Shown here: positions 1 to 32,000 of the stretch, piece by piece | Layout: each line of letters starts with the position of its first letter | Numbering within the stretch: the stretch's first letter is position 1 | Origin: Desulfocapsa sulfexigens DSM 10523 | Lineage (GTDB): Bacteria; Desulfobacterota; Desulfobulbia; Desulfobulbales; Desulfocapsaceae | Reading direction: 5' to 3' | Assembly (NCBI RefSeq): GCF_000341395.1 | Contig: NC_020304.1 | Coordinates: 2,640,001 to 2,672,000 of the forward strand | Length of the DNA stretch: 32,000 nt | Notes under the pieces: generated by a model | What the model was told of the DNA's origin: nothing | Seen by the model: only the letters and a program-made list of their open reading frames with translations | Databases searched by the model: none | Program-made: the position numbers and the translations under genes

Positions 1-1369
1 TAAAGTTGAGGGCATGAGCTGCATCGGCCGCTCTCTCAATATCTTCGTTCGATTTGTCCTGGTCACCATAGGCAATATTGGCACGGATGGTGTCGTTGAA
101 GAGGATCGTCTGTTGGGTGACGATGGCAATCTGCCTGCGAAGTGATTCCAGGGTAACATCTTTGATGTTTACACCGTCAATAAGCAGAGAACCGTTTTCT
201 ATATCAAAAAATCTTGGGATCAGACTGGTGAGGGTTGATTTTCCAGAACCACTGGGGCCAACAATAGCCAGGATTTCACCCGCTGGAACGCTGAGGTTAA
301 TATCTTTCAGTATTGGAGATATACCATCATAGCTGAAATGTACATCACGAAGAGTTATTTCTTTCTGAAAAGGTGTAAGCTCGGCAGCATTTTCTTTCGA
401 GAGGATGTCCGGCTTTTGATCAAGTAACTGGAAAATTCTCACCGCTGCGGCAAGCCCCTGCTGAATAGTTGCATTGATTTTACTTACTGCCTTGATGGGC
501 TCATAAATCATTACCAGGGCCGTCAGGAAGGCAAAAAAAGTTCCCGGTGTGGAGTTGCCGGCGATAACTTCCTTACCGCCAAACCAGATTATAAGAGCCA
601 TCCCAATACCACCAATTACTTCCATTAATGGATGTTGGATACAACGGTATTTTGCCTTTTCCATCATGGTGTTAAAAAGCATGTTTACCTGCACTGAAAA
701 ACGGCTGGACTCGTATTTTTCCATGGTGAATGCTTTAACCACCGGGGCGCCGGTGATGGATTCGTGCATGGTGTTGGAAACATCAGCAATCTGTTCCTGC
801 ATGGTGGTACTGATCCGGCGAAACGCCCTGCCGAATTTAACGATGGGTATGGCTGCCGATGGAAGAAAAACCAGAGAAAGCAGGGCCAGTTTCCAATCCA
901 TGGTGAATATAACGATAAGCAGGAAGACAGCCTGTAAAAAATCACGCAGTAACCCGACAACCACCGTTGATATTGCGGCCTGCATAAAATTAATGTCAGA
1001 GATAACTCGGGAAATCAGCTCACCAGTGGGTGTTCTATGAAAGAATGAGAGTGATTGGAGATGGATATGCTCGAAAACTTTATTGCGCATATTACGGATT
1101 ACGGTTTGGCCAATTTTTTCGAGAAGGTAGAAATTTAGACCATAGAAAAAAGCTTTGACTGCAAACAGGAGGATAAGGGCAAGCGGGAGAATGGCGAGAA
1201 AGTAGGAACTTTTCTCGACAAAAATCTTGTCCAGCAGGGGTTTGACCATGTAGGCCTGAAGAGCACTCAACCCGGCAACGGCGAGCGCTGCTATCATGGC
1301 TATTGCAAACAGAGATGTGTAGGGGCGAATAAGAGCGTATAATCGCCTTAGGACTATTTTGTTAGGCAT
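1..1369 (-). CDS. msbA: Lipid A/lipid export ABC transporter, fused permease-ATPase (MsbA-like); 3' end (C-terminus) lies outside the window
   Basis: Absent from the ORF track because there is no stop in the window. My reverse translation from the ATG at 1367-1369 gives MPNKIVLRRLYALIRPY..., a six-TM ABC exporter domain, then Walker A GPSGSGKST (encoded around 230-265) and ...QQTILFNDTIRANIAYG. The frame stays open to position 2. Confidence 0.85.
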   Translation of the reverse strand, partial: MPNKIVLRRLYALIRPYTSLFAIAMIAALAVAGLSALQAYMVKPLLDKIFVEKSSYFLAILPLALILLFAVKAFFYGLNFYLLEKIGQTVIRNMRNKVFEHIHLQSLSFFHRTPTGELISRVISDINFMQAAISTVVVGLLRDFLQAVFLLIVIFTMDWKLALLSLVFLPSAAIPIVKFGRAFRRISTTMQEQIADVSNTMHESITGAPVVKAFTMEKYESSRFSVQVNMLFNTMMEKAKYRCIQHPLMEVIGGIGMALIIWFGGKEVIAGNSTPGTFFAFLTALVMIYEPIKAVSKINATIQQGLAAAVRIFQLLDQKPDILSKENAAELTPFQKEITLRDVHFSYDGISPILKDINLSVPAGEILAIVGPSGSGKSTLTSLIPRFFDIENGSLLIDGVNIKDVTLESLRRQIAIVTQQTILFNDTIRANIAYGDQDKSNEDIERAADAAHALNF

Positions 1370-1542
1370 ATGCTAAATTAAAAAAAGAGACAGTTGGAAA
1401 TATGTGTAACGGGCACAAGAATCAATCACAGTTATTGTTCACAGCATCATAGTTAATGATAGATAAAAAACCATCTAATACTTTCACTCAAGGGGAGAAA
1501 GACAGTTGTTCATTTGAAGGCATGGAAGCAGATAGGGCTGAT

Positions 1543-2271
1543 TTACAGTGCTGCAGTATGTTTTTCGATATCGGTCGGATCATCTACACTTGGAGAATCA
1601 TGTTCCGTGACGGTTACCTGTATTTTGTATCCAGCTTCAATGGCACGTAATTGTTCAAGCTTTTCAATGTTTTCAAGTGATGAGTATGGCAGGTCGGTGA
1701 ATTCCTGGAGAAAAAGATTGGAGTAAGCATAGATCCCAATGTGTTTATAGTAGAGAGTGTCGTCTGTGTTGTCTCTGTTGAATGGAATTTTGGCCCGTGA
1801 AAAATAGATGGCAAAAGAGTTCCTGTCAAAAATGACTTTTACATTGTTGGGATTGTTTATCTCTTCTTCATTCGTGAGTTCATGGGCGAGAGTGCCCATG
1901 GTCAGTGCAGGAGTTTTTGTAAAGGCTCGTACCAGGTCATTAAGGCATTCCGGCTTCAGGAATGGTTGGTCCCCCTGAATGTTGATCACCACATCGTCTG
2001 GTTTCAGGTGCAATGATCTGGCCGCCTCTGCAACCCTGTCCGTTCCTGAGCTGCATTGGGCTGATGTCATTATGACCCTGCCGTCAATTTCTTCAATTGA
2101 GGTGCGAATGGCATCACTGTCGGTTGCCACATAGACAGAGTCGATGAGAGGGCTTTTTTGAACCTGCTCGTACACACGCTGGATCATCGTTTTCCCCAGG
2201 ATATCGGTGAGAGCTTTTCCTGGAAATCGTTTAGATTCAAAGCGGGCGGGGATAATTGCTATAACTTTCAT
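1543..2271 (-). CDS. kdsB: 3-deoxy-manno-octulosonate cytidylyltransferase (CMP-KDO synthetase)
   Basis: 242-aa ORF. The N-terminus MKVIAIIPARFESKRFPGKAL and the IQGDQP motif are typical of KdsB. It sits next to waaA. Confidence 0.93.
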   Translation of the reverse strand: MKVIAIIPARFESKRFPGKALTDILGKTMIQRVYEQVQKSPLIDSVYVATDSDAIRTSIEEIDGRVIMTSAQCSSGTDRVAEAARSLHLKPDDVVINIQGDQPFLKPECLNDLVRAFTKTPALTMGTLAHELTNEEEINNPNNVKVIFDRNSFAIYFSRAKIPFNRDNTDDTLYYKHIGIYAYSNLFLQEFTDLPYSSLENIEKLEQLRAIEAGYKIQVTVTEHDSPSVDDPTDIEKHTAAL

Positions 2272-2301
2272 ATGTTTATTGTCAGCATGTCTAAAGAGTT
2301 T

Positions 2302-3555
2302 TTAGTTCACGTCGGAGTGTTGCAGCAAATCTACAATATGTCGACAGGTTTTTCTACTCCCTCCTTGCTTTAATTGGATATATTTATTTGCCTTCTGCTG
2401 GATTGTTGCCTTATCTTCTGGATTTCTAAGTGTTTCTTCCAGTAATTTCAGTACCTCTTCTTTGTTGCTGCCTTTTTTGACAAGACCGCTCTCAAAGACT
2501 TCGTTTCCTGCCCAGAGGAAGTTTGAGATTGAGGGCCCGGTTACTGGAGTGACTCCGTTCATAAATGCTTCGATAAAGTTTTGTCCGCCAAGTGGAGCAA
2601 GGCTGCCACCAATAAAGGCGGCATCGGCACGCTGATAGGCGTTGAGTAGTTCACCAAAAATATCCCAGATAAGTACTGAAGCTACGGCATTCAGGGAGGA
2701 GGCGCTTTTCAACGCACAGCTGATATGACTTTCTGTGAGCAGTGTTTTCCAGTTACTGACCCTAGCCAGATGACGGGGAAAAAGGTCTATATGGAGATCC
2801 GGAAAGCGTTTCAGCAGTTCTGTTATCAGATAAAAAACTTCACTTTCTTCCTCTTTTCGGATTGAGGCGAGAATGAGGGTCCTGTCTTTTGTCACGGCCT
2901 TTTTAGAAATTGTACATGTTTTTATCTGGTCAAATTTAATATTTGAAACGTAATAGCTCCTCTTTTGCTGGAAGAGATCCTGGAGCCGTTTTTTGTTTTC
3001 TTCTGAGTTGGCCAGGATAATATCCGGTGCGAGCCTCTTCCAGAGGAAGGCGGTCTTTTTATATCCCTTATAACTTTTTTCCGTCATTCGACCATTGACG
3101 ATAATCATCTTTTTCTTCTGTCGTTTTATCTCGGCCATAAGGGCTGGCCAAATTTCCAGTTCAATAAGGACCAAAAGCTTCGGGTCGGCGATGCGGATGG
3201 CTTTTTTTACCAGGGTCGGGTTGTCGAACACCATATAGGCAATACTGACGGCATGCCTCTGTTCTGCAGCCAGATCTTTTTCAAGGATATTTTTACCCTG
3301 GGAGGTATTCGTTGTGATAAGGATTTTAAGTTTCAGGTCATCTTCAAAATTTTTCAGGAGCTGTCTTGCTATATAGGCCTCACCAACGGATGCTGCGTGC
3401 ATCCATATGTCAACTTTTGAGAAGTTAACTTTTTTGAGAGTACGTTCTTCCGCACCCTCTTTGAGTCGTGGAGAACGAAGGAGAAAAGGCGTGGCACAGA
3501 CCCACAGGAGTTGATAGAAGAAAAACAAGGTCTTGAGAAAAAAAGATTCTTTCAT
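2302..3555 (-). CDS. waaA: 3-deoxy-D-manno-octulosonic acid (KDO) transferase
   Basis: 417-aa ORF with an N-terminal membrane anchor, the IWMHAASVGEA motif characteristic of KdtA/WaaA, and a glycosyltransferase C-terminal half. Neighbours are kdsB and msbA. Confidence 0.88.
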   Translation of the reverse strand: MKESFFLKTLFFFYQLLWVCATPFLLRSPRLKEGAEERTLKKVNFSKVDIWMHAASVGEAYIARQLLKNFEDDLKLKILITTNTSQGKNILEKDLAAEQRHAVSIAYMVFDNPTLVKKAIRIADPKLLVLIELEIWPALMAEIKRQKKKMIIVNGRMTEKSYKGYKKTAFLWKRLAPDIILANSEENKKRLQDLFQQKRSYYVSNIKFDQIKTCTISKKAVTKDRTLILASIRKEEESEVFYLITELLKRFPDLHIDLFPRHLARVSNWKTLLTESHISCALKSASSLNAVASVLIWDIFGELLNAYQRADAAFIGGSLAPLGGQNFIEAFMNGVTPVTGPSISNFLWAGNEVFESGLVKKGSNKEEVLKLLEETLRNPEDKATIQQKANKYIQLKQGGSRKTCRHIVDLLQHSDVN

Positions 3556-3566
3556 AGAGGATTTGC

Positions 3567-4943
3567 CTACAGATATTCTTTGATTTTGGCAAGCAGCGAG
3601 GGATAGCTGATTTCAAGCATTCTGGCAGCCATACTCTTATTGCCCTTGCTGGCCTCCAGTGCTCGACTGATTAACTTTTTTTCTATGATTATTTTGGCCT
3701 GTTTCAGGGAGAAAGTTCCCAGTATTTCATTGATCTTGCCATCACAGGAACTGTTGTCCCGAGAGCCGATGAGATCAACAGGCAGGATGTGGTTTGTCTC
3801 GGCAACGATGGCTGCTCGTTCCAGACAGTTTTTCAATTCTCGTATGTTTCCCTTCCACTCCCTGTCGAGAAGAATTCCCATGGCTTCGGGAGAGATATCT
3901 TCAATGGCAAGATGCATCTTTTCGTTGAGGATGGCAAGAAAGTGAGTGCAGAGATACTGGATATCTTCTTTTCTTTCGCGTAGTGGAGGGAGTTGTAAGG
4001 TAAGCACATTGAGACGATAGAACAGATCTTCACGGAACCGGCCATCTTCCACCTCCCGTTCCATGTCCTTCGCTGTCGCTGTGATTACCCGGACATCGAC
4101 AGCTTTTGTTTTGACACCGCCAACGGGTCGGATCTCCTGCTCCTGAAGAACCCGTAGTAATTTTACCTGTAGGCTCAAGGGTAACTCTCCAACTTCATCA
4201 AGAAAAAGAGTACCTGTGTCTGCTTCTTCAAACAAGCCTTTGTGATCCTTATCCGCACCGGTGAATGCCCCTTTGACATACCCAAAAAATTCGCTCTCCA
4301 GAAGGTTTTCCGGGAGGGAACCACAGTTCACAGCTATAAAGGGTTTCTCTTTTCTTTCGGATTTCTGATGAATTCCCTTGGCGATCAGTTCTTTTCCCGT
4401 TCCTGATTCTCCGGTAATGAGAACGGTGGTGTCATAGCGGGCTACTTTTTCAGTGAGTTGCAGCAGGGATTGCATCTTTTCAGAATGGGCGATAATATCT
4501 TCAAAGCCCTCTGTTCCCTGTAACTCGAGAACTTTGGCTTTAAGCCTGACGTTTTCTTCGCGTAACTCAAGATGATCAACAGCTTTTTCCAGAACCAGAA
4601 GTATCTCCGCTGTTTTGAAGGGCTTAGTGATAAAATCGTAGGCCCCTGTTTTCATGGCCTCCACTGCATCATCTATTGTCGCATATGCGGACATCATAAT
4701 AATGATGGGCTGGTTGCCGTCTTCTGCAACTGCCTGTAAAAACTGCAATCCATCCATTCTGGGCATCTTCAGATCACAGAGGATAAGAGGAAAGGGTGCT
4801 TTCTTCTGGATAGCAAGGGCCTGTTCGCCATTTTCGGCCATGGTTACCTGGTACCCGGCCTTGGCGGTGACCACGGAGAGCATATGACGCATATTTTCTT
4901 CATCATCAACAATAAGAAGACGTTTGTTGTTGGTATCTGTCAT
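3567..4943 (-). CDS. Sigma-54-dependent response regulator (NtrC/AtoC family: REC + AAA+ + HTH)
   Basis: 458 aa with a receiver domain (LLIVDDE...D...KMP), AAA+ Walker A GESGTGKE, the GAFTGA sigma-54 contact motif, and a C-terminal Fis-type HTH. Confidence 0.95.
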   Translation of the reverse strand: MTDTNNKRLLIVDDEENMRHMLSVVTAKAGYQVTMAENGEQALAIQKKAPFPLILCDLKMPRMDGLQFLQAVAEDGNQPIIIMMSAYATIDDAVEAMKTGAYDFITKPFKTAEILLVLEKAVDHLELREENVRLKAKVLELQGTEGFEDIIAHSEKMQSLLQLTEKVARYDTTVLITGESGTGKELIAKGIHQKSERKEKPFIAVNCGSLPENLLESEFFGYVKGAFTGADKDHKGLFEEADTGTLFLDEVGELPLSLQVKLLRVLQEQEIRPVGGVKTKAVDVRVITATAKDMEREVEDGRFREDLFYRLNVLTLQLPPLRERKEDIQYLCTHFLAILNEKMHLAIEDISPEAMGILLDREWKGNIRELKNCLERAAIVAETNHILPVDLIGSRDNSSCDGKINEILGTFSLKQAKIIIEKKLISRALEASKGNKSMAARMLEISYPSLLAKIKEYL

Positions 4944-4961
4944 GCACTTAATCCTTTGTGA

Positions 4962-6485
4962 TTATTTCTTTTGAGATAGTGACAGAGGGAGTGTGATGAT
5001 AACGGATGTTCCCCGACCTCTCTTTGATGATATACTGATAGTGCCACCGGATTTTTTGATCAGATTGTGTGCAACAGCAAGCCCCAGGCCGGTTCCCTTT
5101 CCCACTTCCTTGGTGGTGAAAAATGGATCAAAGATGGCCTCTTGGTTTTCCTTGCTGATACCTGCTCCGGTATCTTTAATGGTCGTGATAATACAGTTTC
5201 TTTCGTTTTTAGACACCATATTTTCCGTATGTATGCTGATGCTGTTGTCAGCACTGTCGACAGTTTCTTCAATGGCATCTATTGAATTGAGGATGCAGTT
5301 TAAAAAGACCTGACGCAGACCGTCACTGTCACTGAGAACTTCACTTGCAGTCGCCTGAAAATCTGTACTGTAGCGGATCGGGAGTCTGGTCTTTCGGACA
5401 CGAACAGTTTGTATGAGGTTAGTCAGGAGCGGGTGGATATCGATGGTCTCGGCTGAAGATGTCACGGGCGTTCTGGAGAGATCAAGGAGATTTCGAATAA
5501 GGGTATTGATACGGTCAAGTTCCTGGGTGGCACGTTTGCTAAAAGCCTTCCTGTCACTGTTGCTGAGAGTTTGCTCTGTGAGAAGATCAATGTATCCCTG
5601 GATTATACCAAGCGGGTTGCCGATTTCATGGGCCAGACCGGCAGAGAGCCTGCCAATTGATGCAAGTTTTTCTGCCCTGATCATCTCATCCCGGTTCTTC
5701 TGAAGCTCGTCATTGGCCTTTTTTAAAGATTCGACGCTGTGACGGAGTTCCTGTTTGTCGCCGTCTATCCGCGTTACCAGACGATTCAGGCTGAGAGAGA
5801 GTTGAGTGAACTCTCCCAGTCGCTCCCCGGATAAAAAAGGCGTAGCATCAAGATCAGTGCGCGAGTCGGCCAGGCGGGAGAGTCGTTCAATGGGCTTTAT
5901 CACCAGATTTATCAAGCGTGTAAAGCCTATGGTTGTGAAGATAAGTACATTGATAATGAGATAGGCAAAGAATATTTTTCGTGTTTCACGGATGGAGGAT
6001 GAAACACTATCCAGTGACCGAATAAGTGCAATTGCCCCCTGATTGGTTTGGTCAGGAATCAGAGGGGTTGCTATCAGCAGGTACTGTTTTGAAAGAAAAA
6101 ATCCATTCCATGACATCCCTGAATAGCCTGTTTGTGTCTTAGTGCTGGTTGCAGCAGCAGAAAGCAATGGTGCAAGGGGTAAATCCTCGGGACAGCTACC
6201 ATGGGAATGCATAGGACGGTCTGGAGAATTTTGCCACTGGAGGCAGAGAATGCCATTGTCATTGAAAAAACTCTGGATATCGTCGGTAAAGGGAGGATTG
6301 TTGGCAGAGACTTCTCCTGGGGCAATGGATGCCGCAGCGAAATAAAGGAGATTTTCACTGCCCCGGATCTCCTGGGTAATGCCGTTACGCTGCCAGAGCA
6401 TCAGTATGACAAAACCAAAGAGGAGCATACTGATAAAGAGGAGAACGGAGAGGGTGAGGCCCAGCTGAACTTTTAGGGTGTGCAT
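4962..6485 (-). CDS. Membrane sensor histidine kinase (two TM segments, HAMP, HisKA, HATPase_c); cognate to the adjacent NtrC-type regulator
   Basis: 507 aa with H-box LAHEIGNPL, N-box and G-boxes (DTGAGI, GTGLGLAV). It ends 18 nt upstream of the response regulator start. Confidence 0.9.
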   Translation of the reverse strand: MHTLKVQLGLTLSVLLFISMLLFGFVILMLWQRNGITQEIRGSENLLYFAAASIAPGEVSANNPPFTDDIQSFFNDNGILCLQWQNSPDRPMHSHGSCPEDLPLAPLLSAAATSTKTQTGYSGMSWNGFFLSKQYLLIATPLIPDQTNQGAIALIRSLDSVSSSIRETRKIFFAYLIINVLIFTTIGFTRLINLVIKPIERLSRLADSRTDLDATPFLSGERLGEFTQLSLSLNRLVTRIDGDKQELRHSVESLKKANDELQKNRDEMIRAEKLASIGRLSAGLAHEIGNPLGIIQGYIDLLTEQTLSNSDRKAFSKRATQELDRINTLIRNLLDLSRTPVTSSAETIDIHPLLTNLIQTVRVRKTRLPIRYSTDFQATASEVLSDSDGLRQVFLNCILNSIDAIEETVDSADNSISIHTENMVSKNERNCIITTIKDTGAGISKENQEAIFDPFFTTKEVGKGTGLGLAVAHNLIKKSGGTISISSKRGRGTSVIITLPLSLSQKK

Positions 6486-6511
6486 AATCTGCTATTCTAG
6501 CAGAGAAAGAA

Positions 6512-6559
6512 AGGAAAAAAAAGGAAAGAAGGCTGAGGTGATGGCAGTATTCACCTCAG
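6512..6559 (-). terminator. Rho-independent terminator candidate after the MTHFR gene
   Basis: The minus-strand RNA reads CUGAGGUGA-N9-UCACCUCAG (6533-6559, overlapping the stop codon at 6556-6558), followed by CCUUCUUUCCUUUUUUUU (complement of 6514-6532). Confidence 0.5.
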
Positions 6560-8082
6560 TATTCAGCCTTCTTTTTTTTTACTTGCAATTCACAGTGATC
6601 TCTTCCAGAAAAGTAGTTCAACCAGGAAGAAGTTTTGTCTAATGACCAGTCTTTTGGTGGGATTGGCTTTGGACTGTGAATGGTGTGACAGTCGGGTTCC
6701 AGCCCCCGATGATAACTGCGAACCCAGAAGCAGAGCCGTTTATTCGGGTACACTTCGCAATAGCCATTATTGGAACCGCCACAGGGCCCATTAATCATTT
6801 TCTTGGGGCAGCCGGACTGAGGGCAGAGGTAGGAAGATTCGGCCAGGGTGCAGTCTCCGCACATTCGGCAATGAAAGAGGATTTTTTTTATCAGATGTTC
6901 AACGAGCGTGTACGTTCGGCTGAGAAAACTGTTGCTGAGTGCTTTTATGCTGAGTTTTCGTGCAATCGAGAAGAATAATCCCTTCTCGGCAAATATCTGT
7001 TTATGGATAAAGTGGTTACTGGAAAAGAGAAAGGGGAGAGTGCGTTTTCTCGGTGTCCGGCAAGAGGTCTGGTATAAATACCAGGTGCCGGGTTCAGGGA
7101 AATGAGTCTCTGCTTGATCTGTCTTTTCTGTAAAATCTTCTGATTTGTCCAGTATAAAGGAGATTGATTTAAAACTGAGATTATTGCCGCCAAGGTGTAT
7201 TCCCGAGTATCCGGTTTCGCGTAGAGCGGCAAGCATTCGAGCTGCTCGCAACAGTCGGGCTTCTTCCCCCCTGTCACTGGATTTTGCTTCATCTTCCATT
7301 TTTTGTAGAAGAGCATCTGGAAGAATAACACCTGGTACCAGTCCTTTGTTCATAATTCTGGCAACGGCAAGGCTTGGTACAAAGAGATTGGCCAAAACCG
7401 GAATCCGTAGCTGCTGTTCGTTGATAAACTGTATGAGTTCCTGATATTTTACAATATCATAACCAAGCTGGCTGATAACAAACTGGGCACCGCATTGAAT
7501 TTTGGTGAGGAGTTTTACATATTGCCATACCTGCTCAGACTCAAGTGTTTTAAAGGGAGAAACCACGCATCCTGCAAAAAAATCCATCCTGGGGAGATCC
7601 ATGGCCTGTCCTGGGGCCCCTCTGGTGACCGTGAAATTGTGGCGAAGTTGTTCTATGAGAGTCAGCAGTTGAGTGGAATCAAGATCAAAAACAGGCATTG
7701 CCTGTCCCTGAAAGCCGTAACGTGGAAAGTCGCCACCAAGGACAAGAAGATTCAGTAAATCATGGCGATGACACTCAAATAACTGGCTTTCAGCCAGGTT
7801 ACGGTTTTTATCTTTGAGAGAGAAGTGAAGCAGGGGGGAAATACCCATGGCTAGAATATCCAGACCTAATGAAATAGGCGAAAGTGCAGGGTGGCCACCT
7901 GGATTATCGGTGATGGAAAGGGCCTTTATCCTTCCATCATCTCTGGCAAGTTCTGCAAGTTGGAGGATTTTTTCCAGTCGTTTACCGCCGGACCCACGGC
8001 CTGGCACCAATTCGTAGGTGATGGTGAACTCATCGTTATTACGCAGTGAGTCACGGAATATATTGGACACTGGCTGAGCCAT
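6556..8082 (-). CDS. metF: 5,10-methylenetetrahydrofolate reductase with a C-terminal Cys-rich (MetV/MTHFR_C-like zinc-ribbon) domain
   Basis: MTHFR-fold N-terminal half (TYELVPGRG..., ITDNPGG). The C-terminus is CRMCGDCTLAESSYLCPQSGCPKKMINGPCGGSNNGYCEVYPNKRLCFW. I moved the start to the ATG at 8080-8082 (MAQPVSNIF...) because it is preceded by AAGAGGAAA. The longer track ORF (to 8163) overlaps the divergent gene. Confidence 0.82.
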   Translation of the reverse strand: MAQPVSNIFRDSLRNNDEFTITYELVPGRGSGGKRLEKILQLAELARDDGRIKALSITDNPGGHPALSPISLGLDILAMGISPLLHFSLKDKNRNLAESQLFECHRHDLLNLLVLGGDFPRYGFQGQAMPVFDLDSTQLLTLIEQLRHNFTVTRGAPGQAMDLPRMDFFAGCVVSPFKTLESEQVWQYVKLLTKIQCGAQFVISQLGYDIVKYQELIQFINEQQLRIPVLANLFVPSLAVARIMNKGLVPGVILPDALLQKMEDEAKSSDRGEEARLLRAARMLAALRETGYSGIHLGGNNLSFKSISFILDKSEDFTEKTDQAETHFPEPGTWYLYQTSCRTPRKRTLPFLFSSNHFIHKQIFAEKGLFFSIARKLSIKALSNSFLSRTYTLVEHLIKKILFHCRMCGDCTLAESSYLCPQSGCPKKMINGPCGGSNNGYCEVYPNKRLCFWVRSYHRGLEPDCHTIHSPKPIPPKDWSLDKTSSWLNYFSGRDHCELQVKKKKAEY

Positions 8083-8141
8083 AGGATGGATTTTCCTCTT
8101 TTCTCTTGCAGAAGCTTTATTTGAATGGCTACATTGTATAC

Positions 8142-9206
8142 ATGAATGATGAAAATGAAACAAAAATTCTCTCTGTTATCCATGCACTTTTGCAGGAAGC
8201 CGGGATTACGAACTCCATATCACCCAAGCTGGTGATTACAAAACTGGCAGGTGATGGTTCCAGCAGAAAGTTCTGGCGGATAATGGAAGGTGACAGAAAT
8301 ATTTGCCTGGCGGTTGCTCCCCCTAGGCAAGATACTCTTGATCTTGCTGAGGCAAAAGCTGCCCGATCCATAGGCCTGCATCTTTTACAACAGGGGGTGC
8401 GGGTTCCTGACCAGTATGGCTGGGATGAACAGTACGGAGTATTGCTTTTTGAAGACCTGGGAGATGAAAAGCTTCATGAGTATGTTGTAGAAAAACGGAA
8501 AGCTGATGACTGGATTGGGCAGGTTCGAGCCAGCTACACTGCTGTGGTAAAAAAACTCGCCTTGATGCAGATTCGGGGCGCGGAGGGCTTTGATCCTGAA
8601 TGGTGCTGGGATAGTCCCCGTTACGATAAAAAACTGATGCTCGAGCGCGAGTCAGAGTATTTTCTTCGTGCCTTCTGGCAGGGTTATCTGGGGAATGAAG
8701 AACCGTCTGGCCTGGGTGAGGAATTTCTGGAGCTTGCCGACAGGTCATCCCATATCCCAGCTTCTTACTTTCTTCATCGGGATTTTCAATCCCGTAATAT
8801 TATGTTGTATCGTGATGAACCCTGTTTTATAGATTTCCAGGGAGGACGACTGGGGCCTCTCGCCTATGATCTGGCGTCCCTGTTGATAGATCCATATGTC
8901 GGACTTCCCCTTGACTTTCAGGAAGAGTTACTGGAATTGTACCTGGATCAACTGGAAATGGTAATTGATGTTGATCGAAGAAAGTTTGTCGAAGAGTATC
9001 TTCTGTTGGCTTTACAGCGAAACCTTCAGATTGTCGGAGCTTTTTCCTTTTTAACCAAGCAGCGTGGAAAGGTGTTTTTTGCGCAATATATAGGGCCTGC
9101 AACGGCTTCTCTGAATACTCTCTTGGGGGGTGAACTGTTTTCGGAGATGGTGGTCTTGAGACAGACCGTCTCTTCTGCAGTGAAGTCTTTTGCGGGAAAT
9201 AAATAA
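8142..9206 (+). CDS. APH-fold kinase, AmgK-like (anomeric MurNAc/GlcNAc kinase family) candidate
   Basis: Brenner/APH motifs HRDFQSRNIM and IDFQGGRLGPLAYDLASLL, and an N-terminal ...SSRKFWRI...LLFEDLGD pattern like AmgK. The start is uncertain: TTG at 8106 or ATG at 8142, and neither has a good SD. Confidence 0.72.
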   Translation: MNDENETKILSVIHALLQEAGITNSISPKLVITKLAGDGSSRKFWRIMEGDRNICLAVAPPRQDTLDLAEAKAARSIGLHLLQQGVRVPDQYGWDEQYGVLLFEDLGDEKLHEYVVEKRKADDWIGQVRASYTAVVKKLALMQIRGAEGFDPEWCWDSPRYDKKLMLERESEYFLRAFWQGYLGNEEPSGLGEEFLELADRSSHIPASYFLHRDFQSRNIMLYRDEPCFIDFQGGRLGPLAYDLASLLIDPYVGLPLDFQEELLELYLDQLEMVIDVDRRKFVEEYLLLALQRNLQIVGAFSFLTKQRGKVFFAQYIGPATASLNTLLGGELFSEMVVLRQTVSSAVKSFAGNK

Positions 9207-9337
9207 CAGAGAGTGGAGAAGGCAGGTATTATCCAGATTGACGCTTTTCCTTGAGTCCGTCTGAAAAAGGATCACAGTGGGTGTGGTACAGGATAAGAAA
9301 GCCCCTGTTTTTAGTAACAGCTACTGCCTTAATGATT

Positions 9338-9502
9338 CCTGATTACCATCGAAACTCAGCTTTGCAACCCGGAGTTGTTCCGTGTCGATTATATGGGACG
9401 CCATAAACCCATCCCTGGAGGCTCTGCTGCGGCCGTCCAGGCCGCAGATGCCCATATAATCAACACGAACTAACTCCTCCTCAGACGTTAGTGGTAATCA
9501 GG
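9338..9502. mobile_element. MITE-like non-autonomous element, copy A (165 bp)
   Basis: Perfect 11-bp terminal inverted repeats CCTGATTACCA (9338-9348) and TGGTAATCAGG (9492-9502). A perfect 8-bp direct repeat TAATGATT flanks it (9330-9337 and 9503-9510). The interior is roughly 90% identical (aligned by eye) to the reverse complement of 22053-22237. It has no credible ORF. Confidence 0.75.
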
Positions 9503-9617
9503 TAATGATTTGTTGATGGATGTAATTCAAGGCCTCCAGTTGCATGCGTTCTTTTCAGCTGATCAATGTCACCAAGCGGAAAGAACCCATACTTCGGGAA
9601 TAAACAATAAAAAAAGG

Positions 9618-11423
9618 TCAAATGACGTGCTCTTCAGTGGAGACCGGCGGATGAATTGAGATAAGACTCAGCTCACACTCTGGTCGATCATTGCCGTTTG
9701 AATGAATGGGCAGACTGATGGTGATGGCAGTTCCCACTCCCGCACCACTCTCAACACGGATTTTGCCATGGTGTTGAGCAATGATCTTATAACATATTCC
9801 CAGCCCAAGTCCTGTTCCTTGTCCGACTGCTTTTTTGGTAAAGAACGGGTCAAAAATCCTTGGGAGATCTTCTTTCTCAATGCCACTTCCGGTGTCTGCA
9901 AAACGAATATGTACCATCTCTTCATCACAGGAGGTTGTGAGGGTGAGAGTGCCTTTTTTATCAGTGATTGCCTGAGTAGCATTATTCATTATATTGAGAA
10001 ATACCTGGTTGATCTTTCCTCCAGTGCAGAGTATCTCCGGAATTTCAGTGAATTCAGTTATGAGTTGTACCTTGTTTTTGTTTCTGAGATCCACAAACTT
10101 CCATGTGGAGAGAAGGGCTTTGTTGACATTGAATATATTAAAATCATCACTGTCCTGACGTGAAAACGAGGTGAGTTCCTGTATTATTTTGACACTGCGA
10201 CTACATCCTTCTGAGATAGAGTTCAGGACATGGTCGATATTGCTGTAGAGGTTTGTAATACCAATTGTTTTTCGTAATTTTTCTGCCCGCCTCAAACCTT
10301 CGAGCATTTCACTTTCAGTTTGTTTCGTTCCTGCCTCATGATAAGCCTCAGTAATCTTTTTGATTTCGGTTAGAGTTTTCCCCAGGATAGGTGCCGCAGT
10401 GACAATAAAGTTAATGTTGTTGTTGAACTCATGGGCGACCCCTGCAACCAATTGGCCCAGTGCTGCAAGTTTCTCGGTGTGAATCAGCTGAGCTTGAGCT
10501 TCTTTTGACTCCTGCAGTGCTTTCTCGAGGCTGGCATTACTTTTTTTGAGAGTGTCTTTTTTCTTATTAAGATCTTTATTTGCAAGGGCAAGTTCCTCGG
10601 TTCGTACTTTTACCTTTTCCTCAAGATTCTGGCGAAGTTCATCGATTGTGGAAAAAGACTGCTCAAGTCGTTCCAGTAACGTTGAATAGGTATTGTCCAG
10701 GATGTCGATTTCATCGTTATGTTTTCCTTCTCCATGAGCGTCTCCAACTTTATGAACCAGATCTCTCAGGGGACGCATCATTTTGTTTAGCAGGGTGATA
10801 GTGCTGAAGATGGCTAAAAACAGGGCAGTAGCAACCAGTATACCTGTTCGAATGATAAGCTGCTGAACCTCAATTTCAAATTTCTTTTTTGAAGTAGAGA
10901 TAGCCACCCATCCAATATGCTTTTTTTCTTGAATGGCAGTGGTTTTGTCTTGAAAATAGAGATCATCTTCATCATTGTAAGAAATACTGCTCATTACAGG
11001 CCACCAGAAGACAAAGGAATGAGGTCTGTCGAGAAAATGATTGCCTTCCAAATGAACTTTTGCCAGTTGGGTAAGGTAGTCATCATCTTCTCCTGCTGTT
11101 GCTTGATTATCGTGTTTGTCAAGGAGCACTTCTTTCTGGTTATTTAATATAACTACTCTGTAGATATCATCTTGGAGTAGCAGTGAATCAACCATTGGAT
11201 TCATCGCACTTGGCAGTTCAGAGAAGACGCCTATCTGGACCGACTGTGCCAGTAATCTGGCTGTGGCTAAGCCACTCTGACGGGTATGTCGAGTGTAACT
11301 TTTGCGTTGAATATTGATAAACAAGAGATCAAGACCAATGGCAAGAACCACCATGCCTCCAATAAAAAGGAGAAGAATTCGTGCATTATAGCTTCTCTTT
11401 ATATTTTTGATTGAGTTAATCAT
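9618..11423 (-). CDS. Membrane sensor histidine kinase (periplasmic loop, HAMP, coiled coil, HisKA, HATPase_c), no adjacent response regulator
   Basis: 601 aa with two TM segments flanking a ~150-aa extracytoplasmic region, H-box GVAHEFNNNINFI, and G-boxes DTGSGI and GTGLGLGI. The start lies 2 nt after the stop of the upstream binding-protein gene. Confidence 0.9.
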   Translation of the reverse strand: MINSIKNIKRSYNARILLLFIGGMVVLAIGLDLLFINIQRKSYTRHTRQSGLATARLLAQSVQIGVFSELPSAMNPMVDSLLLQDDIYRVVILNNQKEVLLDKHDNQATAGEDDDYLTQLAKVHLEGNHFLDRPHSFVFWWPVMSSISYNDEDDLYFQDKTTAIQEKKHIGWVAISTSKKKFEIEVQQLIIRTGILVATALFLAIFSTITLLNKMMRPLRDLVHKVGDAHGEGKHNDEIDILDNTYSTLLERLEQSFSTIDELRQNLEEKVKVRTEELALANKDLNKKKDTLKKSNASLEKALQESKEAQAQLIHTEKLAALGQLVAGVAHEFNNNINFIVTAAPILGKTLTEIKKITEAYHEAGTKQTESEMLEGLRRAEKLRKTIGITNLYSNIDHVLNSISEGCSRSVKIIQELTSFSRQDSDDFNIFNVNKALLSTWKFVDLRNKNKVQLITEFTEIPEILCTGGKINQVFLNIMNNATQAITDKKGTLTLTTSCDEEMVHIRFADTGSGIEKEDLPRIFDPFFTKKAVGQGTGLGLGICYKIIAQHHGKIRVESGAGVGTAITISLPIHSNGNDRPECELSLISIHPPVSTEEHVI

Positions 11424-11425
11424 AG

Positions 11426-12331
11426 TTATCGTGGGGAGGGGATGTAGTGAAGGTTAATCTTCTGGGCTGTTGTGGTATTGATTTTGATTTGTACGTTATC
11501 AGGCTGCACTGGATGAACGTCTGCAACAGGAACTCCAGCGAGTATTTGAAGTGCCAGTTCAGCTCCTTTTTCTCCAATTTCCTTCCAGTCTATAACAGTA
11601 GCCAGAGTGGCTCCATGGGACAGGTGCCTGGTGGAAAAACTAAAAAGAGGAATTTGCTGCTCAAGGGAGAAGCTGTAGTAGCTTTGTTCTGTCTGCGGTG
11701 ATACAGCTGTGATGTCCGGTACCATCCACAGAAGGTCGATTTTATTTTTTAAAGTTTCCAGCTGAGCTGCGACTTCTTTAGATGTTTTGATTGGTCTGAG
11801 AATGAAGGTGAGATCAGGCCTGGCTGCAACTGTTCGTAGAATCAGGGTTTCGGTTCTCTTGGGATCATAGACGACCCCAACTTTTTTAAGATTGGGAAGA
11901 ATTTTTAAAATTGCACTGAATTCGCTGCCGCCATCATGCTCCAAGGTGACTCCTGTGGCCTGGTGTCCCACAGGAAGGATGGATTGGGCATTGGGAACGA
12001 GAAGGTAAACCACAGGGCTGGAGCCAAGGGCTGCCATCTGTAAAGCTTTTTTGCCAATGGCAACCACCAGGTCTGGGTGTTGTTCTTCAATGATTTGGAG
12101 AACCGTAGAACGATTTCCTCCTTTTGTCATGGTATGGCTTTGAATAGAGTTTTCTGCGATGGCCTTGATGCCCTGGGTTGGAAGGCAAAGCTGCAAGCGC
12201 TCGGTAAATGCCCGCCGTGTGAGTTCGTAGGGGAGTGCCTCTCCAGATTGGATCACCAGGATTTCAAAGGCCCAGCTTTTTCCCAATAAGACCAAGAAAG
12301 AAAAGAGAGTGAGGAAAAGTGTTCGCTTCAT
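11426..12331 (-). CDS. Periplasmic ABC-type substrate-binding-like protein (PF04392/ABC_sub_bind-like), probable sensor partner of the downstream kinase
   Basis: 301 aa with a signal peptide (MKRTLFLTLFSFLVLLGKSWA). Family-typical pattern PDLVVAIG...PVVYLLV...TGV...LPNLKKVGVVYDP...IDLLWMVPD...IPLFSFS...GA...ILAG. No ABC permease or ATPase is adjacent. Confidence 0.72.
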   Translation of the reverse strand: MKRTLFLTLFSFLVLLGKSWAFEILVIQSGEALPYELTRRAFTERLQLCLPTQGIKAIAENSIQSHTMTKGGNRSTVLQIIEEQHPDLVVAIGKKALQMAALGSSPVVYLLVPNAQSILPVGHQATGVTLEHDGGSEFSAILKILPNLKKVGVVYDPKRTETLILRTVAARPDLTFILRPIKTSKEVAAQLETLKNKIDLLWMVPDITAVSPQTEQSYYSFSLEQQIPLFSFSTRHLSHGATLATVIDWKEIGEKGAELALQILAGVPVADVHPVQPDNVQIKINTTTAQKINLHYIPSPR

Positions 12332-12684
12332 TCAGACCCCATAAGTGGGGAAAGTGGCTTAATATAATGTGGTTTTTGGCACCATAATTGACTGATTTCT
12401 AAGCAAAACGATCTTTATATAGCATATCGATTTAAGCAAGGAAAACAAGAAAAGATTACATCGTTTCTATTGCTAATATGATAAAAAGTTTCTGAATTGC
12501 TTCATATTGCAAGAACCTTGATTTAATTTTTCTTTAGATTTTTATTTTTGGGTGGTAAGTTTTTTTTGTGAATAAAATTGTGAGAAATTTGAGAGTTAGC
12601 AGTAGGAATTGATTTATACTCTTCTTTCCTTTCCTCCCCCAAAAAAAATAATACCCTTGTAATTAATAAACAGCAAACAAGTCT

Positions 12685-14595
12685 ATGGAGAATAAGAAAT
12701 TGAGAAAAATACTATCAAGTAAGAGCATTGGTCTTTCACTGGGTTTGATACTTTTGGCTCCCTGTGCATGGGCAGAGGTAAACTTCTCAGATTCTGATGA
12801 TGGAGATGAGTTCCTTGCCCTTTATTATGGTGACACCCAGGAGGTGGAGAGTGCCACTCGTGCTCCCAAGCCTCTGTCTCGGGTGGCCGAAAACGTGACT
12901 GTTATTTCCGCAGAACAGATCGAAAGGATGAATGTTCATGGGGTGGATGAGGTGCTTAACCGGATTGCCGGTCTCTCTGTCGATTTTGCAGGTAGAGATT
13001 TTAACAATGCAGCCTATTTGAGTATCCATGATTCCAGCTACCAGCAGGTAGCGGTCTATCTGGATGGTATCCGTATTTCCAAGGCCACCGATGATGTGAT
13101 CTTCACTAATATGGTGCCGGTACGCATCATCAAACGCATCGAAGTGATTAAGGGAGCAGCGGGCTCTACCTGGGGGTCTGCACTGGGCGGAGTGATTAAC
13201 ATTATCACCAAAGATACCGGAGAGGCCAGCCGGCCCAGCGGTTCGCTCCGCGGATCTTTTGGCGAGTACGGCAGCCAGGATTACTCCGGGGATATTGCCG
13301 GGGCCTTTGGCCCTGTTGGTTATTATCTCTCAGCTACGGGTCAGAAGTCCGATGGCATCAAAGACGATAAAGCGTTTGAGAACAACAGTATCTATGGCAA
13401 GTTTGACTTTGATCTCTCTTCCAATATGCAATTGAGGGTGAGTGGAGCGTACACGGCACCGGAATACCAGATTAGTCACTTCCCACTCTCTGGATATGAC
13501 TTTGACGAGTATGTTACTGACCGCAGCAGCTTTGTTTCCGCCTCCTTTGATGCCATGGTCGTAAGTGGACTCAATCTTCACCTCAATGGCTATTTACTTG
13601 ATAACACCTTTATCCTCACAGATATAGACTTCGGTAGTGAGGTTCCCTGGTGGAAGGATCGTGATGAGCAGGAAACCACCGGCCTCAACGGGCGTATCGA
13701 TTACCATCTGGGCAAGCAGCAACTTGTGGCAGGTTTTGACTATCTGCGCAATAAAATTACCAGTAGTGATGAGCTGTCAACGGCTCCAGCTGCCAAACTC
13801 AGTGAAGAAACCCTTGCCTTTTATGGCAATGACACCATTGCCTTTGGCAAGCTGACCCTCGTCCCCGGCCTCCGCTATGACCGGATGTCGGATACCAGCG
13901 ATATGACCAGCCCCAGTCTTGGTGCCACCTGGCTGGCTGCCGAACACACCCTGCTCAGGGCTACCGTCAGCAAAGGATTCCGCAAACCTCCCATCGTTTT
14001 CACAGATACTGACAATGGGGCCTCGTGGGCTAACGATCAACTGGAGCCTGAACGGGTCTGGTCCTATCAGGTCGGATTGGAAACCGGGGCGGCCCGTTTC
14101 TGCCGCATTAAAAGTACCTTTTTCTATGATGATGTCAGCGATGCCTTCCATTGGGATGCTGATCTTTCCACCTATGATAATAGTGGCACCGAGACCCGAA
14201 AGGGGATAGAGCTTGAACTAGCTACTCTTCCCTGGAATTCCCTCTCCCTGGAGATGAATTTCACCTATACCCACACCGAGGATGATAATGGTGAAAATGG
14301 CTATCAACACGTCACCAACCTTATAGCCCTCTATGACAACCCAAATCTGATCACAGTGGAACTGAGCGGTAACTTTATCCACTACGGTGACCTGGAGGCC
14401 CCTGCTGCCTACAATCCTGTGGATGACGCCGTACTCTGGGATATCAGTATCAGTAAAAAAATCTGGTCAAATAAAGAGCTTAGCAGTGAGATCTTCTTTG
14501 TGGGTCATAACCTCACCAACGCCAGTCAGTACGCAGACGAATTACGAGCCAACTGTGGGCGCTGGCTGGAGGCAGGAATGAAGTTCTTTTTTTAA
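12685..14595 (+). CDS. TonB-dependent outer-membrane receptor
   Basis: 636 aa with a signal peptide ending CAWA, a plug domain (VTVISAEQIERMNVHGVDEVLNRIAGLSV, IEVIKGAAGSTWGS), a beta-barrel-like repeat pattern, and a terminal aromatic residue (...AGMKFFF). Confidence 0.9.
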   Translation: MENKKLRKILSSKSIGLSLGLILLAPCAWAEVNFSDSDDGDEFLALYYGDTQEVESATRAPKPLSRVAENVTVISAEQIERMNVHGVDEVLNRIAGLSVDFAGRDFNNAAYLSIHDSSYQQVAVYLDGIRISKATDDVIFTNMVPVRIIKRIEVIKGAAGSTWGSALGGVINIITKDTGEASRPSGSLRGSFGEYGSQDYSGDIAGAFGPVGYYLSATGQKSDGIKDDKAFENNSIYGKFDFDLSSNMQLRVSGAYTAPEYQISHFPLSGYDFDEYVTDRSSFVSASFDAMVVSGLNLHLNGYLLDNTFILTDIDFGSEVPWWKDRDEQETTGLNGRIDYHLGKQQLVAGFDYLRNKITSSDELSTAPAAKLSEETLAFYGNDTIAFGKLTLVPGLRYDRMSDTSDMTSPSLGATWLAAEHTLLRATVSKGFRKPPIVFTDTDNGASWANDQLEPERVWSYQVGLETGAARFCRIKSTFFYDDVSDAFHWDADLSTYDNSGTETRKGIELELATLPWNSLSLEMNFTYTHTEDDNGENGYQHVTNLIALYDNPNLITVELSGNFIHYGDLEAPAAYNPVDDAVLWDISISKKIWSNKELSSEIFFVGHNLTNASQYADELRANCGRWLEAGMKFFF

Positions 14596-14728
14596 AAGAA
14601 TAATAGAATGGAAGTACCTGACAGGAGAAGACGCAACAAGAGTATTTAATCCTCCAGTGAAAATGCCAACTGTACTCACTGGAATAGTTATCAATCCTCA
14701 AACAAGGAGATGAACATGAAGAAAATCC

Positions 14729-15154
14729 TTGTTGTTCGGATGGCTCCCTGAAGCCGCCATATTTCTTAGACAGCAGCTCATGGATTACGGTTGGGATTCC
14801 GACGGGATCACCCCCACGCCCTGTATGGTGGATCGCAACAATACCTTTACCATTCACTATGATGGAAATATCTACCAATGTCCGGCCCTTGTGGGCCAGG
14901 ATGAGCTGGCCTGTGGGGATATCCATCAAGGTATCCAAAACTATAGCAAGCAGTACCAGGTTAAAAACTGGGAGAACCATAAAGCCTGTCGCAATTGTCT
15001 TTATCTTCTGCTCTGTTTTGGTGGCTGTCGCTTTATGAAGTATCGTAAAGATCTCACCATGGATATCGACTGCAAAAAGAACTTCCTGGACGAAACCCTG
15101 GAATCTTTTGTTCTTCAGGATATAAAAGAAAGCAAAGTGCTTGTCAGAGAATAG
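14729..15154 (+). pseudogene. Radical-SAM maturase remnant: SPASM domain only (radical SAM core missing)
   Basis: Complete 7-Cys SPASM pattern: C-x13-G-x4-C (CMVDRNNTFTIHYDGNIYQC), then CRNCLYLLLCFGGC (C-x2-C-x5-C-x3-C), then a distal Cys. There is no CxxxCxxC domain and only 133 nt of upstream spacer. An SD-preceded ATG at 14716 is in a different frame and stops after 11 codons. Confidence 0.6.
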
Positions 15155-15500
15155 GAATTCTCTCTGCTGCAGTGATCCGATTCAAGATCTCATCCGTGTC
15201 CGCAATCCCGAACGTCATCACGAATACCTGTTGCTTTTTTCTTGCTAAGAAAGCTGGTTCTGCCCTCCACAAGATAACGTTTATATTCAGTCCTATTTAT
15301 TTTTATTTCTCTCCTTTTTGTGGTGCTAGTGATTTCAGTACTTCTGGCGTTTTTGGCTACTGTCCTGTCAAAAAAGACATATTTTATTCTGGACATTTGC
15401 CAAATTAAAACAGAGAATAATTTGAAGATTCAGTCAATTAATGCTTTTTCTTGTGAACAGTGATTCGGCTCTTCGAGAGCCATTACCATAGGTATTAATT

Positions 15501-16424
15501 ATGAATGCATTGGCGGAAACAGGTAGCCATAATGCGAATGAAGACACACTTCTGACGTTGCATATTAGTCAGGTTCCTGAAAATATCGGTCTCATTCGTA
15601 TTGTAAAAGATTTGGGTAATCCGAATAGAGAAGTTATAACTGATGGCTCCTGGTCAAAAGCAGAAATTAGACGTCTCAATAAAGAATATCCCCAGCTTGT
15701 GATTGAACTGCAGGTAACCTCTGAAGAAAAACTCTCTCTGCTGGTAAATCAGGTGACGAGCATCACAGAGAAAAGTTTTACGCTGGAAAAAATGTTCAAG
15801 GATGTAAATGCGGTAAAGGAAAGCTTAAAAGAGCGCGTAAGGGAGGTTTTCGATGATCAGATAATCTCCTTTAGAAATCGAATGACCATGACTTCATACG
15901 GTTTCAATGATGATATCTTAACAAAAAATGCTTCTTCATACAGTAACCTGATTACTTACTCAACCCAGTGTTTCGTCATTGGAATGCTCTTTGCAGAATA
16001 TCTTGATGAACTGAGTAGTCTCCAGAGAAATGTCTTAGGGAAATGTCTTATTCTTCACAAAATTGGGTATATAGAGACAATGAATGACTCTTCTAGCTTG
16101 TTAGATAGGACTGTTGCAATTTTAGAAAGTTCTGGATATGAAAGGGCCATTATACAGTTTGCAAAGAATCAAGGAACAGTAAGGTTTAAAAATAATAAAC
16201 TGAAAAATTTACTTCGAACCACAGAAATAGGGAAAATAGTAACCCATTATTGTAATTGTACAGTGAACTACCCAAGAATTACTCCACCATTTAAGACAAT
16301 AGAAAAATTCGAGGAAATTTTGGAGATATCAGGCAGACGGCGGGAGATGCTATTTGAACCAACCCTGTTGACAAAATTTGTTGAAATGATTCGTAAAGGG
16401 TTGGAGATGCCAGTAAGTAGGTAA
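15501..16424 (+). CDS. Hypothetical protein (orphan); C-terminal half weakly resembles a degenerate HD/HD-GYP-type domain
   Basis: 307-aa ORF in a low-GC stretch (about 28-40% GC in the 60-nt lines I counted, against ~48% in one neighbouring-gene line I counted). LILHKIGY sits where HD-GYP proteins have LLHDIGK, and the C-terminal FEPTLLTKFVEMI resembles the FDPxLxxxF tail. The catalytic residues are not conserved. Confidence 0.6.
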   Translation: MNALAETGSHNANEDTLLTLHISQVPENIGLIRIVKDLGNPNREVITDGSWSKAEIRRLNKEYPQLVIELQVTSEEKLSLLVNQVTSITEKSFTLEKMFKDVNAVKESLKERVREVFDDQIISFRNRMTMTSYGFNDDILTKNASSYSNLITYSTQCFVIGMLFAEYLDELSSLQRNVLGKCLILHKIGYIETMNDSSSLLDRTVAILESSGYERAIIQFAKNQGTVRFKNNKLKNLLRTTEIGKIVTHYCNCTVNYPRITPPFKTIEKFEEILEISGRRREMLFEPTLLTKFVEMIRKGLEMPVSR

Positions 16425-16452
16425 TTATATGAAACTGTTTGTAATAATCAAG

Positions 16453-16502
16453 CGACTCCAGGAATCGAAGTCCAGTATTCTATCCAGCTGAACCATGAGT
16501 GT
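16453..16502 (-). pseudogene. tRNA-Arg-like 5' fragment (acceptor 5' strand through variable loop; no T-arm)
   Basis: The minus-strand ACACTCATGGTTCAGCTGGATAGAATACTGGACTTCGATTCCTGGAGTCG matches about 40 of the first 50 nt of the intact tRNA-Arg(UCG) at 29005-29081. Similarity stops where the T-arm should begin, and the anticodon stem has mismatches. Confidence 0.55.
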
Positions 16503-16592
16503 TGTTGTGTGGTGCTTCAGATAATAAATATCTCTTATGTCCTGTTGGGAGTGCTCTTTTTTTTGTGGTGGCACAAATAACGCGGGAAACGC

Positions 16593-19169
16593 CTATTCAG
16601 GCGGTTCAATTTTTGATTGTAATTCCGGTTCTAAGTTATCAATGTTCCTTGCTGCTTCATCGGCTTTAAATTTGGCCTTGATCGCACGACGATGAGCTTT
16701 TTCGGCATCGGACTCAGCATTAGCTATCTCTCTTTGCAGTTTTTCCCCCTCTTTAGGTGGAACTTTTTCGGGAACACTTTTCTCTTCCAGAATACTGAGT
16801 TGACTGCTCAGCTTTTCCACAAGCATCATTTTTTCAGCGGCAATTTTTTCAGCTGCCGCTGATTTTTTCAGTGCCAATTCCAGCTCATCGGTTGCCCGGC
16901 CGATCTGAGCCGGCAGACCTTCCTCAGGAGTTGCGTCAAGATCTATATCTTCAGCTGCCATAACCAGAGCGCAAACTGGAAGACGGGGGAGAGAGCGTTC
17001 AAAAGACTTCCCGGTGAGGTCAAGTAGACGATACTGGTCAATCTTCAGAGGAAGAAATACAAAAGCCGCATCTGCTGACTGCTGAACAATAGTGTCCGCT
17101 TCAAAGTTCTCAATGATTTCAGCGACGGCATCAATACGCACATCCTCCATGATTTTATTCAATTTTTCCTTTTCACGCTCAATGTGCAGCGTGTCGCTTT
17201 GAGTCAACACTCTGAGAGTAGCTTGATCCCATGGTTTATGTCGAGTCATCAGGTAGGCTAAAAGCAACATCAGGCGACTGGTACCATTTCCCTGCCACCA
17301 TATATCAATCCGGCGCCCTGCCATCGGTTCATCCAAAAGTCGGATCCAGGATTCATCGTCCATACTCAAGATCACGAGGTTTTTATGTTGTCGGAAAATA
17401 AGTTTAAGGTTTTTTGCGTAGGTATAGGCTCCAAGACCCGAAAGTGCTTTTACGGAGGCACCCATCCAGTTAAGAACCACCGTATTGGGACGCAAAGGCC
17501 CAATACCAGAACTTTGAAGAAGAACCCCCATGGCCTGGGTAAAATTTGAAGAACTTACGGTAAGGGGAAACATATCATAGTGGCCAGAAGCTATGGCCTG
17601 AGTCAATGCAAGGTGAGCAGCTTTATGCATTGCTCTGGCTTCCGCTCCCTCGCCTTCGATAATCTGTACAGCCTCTGTGAAGCCGCTGCCTCCTTCAATC
17701 CAGGAGGAAAATGTCAATAGAGGGATCCGATGCTCGGGAGTTTGGGTAAATACCAGCAGATGTGGACGCCAGTCGCGGGCATGCTCAGGTTCCTTGCCGG
17801 CGGCGAGAAGATGCCTGCGTACCTGCTGTAAATGGTGGGAACGTGAACTGTCAGCCCATCGGGTTGGACCGGCTGTGCGTTTCAGATATTGGTAAACAGC
17901 AAACAGCAGGGCAATAGCGGCAGCACCGCTTTTGAGATCAATTGCAAGCATGGCTGCTAAACAGAGAAAAAAACCTAATAAACTCAGGGAAGGTGAAAAC
18001 CATTTGAATCGTGGACGGAAAAAAGGACTCTCGGTTTTGGCCTCAAAATAGGTAGCATAGTTGAGCAATCCATATGAAATAAGGAAAAACATCGAAACGA
18101 CGCTGGCAACAAGATTTAATTTTCCAAGGGCAATTGTGACAAAGGCAATACCGGAGGAGAAGAGTAGGGCTCGACGAGGGTTAGCAGCAGGTCCATTTAC
18201 CTTGGCAAAGGGGGTCAGTAAAGAAAAAATCTTATCAGCAGCTAGGGATTGCAGGATCCGTGGCGCCCCCATAAGGGAAGCCATGGCAGAGGAAAGGGTG
18301 GCTGCAATAACCCCGGCATCAATAAGGAATCCAACTGCAGATACGTTTTTCATGGCACCGGAATCCGAAGAGAGAGTGGCATTTGACAGAACCCCGGCAA
18401 ACAGGATCGCTACGGAAAAATAGACAGCAATAGAGAGTCCAACGGCCCAGAAAGTTCCCAGAGGGATACTTTTTCCTGGATCAGCAAGGTCCCCGGACAT
18501 GCTCACCCCCTGAGTGAATCCGGTGACGGCTGGAAAGAAAATGGCAAAGAGGGCCCAAAAAGGAACACCGTTTTCCGGTGATGCCCAGTTGGCTGCAAGA
18601 ATTGCTGCATCCCAACTGCGGATTGTGCCAGCAAAGAAAGAGAGCAGGGCGGCGGCCAGCAGGGCCATGACGCCGAATTGAAATCTGGCGGCCCAGTCTG
18701 CACCCTGCCAGGCGAAAAAGAAAAGAAACACCACCGCACCGGATGCTATCAGCTGTATGGTCAGGTGGTGCATCCAGGGGAAAAAAGTACCAATAACCTC
18801 TGCAAATCCCATGCAGTAAAAAGCAATGGATACGCTTTGGGCCAGAAAAAGAACCAGCCCTATGGATCCACCAAATTCCGGGCCAAGGGTTCGGGAAATA
18901 AGATAGTAATCACCACCACCTTTAACCTTGAGGTTAGTAGCTACTGCAGACAGGGAAATGCTGGTAAGTACACTGATGAGATTTGCCAGGGCAATAATCA
19001 GCAGGGCTTTTCCCAGCCCGGCATTTCCCACCACATAACCCAGCCTCAGAAAGAGTATAATCCCTAGAATAGTAAGGATGCTGGGGGTGAAGACACCGTT
19101 AAAGGTACCCAGCTTACCTGCCGTTATTTTGGCTTCCGACGCTGCGGGGGGGGTGCTGAGTTCGTTCAC
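16593..19169 (-). CDS. Cation-chloride cotransporter family (SLC12/CCC-like, APC superfamily) with a large cytoplasmic C-terminal domain
   Basis: 858 aa. The N-terminal LGTFNGVFTPSILTILGIILFLRLGYVVGNAGL is the CCC signature region. It has ~12 TM segments, an SLC12-type C-terminal domain, and a K/E-rich coiled-coil tail. Confidence 0.88.
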   Translation of the reverse strand: MNELSTPPAASEAKITAGKLGTFNGVFTPSILTILGIILFLRLGYVVGNAGLGKALLIIALANLISVLTSISLSAVATNLKVKGGGDYYLISRTLGPEFGGSIGLVLFLAQSVSIAFYCMGFAEVIGTFFPWMHHLTIQLIASGAVVFLFFFAWQGADWAARFQFGVMALLAAALLSFFAGTIRSWDAAILAANWASPENGVPFWALFAIFFPAVTGFTQGVSMSGDLADPGKSIPLGTFWAVGLSIAVYFSVAILFAGVLSNATLSSDSGAMKNVSAVGFLIDAGVIAATLSSAMASLMGAPRILQSLAADKIFSLLTPFAKVNGPAANPRRALLFSSGIAFVTIALGKLNLVASVVSMFFLISYGLLNYATYFEAKTESPFFRPRFKWFSPSLSLLGFFLCLAAMLAIDLKSGAAAIALLFAVYQYLKRTAGPTRWADSSRSHHLQQVRRHLLAAGKEPEHARDWRPHLLVFTQTPEHRIPLLTFSSWIEGGSGFTEAVQIIEGEGAEARAMHKAAHLALTQAIASGHYDMFPLTVSSSNFTQAMGVLLQSSGIGPLRPNTVVLNWMGASVKALSGLGAYTYAKNLKLIFRQHKNLVILSMDDESWIRLLDEPMAGRRIDIWWQGNGTSRLMLLLAYLMTRHKPWDQATLRVLTQSDTLHIEREKEKLNKIMEDVRIDAVAEIIENFEADTIVQQSADAAFVFLPLKIDQYRLLDLTGKSFERSLPRLPVCALVMAAEDIDLDATPEEGLPAQIGRATDELELALKKSAAAEKIAAEKMMLVEKLSSQLSILEEKSVPEKVPPKEGEKLQREIANAESDAEKAHRRAIKAKFKADEAARNIDNLEPELQSKIEPPE

Positions 19170-19190
19170 TTCTGTTCACCTGATAGTGTT

Positions 19191-19652
19191 CTATTCTATC
19201 TTCAGCAAATCCAATATTTCCTTACAGGAAGGGATATCAGCCATGGAGCTCCCATAATGAACGTAGCGGAGCCTGCCGGACAAATCAACCAGCATCTGCG
19301 CTGGAAGTCTGCCTAACTTGAAGGGATTGACTTCCTGTCCATATAATTGTTGAATGGTATGCTCCGGATCAGGTATGCCGATAAACGGTAACTCTTGCTT
19401 CATCCAGTATTTCTGGAAAATGTCGGCATTTTCAGATCCAATGACGACTATCTCTGTATTCAATCTAACAAAATTTTGATATTCCTGATGCAACTGCGCC
19501 AGATGCCTGCGGCTGAATGGTCAGGAGAAACCACGATTCAGAACCAACAGCACATTCATTCGGTCAATGAAAGATGAAAGTGTAAAACTGTTTCCGTTAC
19601 AATCTGTAGCTGTGAACCCTGGTGCATGTCCGTCTCGTTCGACTCTAGCCAT
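19191..19652 (-). CDS. Selenoprotein: AhpC/TSA (peroxiredoxin/redoxin-like, thioredoxin fold) protein with in-frame UGA (Sec44)
   Basis: The ATG at 19650-19652 is preceded by GGAGG. My translation is MARVERDGHAPGFTATDCNGNSFTLSSFIDRMNVLLVLNRGFS-U-PFSRRHLAQL, which runs in frame into the 100-aa track ORF. The TGA is at 19521-19523. The U sits where this family has the redox Cys (xxGFWCPxCRRxL pattern). Total length is 153 aa. Confidence 0.75.
19484..19525 (-). promoter_or_regulatory. Candidate bacterial SECIS-like stem-loop at and downstream of the UGA
   Basis: The mRNA reads CCUGA-CCAUU-[CAGC CGC AG GCAU CU GCG(CA) GUUG]-CA-UCAGG. An outer 5-bp helix (CCUGA/UCAGG) contains the UGA. An inner imperfect helix puts its apical loop about 15-20 nt after the UGA. 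Folded by hand only. Confidence 0.35.
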
Positions 19653-19661
19653 GCTAACCTC

Positions 19662-19997
19662 CTACTTTTTGTGACAGGTGGAGCAGGATTTTCCTTTTGG
19701 AACTTGCTTTTCTTCATGACACGGCCAGCAGAGTTTTTTGTGGAAGTCATTCCCGCTTCCGCTGATGTTAACTATGGCAACCTTAAGTTTCCCTCCCTTT
19801 GGATCGGCGTGACAACTTATACATTCCAAAGTTTTTTGGTGTGTGGCATGGGGGAAAATAACAGCCTCCTTCTTCCCTTCTATATGAAAACGTGCCTTAA
19901 GATCTATTTCGGCAGGACCCGTTTCGCTGGAAAGTCCCAGTGCAGGGAATACCAGTACACCCATGAAAATAAATCCCGTAACCAGCTTGCTGTTCAT
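19662..19997 (-). CDS. Periplasmic triheme cytochrome c (c7/PpcA-like, class III)
   Basis: 111 aa with a signal peptide and three CxxCH motifs (CISCH, CWPCH, CSTCH). The PpcA-like context is FPHATHQK...C..CH...CHEE...CSTCHKK. Confidence 0.85.
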   Translation of the reverse strand: MNSKLVTGFIFMGVLVFPALGLSSETGPAEIDLKARFHIEGKKEAVIFPHATHQKTLECISCHADPKGGKLKVAIVNISGSGNDFHKKLCWPCHEEKQVPKGKSCSTCHKK

Positions 19998-20078
19998 AGT
20001 TCAACCTCACTGTTTAATGTTTTAGTGGTGAAAAACCAGTGGGACGATTCCCCGGTATTTGCACCATGCTGCCCTTGT

Positions 20079-20154
20079 ACAGCTCTTAAATGTCAAAAAA
20101 GACTCTAAATGAGAATACAATAGCAAAAAATAATTAACAATATTTAAGAGCTGT
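20079..20154. repeat. Perfect 13-bp inverted repeat separated by 50 nt in a divergent promoter region
   Basis: ACAGCTCTTAAAT (20079-20091) and ATTTAAGAGCTGT (20142-20154) are exact reverse complements. They lie between the cytochrome c7 operon start (19997) and the sulP start. Confidence 0.6.
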
Positions 20155-20291
20155 CCAGGGAGTGATGTTACTCGTCAAACAACTTCTGTTGTGCTACAAG
20201 TAATGTATTCATTGTTCATTCTGATGGAAATATACTCTTATAGCTAAGCTTGCAAAAAAGGATGTGCTCCCTCAAACACAGGTTGAAATTT

Positions 20292-22049
20292 ATGTTTGTA
20301 CAGAAGAGATCATCAAGACTGGCCCGTTTTTTTCCCTTCCTGAGCTGGCTTAAGGGATATAGCTCTCAAGAGCTGCGAAGCGACTCTCTGGCAGGACTGA
20401 CAGTTGCTGTGGTGTTGATACCACAGTCAATGGCCTATGCCATGCTTGCAGGCATGCCTCCTGTTTATGGGCTGTATGCGGCCGCTGTAACTCCTGTCAT
20501 AGGAGCGCTATGGGGCAGTCTGCGCCAACTTGCAACCGGGCCTATTGCAATCATGAGTCTTCTGGTTCTCACAACCCTTACTCCCCTCGCTGAACCCGGA
20601 TCTGCGGATTATATTTCTCTGGCTTTTACCCTCTCTTTCATGGTGGGATGCCTCTATCTTTTTCTCGGTACCCTTCGCATGGGATTGATCATGTCCTTTA
20701 TCTCCCATTCTTCCGTCAAAGGTTTTACTGCAGCCGCTGCCCTTATCATCATCTCCACCCAGCTTCCGCATCTCTTTGGTATCTCTGTTGGAAAACATGA
20801 GTACATCCTGCCCATGCTGGTTAATATTGTCCGGGAACTTCCCAGTTTGAATCCTTATACCTGTGTTATGGGGATCGCGGCCCTGATTCTCATCTCTTTC
20901 ATCAAGCATGTTAACAGAAATTTGCCGGCAGGATTGATTGCCCTGGTGATAGGTACTGTGATGGTCATCGTGTTTGATCTTGATCAGAAGGGAATCGCAG
21001 TTATAGGTGCAATACCGGTTGGTCTGCCCAGCTTTAATCTTCCCCTGGTCAGTTTTGAGATGCTCAGCAAACTTGCAGGACCGACAATGGTGATTGCCCT
21101 GGTGAGCTTTGCGGAGACCTATTCAGTAGGGAAGGCGATATCAAGTCAGACCAAACAGAAGGTGAATGTCAATCAGGAACTGATTGGTCAGGGGTTGGCC
21201 AATTGTATCGGATCTTTCTTCTATTGCCCCCCGGTAAGCGGCTCCTTTTCCCGTTCCGCCATTAATTTTGCCGTTGGTGCAAAAACTGGCGTCTCCAGCA
21301 TCTTATCAAGCATTATTGTTGTTCTGTCTCTGCTTTTCCTGACCCAGCTTTTCACCAGTATTCCTAAGGCGGTACTCGCCGCCCTGGTCATTAATGCCGT
21401 ACTTCTCCTCTTTAATCCAAAAGAGGTCTTTGCCCTTTTAAAGAAAAACCGGCATGACGGTATTGTAGCTGTTACCGTATTTATTATGGGACTGGTCATC
21501 AAGCCTGATTATGCACTGCTTCTCGGGGTCATGATGTCGCTTATCTTTTTCCTCTGGAAAACCATGCACCCGGTTGTTGTCAGGATAACCAAGGATCCTG
21601 AATTGAACATGTTTGTTGATGGTGATCTGATGGATAAACCTGACTGCCCGCAGATCCTGCAGTTACGGATAGACAGTGAAATCTATTTCGGGAATGCCCA
21701 GTTTCTGGTGGAACTCATTAGCGAGCGCTTGGATGCATTGGTAGCGCCCATTAAATTTTTGATTCTTGATTTTCAGGCAGTAAGCTTTGTCGATCTGACA
21801 GGAATTGATGAACTCAGACTGCTCCTGGAAGAACTTGACACGAGAGGGGTCCGGCCTGTCTTTATTAATATCAACCCGCCCGTTCAGAAGGTATTTGTTT
21901 CTTCAGGATTGTCTGCAGATATTGATGCAGAAATGATTTTTGATGGAAAAGGTACGGCAACCAGAAAAATTTTCCCTATTCTTGATCATGATTACTGCCG
22001 TGAGACCTGTTCGATTGCTCTTTTTAATGAGTGCGAAACCGTGAAATAA
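20292..22049 (+). CDS. SulP-family anion (sulfate/bicarbonate) transporter with a C-terminal STAS domain
   Basis: The N-terminus FPFLSWLKGYSSQELRSDSLAGLTVAVVLIPQSMAYAMLAGMPPVYGLY is the SulP signature region, and the C-terminal ~130 aa are STAS-like. The start is ambiguous (TTG 20250, ATG 20262, ATG 20292). I chose 20292 from the typical N-terminal length. Confidence 0.88.
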   Translation: MFVQKRSSRLARFFPFLSWLKGYSSQELRSDSLAGLTVAVVLIPQSMAYAMLAGMPPVYGLYAAAVTPVIGALWGSLRQLATGPIAIMSLLVLTTLTPLAEPGSADYISLAFTLSFMVGCLYLFLGTLRMGLIMSFISHSSVKGFTAAAALIIISTQLPHLFGISVGKHEYILPMLVNIVRELPSLNPYTCVMGIAALILISFIKHVNRNLPAGLIALVIGTVMVIVFDLDQKGIAVIGAIPVGLPSFNLPLVSFEMLSKLAGPTMVIALVSFAETYSVGKAISSQTKQKVNVNQELIGQGLANCIGSFFYCPPVSGSFSRSAINFAVGAKTGVSSILSSIIVVLSLLFLTQLFTSIPKAVLAALVINAVLLLFNPKEVFALLKKNRHDGIVAVTVFIMGLVIKPDYALLLGVMMSLIFFLWKTMHPVVVRITKDPELNMFVDGDLMDKPDCPQILQLRIDSEIYFGNAQFLVELISERLDALVAPIKFLILDFQAVSFVDLTGIDELRLLLEELDTRGVRPVFININPPVQKVFVSSGLSADIDAEMIFDGKGTATRKIFPILDHDYCRETCSIALFNECETVK

Positions 22050-22052
22050 AAA

Positions 22053-22237
22053 CATGATTACTACAAATCCTCAGCCTACCCGCCTGAGGAGGATTTCTTT
22101 TCGTGTTGATTATATGGGCATCTGCGGCCTGGACGGCCGCAGTAGCAGTAGAGCCCCCAGGGATGGGTTTATGGCGTCCCATATAATCGACACGGAACAA
22201 CTTTGGGTTACAAAGCTGATTTTGGATGGTAATCAGG
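22053..22237. mobile_element. MITE-like non-autonomous element, copy B (185 bp), inverted relative to copy A
   Basis: Terminal repeats are CATGATTACTA (22053-22063, matching the consensus at 9 of 11 positions) and TGGTAATCAGG (22227-22237). A perfect 8-bp direct repeat AATAAAAA flanks it (22045-22052 and 22238-22245). The left copy contains the sulP stop codon TAA (22047-22049). Confidence 0.75.
22069..22101 (+). terminator. Terminator-like hairpin carried inside MITE copy B, just downstream of sulP
   Basis: CCTCAG-CCTACCCGC-CTGAGG (22069-22089) is followed by AGGATTTCTTTTC. This segment is partly deleted in copy A. Confidence 0.4.
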
Positions 22238-22356
22238 AATAAAAAAGAACAACAAACAGCGATGAGCGGGGGGAGAAGAGCCGCCAGGACTGGCATTTCG
22301 GGAGCAGATCATAATGATGAAGCTTTTTTTCTTTGTTGAAGTGCATGTGAAACTGT

Positions 22357-23115
22357 TTATTGAATAAGCCTTTTTCGTATGAGAAAGATAGCCACCTGGC
22401 AGGTAAAAAATGTAAGGACAGACAGTCCTATTAGTTTTACAAACCATGGCTGATCAAACTGGCCATAGCAGAGCATGCGAGACAATGTAACAAAGGGAGT
22501 GAGGGGCAGTAATTCAAAAAATATTCTGACTCTTTCAGGAATGGAATGGAGTGAGAAGAAGATCCCTGAAAAGAGAAAGAGAGGTGTAAGGACAAGAGAA
22601 ATAAAGTAGTTGAAGAATTCATAATTGGTAGCAAGGGCGGTCATGATGAGCCCCAAGGCAGCAAAAAATATCCCGGAAAGGAAAAGTAATGGTAGCAGGG
22701 TAAGGGTCCATGGAGAAGGCCAGACACCAAAAAGTGGCAGGGCTGCAAGCATGATGATACCGGACAACAAACCTTTGCTGGCCCCCCAGAAAATCTCACC
22801 GAGAACTATATCGGTAACCCCAAGCGGTGTAACCAGGATGGCCTCATAAGTCTTTTGAATTGTCAGCCGGGTATAGGCACCATATGTTGTTTCAAAGGCG
22901 GCGCTGTACATGACCGAGGAGGCGGCGAGGCCGGGAGCGAGGAATTGCAGATAGGTCAGGCCTTCAATGGTTCCTACTTGTTTGCCAAGTCCGTAGCCCA
23001 TGGCCAGCAGGAAGAGCAGAGGTTGTCCCAGGTTGCCTATCAGGGTCGAAGTGATGTGCTTACTCCAGACCAGATTGTTACGCAGCCAGACTGTCCGGAA
23101 GCGAAAAAAGGTCAT
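22357..23115 (-). CDS. ABC-2 type transporter permease (NodJ/DrrB-like)
   Basis: 252 aa with six TM segments and an ABC-2 family pattern. It overlaps the upstream ATPase gene by 4 nt. Confidence 0.88.
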   Translation of the reverse strand: MTFFRFRTVWLRNNLVWSKHITSTLIGNLGQPLLFLLAMGYGLGKQVGTIEGLTYLQFLAPGLAASSVMYSAAFETTYGAYTRLTIQKTYEAILVTPLGVTDIVLGEIFWGASKGLLSGIIMLAALPLFGVWPSPWTLTLLPLLFLSGIFFAALGLIMTALATNYEFFNYFISLVLTPLFLFSGIFFSLHSIPERVRIFFELLPLTPFVTLSRMLCYGQFDQPWFVKLIGLSVLTFFTCQVAIFLIRKRLIQ

Positions 23116-24044
23116 GATTCTCGTAATGACCTCCCGGTTAACTGGATAAAAAGATCCTCCAGGTTAGCAGGTCTGCGCAGCCATTTGCGGGAGTTTGCCA
23201 GTAACGCTTCAAGACGGCTGCAATCTTCCTGAGTATAGGCATAAAGCCTGTCGTTTACTCGCTCGGTGGTTGCGTTACATTTTTGGAAAGCTTCTTCCAG
23301 GGTGTCAAGTTCCGATTGCCCCCCCTCCACTTCAAAGACATCCACACCGACAAGCTCTTTAATCAATTGCTGTGGAATTCCCTCGGTGACAATTGTTCCG
23401 TGATCAAGGATAAGAACCCTGTCGCTAAGTCTCTCCACCTCATCGAGATAATGACTGGTTAACAGCATGGTCATCCCCTGTTCCTGCAGCATTTCAAGAT
23501 GTTGCCATATCAGTTGGCGGGATTGGGGGTCAAGGCCGACGGTGGGCTCGTCCAGGATAAGCAGTTTCGGGTTATTGATGAGAGCCCGGGCAAGCAGTAA
23601 TCTTCTTCGCTGTCCCCCTGAAAGACGCTCTATCACCTCATCTTTTCTGTTGGTCAGTGCAAAAAACTGGAGAAGTTCGTCGGCCTTTGCCGATGCTATT
23701 CGACGTGGAATGTTATAAAATGCTGCATAGGTGAGTAGATTTTCCTGTACGGTGAGGTCAGGATCCAGGCTGTCCGCTTGAGGGACCACACCAATAAGCT
23801 GTTTGGCTTCACGCAACTGCTCCGGAATGTGCATCCCCAGAAGAGTTATAGTGCCGCTGCTTTTTGTCATTAATCCGAGCAACATCTTGATCGTGGTGGT
23901 TTTGCCGGCTCCATTTGGCCCCAAGAAGCCAAGACATTCTCCACCCCGGATGGAAAAACTGATATTGTCTACTGCACAACGTTCCTGAAACATTTTTGTC
24001 AGCTCTGCAACAACGACAGTGGGAGCAATATCTGAGTTGATCAT
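23112..24044 (-). CDS. ABC transporter ATP-binding protein (NodI/DrrA-like)
   Basis: 310 aa with Walker A GPNGAGKTT, signature LSGGQRRRLLLA, and Walker B LLILDEPT. Confidence 0.94.
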   Translation of the reverse strand: MINSDIAPTVVVAELTKMFQERCAVDNISFSIRGGECLGFLGPNGAGKTTTIKMLLGLMTKSSGTITLLGMHIPEQLREAKQLIGVVPQADSLDPDLTVQENLLTYAAFYNIPRRIASAKADELLQFFALTNRKDEVIERLSGGQRRRLLLARALINNPKLLILDEPTVGLDPQSRQLIWQHLEMLQEQGMTMLLTSHYLDEVERLSDRVLILDHGTIVTEGIPQQLIKELVGVDVFEVEGGQSELDTLEEAFQKCNATTERVNDRLYAYTQEDCSRLEALLANSRKWLRRPANLEDLFIQLTGRSLRES

Positions 24045-24050
24045 CAGGAA

Positions 24051-25115
24051 TCAGAGCCAGTTTCTACGTTTAAAAAATCGGACCATGACTAGAGCAACAG
24101 CCAGCATTACACCCCAGAAGACGAAATAACTGTAGCGAAAATGCAGTTCCGGAAGGTATTCAAAGTTTGTTCCATAAATACCGGCAATAAAGGTGAGAGG
24201 GATAAAGATTGCCGAAAAAATGGTTAGGACTTTCATTATTTCATTCAGTTTGTTACCTATTCCGGTGTTGTAAATGTTCAAGTGGTCTGAAAGCATTTCC
24301 CGGTAAGTGTCAATAACCTCGACAGCCTGGCTGACGAGATCAAGAAGGTCTTTGAGAAAAGGGATGGTCTGTTCCTGGATAAGGTCTGACTCCAGTCTGC
24401 TCAGTTGCAGAATAAATTCTTTGGCAGGACGAATCGTTTTGCGGAGGTAGTTCATCTCACGCTTGTAGTTATTTATCCGCGTCAGGACATCCTTCGTTGG
24501 GTTGTCGAGGATTTCATCTTCAATGTCTTCAATCTGTTCACCCATCCGTTCAATAATAAAATTATAATTGTCGACTATGGTATCCAGCAGGGCATATGCA
24601 AGATAATCTATACCCACCTTGCGGATTCTCCCTTTCTGGTTCCTTATCCGTTTCCGAACCGGCTCGAAGACATCAGCCGGTTGTTCTTGAAAGGTGATTA
24701 AAAAGGTTTCTCCAAGGATCATGCTCAACTGTTCACTGTGGATTCTCCCTTCATCCTCGTCATAACGCATCATCTTGAGGACAAAATAAATATAATCATC
24801 GTAATCCTCCATTTTCGGGCGCTGGCCTGTATTGCTGATATCCTCAAGGACCAGGCTATGGAGTCCGAATCCCTGGCCAATGGCTTTGAGCAATTCCGTA
24901 TCATGGAGGCCGTATACGTTGAGCCAGGTGACTGTCGCCGTATCTTTATAAGGAATGCCGTCTTTGATATCGTTTAGAAATTTTTCATCCAGATGTTCCT
25001 GATCATAATCAAGAATCTGGATCCTCGATTCATCTATTTTCTGTTCCCCGATAAAAATCAGTTCACCAGGGGACTTGCCCATGGAGGCCTCTTTATTTTT
25101 TAAGAATCTTGCCAT
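24051..25115 (-). CDS. corA: CorA-family divalent cation transporter with a GTN variant of the GMN motif
   Basis: 354 aa with a cytoplasmic N-domain and two C-terminal TM segments. The motif is ...FIAGIYGTNFEYLPEL, with GTN encoded at 24165-24173. AGAGGG precedes the ATG at 25113-25115. Confidence 0.85.
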   Translation of the reverse strand: MARFLKNKEASMGKSPGELIFIGEQKIDESRIQILDYDQEHLDEKFLNDIKDGIPYKDTATVTWLNVYGLHDTELLKAIGQGFGLHSLVLEDISNTGQRPKMEDYDDYIYFVLKMMRYDEDEGRIHSEQLSMILGETFLITFQEQPADVFEPVRKRIRNQKGRIRKVGIDYLAYALLDTIVDNYNFIIERMGEQIEDIEDEILDNPTKDVLTRINNYKREMNYLRKTIRPAKEFILQLSRLESDLIQEQTIPFLKDLLDLVSQAVEVIDTYREMLSDHLNIYNTGIGNKLNEIMKVLTIFSAIFIPLTFIAGIYGTNFEYLPELHFRYSYFVFWGVMLAVALVMVRFFKRRNWL

Positions 25116-25169
25116 GCCACCCTCTTGTGTCTCCCGAGATATCTTCTGTCAGTGCTGGTCGCTATTACT

Positions 25170-25763
25170 TCAAACCAGATTTTTGTTAACGAATTCCCAA
25201 TTGATGAGGTTTTGAATAAAAACATCAAGATAGGTACCCCGCGCATTTTGGTAGTCCAGGTAATAGGCGTGCTCCCAGACATCAACCGTTAATAACGGTT
25301 TGATATTATGGGCTATGGGGGTGTCAGCATTTGCAGTTTTCATAATTGTCAGTTTGTTGTTTTTTATAACCAGCCACGCCCATCCACTTCCGAATTGTGT
25401 AAGAGCGCTATTTTTTAACTGCTCAACAAATGTGTCATACCCACCAAAGTCAGCAACTATTTTTTCAGCGATGGCTCCCATTGGCATCCCGCCACCCCCA
25501 GGTTTCATACAGTTCCAGTAAAATGTGTGGTTCCATACCTGTGCTGCATTGTTATAGATTGCGGTTTTACTCTCATCTTTTACTGTCTTTCTGATAATAT
25601 CCTCCAGGGTGTCTCCAGCCAAATCTGTGCCTTCTATGAGTTTGTTAAGATTGGCAACATAGGTACTATGGTGTTTTCCATGATGAAATTCCAGGGTTTG
25701 TGAGCTGATGTGTGGAGCCAGACCGTCTTTTTGATAAGGAAGATCAGGCAGCGTAATCGTCAT
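25170..25763 (-). CDS. sodB: Iron superoxide dismutase
   Basis: 197 aa with LPDLPY...LEFHHGKHH, AAQVWNHTFYW (Fe-type pattern), and DVWEHAYYLDYQN. Confidence 0.95.
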   Translation of the reverse strand: MTITLPDLPYQKDGLAPHISSQTLEFHHGKHHSTYVANLNKLIEGTDLAGDTLEDIIRKTVKDESKTAIYNNAAQVWNHTFYWNCMKPGGGGMPMGAIAEKIVADFGGYDTFVEQLKNSALTQFGSGWAWLVIKNNKLTIMKTANADTPIAHNIKPLLTVDVWEHAYYLDYQNARGTYLDVFIQNLINWEFVNKNLV

Positions 25764-26067
25764 GTTTGTTTCTCCTTGTGATTGAAGGGGGATGGGAGGA
25801 GTTTGTTGAAGAGGTACACTCCTGGATAACGTTCTTTAAACAGTAGACTTTTTAACAGGATACTTTATATTTAAAACGATTTCAATCTTCAGTGGCAACA
25901 GTAAGAAAACTCGTTATATCAAATCCATGCTCAGGAAGAGAATGAGTCCTGGAATGTATTACAAAGTAGATTGGAGGGGGCGAAAAAAATGATGAATTCC
26001 ATACCCACCCATTCCGGTTGGTTGGCAGTAACAAAATGACATAAAATACTGTAAACAAGGAAAGTAG

Positions 26068-27498
26068 ATGAAAATAATGCAGATATATACGGATATTTTT
26101 CTGAACTGGCAGGCTCTTCTTGATATCGTGTTGATAGCTGCCGGTCTGTTTTTCCTCCATCGAACATTTTTAAGGCTTGGTACCTGGAAAATCCTGATAG
26201 GGATACTGGCTGCATTTGTTTTGTTTATCCTCGCCAGTGTCCTGAATCTGGAGGGTATTGAATGGATTTTCAAGAATGTCAGTCATGTTGCCCTGCTTGG
26301 TGTGATAGTCATTTTCCAGCCAGAGATTCGAAAAATATTCGAGAAGATGGTTTCCATCGCTGTCGCTAAGAAAAATATCACTTCAAGCGATACTGATCAG
26401 ATAGTGGCTGACAGCCTCTGGGCCCTTGCAGCACAGAAACGGGGGGCGATAATCGTCTTTCCAGGGAAAGAACAGATCCAGGATAAAATATCCGGAGGCA
26501 ATGTCCTTAAAGCGCTTCCCAGTGTTTCGTTGATAAAAAGTATTTTTGATCCCAATTCTCCAGGGCATGATGGTGCTGTGATCATCGCTGACAACCTTCT
26601 GAGCCATTTCGGTGTGCGACTGCCCATGTCAAAGAGTTCCACTCTGTCTGAAGATTACGGGACTCGTCACCATGCGGCCATGGGGATGGTGGAAGAAACT
26701 GACTCTCTTGTACTTCTTGTCTCGGAAGAGCGGGGACATGTTTCTTCTTTTATGGATGGGGAAATGACCCGCTTAAATTCTCCGGAAGAGATTATTCAGG
26801 TGATAGAAAAACATTTTACCAGGATTGGTGTCACCCCTTTTGCACAGGCAGTTTCCCTAAGCCCGAGAACCGTGCTGCAGGTTATGTGCAGTCTGCTCGT
26901 CGCTATTATCTTCTGGTCTACAGTGATCCTGGGTCAGAAACAACTGGTTGAGCGAACCCTCACTGTTCCTATTGAATATACCTCTCCCGGCGAAGGGTTG
27001 GTTCTTGTAGGAACCAAGGTGTACGAGCTCGTTATTCACGCAGCTGGACCCAAGTCAGCTATGAACGATTTTGCTCTCTCAGCCCCCAATGCCCTGATTA
27101 ACTTGTCCAAGATGGCGGAAGGTACTCAAAGAGTTCCTGTGACAGGTGACAATATAGAATATCCCAGTGAGATAACACTACTTGATATCTCACCCGCAGA
27201 GCTTGAATTGACTCTGGCAGGTATTGTTAAGAAAACCGTACCAATAACTCCACAGTTTATTGGTCAATTGCCAAGTGGCTTAAAAATAAAGAAAATTCAA
27301 GTATCCCCCGCAGAGATCCAGGTATTTACACCACCGAGTCAGCAGGAAAATAAGACTCTCGCTGTTTCAACCACCCCGATATATCTCAGTTCTATTTCCA
27401 GTGATAGTAAAATTCTCTGTAAAATAATTGCCCCGCCTTCGTTTCAACCAGTCGAGAAAAGATGGCCGGATGTTGAAGTTCTTATAACTTTCGAATGA
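26068..27498 (+). CDS. cdaA: Diadenylate cyclase CdaA (3 TM + DAC domain) fused to a TM segment and YbbR-like (CdaR-type) repeats
   Basis: The N-terminal 3 TM segments and DAC domain carry HDGAVII and GTRHHAAMG; the canonical motif is RHR, and here RHH is encoded at 26665-26673. From about residue 268 there is a TM segment (VLQVMCSLLVAIIFWSTVILG) and YbbR-like repeats (LTVPIEYTSPGEGLVLVG..., ISPAELELTLAG..., VSPAEIQVF). AAGGAAAG precedes the ATG. Confidence 0.82.
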   Translation: MKIMQIYTDIFLNWQALLDIVLIAAGLFFLHRTFLRLGTWKILIGILAAFVLFILASVLNLEGIEWIFKNVSHVALLGVIVIFQPEIRKIFEKMVSIAVAKKNITSSDTDQIVADSLWALAAQKRGAIIVFPGKEQIQDKISGGNVLKALPSVSLIKSIFDPNSPGHDGAVIIADNLLSHFGVRLPMSKSSTLSEDYGTRHHAAMGMVEETDSLVLLVSEERGHVSSFMDGEMTRLNSPEEIIQVIEKHFTRIGVTPFAQAVSLSPRTVLQVMCSLLVAIIFWSTVILGQKQLVERTLTVPIEYTSPGEGLVLVGTKVYELVIHAAGPKSAMNDFALSAPNALINLSKMAEGTQRVPVTGDNIEYPSEITLLDISPAELELTLAGIVKKTVPITPQFIGQLPSGLKIKKIQVSPAEIQVFTPPSQQENKTLAVSTTPIYLSSISSDSKILCKIIAPPSFQPVEKRWPDVEVLITFE

Positions 27499-27563
27499 TT
27501 CTTAACAGTGAGCAGTGCAACTACTCCTGATGTTTGTTACTAGAAAACTACCTTAAGGTTATT

Positions 27564-28877
27564 ATGCAGGATATACAGCAGGTTATGGTGTTTGTGGAAC
27601 GTCTTGTGGCCCAGGATATCGGCAAGGCTGTAAAAATCCTTGAAGAAACACCTAGAAAAGATGCGGCCGCAATTTTGGCAAACATGTCACCTGAAAGTGT
27701 GGCGCAGATAATCCGCAGACTACAGACCAGTTTTTCTGCAACCCTCCTTGAAGAGCGGAATGTGGAGTCAGCGGCATCCATCCTCACCTCCCTTCCACCT
27801 AATCAGGCGGCGTCTATCGTCATGCATCTTTCTACACAATCCCGGGATCGCCTGCTGCCCCATATCTCCGGTACACTTTTAGAAAAAATAAGGGATTTGT
27901 ATACCTATCCGGAAGGGAGCGTGGGGAGGTATATGTCAACGGATTATCTTACTTTCCTGAAACATGAAGAAGCTGGAGATGTGATAGAAAAAATAAGGGC
28001 GCTTGCCAGTAAAAAGACCTTTCCAGCATCGTATGCCTATGTTGTCGATGATGATGGGATTCTGCAGGGTGTGTTGAATATGCGTGATCTCATGCTTGCA
28101 AGACCAGAGCAGCCTCTTAGTTCTTTTATGATTGCAAATGTTTACACACTTCATTGTTTTCTCGACAGGAGTGAGGCGACCAGGGAGATGGCTAAGCGCA
28201 AATATTTTGCAGCACCTATAGTAGATAATGAAAACAGAATTCTTGGGGTTATCAAAGCTGAAAATTTACTAACCGGCCTCAAGGAGGATGTTACTGCCGA
28301 CCTCTTGAAAATGGTTGGTGCTGGCGGCGATGAGAAAACATTCTCCCCGATCAGTTTTGCCTTGAAAAAGAGACTGCTCTGGCTAAATGTAAACCTGGTC
28401 ACTGCTTTTCTTGCAGCGGCTGTGGTTGCAATGTTTGAGGGTATTATTGCGAAGATAACAATTCTGGCGATATTCCTGCCGGTTATTGCCGGGCAGGGTG
28501 GAAATGCCGGGGCACAATCTCTTGCTGTTGTGATGCGTGGGCTTGTGATGCGTGAAATTCCGGCAAAGAGAGTACGGGAACTCATATGGAAAGAAACACG
28601 TTTGGGAGCAATTAATGGCGTTGCTATTGGAATAGTGACGGCCCTTATTGCCTGGCTATGGCATGGTAACCCATGGTTAGGGCTCGTTATCGGCCTTGGT
28701 ATGATTTTAAATCTGGCCATTGCGGGCCTTGCAGGGAGTTCAATTCCTATCTTGATGAAAAAGATGGGTATTGATCCAGCACAAAGCTCTAGTATCATAT
28801 TGACTACTGTAACCGACGTTATGGGTTTTCTGGCTTTTCTTGGACTTGCTGTGATTTTTCAAGATTATCTTATCTAA
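27564..28877 (+). CDS. mgtE: Magnesium transporter MgtE (MgtE_N, CBS pair, TM domain)
   Basis: The order is an MgtE_N region (AAAILANMSPESVAQIIRRL), a CBS pair, then a TM domain with GQGGNAGAQS. I chose the ATG at 27564, which has AAGG 6 nt upstream. The track ORF begins at TTG 27534. Confidence 0.9.
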   Translation: MQDIQQVMVFVERLVAQDIGKAVKILEETPRKDAAAILANMSPESVAQIIRRLQTSFSATLLEERNVESAASILTSLPPNQAASIVMHLSTQSRDRLLPHISGTLLEKIRDLYTYPEGSVGRYMSTDYLTFLKHEEAGDVIEKIRALASKKTFPASYAYVVDDDGILQGVLNMRDLMLARPEQPLSSFMIANVYTLHCFLDRSEATREMAKRKYFAAPIVDNENRILGVIKAENLLTGLKEDVTADLLKMVGAGGDEKTFSPISFALKKRLLWLNVNLVTAFLAAAVVAMFEGIIAKITILAIFLPVIAGQGGNAGAQSLAVVMRGLVMREIPAKRVRELIWKETRLGAINGVAIGIVTALIAWLWHGNPWLGLVIGLGMILNLAIAGLAGSSIPILMKKMGIDPAQSSSIILTTVTDVMGFLAFLGLAVIFQDYLI

Positions 28878-28958
28878 GAACAGATAAGAATAGGATGTAA
28901 ACCAGACTCGTACGGTTGATGAACTGAGCTGATGGCTGTGGTGGTTTGTAATGAGAAT

Positions 28959-28994
28959 CTCCTTTGGGGCGCATTTCTTTGTGTCCCAAAGGAG
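28959..28994. terminator. 10-bp stem hairpin between mgtE and the tRNA-Arg 3' end (possible bidirectional terminator)
   Basis: CTCCTTTGGG (28959-28968) and CCCAAAGGAG (28985-28994) flank a 16-nt loop. Neither strand has a clear U-tract. Confidence 0.3.
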
Positions 28995-29004
28995 AATCGC
29001 TGTA

Positions 29005-29081
29005 TGGTACACCCAGTAGGATTCGAACCTACGACTCCCGGATTCGAAGTCCGGTGCTCTATCCAGCTGAGCTATGGGTGC
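29005..29081 (-). tRNA. tRNA-Arg (anticodon UCG), CCA encoded
   Basis: The reverse complement is GCACCCA TA GCTC AGCTGGATA GAGC A CCGGA CTTCGAA TCCGG GAGTC GTAGG TTCGAAT CCTAC TGGGTGT ACCA. This is a 77-nt cloverleaf with the anticodon loop CU-UCG-AA and a G1-U72 wobble. Confidence 0.93.
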
Positions 29082-29254
29082 TTTTTATATGCTGCTTCAG
29101 ACAATATATATTTATTCCACTACAAGTGTCGGCATGTATCTGCTGTTACCGATGGTTGTGAGCGAAAAAAAACTGCAAGCATCCTAGGCAACTTGAACAG
29201 ATGATATGCAGTTATTGGGAAACAAATAATCTACTCTGCTAATCTTGTCAATTC

Positions 29255-31036
29255 CTACCCGCCACAGGTGATTCGAATTGTCTCCGCTTTTTCGGCAATT
29301 CCTTTCTTTAATACTTCATGGTTATATGCGGCAATCACATCACGGCGTTTCAGCATTCCCACAACCCACTTGTTTTCCAGATCTTCCACAACCGGAATTT
29401 CTTCAATTCCCTTCACATCGAAGAGCTGCATTGCCGTATAGAGGGAGTCATCGGGGGTCAACATAATAACGTCTCTGCTGCAGATCCCGCCTACCAGATA
29501 ACAGACCCGTTCTGCTTTTGCCCTGTGCAGTATGTTTTTCACGTCCTGCATGGAGATAATACCGGTCATTCGGCCTGAGTCATCAACAACGGGAAAGTAA
29601 AAGCTGCTTTTTGCCATTCTGAATATTTCAAGGAGATGATTGATATTGGCTCGTTCTGAAATAAAATCGACATCTTCGGTGATGGCCTTACCAACGCGGA
29701 CGGACTTCATAATGGCGGCTTCACGACCCTCATGGATATTGATCCCTTCACGGGTAAAGTCAACGGTGTCGATGGAGTCGGAATTGAATTTTTTGGAAAC
29801 CACCACACCAATAATGGAGGTCAGCATTATGGGGATAATAATAAGATAATTGCCGGTCATTTCAAAAAGAAGGAAGATCGCGGTCATGGGTGCATGCGTT
29901 GAAGCTGCCAGAAAAGCACCAATACCAACCGTAGCGTATGCTCCGGGGTCTGCAGTGAAAGAGGGGAATACCATATTGGCAATATGTCCAAAACAGCCTC
30001 CAATCATGGCCCCAATAAAGAGGGCAGGGGCAAAAACTCCACCGGCTCCACCTGATCCAAGGGTTATGGATGTTGCAAAAATCTTCATAAAAATGAGAAT
30101 AAAGAGAAGCAAAATAGCTCCCTCACCATTGAGGACTCTTTCTATGAAACTGTATCCATCTCCCATTATCTCGGGATAGGCCATCGCCATGCAGCCAATG
30201 AGAAAGGCACCAGTTATTGGTTTCAGCTGCGGGTGTAGAGGCAATGCCTCGTATTTGTCTCTTACCCAGTAAAAGACACGGATATAGAAGACCGCAATCA
30301 GTCCGATGATGATTGCCAGAAGAATGTAGAGTGGCAACTCCACGAAGGGGTTAACCATAACATAGTGTGGAATCGGGAAAGCGGGTATTTCACCGTAATA
30401 TGCTCGTGTGACAACGGTAGAAAGAGCAGAAGCGATGACAAGAGCGGAAAAGGAGGAAATTTCAAAGGTGCCGAGGAGTACAATTTCCGAAGCAAAAAAT
30501 ATACCGGCTATGGGGGCATTAAACATCCCTGCTATCCCACCTGCAGCGCCAGCTGCAATATATACTTTCATCCTGCTGCCGGATACTCTGAAAAACTGTC
30601 CAACCTGAGATCCTGCTGCGCCACCAATCGCGGCGATTGGACCTTCAACACCGGCGGAATTCCCGGTACCGATGGTAAGGGCAGTGGTGATAATCTTGAG
30701 TGCTATGGTTCTTGCCTTGATATATCCGCCCTCAAGATTGACTTTGCGGAGAAATTTCGTAAATCCGTAGCCGTTGACTTCTCCTGGAAAAAGAAGTGAA
30801 AGGGGAATCAAAAGAACCATGCCGGCCATGGGAATGAGGGGGAGTAACAGGAGGTGCCAGCCGCCCTGGTCAATGTTGAGCAGATCTTTTCCGCCAACCA
30901 TGAATATTTCATCCACCCAATGAACAATAGTCCGAAAAACGATATTGCAGAGACCGGCCAGAAGACCAATCACGGAGGCAATAATCATCATGCCGGTATT
31001 TTCGCCGGGCATGAACTTTCGGAGGTTATATTTCAT
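29255..31036 (-). CDS. ClC-family voltage-gated chloride channel/antiporter with a C-terminal CBS pair
   Basis: 593 aa with ClC selectivity-filter-like motifs GNSAGVEGP, GMFNAPIAG and GGVFAPALFIG. The C-terminus holds two CBS repeats. The start overlaps the upstream gene's stop (ATGA). Confidence 0.9.
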   Translation of the reverse strand: MKYNLRKFMPGENTGMMIIASVIGLLAGLCNIVFRTIVHWVDEIFMVGGKDLLNIDQGGWHLLLLPLIPMAGMVLLIPLSLLFPGEVNGYGFTKFLRKVNLEGGYIKARTIALKIITTALTIGTGNSAGVEGPIAAIGGAAGSQVGQFFRVSGSRMKVYIAAGAAGGIAGMFNAPIAGIFFASEIVLLGTFEISSFSALVIASALSTVVTRAYYGEIPAFPIPHYVMVNPFVELPLYILLAIIIGLIAVFYIRVFYWVRDKYEALPLHPQLKPITGAFLIGCMAMAYPEIMGDGYSFIERVLNGEGAILLLFILIFMKIFATSITLGSGGAGGVFAPALFIGAMIGGCFGHIANMVFPSFTADPGAYATVGIGAFLAASTHAPMTAIFLLFEMTGNYLIIIPIMLTSIIGVVVSKKFNSDSIDTVDFTREGINIHEGREAAIMKSVRVGKAITEDVDFISERANINHLLEIFRMAKSSFYFPVVDDSGRMTGIISMQDVKNILHRAKAERVCYLVGGICSRDVIMLTPDDSLYTAMQLFDVKGIEEIPVVEDLENKWVVGMLKRRDVIAAYNHEVLKKGIAEKAETIRITCGG

Positions 31037-32000
31037 TGTTTTCTTGGTACCTTACAGCCGACGTTTGCAGCCTGTTTAAGGAAGAAATCATCTGTCATTC
31101 CTGCTATATAGTCACAAACCATGGCGGCAGGTGTGTGTGATTCAAGATAGGACGCATCCATGTCGGTCATGATATCTACGGGTTTTGTTGTCTGCCCGCT
31201 TTCCAGTTGCGTGAGATAGTGAGTAAAGAGTGCTTCGTAACAGTTTTGAATAAGGGGAAGATTTGTCTTGGTTTTGGGGTGAAGATAGATGTTTTTGTAA
31301 TTGAATGTTTTCAGTTCCTGGAGAAATTCGGAGATTTCCTGAGAAAACCCGATATGTCCATTTCTGCTGTCACCACTGGATGGAAGGACACTGTTACGGA
31401 TAAGGTCTGTGACCAGGGTATAAACGATTTCTCCGTTGGTACGGCCAAGTTGTGTGCGGCAGGATTCCGGGATATCTTCGCGTCGTATGAGCTTCAGTAG
31501 AATGGCGTCTTCGATGTCTCTTCCGATATAAGCCACGGTGTCAGCCATGCGGACGACACACCCTTCAAAGGTCATGGGAGCGAGTTTGTAACCTGGATTT
31601 TCTTTTTTCTTTTCAAGCTCCCTGTCAAACGAGGCAAAGTTTTTAACGGTGCCCGGGCTTATTCTGTTGGCGTGGACCTCACCATCATGACAGAGGATAC
31701 CGTCGAGGGTCTGCAGACTGAGATTCCAGCCCCGTCCTTTGCGTTCCAGGTGGTTCAAAAAACGAACCGACTGAATATTATGCTGAAAGGGGGGCAGGTC
31801 GTGTTTCCTGCAGAGATCTGCGAGAAAGTTTTCTCCGTCGTGTCCAAATGGGGCATGGCCTATGTCGTGGCCAAGGGCTATAGCTTCAATGAGATCTTCG
31901 TTAAGTTTAAGAAAGCGACCTATCGTTCTGGCAATTCGTGATACCAGCTGGACGTGGAGAACCCGATGAGTAATATGGTCATTGGAGACCATGCAAAATA
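31033..32000 (-). CDS. dGTPase-like HD-domain phosphohydrolase (dGTP triphosphohydrolase family); N-terminus probably outside the window
   Basis: ITHRVLHVQLVSRIA...HDIGHAPFGHDGE is the dGTPase-family HD motif. The frame is still open upstream of the ATG at 31992 to the window end. Confidence 0.85.
   Translation of the reverse strand, partial: FCMVSNDHITHRVLHVQLVSRIARTIGRFLKLNEDLIEAIALGHDIGHAPFGHDGENFLADLCRKHDLPPFQHNIQSVRFLNHLERKGRGWNLSLQTLDGILCHDGEVHANRISPGTVKNFASFDRELEKKKENPGYKLAPMTFEGCVVRMADTVAYIGRDIEDAILLKLIRREDIPESCRTQLGRTNGEIVYTLVTDLIRNSVLPSSGDSRNGHIGFSQEISEFLQELKTFNYKNIYLHPKTKTNLPLIQNCYEALFTHYLTQLESGQTTKPVDIMTDMDASYLESHTPAAMVCDYIAGMTDDFFLKQAANVGCKVPRKQ

Follow-up and report, generated by a model that had tools for sequence, protein, structure and literature searches.

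Two non-coding repeats in the stretch of Desulfocapsa sulfexigens DSM 10523 DNA analysed here (32,000 nucleotides, positions 2,640,001 to 2,672,000 of contig NC_020304.1; hereafter the window, numbered from its first letter) are best read as copies of a MITE that uses an IS1595-family transposase, both being old insertions that have become fixed. We assign this reading a probability of about 90%. The MITE family is previously undescribed, but it is an ordinary kind of bacterial mobile DNA.

Read directly from the window sequence, copy A spans 9338-9502 (165 bp) and copy B, oppositely oriented, spans 22053-22237 (185 bp). An earlier note, made from the letters of the window, had described perfect 11-bp inverted ends and an 8-bp duplication for copy A and a different flanking 8-mer for copy B, and we found all of these in place: copy A begins with CCTGATTACCA (9338-9348) and ends with its exact reverse complement TGGTAATCAGG (9492-9502), and the two copies are bracketed by TAATGATT and AATAAAAA, respectively. 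Their features, from left to right in the window, are these:

9330 to 9337, no strand: left target-site duplication of copy A, TAATGATT, identical to 9503-9510 (8/8 match, recomputed)
9338 to 9360, plus strand: left terminal inverted repeat of copy A, CCTGATTACCATCGAAACTCAGC, 23 bp, from the sequence and the family alignment
9371 to 9477, plus strand: core of copy A, a long hairpin with imperfect pairing, its arms at 9371-9397 and 9451-9477
9480 to 9502, minus strand: right terminal inverted repeat of copy A, intact only in its outer ~15 nt, from the alignments
9503 to 9510, no strand: right target-site duplication of copy A, TAATGATT, from the sequence
22045 to 22052, no strand: target-site duplication of copy B, AATAAAAA, overlapping the SulP TAA, from the sequence
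22053 to 22237, minus strand: copy B, whole element, 185 bp, from the sequence, the alignments and the fold
22238 to 22245, no strand: target-site duplication of copy B, AATAAAAA, from the sequence

The arms of the copy A core, located by an inverted-repeat search, are 27 nt long and 85% complementary, and the hairpin contains a conserved apical segment, GGGACGCCATAAACCCATCCCTGG (9395-9418), and an inner GC hairpin (9427-9447). The inner TCCTCAGC part of the right terminal inverted repeat, the inner third of that end, has been removed by a 13-bp deletion relative to the family consensus, leaving a gap in the alignments where other copies carry GGGTAGGCTGAGGA. The inverted ends of copy B are imperfect: at 22053 the sequence is CATGATTACTA, which differs from the CCTGATTACCA of copy A at 2 of the outer 11 nt, and the other end has an intact outer 11 nt (22227-22237) and 1 mismatch in its inner part. 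Copy B also has a 6-bp internal insertion relative to the consensus, and its hairpin arms lie at 22099-22118 and 22178-22197. JGI contig L017 has both the insertion and the duplication; it matches the window at 96% identity along 12 kb, and copy B sits in it at the same site. Aligned with their flanks, copies A and B show 87% mean column identity and identical runs of 45 and 41 nt; the alignment is full-length, the differences being the 13-bp deletion in A, the 6-bp insertion in B and scattered substitutions. A search for the terminal 11-mer at no more than one mismatch gave 3 matches in the window, against 0.55 expected, and all three are at element ends.

Both copies sit between convergent genes, as had been proposed: copy A between an APH-type kinase and a histidine kinase (AGF78918.1 and WP_015404606.1, the identical protein), and copy B between SulP and an ABC-2 permease, with its left duplication overlapping the SulP stop codon TAA (22047-22049). 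The view that the element is non-coding also held, as only short ORFs are present inside it and none matched Pfam; a 90-aa ORF across copy B likewise had no Pfam match. A coding role for one shared short ORF (MGRHKPIPGG...) was considered and rejected, given that the region is invariant at the nucleotide level, that substitutions are mostly non-synonymous and that one Desulfopila copy is frameshifted.

The element belongs to a dispersed family. Scanning JGI metagenome contigs with a pattern drawn from the hairpin core returned 36 loci, mostly from two metagenomes; because a match had to have 22 core bases exactly, their invariance in the JGI copies is uninformative. The further copies that the earlier note had suggested looking for do exist: BLAST identified ~30 homologous copies in two JGI metagenomes, 85-98% identical to copy A or B, with a family consensus of 178 bp. 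When 21 distinct full-length copies were aligned with their flanks, column conservation was ~90-100% within the element and fell to the background level precisely at its CCTGATTACC and GGTAATCAGG termini. In 20 distinct full-length copies, the flanking 8-mers match at 8/8 positions in 9, at 7/8 in 3 and at 6/8 in 3; they differ from copy to copy and are 80% A+T. The remaining copies of the 20 have visibly degraded ends, and in L020 and L023 the duplication is recognisable if a small terminal deletion is allowed. Since the pattern of inverted ends and duplication recurs at ~20 other sites with different 8-mers, it lies far beyond chance, and the reading of the element as a non-autonomous MITE gains from the additional copies, from the reproduced pattern and from homology that stops at the termini. 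Short-read assemblies of the organism are interrupted within the element, as a multicopy dispersed repeat would lead one to expect.

These flanks also bear on whether the element might instead be a structural intergenic repeat, REP/BIME-like or otherwise, that a Y1 (RAYT) transposase or recombination has spread and whose flanking 8-mers agree by coincidence. The element is, as REP sequences are, an intergenic GC-rich imperfect palindrome. However, REP/RAYT and IS200/IS605-type elements have neither target duplications nor terminal inverted repeats, whereas the MITE has both; the flanking 8-mers match at 6-8 of 8 positions in 15 of the 20 copies and differ between sites; and the ends are those of DDE-type IS1595 elements that produce the same 8-bp duplication. 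We consider such an origin very improbable.

Outside the JGI contigs, the hairpin-core pattern had 0 matches in a genome collection that does not contain the source genome and 0 in viral contigs, where the apical motif also had 0, and a BLAST search of the consensus against plasmids gave no match. The D. sulfexigens genome paper makes no mention of transposons or repeats of the MITE kind. An extra CCTGATTACCA match in L010/L013 was considered as the end of a full IS and rejected as a chance match inside an acyltransferase gene.

Several observations concern individual copies and their flanks. L008 carries at 3173-3262 a truncated copy of which only the right half is left, its end degraded. The right flank of copy A (9503-9518) shares TAATGATT and the next 8 nt (TGYTGATG) with L012 (315-330), L007 (222-237) and L019 (1897-1912); these four copies are mutually closest relatives, at 97-98% identity, yet occupy non-orthologous loci, and the neighbouring gene at the L012, L007 and L019 loci resembles acetolactate decarboxylase. 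The common 16-mer is not a general repeat and could be a target hot spot or the result of transduction of a short flank. In addition, L007 (1-414) and L012 (1-600) have more than 250 bp of right flank beside the MITE in common and different left flanks, a pattern that suggests either that MITE copies have recombined or that the metagenome assembly is chimeric at the repeat.

The assignment to IS1595 comes from the ends. Both ends of the MITE carry a 23-bp inverted repeat, CCTGATTACCA nnnAnnC TCAGC, that is, CCTGATTACCAnnnAnnCTCAGC. The corresponding end pattern, CCTGATTACCANNNANNCTCAGC, occurs at at least 120 loci in the genome collection, where by our own estimate its 18 specified bases would be expected ~17 times by chance. 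Many of the matches listed are inverted pairs. Pairs whose ends lie 1018-1063 bp from each other have a 315-aa ORF between them and a perfect 8-bp duplication on the outside. These are the full-length IS with the same ends that the earlier note had proposed to search for. Among the matches listed, full-length IS with perfect duplications are L049, L064, L075, L102, L112, L119, L125, L127, L158 and L162, from a Desulfocapsa MAG (L049), several Rhodocyclaceae, Thiorhodococcus, Photorhabdus, Aeromonadaceae and one viral contig; L091, from a second Desulfocapsa MAG, has the same IS structure with matches at only 4/8 flanking positions. The L064 ORF matched Pfam DDE_Tnp_IS1595 (1.8e-35) and Zn_ribbon_IS1595 (6.5e-14) as well as NCBIfam NF033547, 'IS1595 family transposase' (2.9e-58).

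A protein-led route, independent of the DNA end pattern, arrived at the same family. When the Desulfocapsa-MAG transposase was compared with annotated plasmids by tblastn, the matches were IS1595-like ISPma1, ISEc70, ISAeca5 and ISKpn3 family transposases. On E. coli plasmid NZ_CP015139.1, the gene is annotated as 'IS1595-like element ISEc70 family transposase', and the IS, 1018 bp long, has CCTGATTACCA at both termini and ATCCCTTT on either flank. The left terminal inverted repeat of copy A is identical at 21/23 positions to one (the right) end of the ISEc70-family IS and fits the IS1595-type end pattern. In the ISfinder family table, the IS1595 subgroup is listed with 'CcTGATT' ends and a direct repeat of 8 bp. 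An 8-bp target duplication is a stated property of the IS1595 family (PMC8101967). The duplication of the MITE matches this property, and its ends match those of IS that encode DDE_Tnp_IS1595.

Duplications of 8 bp are also made by ISL3, IS256 and IS6 elements, and by length alone the duplication cannot separate these families from IS1595. Every full-length element with these ends among the matches listed has an IS1595-type transposase, no transposase of another family lies between matching ends among those matches, and the annotated ISEc70-family (IS1595) element has exactly the same outer 11 nt, all of which leaves mobilisation by one of the other three families with hardly any credibility. 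The earlier note had held that the family could not be assigned from the window; this stands for the window itself, and with the outside data the family is IS1595, one of the four candidates then listed. On comparison of the end sequences and of the encoded proteins, we regard the family question as resolved in favour of IS1595.

The same ends recur on other short elements. Among the matches listed, many elements of 82-370 bp in Desulfobulbales MAGs combine these ends and perfect 8-bp duplications with cores of unrelated sequence, and at least 27 pairs of ends in such related families have 8/8 duplications. We noted at least a dozen other short families with the same 23-bp ends, perfect 8-bp duplications and unrelated hairpin cores, mostly in Desulfobulbales MAGs and one on a viral contig. 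Elements of this kind include the following:

Other same-ended short elements: L053, L089, L100, L146 and L156 (153 bp); L074, L101, L130 and L157 (163 bp)
Further same-ended short elements: L124, L096, L120, L135, L058, L116, L141, L143 and L160

Because the same ends recur with unrelated cores, one conserved IS end pair has given many MITE families. Beyond the ~23-bp ends, we found no sequence common to the MITE and the IS copies; the MITE is therefore not a simple internal-deletion derivative of any IS found.

A transposase with matching ends is absent from the window, as had been noted before: tblastn with two IS1595 transposases found none there, and related contigs totalling 272 kb yielded no IS1595 transposase either. 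D. sulfexigens DSM 10523 is absent among the best 120 relatives of the Desulfocapsa-MAG transposase, and the two of these that were traced are both from other metagenomes. By analogy with the DDE class, from which we infer the catalytic mechanism of the IS1595 family, a transposase supplied in trans would bind both ends and excise or copy the element. The element would then be inserted at a target whose strands are cut 8 bp apart, and repair of this stagger would leave the duplication. Desulfocapsa and its relatives may have acquired their intergenic copies by this route.

We searched for occupied and empty sites through orthologues of SulP, the histidine kinase and the radical-SAM gene. The close strains are occupied (L166, L167 and L168 at the copy A site and L017 at the copy B site), the distant loci are rearranged, and no clean empty site was found by this route. 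Since all close strains are occupied and both window copies have end damage, the copies appear old and fixed; given the damaged ends, they are probably immobile relics. L163, whose SulP orthologue is 86% identical, has no MITE; it is not a clean empty site, because a LOG-family gene sits between SulP and the ABC-2 permease. This LOG-family (Lysine_decarbox) gene occupies 3183-4147 of L163, where the window has only copy B and a 119-bp spacer (22238-22356), and it is either lost in the lineage of the window or gained in that of L163. L173, a relative of the L011 locus, also has no MITE, but ~600 bp of neighbouring sequence is absent too: comparison of L011 (6000-7000) with L173 (3980-4220) places the L011 MITE within a ~790-bp segment missing from L173, and that segment also holds an apparent C-terminal fragment of a response-regulator receiver gene.

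Inside its ends the element is a long imperfect palindrome, a trait of many bacterial MITEs. It folds into a rod-like hairpin on either strand, the consensus reaching ~-96 kcal/mol as RNA, and as DNA the folds are much more stable than those of shuffled sequence (copy A, -36.7 kcal/mol, z = -6.5; copy B, -40.5 kcal/mol, z = -5.75). In a Desulfopila MAG (S6_bin.40), elements of 181-182 bp share the ends and have a core homologous to that of the MITE, and across 25 sequences 96.5% of cells pair in the proposed structure. Pairs changed on both sides number 13, whereas shuffles gave 4.7 ± 1.6 (0/500) and slid controls gave 1-3. Of the 24 pairs of the main stem, 12 are changed on both sides between D. 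sulfexigens-type and Desulfopila copies, all of them compensated, and the stem of a second Desulfopila copy differs again and is likewise fully complementary. A 30-nt apical segment, TGGGACGCCATAAACCCATCCCTGGGGGCT, is identical in 3/4 Desulfopila copies, and wobble-type mismatches in the core favour one strand (~12 sites versus 3).

The compensated changes, the different but fully complementary stem of the second Desulfopila copy, the unchanged apical segment, the strand bias and the stability of the folds would all fit an exapted functional module, with a selected core that acts as an RNA hairpin for transcript stability or termination or as a protein-binding site and with mobility as its vehicle. 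Such a module, consisting of the compensated long stem and the 30-nt apical cap, would have been spread by transposition across Desulfobulbales intergenic regions as a functional RNA or protein-binding element, for example as a transcript-end stabiliser or an insulator between neighbouring genes. Other results point away from it. With Rfam 15 at gathering scores, only tRNA passes in the window and no family covers the element, and even at E <= 10 the region 9300-9540 gives two chance-level matches only. Neither window copy contains intrinsic-terminator or promoter motifs. Copies lie in convergent, divergent and tandem gene contexts alike, and 7/8 copies in tandem contexts are oriented opposite to the strand favoured by the G.U asymmetry. 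Only two or three lineages supply the compensated changes, which could be produced by template-switch correction of quasipalindromes without selection, and the two small apical helices show no covariation. Finally, mobility does not require this core, given that other MITE families sharing the ends have cores of unrelated sequence. On balance we consider the functional module unlikely and a selected function of the core a minority possibility, and we retain the reading of the two repeats as ordinary MITE copies; the covarying core with its invariant apical sequence offers a modest lead to a function at the RNA or DNA level.

Two further observations were made in the window. A 54-nt fragment at 16453-16506 is 81% identical to the 5' two-thirds of tRNA-Arg(TCG) (29005-29081, minus strand; matching part 29032-29085). 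It lies 12.6 kb from the tRNA on the same strand, with copy B in between, is not called by ARAGORN or Rfam, and may be what remains of a tRNA or the scar of an old attachment site. The region 27538-29005, which includes an MgtE-type magnesium transporter gene (27534-28877) adjoining tRNA-Arg, is replaced by ~85 bp in the 96%-identical L017, a strain-level indel.

The family described here provides a clean, well-bounded MITE family for Desulfocapsa and the Desulfobulbales and places it in IS1595, for which few MITEs are documented. It accounts for the breaks in short-read assemblies at these sites, and it shows that one conserved IS end pair supports many unrelated MITE families across sulfur-cycling Desulfobulbales. 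In annotation, both loci should be marked as repeat or mobile-element features rather than as genes or regulatory RNAs.

Among known systems, Correia elements of Neisseria, ERIC/IRU of enterobacteria and RUP of Streptococcus are small, intergenic, multicopy rod-like hairpins with terminal inverted repeats and a transposase acting in trans. The MITE described here resembles them in its rod-like hairpin, as shown by the folds. These elements have other ends and other duplication lengths, Correia elements duplicating TA. Roles at the RNA level, as RNase III or RNase E sites or as promoters, have been shown experimentally for them, whereas any such role of the present MITE would be hypothetical. 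The IS1595 elements with CCTGATTACC ends (ISEc70-, ISPma1-, ISAeca5- and ISKpn3-like, ~1.02-1.06 kb) have the same outer 11 nt as the MITE, resemble it over ~23 bp (CCTGATTACCA...TCAGC) and, like it, are flanked by 8-bp target duplications. IS1595 elements with MITE-like ends are also present in Desulfocapsa/Desulfobulbaceae MAGs (L049, L057 and L091). The two differ in that the MITE is non-coding and 165-185 bp long, in contrast to ~1 kb for the IS, and in having no sequence in common beyond the ends. Further systems of this kind are the same-ended MITE families of 153 bp in Desulfocapsa sp. GMC10, of 163 bp in Desulfobulbaceae HyVt-474 and S145_10, and of 181 bp in Desulfopila sp. S6_bin.40; the last has the ends, the core architecture and the apical 30 nt in common with the MITE, whereas the cores of the other families are unrelated. 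A MITE tied to ISHwa6, also of the IS1595 family, has been described in several copies in Haloquadratum walsbyi (165 bp, IR 25, DR 8; PMC3852290, Table 4, Kamoun et al. 2013). Its host is an archaeon, whereas the elements here are in Desulfobulbales bacteria, and the two are presumably unrelated in sequence; the H. walsbyi MITE is likewise non-autonomous and linked to IS1595, and copy A has the same length of 165 bp.

What the first reader, a model, noticed from the sequence alone, without database searches (positions are those of the whole stretch)
19191..19652. Hidden selenoprotein: redoxin/peroxiredoxin-like gene with in-frame TGA, truncated to 100 aa by ORF calling
Reading the minus strand from an SD-preceded ATG (GGAGGTTAGC-ATG, 19650-19652) gives 43 sense codons, then TGA at 19521-19523. 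The frame then continues without interruption into the 100-aa track ORF, for 153 aa in total, which is normal for AhpC/TSA-type redoxins. The TGA falls in ...LVLNRGFS-U-PFSRRHLAQL..., exactly where Cys-containing members carry the redox-active Cys of the (W)CPxC(R)R motif. The second Cys position is Ser here (UxxS). A stem-loop that includes the UGA can be drawn at 19484-19525. Sec-containing Prx-like/thioredoxin-fold proteins are established in deltaproteobacterial selenoproteomes, so the family is plausible. This locus would still be mis-annotated by standard pipelines.
Basis: partly seen in the sequence, partly recalled or inferred. Interest (0 to 1): 0.7.

Follow-up and report, generated by a model that had tools for sequence, protein, structure and literature searches.

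The report
Mis-annotated selenocysteine redoxin gene
This is a real 153-codon gene for a peroxiredoxin-like, thioredoxin-fold protein whose active-site residue is selenocysteine encoded by an in-frame UGA; it is an ordinary example of a known kind of bacterial selenoprotein that gene callers routinely cut in two.

Summary
On the minus strand there is an SD-preceded ATG (19652-19650), a TGA (19523-19521), and an open frame to the TAG at 19193-19191.

The Sec interpretation is well supported:
- **Homology spans the TGA.** Pfam AhpC/TSA covers residues 9-130.
- **The TGA is conserved.** All 83 homologous loci examined, from five or more phyla, carry TGA at this codon.
- **Sec/Cys pairing holds.** More distant homologues carry Cys there, in a C-P-F-C motif.
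- **Both halves are translated.** Each is under purifying selection.
- **TGA is otherwise a stop.** It ends seven other genes in the window.
- **A SECIS-type hairpin follows.** It lies at 19503-19484 with an invariant AGUU loop 25 nt after the UGA. It shows compensatory base changes and strongly suppressed synonymous variation, and it is absent from Cys homologues.

The protein is not a true peroxiredoxin. Sec occupies the first position of a CxxC-type motif. The window belongs to a monophyletic U-P-F-S sub-clade that has lost the resolving Cys.

Sec-containing Prx-like families, including a UxxS form, are already catalogued. Sec machinery could not be checked. I rate this a new member of a known kind, of modest interest.

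The parts
19191..19652 (-). Complete selenoprotein coding sequence: 153 codons including UGA-Sec at codon 44, plus the TAG stop
   Evidence: Translation. Pfam AhpC-TSA 9-130, E 3.8e-14, and Redoxin 10-142. tblastn matches to residues 1-150 in 80 genomes. dN/dS 0.11-0.18 against relatives. The AF2 model of a 73%-identical relative has pLDDT 85.7.
19657..19662 (-). Shine-Dalgarno AGGAGG, 5 nt upstream of the ATG; it overlaps the TAG stop of the upstream cytochrome c gene
   Evidence: Read directly. The ATG aligns with the Met start of nearly all homologues.
19650..19652 (-). ATG start codon
   Evidence: The start position is conserved across family loci.
19521..19523 (-). In-frame UGA = predicted selenocysteine codon 44 (context UGA-C)
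   Evidence: TGA in 83/83 homologous loci. Cys in more distant homologues. Aligns with the first Cys of the ResA CxxC. Lies at the N-terminus of helix 45-56 in the model.
19512..19514 (-). AGC = Ser47, at the position of the resolving Cys (UGC) in 74 other family members; this defines the U-P-F-S sub-clade
   Evidence: the UxxS sequences form one exclusive clade of 7. Codon 47 is TGC in 74/74 UxxC members.
19484..19503 (-). SECIS-type hairpin: 5' arm UCUGGCGC (19503-19496), loop AGUU (19495-19492), 3' arm GCAUCAGG (19491-19484). It has one internal C.A mismatch (19498 with 19489).
   Evidence: The conserved 6-bp core has double-sided compensatory changes at 3 pairs among 66 sequences. Loop and closing pair are invariant. 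Synonymous variation is suppressed at codons 52-55. The hairpin is absent from 4 Cys homologues. UGA+40 nt folds to -8.8 kcal/mol with this hairpin in the MFE structure.
19662..19997 (-). Upstream neighbour: small triheme c7-type cytochrome gene, probably co-transcribed (9-nt gap)
   Evidence: Three CxxCH motifs in the translation. NCBIfam cytochrome c7 / QrcA-like, below cutoffs. JGI call: Cytochrome_C7 (weak). The adjacency is kept only in the closest relatives L085 and L086.
16593..19169 (-). Downstream neighbour: 858-aa cation-chloride (K-Cl) cotransporter-like permease; its start is 21 nt after the redoxin stop
   Evidence: NCBIfam TIGR00930, E 1.9e-140, below cutoff. The adjacency is kept only in L085/L086.

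Best explanation
The locus encodes one 153-residue thioredoxin-fold protein of the AhpC/TSA (Prx-like) superfamily. Codon 44 (UGA) is decoded as selenocysteine.

The inferred decoding mechanism is the standard bacterial one. A hairpin inside the coding sequence, with its AGUU loop starting 25 nt after the UGA, recruits SelB carrying Sec-tRNA(Sec) to the ribosome, so that UGA is read as Sec rather than as a stop.

Sec44 sits at the N-terminus of the first helix. That is the position of the nucleophilic first Cys of a CxxC motif. Most family members are U-P-F-C and would cycle through an intramolecular selenenylsulfide. The window gene belongs to a stable sub-clade that is U-P-F-S and has no conserved replacement Cys. 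Its Sec most likely acts as a lone selenolate. It would be oxidised by a peroxide, disulfide or sulfenic substrate to a selenenic acid or a mixed selenenylsulfide. An external thiol would then reduce it, much as in glutathione peroxidase (UxxT) or 1-Cys enzymes.

What is shown: the gene structure, the conserved UGA, the Sec/Cys pairing, the fold and active-site position, and the conserved, covarying hairpin linked to the UGA. What is inferred: actual Sec insertion, SelB dependence, and the catalytic chemistry and substrate.
For: (1) One gene, not two. The Pfam AhpC-TSA hit covers residues 9-130 and crosses codon 44. Eighty genomic loci align over residues 1-150. dN/dS is 0.14-0.38 upstream and 0.09-0.14 downstream of the TGA.

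(2) Conserved recoding site. TGA is present in 83/83 loci, from Desulfobacterota, Syntrophia, Spirochaetota, Chloroflexota, Bacillota and Acidobacteriota. The 'full-length' database proteins with Trp at position 44 are TGA at the DNA level; this was checked for P0001 and P0009.

(3) Sec/Cys pair. Homologues P0123, P0125, P0127, P0128 and P0129 have C-P-F-C at positions 44-47.

(4) Standard genetic code. Seven of 21 other window genes end in TGA, and none has an internal TGA.

(5) SECIS.
- Pair 40:51 is GC 37 / GU 19 / AU 8 / UA 1; pair 41:50 is CG 60 / UA 5; pair 42:49 is GC 63 / AU 2. Nineteen cells changed on both sides, against 6.7 +/- 1.8 in shuffles (0/500). Slid controls pair in only 22-50% of cells, against 87%.
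- Leu54 is TTG in 81/81 and Gln53 is CAG in 81/81, while other conserved Leu and Gln positions use all their codons.
- The hairpin is absent from four Cys homologues.
- It meets the published bSECIS criteria (PMC13188914): a 4-nt loop, G at loop position 2 followed by U, 25-nt spacing, and -8.8 kcal/mol.

(6) Active-site geometry. Residue 44 immediately precedes helix 45-56 in a pLDDT-85.7 model of P0001, a 73%-identical relative. The best structural matches are BCP peroxiredoxins (TM 0.86) and ResA. In sequence alignments, position 44 matches the first Cys of the ResA CxxC.

(7) The UxxS state is maintained. It defines a monophyletic clade of 7 with shared co-substitutions, including L085, which has diverged to dS about 0.3.
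Against: - No selA, selB, selC or selD lies in the 32-kb window. The rest of the genome could not be searched.
- The window's hairpin carries a C.A mismatch found in no other family sequence of alignment A2; its closest relative L085 shares it. The hairpin alone is -6.0 kcal/mol, against a family median of -9.9, so recoding efficiency may be reduced.
- There is no experimental evidence of Se incorporation.
- The chemistry of the UxxS form is pure inference, and the neighbouring genes are not conserved across the family, so they give no functional clue.
Confidence: 0.88

Rival explanations
1. Decaying selenoprotein gene. The lineage has lost, or is losing, efficient Sec insertion. The UGA now mostly terminates, and the locus is a pseudogene or yields only fragments.
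For: The window's hairpin has an uncompensated C.A mismatch and is among the weakest in the family (-6.0 kcal/mol). The resolving Cys has been lost. Sec machinery was not seen in the window.
Against: - The mismatch, the TGA and both open halves are retained in L085 at dS about 0.3, with dN/dS 0.145 overall and purifying selection on both sides of the TGA.
- Extra base pairs at the stem base (C-G, U-G) partly compensate for the mismatch, and UGA+40 nt still reaches -8.8 kcal/mol.
- The C47S change is shared by a whole clade with co-substitutions, which does not look like random decay.
Confidence: 0.06
2. UGA is read through, but as a standard amino acid (Trp or Cys by near-cognate tRNA, or under a reassigned code) rather than as selenocysteine.
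For: Gene callers using code 4 produced 'full-length' proteins with Trp at position 44. The UGA-C context is known to be leaky (own knowledge).
Against: - TGA serves as the stop for 7 of 21 other genes in the window, and no other gene has an internal TGA, so the code is standard.
- Position 44 is the catalytic nucleophile, where homologues have Cys. Trp there would kill a redox site.
- A conserved hairpin that meets the bSECIS rules and is found only with the UGA forms has no role in simple leakiness.
Confidence: 0.04
3. Two independent small genes (a 43-aa peptide and a 100-aa protein starting at the TTG), or an assembly or sequencing error that created the TGA.
For: This is how automatic pipelines annotate the locus.
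Against: - The same TGA is present in 83 independent assemblies.
- The domain model and the structural model need both parts to form one thioredoxin fold, and the 100-aa piece would lack the active site and the first beta-strands.
- The N-terminal part is conserved in frame across phyla.
Confidence: 0.01

Closest known systems
[quoted passage not shown] Sources: PMC13188914 table; PMC2398784 'Prx-like 1/3'; PMC1976440.
   Same: The Pfam domains are the same (PF00578 and PF08534). Sec is in the first position of a UxxC or UxxS redox motif. The host range is the same: anaerobic Desulfobacterota, known to be rich in selenoproteins. The SECIS lies just downstream of the UGA within the coding sequence. 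These genes are routinely mis-annotated.
   Different: I could not obtain the catalogued example sequences (WP_010940744.1, MDX2448127.1, HEU0032618.1). It is therefore untested which of these named families, if any, is strictly the same as this NRGFxUPF(C/S)RxH family. No NCBIfam model captures it at its trusted cutoff.
SelL-related redox proteins / PRX-like2 (NCBIfam NF040769; CDD cd02970; Pfam PF13911)
   Same: NF040769 is the best NCBIfam match (E 4.3e-18, residues 10-105). The redox motif is CxxC-type, and its second position corresponds to the peroxidatic Cys of Prx (alignments; the description of cd02970 is from my own knowledge).
   Different: The score of 65.6 bits is well below the family cutoff of 120, and the match covers only the first two thirds. 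The window protein has Ser, not Cys or Sec, at the second motif position.
BCP/PrxQ-type peroxiredoxins (e.g. PDB 3drn, 5enu) and the Sec-peroxiredoxin of Eubacterium acidaminophilum (TxxU)
   Same: These are the closest solved folds (TM 0.86, rmsd 2.2 A) and the closest PDB sequence match (E 1.5e-9).
   Different: In true Prx the catalytic residue is the last position of PxxxTxxC/U. Here Sec aligns with the Thr and that last position is Ser, the Pro is Arg40, and the catalytic Arg aligns with Gln119. The catalytic apparatus is therefore different.
Glutathione peroxidase (UxxT) and TlpA/ResA-type thiol-disulfide oxidoreductases (CxxC)
   Same: All share the thioredoxin fold with the nucleophile at the N-terminus of helix 1. 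ResA's first Cys aligns with Sec44. GPx shares the pattern of a lone Sec followed by a hydroxyl residue three positions later (motif UxxT in the PMC13188914 table).
   Different: There is no detectable sequence-family relationship to GPx (no PF00255 hit). ResA/TlpA proteins are membrane-anchored and extracytoplasmic, whereas this protein's predicted N-terminus shows no obvious signal or anchor sequence (by inspection only).

Membership tests
Bacterial selenoprotein gene (general definition) | In-frame UGA conserved in orthologues, with the coding frame maintained on both sides | tested here: met
   TGA in 83/83 loci. tblastn matches cover residues 1-150. dN/dS is below 0.4 on both sides.
Bacterial selenoprotein gene (general definition) | Sec/Cys pair: homologues carry Cys at the aligned position | tested here: met
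   P0123, P0125, P0126, P0127, P0128 and P0129 have Cys at position 44. The first Cys of the ResA CxxC aligns there.
Bacterial selenoprotein gene (general definition) | bSECIS hairpin: 3-9 nt loop, 4-16 bp upper stem, G in the first two loop positions, 16-37 nt from the UGA, MFE <= -7.5 kcal/mol (PMC13188914) | tested here: met
   The loop is AGUU and the spacing is 25 nt. The family stem is 6-8 bp with covariation. In the window, 7 pairs plus one C.A mismatch give -8.8 kcal/mol for UGA+40 nt. The window's upper stem is interrupted after 2 bp, so that criterion is met only marginally.
Bacterial selenoprotein gene (general definition) | Genome encodes selA, selB, selC (tRNA-Sec) and selD | not testable with these tools
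   None lies in the 32-kb window: the only tRNA is Arg, Rfam finds only that tRNA, and no Pfam hits to SelA/SelB/SelD were found.
Bacterial selenoprotein gene (general definition) | Selenium demonstrated in the protein | not testable with these tools
   Requires 75Se labelling or mass spectrometry.
Pfam AhpC/TSA (PF00578) / Redoxin (PF08534) superfamily | Score above the gathering threshold over most of the domain | tested here: met
   PF00578: 53.1 bits against a cutoff of 26, model positions 4-123 of 124. PF08534: 39.4 bits against 26.6. Fold confirmed by Foldseek, TM 0.86 to BCP.
Peroxiredoxin sensu stricto | PxxxTxxC(U) motif with the catalytic Cys/Sec at the last position, plus a conserved catalytic Arg | tested here: not met
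   Alignments to 3drn and 5enu show that Sec44 aligns with the Thr, Ser47 with the peroxidatic Cys, Arg40 with the Pro, and Gln119 with the Arg.
SelL-related redox protein (NCBIfam NF040769) | Score at or above the curated cutoff (120 bits) | tested here: not met
   65.6 bits, with only profile positions 3-99 of 173 matched. This is the closest named relative, but the protein is not a member by NCBI's criterion.
[quoted passage not shown] PMC1976440) | Sequence identity or orthology with the catalogued example (MDX2448127.1); UxxS motif; cd02970 assignment | tested here: inconclusive
   The UxxS motif is met. The main text of the Olavius paper does not describe this family in any searchable way.

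The most novel reading that the evidence does not exclude
The U-P-F-S clade (the window, L085, L001/L005, L006, L007, L008 and L015) may be a functionally distinct, previously undescribed lone-selenol enzyme. It would have evolved once from a UxxC selenenylsulfide oxidoreductase through TGC->AGC plus co-substitutions (P73S, L101Q and others). It would work like a glutathione peroxidase or 1-Cys enzyme, with an external reductant, rather than being the same as the catalogued cd02970 UxxS family.
Probability: 0.2. Interest if true: 0.45.

Novelty: new member of a known kind. Interest (0 to 1): 0.3.

Why it matters
**Annotation.** The gene, and at least 80 orthologues in named genomes, are split or truncated in JGI and GenBank annotation, so the catalytic residue is lost from the databases. 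No NCBIfam model reaches its cutoff for this family. A dedicated model, together with the very conserved hairpin (…UGGCGC-AGUU-GCGYCA… 22-37 nt after the UGA), would allow automatic correction.

**Biology.** The gene adds a redox selenoprotein to this Desulfobacterota-like organism. The family also gives a clean natural example of an in-frame SECIS constraining protein evolution: the Ala52/Arg55, Met52/His55 and Ala52/Cys55 pairs follow RNA base-pairing. The UxxS sub-clade is a natural experiment in the loss of the resolving Cys next to Sec.

None of this overturns current understanding.

Tried and rejected
- **Whole-region RNA fold.** Folding 86 nt around the UGA gave no significant structure (z = 0.39). 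The signal appeared only by comparison across homologues.
- **Rfam.** The scan found no SECIS family, only tRNA-Arg.
CCUGA/UCAGG is not conserved, so I rejected it as the functional element.
- **A second small hairpin.** The candidate at r10-13/r17-20 has no covariation, and 31 of 66 sequences break one pair. It is not claimed.
- **Other in-frame TGA genes in the window.** There were 24 mechanical candidates. Only this one is protein-like on both sides; one other is a gene junction.
- **Sec machinery in the window.** None found.
- **Conserved gene neighbourhood as a functional clue.** The cytochrome c and transporter neighbours occur only in L085/L086.
- **Matching the published family names.** The example sequences are not retrievable here, and text searches of PMC1976440, PMC5029168 and PMC2398784 did not settle which family this is.
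- **Alternative genetic code.** Rejected on stop-codon usage.

Full report
**1. Observation**

On the minus strand, AGGAGG-TTAGC-ATG places a start codon at 19652-19650. Forty-three sense codons follow, then TGA at 19523-19521. The frame continues for 109 more codons to TAG at 19193-19191. Mechanical ORF listing shows the two pieces as 43 aa and 100 aa, the latter with a TTG start at 19493. The local sequence is LVLNRGFS-U-PFSRRHLAQL.

**2. One gene spanning the TGA**

With Cys substituted for the stop, Pfam AhpC/TSA matches residues 9-130 (E 3.8e-14, 53 bits against a cutoff of 26). Redoxin matches residues 10-142.

A search of 5.8 billion proteins found 285 relatives. Most are 100-108 aa and cover only the C-terminal 66% of the query, so they are truncated at the same point. 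A few 'full-length' proteins of about 152 aa have Trp at position 44. At the DNA level these are TGA; this was checked for P0001 and P0009. They were presumably called with genetic code 4.

A scan of one genome per species found at least 583 related loci. In the best 80, tblastn matches cover residues 1 to about 150. All 83 loci in which the motif could be located have TGA at codon 44. The hosts are Desulfobacterales, Desulfobulbales, Syntrophales/Smithella, Spirochaetota, Chloroflexota (Leptolinea sp. HRD-7), Bacillota (Gudongella) and Acidobacteriota.

The window and its relatives show purifying selection on both sides of the TGA. Against L085, dN/dS is 0.38 upstream and 0.10 downstream. Against L001 it is 0.23 and 0.14, and against L006 it is 0.14 and 0.13.

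**3. Not a reassigned code or an error**

In the window, seven of 21 other genes end in TGA and none has an internal TGA. A mechanical scan for TGAs with open frame on both sides produced no other protein-like case. The TGA recurs in 83 independent assemblies, which excludes a sequencing error.

**4. Sec/Cys pair and active-site position**

An exhaustive profile search of 1.84 billion representatives recovered full-length Cys forms. P0123, P0125, P0127, P0128 and P0129 have C-P-F-C at positions 44-47. P0126 has C-S-H-C. P0135, P0138 and P0145 have CxxS or CxxT.

An AlphaFold model of the 73%-identical relative P0001 (pLDDT 85.7) places residue 44 at the N-terminus of helix 45-56, after strand 33-38. 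This is the canonical thioredoxin-fold active site. Foldseek's best PDB neighbours are BCP-type peroxiredoxins (3drn, TM 0.86) and ResA.

Sequence alignments to solved structures show that position 44 matches the first Cys of the ResA CxxC. Against BCP/AhpC-type Prx (3drn, 5enu), position 44 matches the Thr of TxxC and position 47 matches the peroxidatic Cys. Prx's Pro aligns with Arg40, and its catalytic Arg aligns with Gln119.

The protein is therefore Prx-like in fold but carries a CxxC-type redox motif. It is not a peroxiredoxin proper. The best NCBIfam match is 'SelL-related redox protein' (NF040769), but at 65.6 bits against a cutoff of 120.

**5. SECIS element**

A single-sequence fold is not significant (z = 0.39). 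Across homologues, however, one hairpin is conserved. In the window it consists of:
- 5' arm UCUGGCGC, 19503-19496
- loop AGUU, 19495-19492
- 3' arm GCAUCAGG, 19491-19484

On 66 distinct sequences, the six core pairs form in 87% of cells overall, against 22-50% when the partners are slid. The pair counts are:
- pair 40:51: GC 37, GU 19, AU 8, UA 1
- pair 41:50: CG 60, UA 5
- pair 42:49: GC 63, AU 2

Nineteen cells changed on both sides, against 6.7 ± 1.8 in shuffles (0/500). The loop and its closing C-G pair are invariant.

Synonymous variation is suppressed exactly here. Leu54 is TTG in 81/81 sequences, whereas other conserved Leu positions use 5-6 codons. Gln53 is CAG in 81/81, Ala52 is GCG in 67/70, and Cys47 is TGC in 74/74.

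The compensatory changes alter the protein. Ala52/Arg55 (GCG/CGY) alternates with Met52/His55 (AUG/CAU) and with Ala52/Cys55 (GCA/UGC), so RNA pairing is driving amino-acid covariation.

In four Cys-containing homologues the hairpin is gone. Three of them form 3/6 pairs. The fourth forms 5/6 pairs but has a G-less UUUU loop. Leu54 codon variety also returns. The hairpin is thus tied to the UGA.

It fits the published bacterial SECIS model: a 3-9 nt loop, G in the first two loop positions and often followed by U, 16-37 nt from the UGA, and MFE ≤ -7.5 kcal/mol (PMC13188914). Here the loop is 4 nt, G is at position 2 followed by U, and the spacing is 25 nt.

**6. Peculiarities of the window copy**

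(a) The window has His55 (CAU) with Ala52 (GCG). This creates a C·A mismatch at pair 41:50, the only one among the 66 sequences. The hairpin alone is -6.0 kcal/mol, against a family median of -9.9. Two extra pairs at the base of the stem help, and UGA+40 nt folds to -8.8 kcal/mol with the hairpin in the MFE structure. The 91%-identical relative L085 (dS about 0.3) keeps the same hairpin, the same TGA and the same frame, so the variant is maintained.

(b) The second motif position is Ser (AGC) rather than Cys (UGC). The seven UxxS sequences are the window, L085, L001, L006, L007, L008 and L015. They form one exclusive clade in a neighbour-joining tree. They share the substitutions P73S, L101Q, K32M, M51L and L110P. 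They have no conserved alternative Cys.

It is not conserved, and it would compete with the true 3' arm.

**7. Mechanism**

Shown: a single thioredoxin-fold gene with a conserved UGA at the nucleophile position, and a UGA-linked, covarying hairpin of the bSECIS type.

Inferred from the established bacterial pathway: the hairpin binds SelB carrying GTP and Sec-tRNA(Sec), and Sec is inserted at codon 44. For UxxC members, catalysis would go through an intramolecular selenenylsulfide. For the window's UxxS clade, a lone selenolate would be oxidised to a selenenic acid or a mixed selenenylsulfide. An external thiol would then recycle it, as in GPx (UxxT) or 1-Cys enzymes.

The substrate is unknown. 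The neighbouring genes are a triheme c7-type cytochrome 9 nt upstream and a K-Cl-cotransporter-like permease 21 nt downstream. They are syntenic only in the closest relatives L085 and L086.

**8. Comparison with what is known**

Sec-containing Prx-like proteins have been catalogued since 2004-2008. Examples are:
- 'Prx-like thiol:disulfide oxidoreductase' (PF00578, UxxC/UxxU)
- 'Prx-like 1/3' in the GOS data
- 'Redoxin family protein' (PF08534, UxxC)

These come from the PMC13188914 table, PMC2398784 and PMC1976440. Deltaproteobacteria are the classic selenoprotein-rich group (PMC5029168, PMC1976440).

The kind is therefore known. I could not retrieve the example sequences to decide which named family, if any, is identical to this one.

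Public annotation does truncate the gene. JGI-aa and 100-aa ORFs on sister contig L086. GenBank MCJ7542715.1 is a 102-aa 'redoxin domain-containing protein'.

**9. What could not be tested**

There is no experimental evidence of selenium incorporation.

**10. Verdict**

This is a new member of a known kind. It has some added value for annotation, and it shows clearly how a SECIS within a coding sequence constrains protein evolution. I put confidence in the selenoprotein reading at about 0.88. Interest is modest, at about 0.3.

Noticed in passing
window 27539-29004 (MgtE-type gene at 27534-28877): This roughly 1.47-kb segment, which carries a divalent-cation transporter gene (MgtE_N, CBS and MgtE domains), is absent from the 95-96%-identical sister contig L086 (JGI 3300001419). 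About 84 nt take its place there. This is a strain-level gene insertion or deletion next to tRNA-Arg.
   Followed up: partly
window 9335-9487 and 22081-22240: A pair of intergenic sequences of about 155 nt, 90% identical and in inverted orientation relative to each other. One copy is also present in L086. They could be a small mobile element, a repeated regulatory element or an sRNA; this was not characterised.
   Followed up: no
window 16453-16531 vs 29032-29111: An 80-nt stretch between ORF 15501-16424 and the end of the transporter gene is 81% identical to a region that overlaps tRNA-Arg(TCG) at 29005-29081. ARAGORN calls no tRNA at 16453-16531. It may be a tRNA remnant, or an att-like duplication left by an integration event.
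   Followed up: no
family alignment A2, columns 40-42 and 49-51 (window 19499-19497 and 19490-19488): The in-frame SECIS forces amino-acid covariation in the protein. Ala52/Arg55 (GCG/CGY) alternates with Met52/His55 (AUG/CAU) in the Bacillota-like members and with Ala52/Cys55 (GCA/UGC) in Desulfofustis and Desulfobulbaceae.
   Followed up: yes
window 19662-19997 (-) and L085 3-191: The c7-type triheme cytochrome gene ends in a TAG that overlaps the redoxin's Shine-Dalgarno sequence, leaving a 9-nt gap. In relative L085 the two genes are separated by about 150 nt.
   Followed up: partly
representative proteins P0144, P0196 and P0216: These very long proteins (1188-1717 aa) contain 4-6 separate matches to this redoxin domain. 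That is an unusual tandem multi-redoxin architecture. I did not check whether they are real or are gene-calling fusions.
   Followed up: no
representative protein P0197: This protein has Gly at the position aligned with Sec44 (RGLGGPYCRRH). It may be another TGA, translated under genetic code 25 by a gene caller. Not checked at the DNA level.
   Followed up: no
window 25170-25763 (-): An Fe/Mn superoxide dismutase gene lies about 5.5 kb from the Sec-redoxin on a contig from a probable anaerobe. It is another oxidative-stress gene in the neighbourhood, but no linkage was shown.
   Followed up: no

Follow-up and report, generated by a model that had tools for sequence, protein, structure and literature searches.

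The window analysed here is a stretch of 32,000 nucleotides from Desulfocapsa sulfexigens DSM 10523 (NC_020304.1, 2640001-2672000). Its plus strand carries, at positions 20292-22049, a gene of the SulP/STAS sulfate permease family (sulP), identified from the ORF list, from Pfam and as the called gene on record. The ORF can be read as 599 or 585 amino acids. The longest version opens at a TTG at position 20250, and the 585-residue product from the start at 20292 is that of the called gene. Pfam recognizes Sulfate_transp (2.3e-99) together with STAS. The last codons are GTG AAA TAA, the stop being located at 22047-22049. The nearest SulP relatives belong to Desulfocapsa-like MAGs. More broadly, relatives of 57-77% identity are collinear with the C-terminus and share a common end position (...EC..(L/V)K, then the stop). 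Because the C-termini match, that of SulP is native, in agreement with the earlier proposal that the insertion described below left the protein unchanged.

Downstream, on the minus strand and convergent to sulP, the ORF list and Pfam place an ABC-2 permease gene at 22357-23115. The two genes are separated by a spacer of 307 bp, within which a small repeated element is inserted. A 90-aa ORF with an ATG start is also listed on the minus strand at 22024-22296, where it spans the entire element. It is most likely spurious, an annotation artefact that would probably recur at other copies of the element. A shortened form of it is called as a gene at the end of a contig in a public assembly (L001).

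Anatomy of the two copies

The element in the spacer, copy B, is 185 bp long (22053-22237, plus strand). Its orientation is that of the family consensus, as defined by an alignment of 30 copies and by an nhmmer search with the 178-bp consensus (E=3.5e-44). It opens with CATGATTACTAC on the left and closes with GATGGTAATCAGG on the right. The flanking sequence shows a perfect target-site duplication of 8 bp, AATAAAAA, at 22045-22052 on the left and 22238-22245 on the right. The left duplicate includes the sulP stop, so that the junction lies 3 nt past the TAA. The left terminal inverted repeat (22053-22065) is degenerate, as had been noticed earlier, with two mismatches to the consensus (CATGATTACTACA versus CCTGATTACCACT); the right one (22225-22237) agrees with the consensus.

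Just inside the left repeat, a sub-terminal hairpin, CCTCAG-N9-CTGAGG, occupies 22069-22089 (arms at 22069-22074 and 22084-22089). The arms are followed by AGGATTTCTTTTCG; AGG precedes a T-rich run, ATTTCTTTTCG, at 22093-22103, and the local fold of the region 22069-22103 is predicted at -10 kcal/mol. The core (22100-22197) folds into a long stem, with arms at 22100-22118 and 22178-22197, that encloses two small hairpins. One of these, CTGCGGCC-TGGAC-GGCCGCAG, is located at 22122-22142. A tandem duplication, GCAGTA-GCAGTA, at 22139-22150 is private to copy B in the alignment. Promoter scans detect no promoter-like sites within copy B.

A second copy, copy A, was identified by alignment and nhmmer on the minus strand at 9338-9502. 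It is 165 bp long and its ends are CCTGATTACC/GGTAATCAGG. On either side, at 9330-9337 and 9503-9510, stands a perfect duplication of 8 bp, which reads AATCATTA on the minus strand. Copies A and B are reverse complements of each other, and the inverted-repeat arms are 90-98% complementary. A private 13-bp deletion has removed the 5' arm and the loop of the sub-terminal hairpin from copy A, in which only the 3' arm is kept (CGTCTGAGGAGGAG). The first-pass annotation had described this pair of copies, the duplication overlapping the stop and the missing arm of copy A in the same terms, and the element ends that it had chosen coincide with those given by the 30 aligned copies.

A family of small mobile elements

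The family consensus measures 178 bp. Its terminal inverted repeats are 13 bp long, and its A+T-rich target duplications 8 bp. At least 30 distinct insertion sites were found in two JGI metagenomes, with 32 distinct left junctions, and an exact 20-mer of the core is present in 39 further contigs from the two metagenomes. Searching with the consensus (nhmmer) yields full-length copies, copies truncated at contig ends and a few internally deleted copies. Two such derivatives retain both ends: L029 7915-8020 (about 105 bp) and L041 2027-2174 (about 148 bp). Moreover, short-read contigs carrying identical sulP and ABC-2 genes break off within copy B, as contigs commonly do at a repeat.

The terminal repeats read CCTGATTACCAC(T) and (A)TGGTAATCAGG; over 10 bp, 86.6% of the cells pair across copies. 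Target duplications are perfect (8/8) at 11 of the 17 scored sites and match at 6-7 of 8 positions at the remainder. Duplications of this kind, together with the recurrence of the core in 39 contigs, put the anatomy of the two window copies well outside chance. Their sequence varies from site to site, and their A+T content reaches 85%, versus 54.6% for the window. The element is dispersed in many copies and is shorter than about 500 bp. Apart from the spurious 90-aa antisense ORF it has no coding capacity, and no transposase gene lies inside it. Its size, its terminal repeats, the fixed 8-bp duplication, the copy number and the lack of coding capacity thus identify it as a MITE.

Several properties of the family are shared with bacterial MITEs such as Correia/CREE of Neisseria and MITEAba12: a length of 100-200 bp, terminal repeats, a fixed duplication and no transposase, tens of copies found mostly in intergenic positions near genes, a strong predicted tendency to fold into hairpins, and some copies that fuse to ORF ends or shorten them (PMC10969869). 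The present family differs from known MITEs by its 8-bp A+T-rich duplication, by the absence of sequence similarity to the records searched, by insertions that are markedly over-represented within about 10 bp of stops, and by a terminal repeat that contains stops in two frames. Correia elements, for instance, use a TA target duplication. No match to an exact 21-mer of the core was found among the GTDB species representatives (one genome per species), and blastn with the consensus found none in plasmid and phage collections. On these searches, the family appears to be previously uncatalogued, and no sequence relative could be detected beyond its own lineage.

The search for an autonomous partner, which combined terminal-repeat matches with repeat pairs spaced 0.6-3.5 kb apart, found none with matching terminal repeats in 362 kb of sampled sequence. 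One candidate, L023 1506-4832, was rejected, as it sits within a 499-aa ORF. Since neither such a partner nor copies outside the lineage were found, we infer mobilisation in trans, and the anatomy of the element would fit a transposase of the DDE type. Encoded elsewhere, this enzyme would recognise the terminal repeats of about 13 bp (CCTGATTACCAC/T). A staggered cut of 8 bp would then be made in an A+T-rich target, and repair would duplicate these 8 bp; at the locus studied here, the target would have been AATAAAAA, which overlaps the sulP stop. Staggered cleavage followed by duplicating repair is how DDE transposases work.

The aligned copies are not equally variable along their length. The core (alignment columns 100-146) shows 2% non-consensus positions, versus 10.6% for the left end (columns 1-48) and 4.3% for the right end (columns 147-186), a uniformity that is partly due to subfamily variants and to the use of an exact core 20-mer for picking the copies. 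It is not predicted by simple neutral decay, and a constraint on the core is possible.

Two observations concern the flanks. About 35 nt adjoining copy A (window 9503-9540, including an identical AATCATTA) resemble the corresponding sequence of three metagenome copies, L013, L008 and L016. The match is 15/16 nearest the element, and the farther flanks are unrelated. This suggests either a repeated short target, for example another small repeat, or an insertion hot spot. In addition, one copy has the same left flank but different right flanks in L008 and L013, which come from the two metagenomes, and L008 lacks a matching duplication. This mismatch would be explained by recombination between copies of the element or else by a chimeric assembly.

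Insertions at stop codons

The position of copy B raises the question of how the family is distributed relative to genes. Junctions were surveyed using naive ORF calls (stop-to-stop, at least 100-110 aa), which also served for the null expectation. Within 60 bp of the 3' end of a gene lie 10 of 32 distinct left junctions and 8 of 27 distinct right junctions. Either end of the element can thus face the gene: it is the hairpin end 10 times and the opposite one 8 times. Twelve junctions fall in the interval from -15 to +10 bp around a stop. Since 8% of the A+T-rich 8-mers that lie outside ORF interiors are equally near a stop, this corresponds to a roughly fourfold excess. Most of the ORFs adjoining these stops are real genes with complete Pfam domains (TilS, Fur family, FAA hydrolase, NUDIX, Na/H exchanger, MetW and alpha/beta hydrolase).

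In four cases, namely sulP, the alpha/beta hydrolase gene, tilS and the Fur-family gene, the stop is inside the target duplication. When the stop belongs to the 8-bp target, the left duplicate keeps it, and SulP was therefore preserved automatically. In five other ORFs (those of L038, L032, L039, L009 and L010), reading continues into the element and terminates on a stop of the terminal repeat, either TGA at positions 3-5 (CC-TGA) or TAA at positions 13-15 (...CAC-TAA). Because the repeat (CCTGATTACCACTAA) has stops in two frames, TGA and TAA, genes whose stop was struck are re-terminated. The FAA hydrolase, NUDIX, Na/H exchanger and MetW proteins thereby gain 1-5 extra residues. For the Na/H exchanger, the element landed within the original TAG and split it, so that the protein is one codon longer and ends on the TGA of the repeat. 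The one mildly unusual feature of the family is that insertions at stops are in excess and that the terminal repeat itself contains stops. Landing at stop codons likely reflects a preference for A+T-rich targets together with the harmlessness of such sites.

The sulP insertion is thus typical of the family and not special. It is also found in another strain, with flanks 97.6% identical to those studied here, at the same place and with the same duplication, without the 6-bp GCAGTA duplication. As it is common to both strains, the insertion is old and fixed in the lineage. Between them, the element has diverged by about 1.7% substitutions, versus 2.4% for the flanks. No empty sulP site was recovered among the closest relatives examined (76-77% identity). 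These carry a co-directional gene downstream, and not the convergent ABC-2 gene, which makes them unusable as empty sites.

The practical consequences concern mainly annotation: the element breaks short-read assemblies, yields the spurious 90-aa ORF and changes the C-terminal codons of several real genes.

The hairpin and the sulP transcript

The sub-terminal hairpin had been regarded as an acquisition of copy B, with about 20 extra bp completing it. The length of the difference holds, but it is composed of the 13 bp deleted in copy A, the 6-bp GCAGTA duplication of copy B and 1 bp, an extra base in the T-run of copy B; the 13 bp alone concern the hairpin. In the 30-copy alignment, 27 copies extend over the left end, and CCTCAG-N9-CTGAGG is present in 26 of them; the exception is copy A. 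Copy B has therefore gained nothing, and it is copy A that has lost part of the structure. On the alignment of copies, which the first-pass annotation had itself proposed as the way to settle ancestry, the hairpin is ancestral to the MITE family and copy A is the deviant. The idea that copy B carries something special is not supported, since the hairpin belongs to the family consensus.

Its origin may lie in the element from which the family derives. Hairpins and terminators that face inward at the ends of insertion sequences shield the transposase gene from outside transcription. By analogy, the hairpin and T-run of the MITE, which stand just inside one terminal repeat and read inward, were probably inherited from the end of a parent insertion sequence; copy A has lost the module by its 13-bp deletion. 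Any effect on the sulP transcript, be it termination, stabilisation or cleavage of a structured 3' UTR, would then be a by-product. It is very probable that copy B is an ordinary MITE insertion by the sulP stop, with a family-wide hairpin and such a by-product at most as its effect on the transcript. The sulP copy itself is probably a neutral insertion.

Alternatively, copy B may be a domesticated mobile terminator, as had been put forward at first: its hairpin and U-run would end the sulP transcript, and the insertion would have been kept for this reason. The hairpin does lie in the sense orientation, 20 nt past the TAA, and combines a G+C-rich stem of 7-8 pairs with a 9-nt loop. However, UUUCUUUU, which follows it, begins 3 nt after the minimum-free-energy stem, and T occupies only 4 of the first 8 bases behind that stem. 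An alternative, bulged stem would bring CUUUU directly behind the hairpin. On the sulP strand, neither a terminator scan nor a stricter custom scan calls the copy B hairpin. Other members of the family fold more stably: consensus hairpins are predicted at -13.5 to -14 kcal/mol, and a CC-variant (ACTCCTCCTCAG...CTGAGGAGGAGT) reaches -22.4 kcal/mol, with a perfect 12-bp stem and a U-rich tail directly behind it. Yet among the full versions of the hairpin that of copy B is the weakest, and the module is a property of the family that was not acquired at sulP.

Retention of the insertion in two strains that differ by 2.4%, and the two mismatches in the left repeat of copy B, which may render it immobile, could also be taken as signs of a resident put to use. 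Selection on the hairpin should then be visible, but there are no compensatory changes, no bias of orientation relative to gene ends (10 versus 8, as given above) and no excess conservation. No pair of the hairpin is changed on both sides, 6 of 12 depart through unpaired cells alone, and the stem is frequently broken among copies. Over all helices, the observed covariation values equal those of shuffled controls. Moreover, a candidate native terminator of sulP, composed of a weak A+T-rich hairpin and TTTTTTTCTTT (T7), persists downstream of copy B at about 22300-22335 on the plus strand. The custom scan finds it with or without the element, and it is conserved in the related strain L015. Terminator-like motifs occur in the window at about the frequency expected by chance, so that sequence alone predicts little about termination here.

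A precedent for terminator-like small repeats exists with SPRITE of S. pneumoniae (PMC3049150; reviewed in PMC10969869), a small dispersed repeat that likewise combines a hairpin with a T-run. In the present family, which is known from sequence, the module differs in being minor and sub-terminal, within a larger element endowed with terminal repeats and a target duplication, and its stem is often broken. In view of these data, domestication as the sulP terminator is unsupported at the sequence level, and the mobile-terminator account as a whole is improbable; termination of sulP by the element, taken by itself, is also unlikely. Should copies prove to end transcripts, the family would offer a clear natural case of terminators dispersed by transposition.

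The structure might instead act in the 3' UTR without termination. REP/BIME and Correia-type repeats have been reported to protect mRNA or to undergo cleavage by RNase III. A near-palindrome of 185 nt, present in transcripts that read through from sulP or from the ABC-2 gene, could similarly shield the mRNA from 3' exonucleases or be cut by RNase III. Copy B sits between convergent genes, and its two strands are predicted to fold at -76.7 and -74.6 kcal/mol (z=-5.2 for copy B as oriented here and -6.6 for the opposite strand). Across copies, 97.8% of the cells of the long core stem are paired, but without covariation, and the structure is a DNA-level result of the inverted-repeat architecture. 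Such a role, proposed from predicted folds, has a low probability.

A broader proposal extends these ideas to the whole family, which would be adapted to gene ends: it would prefer sites within about 10 bp of stops (about 12 of some 35-40 sites), re-terminate genes and provide a portable terminator that is in use in the sulP copy. We consider this combination doubtful.

Finally, it is very unlikely that the core encodes a small RNA related to TwoAYGGAY (RF01731, CsrB/CsrC clan CL00106), a proposed CsrA binder (PMC4333381): copy B has a like architecture, in which a long outer stem surrounds two hairpins with GGA loops (UGGAC and CAGGGAUGG), but its score of 26.7 bits (E=0.02-0.05) is below the Rfam gathering threshold of 43, the loops vary among copies and covariation is absent. 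Membership is largely refuted by the copies that resemble the consensus: L031 gives no match at E<=10 and 12 other loci give none, which means that the match depends on the 6-bp duplication private to copy B. The likeness is thus a resemblance, not membership.

Elsewhere in the window, the segment 16453-16506 matches, at 81% identity, the 5' two-thirds of a tRNA-Arg(TCG) located at 29005-29081 on the minus strand. The segment itself is called as a tRNA by neither ARAGORN nor Rfam. The segment may be a tRNA fragment or a pseudo-tRNA, and possibly an old integration scar, beside an 858-aa amino-acid-permease/SLC12-like gene.
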